DNA from: Piromyces finnis finn
Lineage: Eukaryota > Fungi > Neocallimastigomycota
NCBI GenBank assembly: GCA_002104945.1
Contig: MCFH01000078.1
Coordinates: 62,001-126,000, forward strand
Length of the DNA: 64,000 nucleotides
Reading direction: 5' to 3'
In this document: positions 1 through 64,000 of the stretch, piece after piece
Layout: every line of letters begins with the position of its first letter
Numbering within the stretch: position 1 is the stretch's first letter
Made by a program: the position numbers and the translations under genes
The notes under the pieces: model-generated
Told to the model about the DNA's origin: nothing
Database searches by the model: none
The model's input: the letters and a program-made list of their open reading frames with translations, nothing else

Positions 1-224
1 AAAATGTTAAAAATCCTTATCATGCTAATGAGGAAGAGGAGGAGGAGGAAGAAGAAGAAGCAGATATTAATGAAGATTCTAGTGGTGAAATCCTATATAT
101 GTCTTTTGATAGAAAATCAAAAAGAAAAAATACCCAAATTGATTTAGATCATGATAACGATACTGACAATAACGACACTAAAAGTTCTAATCTTTCACCA
201 AATAATGTAAATTTTGAAATTTAA
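1..224 (+). CDS. 3' end of an unidentified protein (acidic, low-complexity tail); gene starts left of the window
   Basis: Frame 3 is open from the window edge: NVKNPYHANEEEEEEEEEEADINEDSSGEILYMSFDRKSKRK...NVNFEI, TAA at 222-224, then an A/T-only 3' region. Confidence 0.6.
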   Translation, partial: NVKNPYHANEEEEEEEEEEADINEDSSGEILYMSFDRKSKRKNTQIDLDHDNDTDNNDTKSSNLSPNNVNFEI

Positions 225-530
225 AAAAAAAAAAAAAAACTAACTAAAAAGTTTAATTTTTTTTTTTTTAATATTTATAATAGTTTTATTTTTTTAATTT
301 TTCCCTTTTTTTTTTATTTTTATTTTTTTTTTTTTAAAAAAAGTAGTATCATCATTTAGAATTTCTTTTTCTTTTTAAGTTATTTATTTTTCATCTTTTT
401 AAAAAATATTTATTTAAAAATAGTAATTATAATTAAATTTTAAATATAAATATAATTTAATGAATATATATATATATTTTTTTTTTTTGGCTTTTTTTAA
501 AAAAAAAGTAATAATAACAATATGAATATA

Positions 531-578
531 ATGAATAATAGCAATAATAATAGCAATAGCAATAGCAATAGCAATAGC

Positions 579-674
<96 letters not shown>

Positions 675-675
675 T
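531..675. repeat. (AAT)n microsatellite with AGC-containing interruptions
   Basis: Direct reading of the sequence. Confidence 0.95.
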
Positions 676-798
676 GTATATTTATTTTTATTATATTATA
701 GATTATAAAAAAAGGTACTGACTTTTAATTTCTCTTTTTTTTTTTTTTTTTAATAAAGAGAAAAGAAATAAATATTCAGTATTAATAATATATTTTTA

Positions 799-840
<42 letters not shown>

Positions 841-1147
841 TTTTATTTTATTTTAATCATTGACATTATACTCGTCATCTCTTTATAAGTAGTCTTGATA
901 AAAAAAAATAAAGTAAAAATAACCAAAAGCAATATTTAAAGCAGATAGAAAAAAAACATTTATAAAATGCCTTTCCTATTTTTTTTTATTAAATATATGT
1001 GGCTTACATTTACAAATATATAAATACGCCGCATTATAGTTTTAAATTTTATTTCATTTTTAATTATTTTATTTTAATTTTTTTTTTTTTTAAATCCAAT
1101 TCATTTCATTTTTTCTATAATTTTAGGAAAAAAGAATAAAATTAAAA

Positions 1148-1937
1148 ATGATAACCAAAGAAGATAAAAATAAAGAAAGATTTCAATTGGAATTGGAATT
1201 TATTCAAATGTTATCCAATCCTTTATACCTTCATTGTAATTTTTTTTTTTTTTAAAAATTTGAAATTTATGAAATACATTGCTAAAAAAATATTTGTTTT
1301 TTTTTTTTTTTATATAAATCAAAATATATAAATAAATACACAATAATAACAACAACAATAAAAAGGGCTAGCCCAAGAAGGTTACTTTAATAAACCAGAA
1401 TTTATTAATTACCTTGAATATTTAAAATATTGGAAAAATGAAGAATATTCAAAATTTATAATGTAAAAATCTAGTTTTTTTTTTTTTTTTTAAAAAAATT
1501 ATTTATATGAATATAAATATGCATATATAGTAACAACAACAACAACAACAATAAATGTATCATTTGCTAAGTATATATATATATTATTAAACAAATGTAA
1601 TGGTTTAGGTTTCCATATTGTCTTGCTATATTAGATTTACTTCAACATAAAGAATTTCGTGATTCTTTAGCTAATAATGACTTTGCTTTAAATATACATA
1701 AAAAACAATTTAATCATGTATGTATTTTTTTTTATTCCTCAATCTCCTCCTCTTTTTACTCTTTTTTTTTTTTTTTTTAATTTATATAAAAGTTTTTTTT
1801 TCTAATTTTTTTTAAAAAAAATATATATTAATATTAATATTTTTTTTTTCAAATATAATATTTTCTATTAAAAAAAAAAAAAATAGTGGAAGTATTATAG
1901 ATATAATAAAAATCGTTCTTTAAAAATGAGTTTCTAA
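1148..1937 (+). CDS. MED31: Mediator subunit 31 (SOH1), 4 exons
   Basis: Exons 1148-1235, 1366-1462, 1609-1717 and 1887-1937 join in frame at GT-AG sites: MITKEDKNKERFQLELEFIQMLSNPLYLHWLAQEGYFNKPEFINYLEYLKYWKNEEYSKFIMFPYCLAILDLLQHKEFR..., the Med31/SOH1 signature. Confidence 0.95.
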
Positions 1938-2573
1938 AATTACTTTTATATACCAACAATTTTCTCCCTCCTTTTATAAGAAAAAGAAGAAAAGGAAAAT
2001 ATTTATTTATTTATTAGAAAAAAAAAAAAACGAAAAAAATACAATAATTTTGTTATATACATTTTTATTTTTTATAATTAGTTTTATATATTTTTAGGAA
2101 AAAAAAAATATTTTATTTATTAATAAATTATTATTCATTTCTTTTAATAAAAACAAACAACAACAACAACAAATATTTTTATCTTTAATAAAAAGTTTTA
2201 TATATAAATATATACCATTTTATAAAATGTGAATGAAATGTTTAATAAAAAATAAATTTCTAATAAGAATGTGTCTTTTTTTTTTTTTTTTTCTATATTT
2301 AAAAAAAATTATAATTTAAAATTTTAAAATTTTTAAAATTAATAAAATCTAAATTTTTTTTTAATTTTTTTTTTTTGGTAAAAATGATCCCTGAATAAAA
2401 AAAAATCTTTTTAAAAGTGTATCATTCATTTTTTTTTTTTTAAAGTAATCATAGTAATAATTATAAAATAAAATAATAACGACAGAGATAATCAGCAACT
2501 ATTATAAAATTATTATTTATATATAAATTGTCATAAGCATTAATCATTTTTAATTAAAATATTAAAAATAATT

Positions 2574-5500
2574 ATGTCAAATGAAATAAATAAATCTTTA
2601 ACTTCGTTATTCGACCAAGTATTATCATTACCTAATTCACGTATATCATCCGTAGGAGATCGTTTATCCTTTTTATCGGTGCCTTTAAAATGTTGTTATT
2701 ACAAGAATAAAATTTCAAATAATATTAATAATGAAAATCAATATTTAGATTATAAAAAGGTGTTAATTCCTTATTTTGAAAAGAAAAAGAAAAATAAAAA
2801 ATTAGGTAAATTTTTATTTTATCTATTTTAAAAAAAAGAACGGTTTTTATTAGTTTCTTTTAATAAAATGATGAAATAATGATCCTCATGTATTATAGAT
2901 AGATATATAAATAGATAGATAGATATATTATATATATATATAGGATTGATTAACTTATAAAATAATATTATATATGAATTGTTATTAACTATTTTTAATT
3001 ATTTTATATATGACGATATTAATTATATATATATATATATATAATTCTTTCTTTCTTTTCTTTTTCTCATTCTCCTTTTCTTTCTTTCTTTTTTTTTTTT
3101 TTAACTTCTGAATTATTGAATTTTTTCTTTTTTATTTATTATTCATTTTAATCATTAATGAAAAAAAATAAATATAAATAAAAATAATGAATATCACAAT
3201 TCAAAATATCATCCTAAACTATATTAATTTTTTTTTATTATTAATAATGGATGTGAAGAGGAATTACAAAATGTTCAAATCCCCGATGATTCTCAATGGC
3301 AATTGCTAAATCAATTAAGAATTGATGCATCAACACCAGAGAAATCTGAAAATGGTGCTGAAAAAATTATGAAGTACTTTTTTTTTTTTTTTTCTTTATT
3401 CTTCAATATATGTTTTGTATTATATATATTTCTTTTTTTTTTTTAATCTTAAAAATTATATGTATTATATATAACCTTTATAATTAAATTTCTTTTTTTC
3501 TTTTTTTTTAATTTCTATAATTATATATATAATTAAAAAAAAAAAGATATTATATGAATTTATTATCATTAGAAAAAAAGTTTCCATTTGGATCAGATAA
3601 AGTATGAACATTGATTTAAACTATTATAAATTTAGTAGTAATTATTATTAATTCCTATACAAATTTACATTAATATTGCAAAAAAAGGTAAAAATTGAAT
3701 TTTCATGGTCAGAAGCCTTTTCTCAAGATAAAACAAGTAAAATAAAAAATAAATATTTTATTTAATTTTTCTTTTTTTTTTTTTTTTTTTTTTAAATAAA
3801 TCAACATTATATTTAAATCTACTTTTTTTTGTTTTGTTTTGTTTTATTAATCTTTATATTAAAAGTGTCAATAAAATCAATTCAATATGAAAAGGCGTCT
3901 GTTCTTTTCAATTTAGGTGCTTTATATTCTCAATTAGGAACAATTCAAAATACTAATACGACCGATGGATTAAAAAAAGCTTCATTTTATTTCCAAGTAA
4001 ATATATATATATATACAAAAATATATACACTATATTTATTATTTAAATAATAATTGAAAAAAGAAAAATAAAAGAAAGAATGGAAAAGAAAAATATATAA
4101 AAAAAAGTTGTTATAGATTAATTCATTAATTATACTATCTGTTATAGAGGAATAAAAACTCAAAAAAAAAAATATTGTCAATAAATAATAAATAATAAAT
4201 AAAATTTTATATTCATTATCTATCTCTATTTTTAATATTAATTTAGAAATCCGCAGGAATATTCACCTATATAAGGGAAAATATTATTAATAGATTTAAA
4301 TTCAAACTTGAAAAATCAAGTGATTTATCCGAAGATAAATTAACTTGTATTATAAACATGTTATTAGCTCAAGCTCAAGAGTGTTATTTTGAAAAAGCCT
4401 TTATAGGTATATTCTTTAATAAAGGAAAAAATATATATATATATATATATATTATAAAAATTTAATTTTTTTTTCTTATTTATATTGTAATTTTTATTTT
4501 AATCTATCTATCTATCTATATATTCTTATTCAATCTATTTATTAATTTATCTATCTAAAAAAAAAAGATAAAATTAGTAGTCCAATTTTATCTATGGTTG
4601 CAGCTCAAACGTCAGATTATTATAAAATTGCGCATGAAAGAACTAAAAAGAATGGTCTTTTTTCAAAATCAATATTTCCAAATTTATGGATTACTCAATT
4701 AATAACAAAGAAATATTTATATGAAGCTATTGCTCATTTTCATTTAAATCCAACTATGACACCAGATAAAGCTTTAGGGGAACGAATTGCTCGTTTAATG
4801 ATCTCTAACAATTTAATTCAACAAACCCTGAAATATTCCAAAAAAATTGGTGGACCGTTAAATGAAGTTGTCAAGGATAATGAAAAAGTCATTTCAAGTG
4901 GTTTAATTATGGCGGAAGAAGCAAATAATTCAAAATACGATCAATTAATCGTTGATGCAAAATTATTATCCCCATTAAAGAAAACACCAAATGCTTTTGT
5001 TAGTCCAATTGAATTTGACAAACAACTTGTGGAAAGTTTAGATACTTTTTATGATATTTTTGTTAATACGGCTGCTACAGAAACTATCCTTTCTGATTCT
5101 TCCAATTCCACTCTTAATGAAGAAAATATTGATGATTATTCCGTAGATGATATTAATAGTAGTATTAATGAATTGAACAAGTAATAATAATATTCATTTT
5201 ATTTAATACATACAAATATACAAATATATTTATGAAAATGTTATTAAATAATAATTCAATTTATTTTGTTTAACATTTCAATTTTATTATTAATTTTAAC
5301 CTATTTCTATATATTTTTTATTTTTTTTTTTAAAAAAATAATGTTTAAAATATTATTAATATATTCTCGTTAAACGTATATAAAGATCAATATTAAACAT
5401 GAATGAAAGTATTAGAGGATTAAATTCGGTAAAAGAAGAAGTTAAAATTATAGTACCAAATAAAAAGGAATTATCTGGAAAAATTGATAAATTAATTGAA

Positions 5501-5690
5501 TCTATTAAACAACAACAACAAATTGAAGCAAAAAATGATAGTTCTGATTTATTAGATAATTTAAGTAATTTTCATTATAATATTAATGATAATATTCAAA
5601 AGGTAATCAATTTACATACAATTTATATATATATATATAATTAAATAATTTAAAAATTAAAAAAGAAAAATAATAATAATAATAACAATA

Positions 5691-5729
<39 letters not shown>

Positions 5730-6049
5730 GAAATATATAATAATTTATATTAATTTTTCATTTATTTTTAAATAATTTATATATATATATATAAAAAGAT
5801 TTATATTTTATTAAATAATATTGATACAAGTGAATTTCCAAATAATCCATCAGTTTTCACTCAAATTACGAAATTAAGATCCCAACTGAATGAAGCAGAT
5901 ATGCAATTTAGAGAAAGATCAAAACCTTTTCAAGATATTATAACTATTTATAATACTGATGTTATAAACTTTTCCATTAAGGATTGGAATGAAGTAAATT
6001 TAATTTTTTATATTAATTATTTAAATATTTAATAGATATATTTTATTGC

Positions 6050-6080
<31 letters not shown>

Positions 6081-6342
6081 TGAAATTATAAATAAATATT
6101 AATAATTTCCTCCCTTTGTTTTTAATAATATTAGGAAGATTTAAGAGATTTATTAAGTTTAGACTATAGTAAAAAAATAAATACTCAAATTGAAGAAGTA
6201 TATAAAAATCATTCCTTTTTAGTTGATGATGTTAATAAATTAAAAGATGATTTTAGTGAATTATCTTTAAGAGTTGATTCTATCAGTAATGGTAATTTTT
6301 TTTTTAACTCAAAAATTAAAATAAAAATAATATAGGGATTCA

Positions 6343-6376
<34 letters not shown>

Positions 6377-8730
6377 AAAAAACACTAAAATTTATTAATT
6401 ATTAAAACTTTTTTTTTTAAATATGAATAGAAAAATTAAAATGTGAAATTGCTAAATTGATAAAAATGAAAAAGAAATTATCGAAAAAAACAAGTGTATG
6501 TTAAAAAAAAAAAAGACATTAGAATAATATTATAAATGATAAAATATAAAAATAATATTTATAATTTTTTATTTTTTTTAATAATTTATTACTATTTATC
6601 TATCCAAATATATATACTATCACTTTATCATTAATAGGGATTAATATCCGAAATTAATAATTTGATTAATGATCTAAATGATCAAAATAAAATAGAAACT
6701 TTCCAAAATAAAGTCATTGCCCTTGAAACTTTCCGTAATCATGCTCAAGAAGAACTTCAAGTATATAAAAGAAATTCCCTTTATTTTTTTAAATATAATT
6801 ACAATTAAAACTATATTATTAAAGAAAAAAAAATTTTTTTATTAATTCTATTTATTATTTAAGAAATGTCAAGAAATATTTGGATTAACAGAAAGTGTTC
6901 TTAATCAATGTTATTATTTACCACTTAATCCTTGTGTTATGGAATTAGTTCCAGAAAAGTATTTAAGAATAAAAAACATTATAATTTTTTATTTTATTTT
7001 AAAAAATCTAATTATATATATATATCTTTTGATCCTACTATTATTAATAAAAAAATATTTTTTTTTTTTTTTTTAAAAAAAGTCTAAGAAAAGAAGCTAA
7101 TGATAATAAAAATAAAGTAATGTATTCAGAACCAGAACCCATGTCTTACTATTCAATGGATAATAATGAATATTATTCATTCCCATCTTCTCCACCATCG
7201 GTACTACCATCCGCACCACCATCAGTACCATTAGTTGCTTCGGCACCGTCGGCACCACCCTCTGCTCCTTCATTTATTAATGAAGATGAGGATTATGAAA
7301 ATGAAGAGTATAATGATAACAAAAACAATAGAGATGAAGAGATATATGATGATGATGATAATGATACTGAAAATAATGATGATACTAATAAAAAAGATTT
7401 CATACAACAACAATATCAACAGAATACCGTTCAAATTAATAATAAATTAGTTGAACCTTCAATAATTAAGAATGAAAATAATAATAAATTCAAAAAAAGT
7501 GAACCTACAAACACTAATACAATGGAAAAACAACCTATTATTAATCCAGTAAAAATTGATATTAAAAATCATATTAGAGGTTAGATTTTTATTTTATACA
7601 TTTAATTTTTTTTGAAAGTAATATTATTAATTTATATGTTTAATTTTTTATTTTTATTATCAAATACAGCAAGTACAGCAAATACACCATTGACAACAAG
7701 TAATGATAATAAGGGAATTAATATAAACAAAATATCAAAAAGAAATACTATTATTGAAAATTACAATAAAACTACCGAAATAAATACCACCACCACCACC
7801 GCTACTACTATCAATAATAATAATAATAGTATAAATAACACTTTAAATAGAAATTCAAAACAAAATGAATTTGCAAGGGTAAAAAAGAGATCATTATCAG
7901 AAAATGTTAATATGTTATCTAGTAATAATAAAGAAAGTGATAATAGCAATATTAATAATAATAACATCATCATCAGTAACAATAACGATAATAATAAAAT
8001 CACAACATCTATAGAAAATAACAATTTATTAAGCTTCTTAAAAGCTAAAAATAGGGTTCATGATAAAAGTAAAAGTGTGAAAGTGGAAAGTGATAAAATT
8101 AATGAAAATAAAATTAATAATGAAATTAATAATAAAGTTAATACTCTTAGTAATAGCATCAACAATAACAATAATAATAAAATTAACACCGTCAACAACA
8201 ACAACAACAATGTAAATATTAATATGAATATTAATAGGAATGCAAATAATAATGTAAATATTTCCTACCTTAAAAATTCAAAATCTGGTATTAGAAGTAA
8301 TCTTGTTAAAAGTAATGTTACCGCAGCAGTAAATGTTAAAGATAATACTGTAAAACAAACTCAAAATACTATGAATAATTATAATGATAATACCACAACT
8401 ATTGGTATTACCACCCTTTTAAATATTATGGATTTCCAAAATGGTCGAATGAAAGGTTTAGAAAATAAACAACATCTTCAAAATTCTCGTAAACCAAATA
8501 ATACAATGAATATGAATATGAATATGAATAATAATATAGTAGATAATAACAAAACAGCAAATTCAAAATCAGCATTTATGATTAAAAGTCCAATTCTTAA
8601 TAATAATAATAATAATAATATCAATAATAATAATAATATGATGGTAAAGGAATCTATTAAACCGGAAGATAAAAATCAAATAAAAAATAAAATTGTGAAA
8701 AAAGCTGTCGTTAAAAATTGGAAACTCTAA
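2574..8730 (+). CDS. BRO1-domain protein (ALIX/Bro1/PalA-Rim20 family) with helical V-like region and Pro/Asn-rich tail, ~14 exons
   Basis: LSVPLK; KIEFSWSEAF; IQYEKASVLFNLGALYSQLG; GLKKASFYFQKSAGIF; MLLAQAQECYFEKA; KKYLYEAIAHFH; ALGERIARL; AEEANNSKY are BRO1 motifs. Downstream exons join in phase through the SPPSVLPSAPP segment (7120-7580) to TAA at 8730. The acceptor of intron 1 (AG 3257-3258) is the least certain junction. Confidence 0.88.
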
Positions 8731-9202
8731 AAAAAACTTTTATAACAAATATTAAAAATAAAAAAATAAAAAAATAAAAATAAAAAAATAAAAATAAAAA
8801 ATATTTATAACATATTAAATTTTTTATTTATATTTATATATTTATATATACTTTGTATAGAGGAATAAATATGAATTTTAAAAAATGGGTAAACAAAAAA
8901 AAAAAAAAAAAATAAAAAATATATTATAAATTATAAGAAAAAAAAATAATAATAATAAAAAATAAAAAATAAAAAAAGATTAAGAAAAATTTTTAAATGA
9001 AAAAGTTTTATCCTTTTTTTAATTTAGAATTAATTTTTAAAGGTATTGATATATTTTATAGAATAAAAGAAAAAAAAATAAAAATTGTATGTATATTATA
9101 GTATATTGTCAATAGTATTTTTATATTTATTTAAACATTAGATGTATAATTCAAATAATATGAATTAAAATAAATTCATCTTTATGATTTTTTTTTTTAA
9201 AC

Positions 9203-10215
9203 TTATTCATCATTATCTTCATCATCATCATCATCTTCTTCTTCAAAAGTTTCTTCTATTCCACTTTCATTATTGATTTGATCATCACTATTGATTCTTT
9301 CTGAATCATCCTCTGTTTCATTATCTTTTATTTCATTTCCATCATCATCATCCTCTTCATCCTCTTCATTATCAGATGTGGCAATAGAACTATCATCTTC
9401 ATTTTCAACCATAGCTTCTAATTCTGCTTCTAAATCATTTGTGGAATCATCATTATCTTCACTGTAATAAGCATTTTCTGAATTTATATTACTATTGGTT
9501 TCACTTTCACTGTAAGATTGACTGATATCCTCAGATTCATCATTTATTGATTGACTATTATCTTCTTCACTATCATCATCTAAATGTTTTTTCTTTTTTT
9601 TATGATCTTCATCACCATTGTCATCCTCTTCTGATTCGGAATTACTGTTTTCATCATCTGAAGAATGAGTTTCATCTGTTTTTGTTGACGATCTTTTTCT
9701 TTTTCCTATTTTTGCTTTTTTAAAGTCTTCATCATTCTCATATTCATCATAATTAAATTGAACATCACCATCTTTACTTATTACTTTAACTTTACCACCA
9801 TATTTATTATCGTCGTTATCATCATTATCATCACTTTCATCGTTATCATCTAATGAGTAATTTGGATCTGGCATATTGTCATTATCATCATCACTTGGGA
9901 AATCACTATCATTGGTAAAACTATCATTATCATTACTATCTCCGATAGCTTCTTCAATTTCCATATCCATATCATCCCATTCATTAGATAATTCATTTAA
10001 ATCAACAAGAGGTTCAGCCATAATGCCCCTTATTATTTTATCATCATCTGTTAATATTTCATCATCAATATGAAAATTAGAATTCATATTAATGTCACTA
10101 TTATCAATGAAATCAAACATTTTTGAATCATCTTCATTAGATTCTGATTCAATGATATACTTTTCTTCGTCTTCTAATTTCCAGTTATATATTGATTGAA
10201 GGAGCCTTACAATGA

Positions 10216-10246
<31 letters not shown>

Positions 10247-10478
10247 CATCAATATTAACAATAATAATAAATAAAAAGTTGCTGTAGGAACAACAATAAA
10301 AGAAAATAACATAAAAGAAATGTTGAAAAAAAAAAAAAAAGATTAAATAATAATTAAAATATTGTATTAACTAATATTTACCATTCTGGTTTTACAATTT
10401 TTATACCAGGTATTCTTCTTGCTTGATTTACTTTAGTTGTACCATTCTAATATGTATAAATAAAAATATATAAAGTTG

Positions 10479-10526
<48 letters not shown>

Positions 10527-12900
10527 TAATATCTATTTTTATATCCATTTCTTTTTTTTTTTGGAATTAATAAATATTATCACATAAATTCAAAAATTCA
10601 AATAAATACCTTTCCTGCTACAACATGTGTTAATTCTGGGTTTACGGTAGTATAAGGTGTACCACCAAACAATATTGTTAAATTCCAGATATCAGTAGTA
10701 CTTGGATCTTGATTTAATGGAATTACACTACTAAATAGAATATTTTTTCCACCTAACACTTTATATCTCATATTTTTCATAATAGCTTGTACGGATATAT
10801 CTTTTTCTTTCTTATCATATTTTTCATAATAGGTTGTATGAATATTTTTTAATACTCTATTTACTACATCTAATTCACGATCATTATCAATTAATAATGA
10901 ACTTTTAGCTATTTCACTTTGTTCTGGAATTGGAATGTCTATTTTATTTTCTTCTTTTTCTTTTCCTTTTGAATCTTCTTTTTTATTATTACTTGTTTTA
11001 TCAGAGGATTGTTCCTTTAAAAATTATTATAAGACATATTAAGATTAAGGTACTAATACATTAGATCTATCAATAGTATATACTATTAAGTTATTTACCT
11101 TTTCTTGTTGTTGTTGTTGTTGACGTTGTATTAATGCAGCTGTATTATTAATATCCCCAATACCAACAAAGAAATTATCTATAGAATAAATCAAATTATA
11201 ATAACACTTAATTATTTTATTTTTCATAATGTCAATTTGGGAATTATTAAAATATAAATATAAATCAGTCTATTTACATGGTTGAACTTTAATGAGATTT
11301 TCAGACCAAGCCCATACATCAGCACGATCATCAATAACTACAACCATAGATTGATCACATGGGAATAGTCTTTGAATACTCTTTAATGCAAAACCTAATA
11401 AATTAATTTTGAGATTTAATAAAAAAAAAAAAAAGATATTATAATATAGCAGCAATAATAATAATAATATTATTATTATTTTATTATTGATATTAATATT
11501 TAAGTTTTAGTTTGTTTAAATAACTATAATAATAAAATAAATAATTAAATAATGATAATGTTATTTTGGAAATAATTTTAAAAAAAAAAACTAACTTCCA
11601 CTTTCATCTCTTGACAAAATTCTATTTCCAAAATATTCAGATGTTGGATCTATTATTTTAGCTATAGCATTAGCATAACTTCTAGTACCCATGGTATAAA
11701 TATGTAATTCATAATATTTATTCATTTCTTTTAAAAATTCTCGAACACCAGGACTATATATATATAAAGAAAAAAAATTAGAATTTTTTTTTTTTAATTT
11801 TATTCATTATATTTTAAATATTTTAATAAATAAATTGAATTTACCGTAATTTTATATAATAAATTGTTGCACTATCTGGTAGTACAAAATGATGAACATC
11901 CTTTAATACTTCATAATTTGGATTATTTGGATCATTTTGCCATTCACCTATAGTAGGATCAATGGTTGCATGTATAATAGTTTGGTCAAGATCCAATATT
12001 AAAGAGAGTTTCTTTTGTTTTATTAATCTACCAGTATTCTCTTTTTCTAACCTTTGTGCTTCCTATTTGTTAAAAAAAAAAAAAAACATAAAACAAAAAA
12101 ACAAATATAATATTAATTTTTCTTTTTCTTTTTTTTTTACTAATAAAAAAATATTTAATCGGTTAATTACGAATATTTTCTCTCTCTTTTTTTTAATATT
12201 ATTTATTTACATACTTGTTGACTAACAAATAATTCAGATGCATCATGTGCCATTCTAATAGTTGCTCTACTTGAATCTGATCCAGCAAAATCATCACTTT
12301 TTTAATAAAATACAAAAATTACCAGTTATTGTTGTTAATAACAAAGGCATTTATTATATATATATTTATATATTTACATTTCTATATTTTAATAATTAGG
12401 TATCAATAAAATATTTAATTAATACATTGAACAGTCTTTTCCACATAAACTACACATTCCTTTCCATTGTACTGCATGACTACAAGGTTCAACAACCTTA
12501 ATTACTGCAAAGCTATTTGTATATATCAATTTTTTTTTATTTTGATAATATAAAATATAGTATTAATGAGTATTTCCTTTTTGAGTATTTCGAAATTTTA
12601 ATGAATAGGGAAAAAAACTTTTTTTTTTTTTTGAGAAATATTCAATTACTTTTTAGTATCAATTACTTGACCAACTTTAATATTAATTTCTTCGATTTTT
12701 CCTAACACAGAACTTCTTAATTCTTCAATATTATTTCTTTCAAAAGAAATTAATTTTTGAGTTTCAGGATTATCCTCTGAAATTTCATATAAACAAATTA
12801 ATGTATTTTTATCGATTTGTTGATCCTTTTCAACTTTAACGGAAATAATTTTTGCAGGAAGATGTTGTTCTGGTATTTCTATTACACTTGTTGTTTCCAT
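9203..12900 (-). CDS. FCP1: RNA polymerase II CTD phosphatase Fcp1, multi-exon, with BRCT domain and long acidic C-terminus
   Basis: EPCSHAVQWKGMCVVCGKD; KKLSLILDLDQTIIHAT (DxDxT catalytic motif); KLRPGVREFL; LHIYTMGTRSYA; LFPCDQSMVVVIDDRADVW; BRCT-like LTHVVAGK...VKPEWLLQSIYNW. All junctions GT-AG and in phase. Confidence 0.95.
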
Positions 12901-13123
12901 TTTTATTCTTTATTGTATATATGAAATATTATTTTTCGAAAATATAAATTTTCTTTTTTGTTGCAATTTTTTAATTTTATATTCTTTCTATCGTCTTTTT
13001 TTTTTTTTTAATTCCTTTTCTATTATATTAATATATATGTATATAATTATAATATTTATTGTTATTATTCGAATTTATTTTAAAGGAATTTTAAATTATT
13101 ATAAATCTGAAATTTTGAAAATG

Positions 13124-13127
<4 letters not shown>

Positions 13128-13200
<73 letters not shown>

Positions 13201-13201
13201 T
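13128..13201. repeat. (AAT)n microsatellite
   Basis: Direct reading. Confidence 0.9.
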
Positions 13202-13716
13202 AATATCTTTTATCGAATCAAATAGATATATATATAAATATTTTTAATACACTTGAACAAGAAAAATGCTTATCGTTTAGACACCTTTTGAAGTTATAAG
13301 TAAAATTGATAAAGGAGGGGGAGAAAATAATTTAATTATATATATATATATATAAAATATTAGAAATTGTATTATTAATATAATGATAATATTAAAGAGT
13401 GTTTTAAATTTAACAATTATTTTTATTCTGTCTTGGTTTATTTATTATTCTTTTTAATTATTAAAAGATTGATCTATTTTTTTATTTTCAATATAAGCAT
13501 ATATATATTTTGTTCTTTCAAACATTTATAATAAATTAAATAGTATTAATATAGGTATAGGAAAATGTTTTTTTTTTTTTTTTTAAATTAAATTTTCTAA
13601 AAAAAAAAAGTTCCAAATTAAATAAAAATGATATATCCCATTTTAATTTATATTCTTTTGATATTGTAAAATAAATTGTTATTTTTATAATAATATTGAA
13701 TCTAAACTGAATAAGC

Positions 13717-13751
<35 letters not shown>

Positions 13752-15286
13752 AAAATGTTTGTATTTTTTCAATATTACGCGAAAAAATATTTAATTATTA
13801 TAATGACTTTATATTTCATTCCTTTAAATTATTTTGTTTATTATAAAAAATATTATAATGAGTAGCAAATAGAGTAAACGATAAACCTATCTGTTATAAA
13901 TATATATCTATATTTTTTATGATTTCTTTGTTGATTTTATTATCAAAATAAAATTACCTTTTTTTTTTTTAAAGAATAAAAAATAAAATTGAAAATATGC
14001 TTTTTTTAAAAAATTTATTTTTATTTGTACTTTTTTGGTATAATTTTTTTTATATAAAATTATTCCTTTTTCTCAAAAAAAAAAAAAAAAAAAAATTAAT
14101 TTTTGACTTGAAATTATGACAGGTAAAAGTGCCAATTTTATGTAATGATACCTTTTATATCATTACATTAACTAATTTTTAAGAGCATTTTTTAAAAGGA
14201 TAAAAGAAAACAGTTTGGTATTGAAATAAAACGGAGTAAAATTATATTATTATTAATTTAATACTATAATTTTTTAAATATTCAAGTTTTATGTTTCTTC
14301 CACCTTTTGATCAATAAATGTATAATCCATTTCAATTATTATATTATAATTAATAATTTGAAAATTAATGATTATTCAGATATAGAATTTAAACCTTTAA
14401 ACTATAATATAGTTTATATTTCTTAACATAATATAAAGCAATGATTTTTATTGCTTTTATGTCATCCTTTTTACATTAATAAGTTTAATAAAAATTACAA
14501 AAGAAATAAATTCTTTCCTAAAATATGTTTGAAAAAGATATGATAAATAAAAACTCATTTCAAAAAAATAATTAATGTTTGATATATTTTTTTTATTTTA
14601 TTCACCTTTTTCATTTCTTTTTACTTAATATTTAATATTGTTCTTTTTTTTAATTATCATTCTTTTTTTTTTTTTTTTTTTTTTACAATCATTTTAAAAA
14701 AAGACTGAATTATATAAAACAAGGTTTGTATAATAATAAAGTTTATGGAAATATTATATACTTTTTATTTTGAAGGAAATAGAAGAAAGTCCTTTTTATA
14801 CTATAACATTTAAAACTCTCTTTGAGAAAAGTGGATGTTAATTTGTGTGTAATATTCTATGATTAGAAAGAAACAAGCATTCATTATTATATAATACATT
14901 CTATTTGATGATTTCTAATTGATTATTCGATACACACTAAGTATCTTTAAGCATTGGATTATTTTTAAAAATATTGCAATAAAGATATATATATATATAT
15001 ATATTTTTTTTTGTCTGTCCTTATGAATGATTTTCTTTTACCCCTAATTAATTTAACTTTATCGTATTGTTGTTATTGTTATTAAAAATATTTTTAATCT
15101 TTTATGTTGATTTTATATATTCAAAAAATATTTATAACCTATAATTATTACCATTAATGCAGGTGGCAAAGAAGAAATTAAACTTGCTTTTTATAGTTTC
15201 TAATGTACAATTCCTATCTTGAGGATATTCACATTGAGTTTCATAAAGTAAATGAAAAGTGATGTTATATTATTTTGTATTCACCT

Positions 15287-15869
15287 ACTTGATTCTCAAT
15301 TTTTTTTTTTTTATTTTTTTTTTAACTTCCGAGTGCATTTCTCCCATCGATCAGAATTAGCTCCAATGGTGGTTCTTAGAGAAACGTTGGCTCATTCCTA
15401 TTGCTAGGTGGTTGTGACCCTCCTGGTCTGTCATACTGTTTCTTCAGCTTCGACGCTCACTTAATCCATGTACATTAGATGCATGTCGTTGTACGATATT
15501 TCACAACTACAATGCTAAGCCTCTTATAGTCAATTTGATCACGTGTCAACCGCCCCCTAATGTTTACACTTAAATTGATTAAGGAATATTATGTGTTTTT
15601 GGCATAGCCTAAGTCACCACTTATTAAGTTCTAATTTGGAATGTACCATGTACACTAGACCCTCTCAGGCCGGCTAGACGAGTGTTATTATCATAGTAGT
15701 AAATTAGAAAGTTCATTTATACTTACCTGAATATCATAACCCAACCCATGGCAAACCCAGTGGGAAAATCCACAGGCACTGACATCTGCGGGGTCGAACC
15801 AGAAGCCTTATGTATGCTAAGGAAACGCCTTAACAACCAGGATAAAAACTGGAACGACTTGATTCTCAA
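15287..15869 (-). mobile_element. SINE-like non-autonomous retroposon (tRNA-like head, A tail, 13-bp target-site duplication)
   Basis: Exact direct repeat ACTTGATTCTCAA at 15287-15299 and 15857-15869. T-run 15300-15323 is the A tail on the minus strand. Pol III B box GGTTCGACCCC (minus, 15800-15790) lies ~57 nt from the 5' end. Interior is ~40% GC by eye against very AT-rich flanks, with no long ORF. Confidence 0.75.
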
Positions 15870-16578
15870 AAGTAAATAATAATTTAGATATTGAAGTAAA
15901 AAATAAATAATATTAACAATATTAAAAATTATAAAATAGTAAGAGTAAGAAGAAATAATTACTTAAATACATTTTAAGAAATAGTTTTTATAAACATGAT
16001 TATTTATTCAAAATCTTTTTTTTGTTTTTTAAAAAAATACTATTTTTAAAGTTTAACTAATCCGTTAAAAAAGATTCTTTCACTCACACTACTCTTACTC
16101 TTGTAAAAAAAAAAAAAAAAGTTGTCACACCTTCCTTAATAAATTTTATTTTAATTTTAAATTATCTAAATTATTTAATTTAATAATAATTAAAGTTTAT
16201 TAATTTATTTAATTAAAAAAAAAAAAAAAAAAAAAAACAATCTGCTAATTTATTATTTGATGATACTTATTTTTATTGATAATGGATATATCTAATATCC
16301 ATTATTACAATTACAACAATATATTCTATTTGTATAATACAATATAATAATATAATAATATTTAAATGTATTAAGGAATAGATATTGATGCTTACTAATT
16401 ATATTTATATATAAAATACAGGGCTATTTATTTTCTTTATTGTATAAAATTACTTTAAAAAAAAATATTAAAAAAACAATTTTATGAAAATGTTTTTTAT
16501 ATTTTACTCATATGAATCCATATAAATAAATTAAAAGTAAATAAGAAAGGATTGATTTTTTTTTTTACTTCTTTTGGA

Positions 16579-17379
16579 TTACTTAAAGAAATCTCTTTTA
16601 TTTAACCCGGCGGTCATAAATCTTGTAGCAATTTTAAAGCCTGTAAGCCAAGCAATTCTCTTTCCATTGACTTTATTATTTTCTATTCCTTGAACAAGAA
16701 AAGCTGCAATTTCATCTGGATAATCTCCTAAAATATTAAATACTTTTTTTGTTTTTTCAGATAATTCAATCTGATGACTTTGTCCATTAGCGGAAGTTAA
16801 AAAATCAGTAATCATAATTCCAGGTGATAATTTACATATAATGATAGGTAAGTTTTTTTCTTTAATTTCATTTGCTACGGCATCTGTATAATAAGTTACT
16901 GCTCTTTTGGCTGTTCCATATAATGAAAGGAAGGATTGGAAAGAATCATTTGAACCGTGTCCCTCAACATTATAAATAGCACCGTAATTTTGTTCTATCA
17001 TGTTTCTCATGGCAACATTCGTTACATTAATAGTTCCTTTTAAATCAATATTAAGTAAAGAATCAATTTCTTTTTCATCCAATTCCCAAGCATATTTATG
17101 ACTCTGATTAACCCCAGCATTATTAATCCATATGTCTATTGAACCACATTTTTCTTTAGCAAAATTTGCTAATGCTTCTACTTCTTTTAGTTGAGATACA
17201 TTACATTTTTTTCCTGTGATTAATCCTTTGCCTGATTCGTTTGATAGAGATTCTATAGCTTTATTAACAGTTTCATCCTTTGTTCCACAAATAACAACAT
17301 TATAGTCCTTATTTCGGAATTGTTTTGCTAATTCATAACCTAAACCTCTTGTACCTCCTGTAATAACGACGGATTTCAT
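16579..17379 (-). CDS. Intronless classical short-chain dehydrogenase/reductase, chlorophyll(ide) b reductase NYC1/NOL-like subfamily
   Basis: TGGTRGLG cofactor motif, IDIWINNAG, catalytic YGTAK, LSPGIMITDFL, KVFNILGDYPDEIA; 266 aa, single exon. Confidence 0.9.
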   Translation of the reverse strand: MKSVVITGGTRGLGYELAKQFRNKDYNVVICGTKDETVNKAIESLSNESGKGLITGKKCNVSQLKEVEALANFAKEKCGSIDIWINNAGVNQSHKYAWELDEKEIDSLLNIDLKGTINVTNVAMRNMIEQNYGAIYNVEGHGSNDSFQSFLSLYGTAKRAVTYYTDAVANEIKEKNLPIIICKLSPGIMITDFLTSANGQSHQIELSEKTKKVFNILGDYPDEIAAFLVQGIENNKVNGKRIAWLTGFKIATRFMTAGLNKRDFFK

Positions 17380-20300
17380 GTTTTTATTATTATTATTATA
17401 ATTATTATATAATCAGAGAGACATAAATAATCTTTATAATATATTAAAAAAAAATGAAGCATATTAATAAACTATTTTATGATTCATATTAACGTAAAGT
17501 TTTTTAATTATGCTTTAATCCTAAAATTTCGTAAATATAAAATCATCAAGAATTATGAATTTTATGTGTCATTTATTTATTTATTCTTAAAATATAAATA
17601 ATAATAAAAATTTAAAACTATACAAATTCATTGAATCATAAAAATAATTAAAAATTATTTGAATAATTGTTTAAATAGAAATTCACTTTACTTTATTTTA
17701 TAACACCAATAGTAGATATATATATATGTATATAGAAGGGGGGAAATATCCTAACAACATTGAAAATGACGATGAAGTAAATTCTTTTATCACCATTGAA
17801 TATATCTACTCAAATAAAATTTTTTCTAAATAATCATAATTCAGTATTATCCATCAACTATTAAAAATCTTTATTAACCTTTTTATATTATATATATATA
17901 TATATATAAAATGACAAAAACATGATGTATATAACAATATATATTATATATTATATAATATATAAATTATATATGTTGTGGGAAATTTCTTTAGGTTTGA
18001 TTTAAGAATTAAAAATAATATTTAAAGTATATATACAAATCTTTACAATAAAACTATACTTCTTTTTTAAAAAATAGAATACGTTGTTATTAGAACACTA
18101 TTGCACTATTTTTTTTTTCATTCAACATTTTTTTATTTTAATAACAGGAAATCAATTAATTACATTTTAAATAATGCTGACTCTTTTATTATAAAATGGG
18201 TTGTAAAGCAACTTTTCAGATTATAAAAATCTTTTATTGAGATTATCACGTGTTTTATATTTATTTATTGTATTAAATATCATTTTATTTAATAAAAATT
18301 AATATATATAACAAATATAAATCAATCAAAATAATATATTGACTTTATAAATAAAAAACAAATAATAGCAAATAAGAAATACTTTCTAAAGCTATCTTTC
18401 TAGTAATAGTTCTATTGAATATTCTTAAGCTAGACAAGAAACATACCTTTGATACATGTAATTCCTATTACAGTTAACAAAATCTGAATAAAGACGTGTG
18501 AGAATGCTTTTTTTTTTTTTTTGATTATAAGAATAAACTTTATTAAAACTGTTAATTATTGCTTTTTTAATTTATTATTATTATTGTTGTTATTTCCAAC
18601 TATATAAATTAAGCTTTTACTATTAATTTTTATATTAAAAAAAAAGTCATTAAAAAAAATAAACTTGATTTCATTAACAGAAATAAACATTATTTATAAA
18701 GTTAATAGTAACCGCAATAGTTTACATCTTCAATTTTGATATAGCCATAGTGAATACTAATACTATCGTAGTTTTAAAAAAAAACATTCCATCAATGATT
18801 CATTTTTTATAAATTCACAAATTAAATTAAATTATTCTAACAATGTATACATTACTCAATACATTATTTAATACATAATGTATTAATTTGAAGGGATTAA
18901 ATTTACAATTTTTAATTAAAAAGAAGAATAGAAATTCTAGATTTAATTTATTTTTTTTTTAAATTAAAATTTTTTATTTATTTTTTAATATCAATTGATG
19001 CTTTATCAGCCAATCATATGGTGATACACAATTAAAGTTGTATGTTTTCACAATTATTTATTAAAAATTAAGGGAAAAAAAAATTTAAAAAAAAACATTG
19101 TATTTTTTATGGCTTATTCTACATTATGGTTCAATTCTGCCAAAGTTCTTTCTTATAAAGTAATCTTAAAGAAAAATATGAAAGGAAGAGTAAGAGTAGG
19201 TGGATAGAGAGAATTTACTCTTTTTTATTTTATAAATTATTTAAAGAAAATTTAAAAAAAAGAGTATATTCTATGCTATAGAAATTTGTACATTATTATT
19301 AAAGAGATTTAATTTATTATGATAAAATTATAGTTTGAAAAAATTTATTTTAATATTACCATATTTATATAATTAAAAAAAATAATAAATTTTGACATAT
19401 CATTTTAACACTAAAAATGCTCTTCTAAATGTATAATGATAAATAGTAAATAATAGTTGAAAATAAAGTTTAAATATGCAAAAATATGAGGATGAAAAGA
19501 GTAGAATTCAAATAAATGCTTTTTTTTCCTTTTATATTAGTATCTAGTATTATTTTATATCTTGTTAAATATTTGTTATTATTTATCTTATGTGTATGGA
19601 GGAAGGTTCGTAGTATATATATTATTATAATAATTAATATATGCAATAGTGCTCTAAATAATGATTCTTTCTAATTATAAAATAAATATACCTATATATA
19701 ATTATGTATATTATAATGTTAAAAAGATTGTTTGACAAATTCAAATGTCAATTATTTTTAGAGTTTTTATGGTATTACAAACTTATATTTTATAAATAAT
19801 CCTTTTTTTTTTTTTTTTTCAAAGTCATTTCAATTATGAACAATACAATTAGTTTATAAATATACAAAAAAAAAAAAAAAAGAAACTTTAAAAATATTTC
19901 TTATAATTTGTTTAATCTATAAAGTGGTGATTAATATACTTTTAAATTTTAATTCCATACAAACTTTATAGATAAAAATGGTGGTTAATAATTCCATACA
20001 AACTTTATCAAAAATTAAAATTGACAGTTGTTGACAAATAATGTACCTTAAATAAACATCACAAACTATTCTTCATATATTATAATTTTTTTTTTCCTTT
20101 CACAAAAGCCCTTTAATGCTTTACTTTTTATTTTTTTTAAAAAAAAACATTTTGTATGTAATATTAACTTTTAGTTCATTGATAAATATATATCTTTTTT
20201 TTTTTTTTTTTGTAAAATGAATTATTTATAAAGATCATTATATTATTATATATAATATAAACCATTAAAAATACTTTTATTACAAAATTATAAATTGAAA

Positions 20301-20988
20301 AACTGACATTTATATAATAATAAAAAAAAAAAAAAAAAAGGCATCTTACCTAGAGTTATATACTACATAAATACTTTTATTATAAATAATATTTAAAAAG
20401 ACAGTTTAAAATAAGCTATAAATAATATGTGGCTTGATAAGATAAATATCATAGATTGTATATAAATTAAATGAATATATTGTTCCAATATTTTATAGAT
20501 AATAATTTGATCTATATATAATATAATATATTAATTTTAAATAATCTATTATTCCTATTATTGTATATATATTATATGTTGCCAATCATTAAAGTTAGCA
20601 ATATATTAAACTTTAAAAGTGGCTGTTGGAAATAGTCCAATTAAAAAATAGTATATAAAAGTACAGCTTTCCTTTTTTTTTTTTTTTTTTTTTCGCAATA
20701 AAAGTAATAAAAATTATATAATATAGTTTAATTATATAATTATAATATATTAGGTAAATAAAATATTTTATAAAGATTTGGATAATTAAAAAGAATTTAA
20801 AATATATATGTATTGTATATACTAATTGAAATTACATTTATTTTATATTTTTATCATTGATATATATAACATTGACAAAAAAAAAACATTATTTTTAATA
20901 ACAATTAAAATAATAATCATTAATACAAACGGAAATATTAAAATATATTATATAATAATAGCTTAATTATTTTAAGAAATCATTTTAA

Positions 20989-23190
<2,202 letters not shown>

Positions 23191-24438
23191 GTTAATGTTT
23201 TTATAAAATAGCTACAGATATCATTATATATATAATATTATAATTATTATGGAGGAAATTATTTAGGGAAAAAGGTTGTATATAAAATAAAAAAGAAGGG
23301 AATTTAATATTTTTTTAATAATTATTTGATTTAATAGAATATATTTTTTTTTTTTGTAGTCATTCTTTTTTTATATATTATTCAGTTTAATCAGAAAAGA
23401 AAGAAAGACTTTAAAAAAAACGATCAAAAAGAAAAAAATTTAGATATAAGAAATTGATAAGAAATCAAGAATTAAATTAAAATAAAACATATATCAAAAA
23501 GAAAATATATACATTTATAGATTAAAAATTATTTTATTTATTACATATTAAATCATCACCATTTTAAACATAAATATTATTTAAGCAATATAAAATAATA
23601 ATAGTATTATTCGTATTAAAAATCTTTTTTTTTTTATTTATTATTTTTTGTTAATAGAAAAAAAATATACTTTTTTTTTTATTTAAAAAATTTTTGAATT
23701 TAATTAATTTATTTGAAAAGAAAAAAAAACAGCAACAACACAAAAAATGAAAAGGAAAAAAGGAGAAAAGAAAAAATATAAATTTTATATAAATAGTAAT
23801 TTTATATTAAAAATATTATTTTCCAAGTATTCTTAAAACATAAAATTTTCATTTATTTGTTTCGTTCATTAAACGACAAAGAAATATACAGCATAATATT
23901 AATTAAAAGGAACAAAAAAATTAATACACAAGTAAAAGAAAAAGGTTATCTATTAATTAAAGCCATTCAAAACAAAATAATAATCAAACAATCAAAAAAA
24001 AAGAGAAAAAATAATTATATATAGCCTATATTTAAATAATCTTTCTATATTTATTTAATAGAAAACTAAAACGAGTATCATTTAATTTAATTCTGATAAA
24101 TATTAATTTGTTTTTTTTTTTATTTTTTATTTATTGTTTCTTTCATAATAATTTAAACTTTAAAACATCAAAATATATATTACACTATAACAATATATTA
24201 AAAAAAAAAACGTCACACACACACACATCAACACTTATCTTTTTTGTTATAATAATTAATGTAATAATTGTTGTAACATAAATTATTTATTATTAATAAT
24301 ATTATATATATATATTTTTAATTTTTTTTTTTTTTTTAAAATATAAAAAGAGAAGAAAAAAAAAAAGTGTTTTTTTTTTTTTTTAATCAAAACATTCAAT
24401 AAAATATTAAAAAAAATTAAACGATTAGATTTTAAAAT

Positions 24439-24561
24439 TTGAGTGTATTGCAGGTTTTTTATTTTTTGGAGGGTGGGAATGGTGCTAACGGCAATCCTTC
24501 TACTCAATAACATGAGTGATATGATTAGATTAAAAATAGTTGTTGTTTCATAAGGACAATT
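24439..24561 (+). ncRNA. Possible small structured ncRNA (H/ACA-like or Sm-site-containing); unassigned
   Basis: GC-enriched island. Stem TTGAGT (24439-24444) pairs with ACTCAA (24502-24507), followed by the ANANNA-type ATAACA (24507-24512), a weaker second hairpin and ACA at 24556-24558. Alternatively ATTTTTTGG (24461-24469) is an Sm-like site followed by an imperfect hairpin. Confidence 0.2.
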
Positions 24562-25117
24562 AGTGAATATTACTTTTACAAAAAAAAAAAAAAAAAAAAA
24601 AAAAACAATTAAATTGGTTGTTTTTAATAAGGAAAAGGAAAATGTCTAGAATGAATTTTAATGTAATTAATAAAATGTTTTTTCTTTTTTTTTTTTTAAA
24701 ATTAATTATTTTTTTAAAAAAAATTTTATTAATAATTTTATTTATAATAAATTTCAATTTATAAAAATTTTAATTAAATTTTTTTTCTTTTAATTTTAAT
24801 AATAATTAAATTTGTTAAATTTATCTTTTATTTTTTAAAAGAAAAAAAAAAAAAAAGAAAGAAATCCTTAAAGGATAAATGAAATTTTTATATTTCAAAG
24901 TATATATAAGATTAATATAATTATATTTATATAATTCTATTTTACTTTTTTTTTTTTATAACAAAAAAAAAAAAAAAAGAAAGAAAAAATATACACAAAA
25001 TATTTAATTTCATTTTATATATATTATAAATTTATCATCCATTACATTGTAAAAAAAAAAAGATAAAACTATTAAACAATTTTATAAAGTATCAAATAAA
25101 TTAAATTTACAAGTAAC

Positions 25118-25170
<53 letters not shown>

Positions 25171-25412
25171 AAAAAGAAAAGAACTAAAAGAAGAATAAAA
25201 GAAATTACATAGAAATTCACGTTTCTATAATATTTATATAATATAAAATATTATATAATAATAAAAGAGTTGAAGAAAAAAATCAAATTACTTTTTATTT
25301 CATTAAATATAAAAAAAAAAAGTCAGAATTGGTCTATAAAATTAAAGTAACAATATATATATTTACAAAGATACTAAATTATCAAAATATATATAAAAGT
25401 AAAAATTAAAAA

Positions 25413-27880
25413 ATGGCAGAAAAGAACAAGTTAAATCATGATGGTTTATTACAGTTGGAACAACCATTAATCAAGGTATAAGATATTTAATATAAATAAA
25501 TGTTGTAATTAAAAACATTTCCAATAACTATTTATTTATATTAAAATGACACTACCTACTATGATTACTTTATATGAAATGCGTTTTATTTATTTATTAT
25601 TATTATTATTGTTATTATTATTGAATAATAAAAAAAAAAAAAAAAAAAGGCACCTTTAGAACAAATAAAGAAAAACTTTCGTTTATCTCAAAAGCATATA
25701 GAAAAAGAAATGATGAGATTAAATCAATCTATAATAGACATTACAACAAAGCAATCTCAAAATAAAATTGATTCACAAGAAACATTAAAATTATTAGATG
25801 GTCTTGTTAACAGATTAAAAAGTTTAAAAAAAAAGGTATGTATATATATAGTAAAAGTAAAATTTAACTTTTTTAAAAAAAAGTTGTCAATACTGTTTTA
25901 TAGCGTTTTAAAACAATAAAATGTTTTATTTATTATTATTATTATTATTCTTTAATAATTTTATTTTATTTTATTTTTTTTATGTAATTCTTTTTTAAAC
26001 AATTTCTATTTAAAAAAAAAAAAAAAAAAAAAAAATGCATTATTCAAATTCAAATAGTTGGAAGAATTAAGAAGAGAAGAAGATAAATCAATAAAAAGTT
26101 CTAAAATAAGATTAAATCATATGAACGAATTAACAAATATTCAAAGTGCAGATTCAGATATGTATTATAGATGGAGTAAAGTAAGATTAAATAGATACAT
26201 TGCTGACTATATGCTTCGTAATAATTTTATTGAAAGTGCAAAATTACTTGCCAAAAATTCTAATATTGAGGTAAGTTTTCTAATTTCCATTTAATGTTGA
26301 AAATAATATACAGATATATAAATATATAAATTATCCTATTTTATTTTTGTAGAAAGTTATTTAGTATGGAAGAAAAAATAAAATAATTAAAATTCTATCT
26401 ATCACTATATATTTGTATATTCAATTTTTTGATTCACCCCTTTTTACGAATGAATAAATATATAATAGGATTATGTCGATATAGATTTATTTATGCAAGC
26501 TAATATAATAGAAGAAGCATTAAGAAATCATAGTTGTACCGAATGTTTACAATGGTGCAATGAGCATCGTTCCAATTTGAAGAAAATTAAAGTAATAAAC
26601 TGCTTTTTAACTTTATATGAATTGAAAAATTATTTCATTTTATGACTAACGATTTTTACTATTATTTTAATTATTATTATTATTATTACTCTAATTCTTC
26701 TTCTTCTTCTTCTTCTTCTTCTTATTATTATTATTATTATTATTATTATTTTAATAATAATCAAATTCAACCAAAAATTAATGGGGATAAAAAAAGAGTA
26801 ATTTAGAATTTAAATTAAGATTCCAAGAATATGTTAATCTTGTAAAAGCTAATCAATATCAAGAAGCTATTAAATATGCTAAAAAATATTTAACACCATA
26901 TTCAGACGTTTGTTTAAAGGATATACAACGTGCAATGGCATTATTAGCTTTCACACCAGATACAAAATGTGAAGTTTATAGAGTAAATATCACCCAAAAA
27001 AATAAAAAAAAAAAAAAAAAAAAAGCATTTAAATATTGATAGAAAGAAAAAAAAATTCATATTAATTAATATTTTATTTATAAATACTTTATTAAAAAAA
27101 AAACAACTCTTTTTTTTTCATTATTTCACTCAAAAAGAAATTATTTGATGATAATTATACATGGAATGAATTAATTCAATTATTTAGATCGGATAATTAC
27201 ACTTTAAATAGTTTATCTTCTAGATCTCCACTTGATTTCTGTCTTGAAACCGGTTTATCTGCCTTAAAGTCACCATATCCTTTTTTAAACATCATAATAT
27301 ACATTATATAGATGAGTTATGATTATATTTATCTTATAACATCGATTTACATTATTTCATTATTTCCTTAACCTATTATGGGGAATATTTATTCCTATTT
27401 TTATTTAAGTACATGTTGTTTCAGAGAAGAAGATAAAAATATTAATTGTCCAGTTTGTTTTGATAAATTTAATACAATTGCTAAGGAGTTACCTAATGCT
27501 CATCATGATAATTCTTGTATTGTTTGTAGAATTAGTGGTAAGATTATGAATGAAGATAATGAACCTATGGCTTTACCTAATGGACATATTTATTCCTATT
27601 CGGTAATTTATAATATATTCTATATATTTTATATTAAAAAAAATCAAATTAGTAAAGATGAATATTTTTTTTTTTTTTATTTCAATTTATTTTAACAACC
27701 TTTATTTTTTTTTTTATAAATTTTATTAAAATATTATTATTACACTATAACAACTATTATAATTAAAAATAAAAAAAGGCTCTTGAAGAAATGGCAGAAA
27801 AGCATAATGGAATTATTACTTGTCCAAGAACAGGAGATCAATTCAAATTTAGTGACTGTGTTAAAGTTTTTATTACCTAA
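25413..27880 (+). CDS. FYV10: GID/CTLH E3 ligase subunit Fyv10/Gid9 (MAEA), 8 exons
   Basis: LEQPLIKAPLEQIKKNFR; LisH RLNRYIADYMLRNNFIESAKLLAK; CTLH EALRNHSCTECLQWCNEHRSNLKK; LEFKLRFQEYVNLV; GLSALKSP; CPVC...LPNAHHDNSCIVCRISGKIMNEDNEPMALPNGHIYS...ITCPRTG. Confidence 0.95.
27275..27412 (+). other. U12-type (minor spliceosome) AT-AC intron in FYV10
   Basis: 5' end ATATCCTTTT, branch sequence TTTCCTTAAC (27363-27372), terminal AC at 27411-27412. Removal gives in-frame LKSP|CCFREEDKNINCPVC. Read-through hits a TAG stop inside the intron. Confidence 0.88.
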
Positions 27881-28699
27881 GAGTATTCTTATTTATCTTT
27901 TTTTTTTTTTTTTTTTTGACTATAATATCTATTCAAATATTCTTATTATTAATATATGAAACACATCTATTTAAATTAAAAAAAAAAGATAAATCCAATA
28001 TCTTAAAAATGTCAAAAAAAAAAAAAAGTTACTAAAAAAAATAACAATTAAGATAACAAGAATCAAAAGAAGAAGAAAAAAGAAGTATAATCAAAAGAAT
28101 TACTTTTTTTTTTTATTATTTGTTTTATTTTGATTATTTTTTTTATTTTATTTCAAATAATTCATGTAAAATAATATTTTGTTTTTACCAAAATAATTCA
28201 ATATATAACAACAAAAGCAGCTTTTTTTTTTCAATCCTATATCAATTATAAAATAAATTATTATAAAGTAAAAAAATATATAAAAATGAATTGCTTTGTT
28301 TTCTTTTAAAAAGAATAGACTCAAGTTCATTGTCCTATTAATAATAATTTCTTTTTTTAGTAAATGGGTGTAATACTTAAATTATTATTTGGAAAAAAAA
28401 AAATAAAATATAATCCTATGGTTATCATTATTTATTATATATAATAATTAAAAAAAATAAAATATATAAAGGTTAATTTTCTTAATAAAAGAAAAAAAAA
28501 ATAACAACAACATTACATTGATTTAAAATAAATATATATATTATATATATTATATATCATGATAAAAAAGAGTGGGTAATCCTAATGGTTTAATTAAAAT
28601 TTTTCTTTCTTTTTTTTTATTCATTTTATTTTATATTTTATTTATATATTTCTATTTAAATGGGTTTATAGATTTTATAGATAGAATATTTTTTAAAAT

Positions 28700-29023
<324 letters not shown>

Positions 29024-29440
29024 AGTAATAATAATAAAAATAATGATAATGATAATAATAATAAGGATAATAATGATGATAAACTAATTAGAAATATAAA
29101 ATTGAGAAATAAAGAGTTTTTAAAATTCATCTAATAATTAATATTTATAATTCAATAAATTTCCTATAACAAAAGTTTAAAAAATAAGAAAAATTATGTC
29201 TTTTTAAAAAGTTTAATAAATATATAAAAAAAAATGTTATTTAAAAAAAATTAGTATTTTTTTCTGGAAAACCTATTAAAGTTTTAATAATATTATCTCT
29301 CTTTTTTTTTTTTTTTAAAGATCTTTTATTTTTAATGTTTTATATACCAGTTAATTGATTTAAAAGAATTATATTTTGCATACATTATATATTTTATATA
29401 AATAGATTGAGCGTATAATAATAATAATAATAATATCATT

Positions 29441-30696
29441 ATGGAAGGTGAAGGTAGAATTTTTTTTTATTCATATATATATAAAAGAATAAGTGCAAAC
29501 CTTTTTTCTTCTTCTTCCTTTTTATTAAAAATTATTTTGAAATCTATATGTATTTATCAATGTATATTGATATTTTCTTCTTGAATTTATTTTATTAAAA
29601 TATATAAATATTTAGTAACCGGTGTAACTGAAAAAAAAACATATCAAGATATCGATGTTAATTTGTTTACTTTTAGAAGTGACAGTAAGATTTTTGAAAA
29701 CTAAATTAAAATATATGAAAATGAAAAAAAAAAAAAAAAAAAAGTTTTATTTAATAATTAATATTTTTTTTTTATAAAATTAAAAAAAAAAAAAAAAAAA
29801 AAGATGTTGAAAATGATTTATTAGATGATAATTCCGATACGGAAAGTAATTTTAGTATATTTGAATCATCAAATAGTAGTGTTAATGATCAAGAGGAGGA
29901 ATTAAATAAAAAAATTATTTTTGATGATGATAGCAATTTTGAAGTAATTAATTTTCCTGAACGTTTAATTAATTTATGGGCAGAACTTCCAGAATTGGGT
30001 GATTTATCATCCTATTCCTCGTATGATCGTGCTTGTATACGTTGGAAAAGATTAATAGGGAAAATATTTGATTATATTAGATTACAAACAGTGTGTATGG
30101 GATTTGGTATTGATAGAGGTAGTGAAGATATGGATATTTTTTCTGATCAAACAAAAAAAATTAAAGAACTTATTAATAAACCAAATAAATTACCAAGTGA
30201 AGAGGAAGATTTATTGTTTCAAGTATCGATAAAATTAACCCCATTTATGACGTATTATGATCAATCACAAAGTAAAGCATTATGTAAAATATTAACGTAT
30301 GAAGAATATCCAACTGGTACAGTATTAATTAAGGAAGGAAGAGAAGCTTCTGTTGTTTATTATATATTAGAAGGAGAATGTGAGGTATTTAAAAAGGAAC
30401 AAGGTGGAAATATATCAGATGATGAAAATGAAGAGGAAAATGAAGAACCATCAAATTATTATGCTAATAAAGTAGCCACCTTAGAAAGTGGTTCATGTTT
30501 TGGTGAAGAAGGTGTCATTATGAAAGGAAAACGTGAAGCTACAGTAGTATGCTCAAAACCTACTGCATTCTTAATTGCAGAAGCTGTAATTATTTTTTTT
30601 ATCCACTTTATTGATTCATTCTTTTTGAAAAAAAAAAAAAAATTTTTTTAAATGATAACCATAGGCATATATGATTTATAAAATTGATTCATTTTA

Positions 30697-30777
<81 letters not shown>

Positions 30778-32198
30778 CATTATTATAATAATTCAATGAC
30801 TAATTTATTTTTATTTTTTTAATATTTCAATAATAATAATAATAATTTTTTTTATGATTTTACAATTTATTTATACACTATAATTAATATATTTAATCAA
30901 TTTCATCATTGGAATTCAATAGAAAGGTTTCAGAAAAATTATGTTTTTGGATAAACAACATTCCACTATTTTAATGCAAAAATACCTATCAACAAATTTA
31001 TACTTCAGTTTATTCTCTCAACAAACTATTCGTCAAATTGCTCAAAGTTGTACAATGCAAAGTTTTGATCCAGGAGAATTAATTGTTACCGAACATGATC
31101 CTATTAATAAACTTTATTTTATAAAATCTGGTACAGTAAAAGTTGTTAAATTAGTTAAATTTTACAAAAAGGAATTAGAAGGATATTCAAATAACACCAA
31201 CAATACTAATAATAATTCTACAACAAATACAAGTAGTAATAATACGGAAAAACCACAAGAAAAAGATAAAAAAACTTTTCATTATTCGGAAATTGATACA
31301 AATTCTATTGATTTTGAAAATTTAGATATTAATGATGATGGTAAAAATGTTCTTTTTTTTTTTATTATATATGATAATTAAAAAAAATATATTAATTTTA
31401 ATCTAATTATATTGATGTATTTTCTTATTAAAATACGATCCAGTAAATCTATTGAAAATTTATTATTAATTCTTTTTTTTTTTTTTTTTTTTAAATAATT
31501 CTTTTATTTTTTAATTAATCATTTTTTTTTTAAAAAAAAAAAAACTAAAATATTCAGATATATCTGATACAGAAAATGAAATAAAAAAGGGTGATGAAGA
31601 TAATCTAATTGATAGTGACATAAGCAATTATATAAATGATATCAATATTAAACATACTAATTTAACAAAATTTGATAGTTATTCTAATATAAAGAGACCT
31701 AAACGAAATGATGAACCTCTTTACAATTTATTACATATTGCAACAATATCTTCCGGCTATTTCCCTGAAATATCTATTTCTCAACCATGGACCGTAAGAA
31801 CGTTACAAAGATTAAGAGTTGCTGCTGAACAAAATCATTTAAAGCATGCCTATGCAAGTGTCATTGCAGAAAAAAGGTGTGAATGTGTTGTTTGCCCGGT
31901 TGTTTCCTTTATTACAAGTTTACAAGAATATGAACGTAATGCTCTTCCAATGTGTTTTGACACTTCATTTGATAATGAACAAAATATTGATGATTTGTAC
32001 AAACAATCTAAAAATGCTGTTCGTGATCTTATCACTAATAGTTCCGGTTTTATGAATATACCATATGAAACATTAAGAAATGCATTTATAAATGAAAAAA
32101 AATGGGAAATCTTTAAAAAGGAAACGGTAGAAGAAGTTTGGAATATACATAAAGCAAGGGAAGAAAGAAAAAGAAATAAATTTTGGTTTATGAAATAA
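29441..32198 (+). CDS. Protein with two cyclic-nucleotide-binding domains (CNBD-type), 5 exons
   Basis: Domain 1: YEEYPTGTVLIKEG...VYYILEGECEV...LESGSCFGEEGVIMKGKREATVVC. Domain 2: FDPGELIVTEHDPINKLYFIKSGTVKV, then degenerate SGYFPEISI...IAEKRCECV. Exons 29441-29453, ~29616-29684, 29804-30586, ~30923-31342 and ~31558-32198 join in phase. Confidence 0.8.
30699..30790. repeat. Intronic (TAT)n microsatellite
   Basis: Direct reading. Confidence 0.9.
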
Positions 32199-32791
32199 TA
32201 GTTAGTTTAAAAAAATTTAATCCTTTTTAAAGATAATAATAATAGCAATAATAAAAATAATAATAAATAACAATAGTATCAATTCAATTCACTAATAACT
32301 TATTTAAGAATACAATTAACTTTTAATAATAAAAAAAAATACCAAGAAAAAAAAAATCGCATTTACAATAAAAAATATACATTTCATTCATAATAATCCT
32401 TTTAAATAAAATATTCAATATTTTATAATATTAATATTTTGTTTTAAGAAAGATTAATTAAAAAAAAAAAAAAAATCTATTAAATTTTTTTGTCAAAAAA
32501 AAAAAAATGTAAAAATATTATCATGAATAATTAAAATATATATAAATATAAAGAGAAGAAAAAAAAAAAAAAGAAAATACCTATATTTATAGGTACATCT
32601 ATTTTATAGACTTTAAAAGTGTTTTTTTTTTTTTTTTTTTTTTTTTTTTATTTTTTTATTTAAAATATAAATATATTTAAAATTAAAATTAATAGAATAA
32701 TGAATAGACTTTTAAATATATAAAAAAATGTTTTTTTTATAAAATTTTAATTTTTTTATTTAAAAATTTATAATATATAAATCAAAAATTA

Positions 32792-32798
32792 TGATTGG
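32792..32798 (-). promoter_or_regulatory. Candidate CCAAT (NF-Y/HAP) box upstream of RPA43
   Basis: TGATTGG (reverse of CCAATCA) ~120 nt before the ATG in otherwise GC-free DNA; short motif that could be chance. Confidence 0.3.
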
Positions 32799-32915
32799 TT
32801 AAAATCAAAAATTATAATCTTTTTTTTTTATTTTTTTTTTTTTTTTAAATAATTTTTATTTTATATTTTATTGTAAAAATAAAATAATATTTTTAAAAAA
32901 AAAAAAAAAAAAAAA

Positions 32916-34345
32916 ATGAAAAATCAAACTCATTTCAAACAGGTTATTACAAGACTTGTATTAAAATTATCACCATGTTTTGCATCAGAACCACGCAAAG
33001 GTGTTGAAGAATATTTAAAGAAATTATTAATGAGGTATATACAGGAACATAGAATTTTTTTTTTTTTTTTTATCCAAAATGTGAAACTTTTTTTTTAAAT
33101 AAACATTTATGATGAAAAAATTTCAGTAATCAATATTCCTCCCTAATTTTTTAAAAAAGGAATTTCACTACTTTATATCTATTGATATTTTATGATTTAA
33201 AAGGTTTTTAAGAAGAAATTGTTTAAAAGCAGCATCAAGAATTAAAGAAAATCATTTTAAATTTAATAATTTCAAAGATTTCAAATCAAATTTCAACATT
33301 TGCAGATTTAATATTTTTGTATTTTTTATTTTTGTTTCAAGTGTTTTTTTTAAATAGTTTATAAAATAAGTTGAAAAGCAACAACAGAAGTAACAACAGC
33401 AACAACAACAAAAAAAAAGCAACGATTACTAACCTAATAATATTATATTATTTATTATATTTATTTTATATGTTATATATGTATATTCAATGTAAATAAA
33501 GATATGTTCCAGAATTCGATGGTATTGTAATTGGTTATACAAATGTTCAATTTTTACAAAAGAATGCTGAAATTTTATTTGATTCCCCATATTTCAGTGT
33601 TAAAGTTGGTGTTATCTTTAATTTATTCACTCCACAAAAGAATTTAGAAATTGGTAATTATTATTATTGTTCTAATATAAAATAATCTTTTTTTATTTTT
33701 TTAAAAAAAATAATAATAAAAAAATAATATTAAATATATTGAAATATTTTTTTAATTTTAGTCGGAAAGGTTAATAAGGTTTCTGCTGATCACATTGGTT
33801 TACTTTTATATGGTGTTGTTAACGCTTCAATTCCATCTGATAAAATTAGAAAGAAGAATTTCAAATGGGATGAAAATTCCTTTGCATGGAAGGAAACTTT
33901 TGGTGAAAGAAGAAAGATTTGCAATGGTTGTGTCATGAAATTCACTATTGTCGAGTATGTAAAAAAAAATAAATAATTTTAATACCTTTTTTTTTATTAA
34001 ACACATTTAAAATATAATTTTTAAATAAATATCATACTAAGAAAATTATACATTAAATAACGTAATAGTGTTTTAAAGGCTAATGATATGTTGACTGTTA
34101 TTGGTTCATTATTAGAAAAACCAGATGAAACTGGTATTATAAAGGAAGGTGAAGATGAACCAGAAACTATGGCTATGGATATTGATGAAGTAAAGACTGA
34201 AACTGCTGCTCCAGCTAAAAATAATAAGATTGTATGGGATGACAATGATGATGAAGAAGAACAAGAAGAAGAAGAGGAAGAAGATGAAAGTAATAAAAAT
34301 GATAGTGATGCCTCAACTGAAGATAGTGATGAAGATGAAGAATAA
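32916..34345 (+). CDS. RPA43: RNA polymerase I subunit A43, 4 exons
   Basis: LKLSPCF...LLMRYVPEFDGIVIGY...ILFDSPYFSVKV...FTPQKNLEIVGKVNKVSADHIGLLLYGVVNASIP, followed by an acidic tail. Confidence 0.92.
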
Positions 34346-34488
34346 ATTTAATATTACAAAACTAATAATTTCATCAATTTATTTATAAAAATTCACACCT
34401 TTTTTTTTCATTATTATTATTAATTTATATACTCTATACCAAAAATATGTTTTACTTTTTAATTTTATTACCACTCTACTAATAATTA

Positions 34489-34519
<31 letters not shown>

Positions 34520-35015
34520 AAGAAAAAATAAGGAAGTAAAATTAAAAAGAATTTGTTAATTCAACCAATTTAATTTAACTATTATATATGCTTTTTATTT
34601 ATTTTTATTTCATAATAAGAATGAATGACAGAGTAAATGTTTATTATTTATAATTTATATCATTATAAAAAAAAAAAAAAGTAAATTCGAAATATCATGT
34701 AAAAAAAAAAGAAAAAAAAAAAATATAGAATATAGAAAATAAAAAAATTATTTCTAAAAATTTTTTAAAAAAAAAAAAAACAATATATGATTATTAGTAT
34801 AAAATTATTATGAAAAATTTATAATCCACTTATTTTTATTTTTTTTTTTATTATTTATTTATTTTATTCTTTAAAACAACGGCGGCATATTAAAAGTATT
34901 ATGTATTATCAATTTTTATTTTTATCGCGTTTACTGTTAAAAAAAAATAATAATAATAGTTTAATAGTATGATATCAAATTAAATTTAATATTGTGGATA
35001 TAGATGATGGAGGAT

Positions 35016-36622
35016 TTAACCACTGGTTTGATAACGTATATGATCTGCAGTAATATATTTTGTTGGTACTAAAGCATTATCACTAAAGCTTCTTGCCATT
35101 CCTCTTAAATGATTCATATCAATAGCATTATCTTGATAAGGTCTATATTCACGGAAGACAGGTTTATTTCCTAATTCATTCTTTAGTTTTCTTAATTTTC
35201 TTATTTTATTTGATACATAGTTTAGAGAATAAAGTTCTATACCCACTATTTTTAAAATATTATTAAATCTTATGAAACCACCTTTTTGAACTATTTACAT
35301 TTATGTTTTATACATATTTCAAAAGAAAGAAAAAAAAACATATATATATAAATTTACTTTTTTTAATATTATTATGGAAAAAAAAAATATTATATATATA
35401 TAATACTGATTTTTAATTATTCTAAATATATAAATTTATATAAATTTCATTACATGGTTCAACATGATCATTATCAATAATATCCTCAAAATCTTTATTT
35501 AATTGTCTAATAGCTGTATCAAGATTTGGTACTTTAAATCCTAATTATTTATTAATTAAACAGTCATAAATATTTAAGTATATATCCATATATTTTATAC
35601 TATTTTTTATTATTATTTTTTATAGAGTTCATACCAATAGATATTAAATTAAATTTATCTCTAGCAATATTAGAGGTGGGTTGATATTCTTGTGTTGTTT
35701 GAATTAAGCATATAGTACATTTTCTATTTCGATCCTTATCTCCTAACCAATAGTATTGTTGTCTTGTTAGACCTACAAATAATTGTTTTACAAATAAAAT
35801 AACAATAATAATGTCAATGATAATAAATAATAAATAATAAATAATAAATAATAAATAATAAATAATAAATAATAAATAATAAAAAAAATAATAAATAATA
35901 AATAATAAATAATAAATAATAAATAATAAAAATAAATAATAAATAATAAATAATAAATAATAAATAATAAATAATAAATAATAAATAATAAATAAATAAT
36001 AAATAATAAATAATAAATAATAAATAATAAATAATAAATAAAAATAATAAATAATAAATAATAAATAATAAATAATAAATAATAAATAATGATAATAATA
36101 ATGTTGAAAACACCATCAATCAATAATAATACAATAAGCTTTTAAAGGTTTTATTACCAAATGTTATGTCTTCGTAATCCAAAATTTTAAATCCTTTTCT
36201 TTTAACTTTTTGATTTTCAGATCTATAGCTTGGCACTCTAGTAGAATGAATTTTAGATTTATTTTCATTTGTAGATGAAGCGTTTAAATCTTCATTAATA
36301 GTTTCTATATAAGAACCTCTTCTATCACTTTTCTTTTCTGGTACAACTGAGGAATCCTTATCCCCACGCCTTATTAAGGATGCTGTAATAGCTGCTACAG
36401 CTTCTTGCGCTGGGGTTAAAAACATATTTTTGGAACGTTGTTCCACAGAAAAAATACTTTGTAAATACTCTGAAATAACGCCTGCTTGTGGAATTGGTAA
36501 AGTATAATAACCAAGTTTTGAAAACCACTTTAAATATATATAAAATTTTAATTTATAATTATTATTAATTTTTTTTAAAAAAAAATAATAATATTAATAA
36601 TATGAAAATAAGAAGAAAAAAA

Positions 36623-36657
<35 letters not shown>

Positions 36658-37616
36658 ATTGTTATTTTAATTATTAAAATAATTACCTGTACTGGAAGTA
36701 AATTTTCATTTAAATATTGACTTGGGTATTCCATAATTCTTACTTCAATACCATTTGGATCCTTATATATAATATATTTTATTCCACCATTTTCTTGTAA
36801 TGGTATATATGATTTAATACCTTTAGAGTAATGAATCATCATTATAAAATAAAATGTTAAATAATATAATATTATTAATAATAATATATTATATATAAGT
36901 AAAATAAAATGATTACCTCTGGAACTGACTCTTTTTATCAATCTATCAATAAAGTGAACATAAATTAATAAATATTCTCCAGATAAATGTGCCTTTCTTT
37001 TCTTTGTATTATGAATTTCTTCTAATGAGTCAGCACCTGTATACAATGACTAATTTTTTTTTTTTTTAAAAAAAAAAAAGTTAATATTAGTAATTTTTCT
37101 TTTTTTTTTTTTTTTTTTTTTTTTTTGATTTATTAGAATTAAAAAATGTAAAATGTATTTTATTAATTACACTGTAATCAAAAACAAGTTGAACATTATC
37201 ACATTCATCTTTTTCTGATAAAATTACATTCTTAAATATAAAAACAAGGGTACAATCATCACTAAAATCTTTCTTTTTTTTATATTCAAGTGACATTCCA
37301 ATACTTTCGTAAAAATCAATTGTTTTTTCTAAATCTAAATATCATATAATTTAAAAAATAGGTGTCATTGTTACTATCATCATCATCATCATCTTCATCA
37401 TCATCATCATCATATTCATTATAATAATAAATTATATAAAAGGTTTCATTTTTCATTGTATCCCTAGGTCTTATTAATAAGCTTATTAATTCTATTTAAT
37501 TTACCTAGACAACGAAATCGAAGCCATTTCAGTTGTACTTGTCCTATTCCAACTAATCTTTTTCTTTTTGGTTTAGCAACAATTGATGTATTTATATTAT
37601 TGTATGCTGTATTCAT
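35016..37616 (-). CDS. Uncharacterised protein with two VOC/glyoxalase-like domains, ~8 exons
   Basis: Hand-joined GT-AG exons give WLRFRCLDLEKTIDFYESIGMSL; IYVHFIDRLIKRVSSRG; YKDPNGIEVRIME; then SIGFKVPNLDTAIRQL and VGIELYS. These are VOC-fold patterns. ATG 37616, stop 35016. Confidence 0.7.
35820..36090. repeat. Intronic 7-bp tandem repeat (TAATAAA)n
   Basis: Direct reading; source of the FIIYYLL ORFs. Confidence 0.95.
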
Positions 37617-37854
37617 TTGTCTTTATAATCTTTTTTTTTTTTTATTTTATTATTACTATTTATTATTATTATTTTTTTTAATTATTTAAATTTGTAATTT
37701 TTAATTTGTTGTTTTTAATTAGCTTCGATTTTTCAAAATTAAATTTTTAATATCTGCATTTAAAATTAAAAATCACATGGATATAACGTGGTTAATTAAA
37801 ATGTATGGGTTTTTTGAATAGATTATTTATATGAATTTAAAAAATCAATTATTT

Positions 37855-37861
37855 TGATTGG
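37855..37861 (-). promoter_or_regulatory. Candidate CCAAT box in the divergent promoter between the VOC gene and PBDC1
   Basis: TGATTGG located between ATGs at 37616 (-) and 37996 (+). Confidence 0.3.
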
Positions 37862-37995
37862 TGGAAAATATAATTGTAATTTTTTTTTTAAATTTTTTTT
37901 TTTTTGGTTTAAAAGAATAATAAAAAAGTACAGAATTTTTTCTTTTTAAATACAGAAATAAAATAATAATTTTTTTATTAAACAATTAACCAAAA

Positions 37996-39203
37996 ATGAC
38001 CGAAAATTTCGACGCTGAAAAGGCTGATAACCTTCCAGAAATTGAAAAGCAAGTAAATATCAATAAAGTTATAAATTCCTGTTTTTTTTTCATCGAAAAA
38101 TAAATAAATGCAATGTATACAATATAAAAATATATAAAAATGGCGAAACAATGTTTTTAAAAATCCCAATTTCAAAACAATACATTCAAAATAATACTAA
38201 TAAATATAATATTAATAATAATAAACATAACAATAATAACAATGATAATAAAAGAGAAAATAAAATGTTTAATATTTTTTTTTTATCTTCAAATATTCTA
38301 ACCACCTATATCTATTTAATATAATTTTTTATAATTTTAAAAGTGGGCTGTTAAGGCTACTCACCAAGCCGAAACTTACTGGAATTTACTTACTGCTATT
38401 CCAGGTTCCAAGTTACGTTTAACAACGTATGTAACCCTCTCAATACAACAAAATTCTAAATTTCATATAAAAATTTTAATATTATTATAGTCAAATCTAA
38501 TTTATATTTTTTTTTATTTCTTTTTATAATAAATGTCTTTCTATAATATTTTTTATATAATATATAATTAGTTGTGATGATGAAATTTACGCTGGTAATT
38601 ATCAAAAAATTTATTAAATGGTTTTTTTTTTTTTTTTTTTTTTTTGCAGAAAAAGTTAATATATATTTACCTATTTTAAATAAAATTAAATTTCATTACA
38701 TTTAATTTAGCTTTCCTTGTTACTTTCCCAAATTTCAACATCAAGAACATTGATGAAGATAACTTCAAATCTGAAAAGAGTAAGGCTAAATGGAGAGAAT
38801 TCCACAGAGGTCTTGAAAACAAGGTTGAAGACCACAACTTTGGTACTTTATTACGTAAGAGAGTTGATGGTGAATATAATGCTGAAAATGGTGTTTTTGG
38901 TATGTGCCCATTTTATTTTTATTATTATTATTTTTTTTTCTTTGAAAATTGTATATTTAAAGAAAAGAATGGATAATATTATTCTAATAATACAAATATA
39001 TATTATATATAATATTTATACTAATTATATATTTATATGTAAATTCATTCATTTTTTTTTTTATTTTATTTATACTAAATATTTCAACAAAATATGAAAT
39101 TTTTATTTTTTTTTTGTCAATAGCCACTCGTCTTCAATTTTACGCTATTGAAATTGCTCGTAACAAGCAAGGTTTAAATGATATTCACTGCAAGAGAAAC
39201 TAA
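37996..39203 (+). CDS. PBDC1: PBDC1 / yeast Ypl225w-like (DUF757) protein, 5 exons including a 23-nt micro-exon
   Basis: MTENFDAEKADNLPEIEKQWAVKATHQAETYWNLL...LRLTTCDDEIYAAF...FKSEKSKAKWREF...DHNFGTLLR...ATRLQFYAIEIARNKQGLND. Confidence 0.92.
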
Positions 39204-39807
39204 TTTTAGAATAACAATCGTTTTTTTTTTCCAACATTGAAAGAAGTTGAAGGGAAATAATACAATAAAACAATGAAACTTTTTTAAAAAAAAAATGAAC
39301 TAGTAAAAATTCTTTATTTAGAATTATTATTTAATACCAAAATCTCGAAAAAAAAAATAGAGAATTTTTGAATATTATAAAATATATTTTTTTTTATAAA
39401 TAAATAAATAGAAAAGTAATTATCAACAATAGTAAATTACAATTAAAAATATTAAAAGAAATTCAATAGATGAAGATGCATATATATAAAAAAGAATATT
39501 TTAAATATTTATAAAAAAATAAATACAATGGTTAATAATGATAATTATTATCATACTTTAAAAAAAAAAAAAAAAAATAAAATAATAATAAAAAAAAAAG
39601 TTAAAAATTATTATTAATATGCATCTTAATAATGGATCAAGATTTTATTTTTTATAAAGGCTTTATTAATATTTTAGTATCTTTTTAATATTAAATTTAT
39701 GAATTTTTCTTTTTGCAATATTATATTATTATATATATGATATGTTAATTTTATTTTATTTTATTTTTTTTATGTTATAAATTTATTTTAATTAGAAAAA
39801 ATTAATT

Positions 39808-40062
39808 TTATTCTTCTTCAGCACCTTCTTCTAATTCTTTTTGCATTATTTTCATTCGAAGTAAAGCTTTCTTGGCTAAATCTACTCTTCCACATTTCTT
39901 AAAAGTTATTGCCATTTCTTTGGTTTTGGCAATAGATTCGTTAAGCATTTTAACATAATCTTTTTTTTTTTAAAAAAAAAATAATATGTATATATATATA
40001 TTATTATAAATAGATTTAATATTATATATATATATTTTTTAAAATTTATTTTATATAGTAGT

Positions 40063-40157
<95 letters not shown>

Positions 40158-43100
40158 TAGGTTAAACTTACCATCCAAGGAAAGAATACCAGATTCAATC
40201 TTTGTAACAAGAATTTGAATTTGAAGAGTAACAGCTTGTAATTTATCATTTAATTCATTGTAATTTGGTAATTTCTTAAGTTTAGCTTCAACTACTTGTT
40301 TTTGAAGAATTTGTTGTTCATTTTCTAAAACTTCATTAGAAACCATGTTTGCAGGACTAATTTTAAATATAAAAATTAAAATATATTAGAAATAATATTT
40401 TAAAAAATATAATTTATTACTAGTTTTTTTTTTTTTTAAAAGAAAAAAAAAAATATGATGAATAATAAAGATACAATACTCTTCAAATTGTTCAATTAAT
40501 TTTTCTAATTCATCATTAGCCTTTGAATTGTTTGGTGATACTGGTGATCTTTCTGGTGTACCAGATGATTTTCTTGTTCCCATAACTGGTGTCTTAACAC
40601 CTGGTGATTTAACTGGTGTGTTTAGAACTGGTGTAGTTGGAACAGATGATTTAACTGGTGATGTTTTAATTGGTGTAGTTGGAGCAGATTGTTTATTAAC
40701 ATTGGATCTAGAGATACCACCTGGTGATCCTATAGGAGTATTAACATTAACTGCATTCTTTGGTGATACTGGAACATTATTTAAATGTGAGATATCTACT
40801 GGGTATGCTGATGATTGTCTATCTGGAACATTTGGTCTACTTGATGGAATTGTATTTGATGGTGAATATTGAACGTTTACAGATGGTAAAGGTTTATTAA
40901 TATTTGAAGAGGTTTGCACTTGAGGTATTTGGGGTTGAGACTTTTGAGATTGAGGTGCTTGTGGTTTTGGATTATTAGTTGATGGTGAAGCTTTCATATC
41001 TAATATAGCCCATTTTTCAGATTTGGTAACGTATTCATGTTCCATTAATGGCATATGAAGCTTAATATTAACATCAAGCTTTCCTGGTAATACTTTTCTT
41101 GGATTATTTGAATCACATAACTATTAATTTATATTAAAATATAGAGTTTATATTAAAATAAAAGGTTTATACTAATATCAAAGGGAACTAATTATTAAAA
41201 TAATTTTAATTTATAGATGAACATACATTAACTGAGAAATTAAGTTCACTTTTAGTCTTTAATTGATCAATTTTTATGTATGCTTTACCAATTGGAATAT
41301 TTTTACGTAAGAAACCTCTGTCATGGAAAATTTCAAAAACGAGTCTTTTTCTTTCAATAAATCTTATGAATGGTTTTCCTCTAACAATATTAATTTTCTT
41401 TTTGAAATTATATTCTAATCATAATTTCAAAAATAAAATAAAATATAAAAAAAAAAAAAAATTATTATTTTTTAATTAAATTAAATATATATAAATTTGC
41501 CATGTATACAATATTTTTTATATCATTAGTAATAAAAATATAATAAATAAATAAATATATATATATATATATAAAAGCTCAAATTATATAGGATAACTAT
41601 TATTATTCTATTTACCAGGATTACTAGTATTTGCCACACTTTTTGTTTGGAATACTTCTTCATTTTCATCCGGATAGTGAGTATTACAAATAATATAACT
41701 GTTAAATAGGCCATTCTTAACATCTCTAGATGATAATCCTGTTGCTTTAACAATTTCAATTAACATCTCAGACATACCTACATCCTTATGAAGATTTTCT
41801 ACTATATAATCAACATTTTCATATATAAAGTTTGGAATTTCCATATCACCAAGGGTAGAAACACTAGATTTTAAAATTTTAATACTTTCTAATGATTCAT
41901 TTAATATTTTTTTCATTCTATAAAGTCGTAAAGCTTCTTGCTTATTTTCTTTACTGTAATAAATTTTAATAGCAAGATTACACTTTTCAATTTGTTCACT
42001 TATTTGGCTTTCAATTTCATTATAGAATTTTATGGCTTGAGTTTCCGATTTAAATTTTTTTCCAGTACCTCTAATATTTGGGATTGAAAATGGTGAATTT
42101 GGATGCTTATTTAATGACATTGTTGAACTAGAATTAGAATTTGGTAAATTTTGATTACTACTTCTTTGATTTTGTGGAATTTTTGATAATGAATTGTTTG
42201 AATTAGCTCTACTATTATTTAAACTATTTGTTGAACTAACTAAACTAGTTCTAGATGATTGTTGACGACGAACTGGACCACCTTTATTAAGAGAAGGTGG
42301 TATTTCAAAATTTTCTGGTAAATTACCTGTTTTATTTACCAAATCAATTGCAGCTTTAATGGATTTAAAAGTATTCAGGCAATTAAATGCTTCATTCTTT
42401 TTTCCTTGTCTATTATATATTACTGCATTTGTTTTGTATTCATTTTCTCGTTCTTGTAATATTTTTAATAATTCATCCTTTTTTACATTAGTATATGGTG
42501 TAATATTTTGTGTTTGAGATTGACGTTGAGGTTGATTTAACGGGGCTGTAATATTGTTGTTTTGATTAATATTATCTTTTATTATAGTATTATTAGCTTC
42601 ATCAAAACTAATATCATAGCTGATAATACTATCGTTCATATTTATTGAATCGTCATTTACAGAATCATTCATATCATTATAATTATTATTTTGATTATTC
42701 ATATTATTCATATTATTCATTCCATTCATATTCATTCTGTTCATATTATTCATATTGTTCATATTATTCATATTATTCATATTATTCATATTATTCATTC
42801 CATTCATATTCATTCTGTTCATATTGTTCATATTGTTCATATTATTCATATTATTCATATTATTCATTACATTCATATTCATTCTGTTCATATTGTTCAT
42901 ATTATTCATATTATTCATTCCATTCATATTCATTCTGTTCATATTGTTCATATTATTCATATTATTCATATTATTCATTCCGTTCATATTGTTCATACCA
43001 TTTATATTCATTTTGTTCATATTGTTTGTATTATTATTCATTCTGTTCATATTGTTCATATTATTCATGTTATTCATATTATTCAATTCATTCATATTCA

Positions 43101-45289
43101 TTCTGTTCATATTGTTCATATTATTCATTCCATTTATATTCATTCTGTTCATATTATTCATATTGTTCATATTATTCATATTATTCATTCCGTTCATATT
43201 GTTCATATTGTTTGTATTATTATTCATTCTGTTTATATTATTCATATTATTCATTTTATTTATGTCATTCATGCTGTTGTTTATATTATTCATTCCGTTC
43301 ATGTTATTTATGTTCATGTTATTCATACTTCCACTATTATTATTATTATTATTAATGCTAACATTTGAAGATGATGTATTATTAATTATTGGAATCTCAG
43401 GCATTTTTATTTCTTCATTTGGTAAAATTTTTGATTGTTTTATTTCAGGTGCTTGAGATTCTTTGTTTGTTGGTACTTTATTTATTGTATTTAAAAGTTC
43501 TTCTTCATAATCGCCAAGATCCTCATCATCTCCAACTTCTACCTCAATATCATCAATATTACCGAAATCAATATCAAAATCACCATCCAAACCTAAATTA
43601 GCACCATTAACTTTCATTTTTCCATTTATTTTGGTTTCATCAATTTCTCCTTCTCCTTCTTCTTCTTCTTCTTCTTCTTCTTCTTCTTCCTCTTGTTGTT
43701 GTGATTGTTGTTGATTTCCTTCCTTTTTATTCACTGCTTGTGATTGTTGGATTTTTTGTGGTTTTTTTATTTCTTCTTCTTCATCTACGTACATTTCAAG
43801 TTCATCCAATGCACTTTGTTCTGTACCACTCTTACCAGCAAGGGCTTGTTTTTTCTTTTCACGACCTAATTGTGTAAATCTTTCCTTTAATGCTTTCATA
43901 TTATCCATAGCTTTTTTAGCACCTTCAATATCTCTTTGTTTTAATTTTGCATTGGCTAATTTTTGTTCCTCTTCAATATATTTTTCTAATTGTGGTAAAT
44001 TCTGACATTTCATTTTTTCTTCAAATGATACACCATTACTACTATTACTTTGAGAAGGTGCTGCTGATTGTAATCTTTGAGGTTTTGGGGGTTGTGGCAT
44101 TGGTTTATTTGCTGGTGCCATTTTAACTGGAGATTTTGTTCCGACATTAATGCCCATACTTTGTAATAATTCATTACTTTCATCATCTCCAACCGGTGTG
44201 TCATCATTATATATGCTATTAATATTTGTAATTTTATTAATATCTGTAATTGGACCTTTACAATTTGCATTTTTAAGTTGAACTGGTGAAATTTTTTTTT
44301 GTTGGAAATTGGTTTGTACTTCCTTTGGATTAATTATTTCGTCTTCTTCTACATCATTAGCCGAAATAAGACCTTTTAATTCATCAATATCATCTACTCC
44401 AACATTAGATGAAGCATTTAATATATTATTTCCTTTTCCATCAGTAATTAAATTTAATTCTTTCTATATATTATTAAATAAAGTATGATATATTTTTATT
44501 TATTATAAAATTTATTATATAATAAATAAATATTCAAAAAAAAAAAAAAAAAAAAAAATTAATATATTATTTTATTAAATTTAAAACATAAATAATTAAT
44601 ATTTATTAATGATATTTTATAATTATAAATGACAAAAAAAAAAAATTACTAATAATTCTGGGTCATTTAAATCACTATCATCTGCATCCAAATTATCAAT
44701 GTCTTCAAGGTTTATATTATTTTTCATATTTCCAATATTCATACTTTTATTTATTGAATTATCAAGAGTATTTAATAACTGTTTTTCATCCATTTCAAAA
44801 TTTGTTAAACTTTGAAGTTCTTCTTCCAAAGTCATATTTTTTTTCTGAGGTGAAGCTGATGCACCAACTTCTTTCATTAACATTTGATATTCACGCTATA
44901 ATAATAAACAGAAAAAAATATTAAAAATATTAAAACAAAATATATATATATATAATTGTCATTAGCATTTATAAAAAAAAAGGAAATCAATCAATCAATC
45001 AATAAAGAATATATATATATATCAACTTTAATAATTTTCTTATTATTGACTTTTTTTTTTTTTTTTTTTAATATGTCTCTTATAATTTTATATTTTTTAA
45101 AATATTTACTAAATAGTAATTACGAAACTATTATTTATTATATATTAAATTTCAGGACATAATATTAAAGTAATTATCACTTACAAGTAAATCTTTATCT
45201 TTTAAATCAGCATCTGTTAAACCAAAATTACTCATTTGGTCAATGCTAAATTGAGGTTCTTTAGTCTTCTTCTTATTTCTTCCAAACAT
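39808..45289 (-). CDS. CC2D1A/B (Lgd)-like protein: DM14-type repeats, C2 domain, helical C-terminus, Met/Asn repeat
   Basis: DM14-like LQERENEYKTNAVIYNRQGKKNEAFNCLNTFKSIKAAIDLV...EIPP. C2 domain MLIEIVKATGL...FERKRLVFEIFHDRGF-type strand pattern...IGKAYIKIDQL...GKLDVNIKLHMPL...SEKW. C-terminal DLAKKALLRMKIMQKEL. All junctions GT-AG and in phase. Confidence 0.8.
40056..40153. repeat. Intronic (AAT)n microsatellite
   Basis: Direct reading. Confidence 0.95.
42690..43335 (-). repeat. Coding repeat built on ATGAAT(AAT) units encoding an (MNN)n Met/Asn-rich domain
   Basis: ORF 41608-44157 reads NNMNGMNNMNNMNNMNRMNMNG... for ~200 aa. Confidence 0.95.
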
Positions 45290-45680
45290 ATTATATTATA
45301 TATTGTTTATATATCTTAATTATTTATTTTATTGTTTTATATAAATATTACTTGATATTATAAATAGTTAACAATTCTTTATATTAATGTCTTTATAATA
45401 ATTAAAAAATTAAAATAAAAAGAAATTTTATTGTGAAAATTATTTTATGTTGTTATTATTATGTATTCATGTAATTTTTGGTATGTTTCGTATTAATATT
45501 TTTCTACTTTTAAAGATTTTTCAATTAATTCTATAAAAAGTAGTATTATATTTATTTTTACTTTATTATATATAATAAAAAAATAATAAAATAATATTTC
45601 CAATTGTAAAAACTGTTTTTTTGTTTGTTTATTTTTATTTTTATTTTTGTTTGTTTGTTTGCTTGCTTGTTTTTAAAGAA

Positions 45681-45714
<34 letters not shown>

Positions 45715-47122
45715 AGAACAAGTTTTTTAATTTTTAATTACTTTTTTATTTGATTTATTCATAATTTATTCTAATATATTATCATATATATTAATTAATT
45801 TAAAATAAATGAATTTACATTAATAATGGACAAGAAAAAATGAATATTCCATAATGAAAAAATAAAAAAAAAAGAATTAAAAGAATTAAAAGAATTATAA
45901 GAATTATAAGAATTTATAATTATTAAAAATATTGAAACATTTATGAAAAACTTATTCTTCTCTCTCTTCTTTCTTTTCTTTTAAAAAAGAATCAAAGATT
46001 AATATTCAAGACTTTTTTTAAATAATTATTCTTACTTTAAATTAATTTGAAGTTTTTTAAATGGAAATTCTTTAATTTCTAACATTAATTGATTATTTTT
46101 GGTTAAAAAAAGGTATAAAGTTAAAAAAAAAATACATATATATTTTATATAGTATTTATTATTTTAATAAAAATGCTTATCTCTTACTATAATAATGAAT
46201 CTTAAAAAAAGAAAAGGTTGTTTTTATAATAGGCATTATCTTTTCTTTAAATACTTTTTTTTTTTAAAAAAAAAAAGTCACATACATCTTTCAATGTAAA
46301 CTTAACCACAATTTTTATTATTAAATAAATGAATTTAAAAATGTATGCATACGCCATATTAAATTTAAATAACAAAATATATGACATGTTAAAAGTATAA
46401 ATATTTGTTGATATTTCAATACAAGCCATATCTTAATTTTTTAATTTAATTTATTAAATTGAATTAAAGTTTAATAGTTATTTTTAAATTTTATAAGCCA
46501 CATATAAAATTTACTATAAAAAGTATATTCATTTTTAACTAAAAATTTATTTATTACATAAAAATTAAAATAAATTAATCATTTTTTAAATTGTAGATTA
46601 AGTATATTTATATTAAAAAAAAAAGTTTATATTTATATATAAAGGCAAGGTTTTCTCCAAACACCACCCATAGTAGAAAAAAAAAAAAAAAAAAAAAAAT
46701 TAACATTTTTTAATTTATAATCTTAAATGTAAAATAGAATTGGCTTTATTGAGGAAATAAAAGGTTTAAAATTAAAAACGTTAATAAATATCAACAATAA
46801 CAATATCAACAGTAATAGGAGCAATAATAAATATTTTGATAATATTTGTTTTCTATAGCATAACGTTGAAATTTACATAATAATATAGTTTTTAGTCATT
46901 GAATCATTCAACAAAATTTAAAATATATTTGTTTACATATATATATATATCCATAAACAATAATAATTAAATAATTGTTTATTAGATAAGACAGTTTTCA
47001 ATTAGCAAAAAGAAAAAAAAATACATTATAAAAAATCTTTCAAGTATTTATTTTATTTAGTATTAATATTCTTTTATAAAAAAAAAAAAAATAAAAGTAA
47101 AAATAAAAGTAAAATAGTTGAC

Positions 47123-49057
47123 ATGAATAAACAAAATTTATTCCTATGTATACTCTCTCATGGTGTAAACAGTTCAAAATATGATTTAGAATTATTAGAA
47201 TCAAAAATTGAAAAATTATTTAATTCGGCCTTTGGTACTGATAATAAAGAAGAAAAGAAAAAAGGTAACAAAGACAAAAAACATAATAATCTTTCACCAC
47301 ATAATAGTTTTAGAAATTTACTTTATAGTCACAAGCGTAAAAATTCTAATAATCATCATAAAAGTCATTCACATAAAAATAGTACAAGTTCACTTAACAA
47401 CCCTACAAAAAATCAATTTAATTCTACTATAGATAATAATATTTATATTATAAATTCCAATAGTAATTCCTATATTAAATCTCATTATAGTATAGAAATT
47501 TTAGCAAAAAATCTATTAAATGAAGTTAAACAAAATTTAGAAAATGAAATTTTCCCAGCTTTTGAAAAAAAAATAATTTCAAAATATACCAAAAAGGAAG
47601 ATAAAAATACCCAAAATAAAGAAATACACAATGAAAACAACAACAAAGAAAATTCAAATGAAATTAAAAAAATAAAATATAGTGAAAAAGAAAAAAAAAT
47701 ATTATTTGAAGACTGTCAATGTAACTTGTATATCTCAGTATTAGGTCATTCCTTAGGTGGTTTAATAATGCGATATTTTATAAAATTATTATATGATTCA
47801 AATAATAATATTAACGGTACCAGCAATTCTAGTAGTAATTCTATAGAAAATGTTAATGATGAAATATGTAATTCTTTAACGTTTATAGATGGCCTAAAAC
47901 AAAAATATCCATATATTAAAAATATTATACCATGTTCGTATATTAGTGTTGCCTCTCCTCACTTAGGCTCATGTATTCCTAGCATACAGACAAATACATA
48001 TTTAAAATCAAAAATTACAAACGGATTTCAATCACTTGTATTTTCAACTCTTTTAGGAGACTCAGGAAGAGAATTAAATATCTCTAAAAATTCACTTTTA
48101 GGTAATATTCTCTGGAGAAATAACAATAATAATGACGTTTCAAATAGTAAATCATTATTAACATCAGAAAATAATTCAAAAGATGATCGTAAATTAAATT
48201 TCTTTAGTCATCATGGTCGTACTGGTAGTCATTTAGGCTTAAGATTGCTTCTACGGAAGGATAACAACAGCAATTCTTCTTCAACAGAATCGCTTAATAA
48301 GGAGAATGAAAAAAATGTTAACAATACTGAAATAGACCAAAATTTTGATGATTTTAAAGGTATCGAAAGTCTAAATAATTCAGAGTTTTTAGATAAATTG
48401 GAAAATTTCCCATGTCGTACCTTAATTGGTTGTCTTAGAAATGACTGCTTTGTAAGATATGTTTCAGCATTAGCAACAGTTATTGATCCTAATAAAGCAT
48501 TGAAAGAAGAAGAAAAACTTATATCTGACTATAAAGAAGATGTTAAATTAATTTCATATTCGGGTTTTGAAGAAGAGGGAAATGATGAAATGAATGCATT
48601 TTATCAAAAACGTCTCTTTGAACCAAAATATCCATTAAATATTGTTGATAAAACAACTGAAAAAATAGAGAATCCAGATATAGCTGGAGAAATAAAACGA
48701 ATGATTAATGAACTTAATGAAGAATCAGATAATAATAGAAACAAAAAACCACTAATTAATTATAATAATATTGATGATGATGTTTTCTATGTTGACAAAG
48801 AAAATAACAATCAATATAGTTTAAAATTAGCAAAAGCTATCAATACTTTAAGCTTTAGACGTCTATCGATTGATTTCCAAACATCTAATTATATATTACA
48901 ACTTATGACACATGGTCTTATCATAGGTAAAAATTTACCTTGTGATAGTCGAACAAAAGAATTAATGAATAAAATGGTTAATTACATAGCAACTTTAGTG
49001 ATTGTAGATTATTTATGGATATCAAAGCAAACTAGTATTTCAATAAATAACTATTAA
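47123..49057 (+). CDS. Intronless alpha/beta-hydrolase, DUF676 putative lipase (Rog1/Lpl1-like)
   Basis: LCILSHGVNS; nucleophile elbow VLGHSLGGLIMRY; YISVASPHLGS; RNDCFVRYVSA; MTHGLII (candidate Ser-Asp-His triad); Asn/Lys-rich insertions. Confidence 0.85.
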   Translation: MNKQNLFLCILSHGVNSSKYDLELLESKIEKLFNSAFGTDNKEEKKKGNKDKKHNNLSPHNSFRNLLYSHKRKNSNNHHKSHSHKNSTSSLNNPTKNQFNSTIDNNIYIINSNSNSYIKSHYSIEILAKNLLNEVKQNLENEIFPAFEKKIISKYTKKEDKNTQNKEIHNENNNKENSNEIKKIKYSEKEKKILFEDCQCNLYISVLGHSLGGLIMRYFIKLLYDSNNNINGTSNSSSNSIENVNDEICNSLTFIDGLKQKYPYIKNIIPCSYISVASPHLGSCIPSIQTNTYLKSKITNGFQSLVFSTLLGDSGRELNISKNSLLGNILWRNNNNNDVSNSKSLLTSENNSKDDRKLNFFSHHGRTGSHLGLRLLLRKDNNSNSSSTESLNKENEKNVNNTEIDQNFDDFKGIESLNNSEFLDKLENFPCRTLIGCLRNDCFVRYVSALATVIDPNKALKEEEKLISDYKEDVKLISYSGFEEEGNDEMNAFYQKRLFEPKYPLNIVDKTTEKIENPDIAGEIKRMINELNEESDNNRNKKPLINYNNIDDDVFYVDKENNNQYSLKLAKAINTLSFRRLSIDFQTSNYILQLMTHGLIIGKNLPCDSRTKELMNKMVNYIATLVIVDYLWISKQTSISINNY

Positions 49058-49377
49058 TTCACTTTTTACTTTTGATAGAAAATAGCGTTAAAATAAAATT
49101 TAAAAAAAAAAAAAAGATGTAAAACAAATTAATGATTAAGTTCAAAAAAAAAATGGTTCGTATTATTAAGTATAATAAGAAATTAGAATAGTTCGTACTT
49201 TACTAATCTAATATTATATATAGCATTATTTAATGTAACATGATATGAACGAATGTATAGAATAGAAAATGATTATAAAAATCGATATAAATAAAATGAT
49301 ATTAAATAAAAATGGTATTAAATAAAATATTTTTTAATATTAAAAATTTCACTTTTTTTTTTTTCTTTCACATAGCT

Positions 49378-49379
49378 GT

Positions 49380-49418
<39 letters not shown>

Positions 49419-49435
49419 TCTATTTACTTATATAT

Positions 49436-49482
<47 letters not shown>

Positions 49483-49487
49483 CTTAC

Positions 49488-49522
<35 letters not shown>

Positions 49523-49679
49523 TTTGTTTATTTATTTATTAATCTATTTGTTTATTTATTTATCTATTTATTTATTTATTTATCTATTTACTTATATACT
49601 TATTTATTTATTTATTTATTTATCTATTTATTTATTTATTTATCTATTTACTTATATATTTATTTATTTATTTATCTAT

Positions 49680-49754
<75 letters not shown>

Positions 49755-49755
49755 T
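49378..49755. repeat. (TATT)n tetranucleotide microsatellite
   Basis: Direct reading; source of the LFIY ORFs. Confidence 0.95.
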
Positions 49756-50241
49756 AATTAGAGTAGCACAAATAACTTTTTTAAAATCATTTTAAAAAGA
49801 AAAATATCAAATTTTAAATAAATAGTTAAACACCACAATAATATTAATAATAGAAATCTTATTTACCCATAGTCTATATATAATAGCAAATATTTAAAGT
49901 TATTCTATTTATTAATGTTATTGTTATATTAACAAAAAAATAAGAAAAAAAATATATAAAAAAGCATAATAATAGTAGTAGTAGCAACAATAAAAGTTTA
50001 AAAATTAATATAATTAAAACTTTAGGTAAATTTTATTAGATTGAACAACCATATTTTAATATTAAAATGTAATACATATGTAGAATGAAGACCATTATTA
50101 TTGAAAAACATTTTAATAAATCAATATAACTATCTTATAAATACTAATTTTTTTTTTTTTATTCATTATTGTTATAATTTAATGGTATTATTTATTTTAA
50201 AATATATATTATATTATATTCCAGTAAATAAAAAAAAAAAA

Positions 50242-54737
<4,496 letters not shown>

Positions 54738-54958
54738 GTATTAGAAAGGAAGAGGAGAGGAAAGGATAAAAATGAACAAGAAATTATTAAATCATATATA
54801 TAAATTTAGAAAAAAAGAAAAGTAAAAAAAAAAAAAAAAAAAAAAAATAGAGAATTATTTAAGTGATGCTATATTATTTCAATAATATATCATTATTATT
54901 ATTATCATGTATTCATGTATTTTAAAATAAATATATAAAAAGCAATTAACCTAAGTAA

Positions 54959-54959
<1 letters not shown>

Positions 54960-55014
<55 letters not shown>

Positions 55015-55042
55015 TAATAATAATAATAATAATAATAATAAT
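54960..55042. repeat. (AAT)n microsatellite
   Basis: Direct reading. Confidence 0.9.
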
Positions 55043-55842
55043 TGTTTCAAAAAAATAAATAAATAAATAAATATAATAAAATAAAATAAAAAAAAATGGG
55101 AGAAAAGAAAATAAAGAAAAAAGACTTTTATGATGTCTTTTCATTATTTAATTATCAAAATATATTAAAATAATGTATTTTATTTTTAAAATACTTTTAT
55201 AATGAAAACAAAGAATACTGATCTGCATAAAATGAGAAATGCATTATATAAATAGGAATGTAAAGTAGGTATAGTTTTAAAATTGATGCCAATAATATAA
55301 TAGAATAGTTTGAAATTTAATGAAGAAATTTATTATCATACAGGGACAATTATTTATTTTATTGTAAATTACTATTACTATTATTAATATAATATTGAAA
55401 AAAAAATATATATATATATGCATAATTATTCTATTTATTTCTTTATTTATCACCATTGCATTATAAAAAAATAAAGGTAATATAAAAGTGTGGTAAGTGA
55501 AAAAAAAAAAAAAATTATTTTTTTCTTTAAACTTTTAAATAAAAAAAACATGTTACATTTAAATTTAATTTAAAATTTCTAAATTTTAATTTTATTGGTT
55601 TCCATGCAAATTATACTTTAATTATGGATAATTCCTTTTTTAAAACCAAATTAAAAAGGTATAATTAATATAAAATAAGAGAAAAGGTATAAAAATATTT
55701 TATTCTAATTTTTCATAAAAAGTAATTATCATATATTCTTTTATTCAACAATAAAAAATATAAAAAAGAAGAAAAAATAACTAAAATAGAGTATACTTTT
55801 AAAAAATAAAAAGAAAATAAATAAAAAAAAAAATTATTCAAT

Positions 55843-57510
55843 ATGACCGATTCAAATAAAATATATAGCCACATATACAGTAGTGCTAATTTCCCATTAG
55901 AAGATAATGGCAGAACTGTAATGTCTTATATATAAATCTTTTAAAGTACAACATAATAATTAATATATATCATCATTTTATTTAAAATAAAAATATCAAT
56001 ATATTTATAAATATAATTTTTAAATTCAAAATATTACAAATGTTGAAATCATGTCAATGAAATGACATAAAAATTTTTTCTTATTTTTACTTTTTTTTTT
56101 TTTTTCTTAAAAAAAAAATACCCAATACATTCAAAAAACGACTCTTTAATTTTCGTCCTTATAAAGTATCATGTTAGTACCAAACCAGGAGAAGGTATTG
56201 TAAAAAAAAAAAAAAAGAAAATTTAAATAATTAATATTATATATATTATATATATATTATATATATAACATATTATTCTTAAAACGTTCCCATCAAAAAA
56301 ATATAAATATATATATATATATATATTAAAAAATATAATACCTTATTTAATTACTAATTATGGGTTTAATTTATTTAAATAATGAATATCTTATTCCTTT
56401 TTATAATAATAATTATTATTTAATTCTATTTAAAACTAAAAATTGAAAAAAAAAAAAAAAGTTGCCAATAGAGTTGTTACTGTAGGTGATCATTACAGAG
56501 CCTTTCAAATAGCAGAATTTTTTGATAATGTAACAAAAGAAGATTTAGATGTTCAAGATCCTGGACCTTACGAAATTAAAAAACCTCACCTCTTTATGTA
56601 TATGTCAAAAAGAAAATTTTTAACTATTACTGGTACATATCAAGGTGTTCCAGTTTCTGTAGTTGCTATTTGTATGGTAAATAATTTATATATATAATTT
56701 ATATTAAAAGTGCTCATTGATTATTATGAAAAGAAGAAAAATCAAATTTCTAAATATTTTATTATTATTTTTTTTAATACCGTCATTATAATCAAATAAT
56801 ATATATATATAATTATTACTATTATCATATTTTTTGTTATATATTATTATATGTTGTTTAAATAATTATTAATACCAATAAATTTAAAAAAAAAAAATAA
56901 GGGTTTACCAATGATGGATTTCTTTATAAGAGAAACTAGGCATGTTGTTAAAGGACCTATGGCCATTATTCGTTTTGGTTCTTGTGGTACCATTAAAGAT
57001 ATTGAAACTGGATCTATTGCTGTAGCCACAGGAGCTTTTATGGTTTCTAGAAATTATAACTATTTCATTAATAAGAATGAAGAATCCCCATACCTTATAT
57101 CTGATGCTTGTAGTGGAGATAAAGAACTTCAAGAATTATTATATAAAAATTTAAAGAAAGAATGTAAAAATGAAAATATTAAAATTATAAAAGGCTTAAA
57201 TGGTTCAGCAGGTAAGAATTATTATCAATAGAATTGCTTGTCTGGTTCTTTATTAATTACTCTAAAAAAAAAACTATAAAAATAATAATAGTAATTATTA
57301 TTAATACAATACAAAATAAAAAAAAACAAACTTTAAAAAATCTAATAATTATTGATATATATATATATATATATTTTATTATAATTATTTATTAATTAGA
57401 TTCCTTCTACAGTAGTCAAGGTAAAAAGAAAAATATTATTATTATAGATTTAAAAAAAAAAAATTATGATCCATATATTTTATATATATATATTTAACAA
57501 TTAATAATAA

Positions 57511-57544
<34 letters not shown>

Positions 57545-58156
57545 GCACGTCATGATAACAATTTTATTGATTGTAATGATCAATTATTTGATGATATTAG
57601 AAAGAAACATCCAAATTGTATTACCTTAGAAATGGAAACCTTTGGATTATTCCATTTAGCAAAATGTAGTTCATCAACCTATCATAAAAAGGAAGAAGAA
57701 GAAAAACCAGCATCAAAGAAAGTAAAACTTTCTAACAATAATGAAATTAAAGCAGCAGCTACCACTATGATTTTTGCTAATAGAGTCAAGTAAGTAATAA
57801 TTATAAAAAAAAAAAAAAATTTAAAAATAATATATCTTATAAATCATTAAAAATAAATATAAATAAATATGATTTACTAATAATAACAAATTATTATTAT
57901 CATAATACTATTTTTTTCTTATGATTTAATAAATAGTAATACATTTATATCTACAGAAAAAGTTCCAATTTTACAAGATAAAATGATTAAGAGTATTTTA
58001 GATTCATTAATACAAATTAATTTAGGGGATGAAAAGGTAAAATAATTAAAATAAAATAACAATTTTGAAAAACAATAACCAAATTTAAAATGTTAATTTT
58101 TTTTTTTCTTTCTTTATTATAATAATCACATATATTATCAAATTATTTAAATTTTA

Positions 58157-58189
<33 letters not shown>

Positions 58190-58250
58190 GAATCTTCAAC
58201 CAGTCGAAGGAAGTGTATGGGAAAATATGGTTAAAAATTTCAAAAATTAA
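55843..58250 (+). CDS. Uridine phosphorylase / PNP_UDP_1-family nucleoside phosphorylase, 8 exons including a 21-nt micro-exon
   Basis: YHVSTKPGEVANRVVTVGD; TITGTYQGVPVSVVAICMGLPMMDFFIRE; IIRFGSCG; SADSFYSSQAR; TLEMETFGLFHLA; TMIFANR. Confidence 0.9.
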
Positions 58251-58679
58251 ATTAATGCTTAAATAAGGATGAATATTTAATAATTATTACTATAGAAATA
58301 TAGATATAGGTTCACCTATTTTTTTTTTTATGGTTTATTTAAAAATTAAAATAGTTTTAAAAATAAATATATATCAGCTATAAAAAATAATAAATAATTA
58401 ATTAAAATTAAAATAAAAGTAATGAAATGCATTTCAATTTTTCAATCTCTATAGAAAACTTTTGAAATATAACAATTTCTTTTTATTTTTTCAATCTCTC
58501 CATATATATTCATATTTTTTTATTTTATTTTATCTCGTTTAATCTTAAAAAAACTATATAGAAGAAAAAAAAAAAAAAAAAAAAAAAAGCTTAATGAAAA
58601 AAAAAATTGAAAATAAAAAATAAAAAAAGAAAATTTATCATTTTTTTTTTTTTAATAATCATGACAACATTGATATATA

Positions 58680-59234
58680 CTATATAACTTTATAATTTGA
58701 TGTTGTTCCCGAATTAAAATTAAAATTAATATTATAAATGATATTAATGGTTTTAGGAGAGGAGGAGGAAGAGGAAGAAGAGGATGGTTCAGGTTTTATT
58801 TTTTCTGTAGGTTTTGCCATTAATTTAATTTGAATGGCTTCCAGTCTAAGATGGCTATTCGGAATTCCAGCAATTTGATTATTTTTTACCCAATCGGTCC
58901 ATCCAATATTTTCAATATGAACCTTATAATAAATATCGTAATAATGGGTAATCTCACCAACCAACTTAATACCGATAGCCTCAGTTCTTCTTGATTGACC
59001 TTTTGTTCCAATCCATTGACCATCAGAACTTTCCATCCATCCAACACCTGTAGCAAAAATTTTATATTCAATAGAGCTTCCTGGAAAAGTTTCTTTTAAT
59101 CTATCAATTTTTATATAGATTGCTTCTAATCTTCTACTTTGACCTGTGGTTCCAGCGATTTCACCATCTTGTTTTAATGGTAAATCACCGTAACCTTGAA
59201 CATGAACTCCATAGCATACATGAAGATTCGACAT
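58680..59234 (-). CDS. Intronless ChW-repeat (clostridial hydrophobic W) protein, three repeats
   Basis: YGVHVQGYGD...GEIAGTTGQSRRLEAIYI; IEYKIFATGVGW...GQWIGTKGQSRRTEAIGI; IYYKVHIENIGW...NQIAGIPNSHLRLEAIQI. Start context AAAATG. Confidence 0.9.
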   Translation of the reverse strand: MSNLHVCYGVHVQGYGDLPLKQDGEIAGTTGQSRRLEAIYIKIDRLKETFPGSSIEYKIFATGVGWMESSDGQWIGTKGQSRRTEAIGIKLVGEITHYYDIYYKVHIENIGWTDWVKNNQIAGIPNSHLRLEAIQIKLMAKPTEKIKPEPSSSSSSSSSPKTINIIYNINFNFNSGTTSNYKVI

Positions 59235-60219
59235 TTTACGTTTTAATAATACTAATAATTATAATTACTTAAAATATATTTTATATAAATATATATATGG
59301 TGAAATATCAATTAATGTATTGTAATTTATGTTTAGGTATATTAAAAAAAAAAAAATTCCCTTTTTTTTTCATTTTATAGCTTATTATTATTGTAAATGG
59401 AGTCTTTAAATTTGGACTTTTTAAAAAAAAATAATAATAATAATTTATTTATTAGATAATTGGACATATAAAGAAAGAAAAAAAAAAAAAGAGGATTGTC
59501 TTTTAAAGAATTAATTAATCCATGTATCTTTTTTTTTTTTTTTTTTTTTTTTTATAATAAATGGACACAAAATAAGACAAAAAAAAATAAAAAGAAAAAA
59601 AAAAGGTTTATAAATATTATATGAAAGAATTGATTCATTCATCGCTTTAGATTACAACAATTAAAAATACATGAATACCTTTATAGATATTATAATTTAT
59701 TATCATATATTATTTTTGATAGATATAGTTTTTAAATTTTTTTTTTTTTAATATTTGTTAATGAAAAATAAAACTAGAAATACGATCAAAAATAATTATT
59801 AATAAAAACAGATGTATATAAATAATACCATTTAGAAATATAAAAGAGAAAAAAATAAAAGTATTACCTATCTTTTTTTTTTTTTAATTTTTCAAAATAA
59901 AATAAAATAAAAAAAAAAATAAATAAATTGATAGAGTTAATAATAAAATATTATATTATTAATCATTCTCTTTTTTTTTTTTTTTAAAGTTGTTTTTTTT
60001 TTCATTAAAATTTAAAAAAATAAAATATTGGTATGGTTTTGTTTATTATTAGTAGTAGTAGTAGTAGTAGTAGTAGAAAATAAGAATTAATGAAGGTGTG
60101 ATGGTAATGGTGGTAAAGTAACATTTGAATTTTTTTTCTAAATACTCTAAACCTCTTTTTGTTTTTTTCTATTTCTTTGTTTTCTTCTATTCTATTGATC
60201 CTTTTTTTTTTTTTTATTA

Positions 60220-60225
60220 TTATTA

Positions 60226-60298
<73 letters not shown>

Positions 60299-60299
60299 G

Positions 60300-60352
<53 letters not shown>

Positions 60353-60353
60353 G

Positions 60354-60438
<85 letters not shown>

Positions 60439-60449
60439 GTATTAGTATT

Positions 60450-60510
<61 letters not shown>
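60220..60510. repeat. (TAT)n microsatellite with interruptions
   Basis: Direct reading. Confidence 0.95.
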
Positions 60511-60514
<4 letters not shown>

Positions 60515-61004
60515 TATTCATATTATTTTTTATTTTATTTTTCTTTAGGGTAAGTTTTATATATATATTATATATATAGGTATTTTTTATTTGCATTTAT
60601 TTATTATAAAAAAAAAAATAAATATTTTTATTTTATTTTAATCTTTTTTTTTACCTTTTCCTTTTTTTTTTTATTTTATTGAATAAAAAGAAAAAACGAA
60701 AAAGGGTTGATTGAAAAAAATAAAATAATTTGTTATTTTCTTTTTCTTTAAACTACATGAAAAAATTAAAATATTTTTGTTTTATTGTTTTTTTTTTTTT
60801 TTTCTTCTATTGTACTTTTCTTTTCTTTTTCTTTTTTGTTAAAATAAAAAAAGGGAGGGACAAATGATAAAAATGAATGATATAAAAAAGAAAAAAGAAA
60901 AAAAAAATTCTATTTTAATTTTTTTTTTTTTTTTTTTTATTTTATTATTATAATAGTAATTTATGTTTGTTTTTCTTTTAACTAGAATTTAATTTGCAAT
61001 TTCT

Positions 61005-63938
<2,934 letters not shown>

Positions 63939-64000
63939 CTATTATTAATAAAAAAAATAGGTCAAAGTAATTTTTTTTTTAGTTTTTGCATTTTTATTCT

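Follow-up and report, generated by a model that had tools for sequence, protein, structure and literature searches.

A U12-type AT-AC intron very probably interrupts the MAEA/Fyv10 orthologue of the anaerobic gut fungus Piromyces finnis

Gene and exon structure

We analyzed a 64,000-nucleotide stretch of Piromyces finnis contig MCFH01000078.1 (hereafter the window; GC content 19.6%), which carries an orthologue of MAEA/Fyv10 (GID9) on the plus strand. The gene model below is based on contig mapping, a count of frames and stops, and Pfam and PDB matches, with exon borders taken from the mapping of three contigs of relatives (L006, L007 and L008).

25413-27880, plus strand: MAEA/Fyv10 (GID9) orthologue, 8 exons, 399 codons plus stop
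25413-25475, plus strand: exon 1
25650-25835, plus strand: exon 2
26058-26270, plus strand: exon 3
26469-26591, plus strand: exon 4
26797-26982, plus strand: exon 5
27138-27274, plus strand: exon 6, ending in ...GLSALKS plus CC (bases 1 and 2 of a Pro codon); Pfam CTLH at 2.7e-7; K44 corresponds to human MAEA K298
27413-27602, plus strand: exon 7, RING-Gid part, (P)CCFREEDKNINCPVC...; human MAEA 302-364, E=2.2e-16; zf-RING_UBOX
27779-27880, plus strand: exon 8

The exons were searched singly, and the joined sequence was used only for translating the junction and for counting codons and stops. Exon by exon, Pfam placed LisH in 26058-26270, CTLH/CRA across three consecutive exons (profile positions 2-34, 36-99 and 102-144), and a zf-RING_UBOX finger in 27414-27602. 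In the PDB search, exon 6 matched residues 259-298 of human MAEA, and exon 7 matched residues 302-364 of human MAEA as well as yeast Fyv10; the matches to human MAEA (8pjn_i) had E-values of 2.2e-16 and 8.9e-5. The gene thus has the order LisH, CTLH, CRA and C-terminal RING-Gid at a length of about 400 amino acids, which agrees with the MAEA/Fyv10 identity proposed in an earlier note on this DNA. The same note had read the other junctions as GT-AG, and this holds for the remaining six of the seven MAEA introns; these six are all in phase 0, whereas the AT-AC intron alone is in phase 2 (frame script).

In a word search with the open reading frame (ORF) of L007, orthologues carry the names MAEA, FYV10 or GID complex subunit. 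Among the matches listed, the best named one was from Basidiobolus (54%), and none was a full-length MAEA from the P. finnis genome or from named Neocallimastigomycota. Additionally, a compound (ATT)n/(CTT)n microsatellite lies inside MAEA intron 4 (window 26650-26765).

The AT-AC intron and its signals

The following features lie between exons 6 and 7.

27275-27412, plus strand: predicted U12-type AT-AC intron, 138 nt, phase 2; missing from the spliced contigs of relatives, which have the junction AAGTCACCA/TGTTGT
27275-27284, plus strand: minor 5' splice site ATATCCTTTT, matching /RTATCCTTT and identical in a relative's genomic contig (L005)
27363-27372, plus strand: branch-site consensus TTTCCTTAAC, with the presumed branch A at 27371; TTTTCCTTAAC is kept in L005
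27365-27372, plus strand: core branch motif TCCTTAAC, complementary to GUAAGGA of the U12 candidate
27392-27398, plus strand: degenerate TTCCTAT resembling a branch site; its A27397 is 15 nt from the acceptor (direct reading)
27411-27412, plus strand: 3' terminal AC, the first AC 3' of the branch consensus, with an AG at 27408-27409 before it

By script, we reproduced each coordinate that the earlier note had claimed for the intron, its branch motif and its terminal AC. Exon 6 ends at 27274 with ...ACC GGT TTA TCT GCC TTA AAG TCA CC, and the unspliced frame runs on through KSPYPFLNIIIYII to a stop, just as had been claimed. In the spliced frame, CC and A form a Pro codon and reading continues with CCFREEDKNINCPVC (script). 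Across this junction, K44-S45 of exon 6, the split Pro and C1-C2 of exon 7 align with K298-T299-P300-Q301-C302 of human MAEA, so the KSP-CCF register put forward in the note is gapless against the human protein, and the same junction is shared by the intron-free contigs of relatives. The trinucleotide CAT occurs at both borders, which allows four border placements with the same mRNA; we prefer the AT-AC placement because, among these four equivalent borders, it is the only one that fits a known intron class. GT-AG pairings of a donor at 27253 with an acceptor at 27409 or 27424 were also considered and rejected, as they break the frame and delete the conserved GLSALKSP.

At the base composition of the window, the 5'-site 9-mer alone would be expected to occur by chance about twice per 64 kb (our own estimate). 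The pair of ATATCCTTT and TCCTTAAC is located exactly where homology to MAEA stops and then resumes. A 5' site of ATATCCTTT, a branch motif of TCCTTAAC, an AC end and a non-zero phase are all shared with classical AT-AC U12 introns, of which intron F of human P120/NOP2 is reportedly an example, going back to Tarn and Steitz in 1996.

In the mechanism that we envisage, U11 and later U6atac would engage ATATCCTTTT, and GUAAGGA of U12 would pair with TCCTTAAC, bulging A27371 (or A27370). The first AC downstream, at 27411-27412, would then be taken as the acceptor despite a distance of 41 nt, and splicing would join CC/A as a Pro codon, restoring the RING-Gid domain.

The junction in relatives

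We scanned a metagenome collection with exon 7 and obtained five loci. Three of them, L006, L007 and L008, each hold a single uninterrupted ORF of 399 amino acids and align with the window in eight blocks that are directly adjacent to one another in the contig, which indicates that all seven introns are absent from them. The junction reads AAG TCA CCA / TGT TGT TTC AGA GAA in L007 and L008 and ...CCA / TCT TGC in L006. The word search with the L007 ORF also returned P0001 (92% identical to L007), whose junction LKSPCCFREEDKNINCPVC equals the predicted peptide, and P0003, which is encoded as one intron-free ORF on two 1.3-kb Logan contigs from two sequencing runs (L041 and L042), so that these two contigs look spliced too. 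All five spliced contigs carry a single ORF of 399 amino acids and read ...LKSP followed by CCF or SCF at the junction, and they represent relatives at 75-92% amino acid identity, that is, strains other than that of the window.

The genomic contig L005, from a close relative (95% amino acid identity in exon 7), keeps the intron, at 155 nt, in the form cc/ATATCCTTTT ... TTTTCCTTAAC ... ataatAC/a. Compared with the window, L005 preserves both signals as well as the terminal AC, whereas the remainder of the intron has diverged and is not confidently alignable. The exons 3' of the intron are open and 89-95% conserved. Sequencing runs X1-X4 hold 0.38-0.43 of the words in 25600-28000, which is about the share expected of spliced mRNA by our own estimate, a fraction that cannot resolve a single intron.

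Based on these observations, we hold with high confidence that 27275-27412 would prove a genuine U12-dependent AT-AC intron in a gut-fungal MAEA/Fyv10 orthologue. From the sequence features and the relatives we infer splicing in P. finnis itself, the identity of the branching A and dependence on the minor spliceosome.

Age and history of the intron

Comparison of the intron position with animal MAEA, as suggested in the earlier note, showed that MAEA of the coral Stylophora pistillata (L032) has an intron of 1209 nt in the same Pro codon (LKTP) and in the same phase 2. Its signals are U12-like, acacc/GTATCTTTTT ... TTCTTGAC, the latter about 16 nt before the AG (cag), and it has no polypyrimidine tract. 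The coral intron differs from that of P. finnis in being GT-AG, in that each motif is one base off the consensus, and in its normal short branch spacing.

Mammals have a comparable intron. MAEA is listed as a human U12-intron gene (PMC13135317), and the 5' 12-mers of the minor intron are ACC/GTATCCTTC in mouse Maea and ACC/GTATCCTAC in human MAEA (Olthof et al. 2019, PMC6717393 supplement). The mammalian intron lies in the same gene, near its 3' end, and follows the same three exon bases as in P. finnis tcACC/ATATCC (PMC6717393); it is GT-AG, whereas that of P. finnis is AT-AC, and its positional identity is judged from the 12-mers alone. An intron at the same site was absent from the annotated genes of all seven early-diverging fungi sampled: Basidiobolus meristosporus, Spizellomyces punctatus, Geosiphon pyriformis, Rhizopus microsporus, Hyaloraphidium curvatum, Batrachochytrium salamandrivorans and Phycomyces blakesleeanus.

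Judging from these sequence comparisons, the MAEA minor intron was probably ancestral to opisthokonts and kept in animals and anaerobic gut fungi. In the simplest reading, its subtype switched to AT-AC in gut fungi, being GT-AG in animals, and the intron was lost in the seven other early-diverging fungi sampled. It would then cleanly illustrate a change of subtype in an old opisthokont minor intron, one that survived in Neocallimastigomycota. In practical terms, an annotation of this E3 ligase subunit will include its RING domain only if the intron is treated as AT-AC. Given the matches listed in the word search, public gut-fungal models of MAEA may be broken or missing, in line with the truncation by gene callers that the earlier note had predicted.

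Genome census and branch-to-acceptor spacing

In the genome, ATATCCTTT is followed by TCCTTAAC within 29-90 nt at 18 places (L010-L027), compared with one in a backwards control. In most of these 18 pairs, long open frames are brought together in frame when the first AC, located 11-18 nt beyond the branch A, is taken as the acceptor. The GT version, GTATCCTTT...TCCTTAAC, occurs once in the genome; with 18 AT pairs against one GT pair, the AT-AC subtype dominates among perfect-consensus pairs. Usually it is the GT-AG subtype that is in the majority. Some spacings are longer, namely 24 nt in L012 (TAF4), 29 nt in L026, 34 nt in L021 (Rpb1-like) and 62 nt in L013 (TMEM231), where the acceptor of each was taken as the first in-frame AC, from open frames only.

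In the MAEA intron, the distance from the branch A27371 to the intron end is 41 nt, and the corresponding distance in L005 is 55 nt. No AC occurs between the branch consensus and the AC used, and the sole AG there is that at 27408-27409, 3 nt upstream of the AC used. Minor introns have a branch-to-acceptor distance of 10-20 nt, with an optimum at 11-13 nt (PMC8199999), and classical AT-AC U12 introns differ from the P. finnis MAEA intron in this respect; the short spacing is a typical trait measured in mammals and lies outside the definition of the U12 type.

The long spacing raises the question of where branching occurs. The intron could be of U12 type and branch at A27397 in the proximal TTCCTAT, the distal consensus serving early U12 recruitment or having no role. 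A27397 lies 15 nt from the AC, inside the textbook spacing of 11-20 nt, and UCCU with a bulged A could pair partially with GUAAGGA of U12. However, L005 lacks the proximal motif and has instead a poly-T/CT spacer, with the distal TTTTCCTTAAC kept 55 nt from the AC; TTCCTAT is the less likely branch because it has no counterpart there. Furthermore, other consensus AT-AC introns of the genome have spacings of 24-62 nt as well, and the proximal TTCCTAT falls within a possible hairpin. We therefore regard branching at A27397 as rather improbable. The hairpin itself (AUGGGGA/UUCCUAU) can form pairs, but the 61-nt fold has a z of -0.10 against shuffles and the L005 spacer is an unrelated poly-T, so that the hairpin is not supported.

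A second alternative keeps the same 5' site and places the acceptor at the AG of 27408-27409, which would give a 135-nt in-frame AT-AG intron and the junction KSP-T-CCF. Splicing to this AG would preserve the reading frame, which is open on either side, and AT-AG minor introns exist, but the extra Thr is missing from all five spliced relatives and from P0001-P0003, human MAEA aligns gaplessly without it, and L005 has no AG ahead of its AC, all of which makes an AT-AG intron highly improbable here. The AT-AC intron ending at 27412, with the distal branch consensus, is the reading that we retain.

Minor-spliceosome components in the genome

We searched the assembly (56,455,805 bp in 232 contigs) with Rfam models, the search that the earlier note had proposed for the minor small nuclear RNAs (snRNAs), and obtained candidates for all four. 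U12 (66.6 bits; cut-off 53) and U6atac (52.1 bits; cut-off 33) scored above the cut-off, whereas U4atac (49.2 bits; cut-off 53) and U11 (38.2 bits; cut-off 39) fell just below it. The coordinates of two of these are as follows.

L002:1501-1649 (G000:C112:211500-211648): only U6atac candidate, Rfam
L004:1501-1615 (G000:C152:317514-317628): U11 candidate, Rfam, 38.2 bits

All four candidates are full-length matches with Sm sites, and the U12 candidate retains the branch-pairing AUGAGUAAGGA. The 5' end of the U4atac candidate, GCGUCCUUAUCU, is perfectly complementary to AGAUAAGGACG of the U6atac candidate (stem II), with both sides changed relative to the family consensus. Such complementary changes on both sides of a stem argue that these two candidates are a real working pair. 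Among minor-spliceosome protein domains, the genome encodes an SNRNP25-type Ubiquitin_4, scoring 35 bits, and a finger of the zf-U11-48K type, scoring 27.9 bits; zf-U11-48K domains are not confined to the minor spliceosome. The search for PDCD7 (59K; PF16021) matched nowhere, controls included, and was uninformative.

Some of the candidates deviate from the canonical sequences. The 5'-splice-site pairing box of the U6atac candidate is GCCGAGAGA instead of AAGGAGAGA, without the canonical AAGG; the candidate reads GAGCCGAGAGACAGUUGGCAC, compared with GAAAGGAGAGAAGGUUAGCAC in the family, and has GGC where the AGC triad is expected. It has no GG to form the classical pairing with CC of the 5' site, a pairing that is said to have been established by the suppression experiments of Incorvaia and Padgett. 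Two pattern searches of the genome for a canonical second U6atac, allowing up to three mismatches, returned only chance-level matches that Rfam did not recognize. The U11 candidate begins with AAGAAAAGUU / AAGAAAAGUUUU, without GG (the consensus 5' end being GGG); its AUCAAGA loop and Sm site are preserved.

One might take the odd 5'-site pairing boxes of the U6atac and U11 candidates as a sign that the major spliceosome removes this intron as a non-canonical AT-AC one, or that the gene is broken and yields a truncated protein without RING, but we find this barely credible, as U2-type AT-AC introns carry a GTRAGT-like ATAAGT 5' site, unlike ATATCCTTT, both U12 signals are perfect and kept in L005 within an otherwise drifting intron, the downstream exons are open and conserved, and the genome has minor snRNA candidates and many similar introns. 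A U12-dependent intron remains our preferred reading. It is conceivable, albeit a tentative suggestion that we would not presume to be correct, that the gut-fungal minor spliceosome works under altered rules, accepting the first AC at 24-62 nt or more and reading CC by other means, e.g. by a protein.

The earlier note had concluded that this genome retains a minor spliceosome; the four snRNA candidates are in line with that conclusion, yet it is not new, because both minor introns and minor snRNAs have been described for P. finnis, by name, in a published survey (Larue & Roy 2023, NAR 51:10884, PMC10639083). The Neocallimastigomycetes introns described there resemble the MAEA case in species, intron class and presence of minor snRNAs, and the MAEA intron is in all likelihood among those counted in the intronIC survey of these authors. 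The MAEA gene, a long branch-to-acceptor spacing and snRNA sequences are not described in the text of that paper (PMC10639083). As an instance, then, the MAEA intron is of a kind and from a lineage already published, and it is ordinary save for its distant branch signal.

Further work might be worthwhile only on the spacing and on the unusual features of the snRNA candidates. With a long and recurrent spacing and a non-canonical U6atac, this lineage could serve to test how strict the spacing and base-pairing rules of the minor spliceosome are. In addition, a SNORD14-like box C/D RNA (L004:2162-2325; 52 bits, cut-off 64) lies about 550 nt from the U11 candidate, on the opposite strand.
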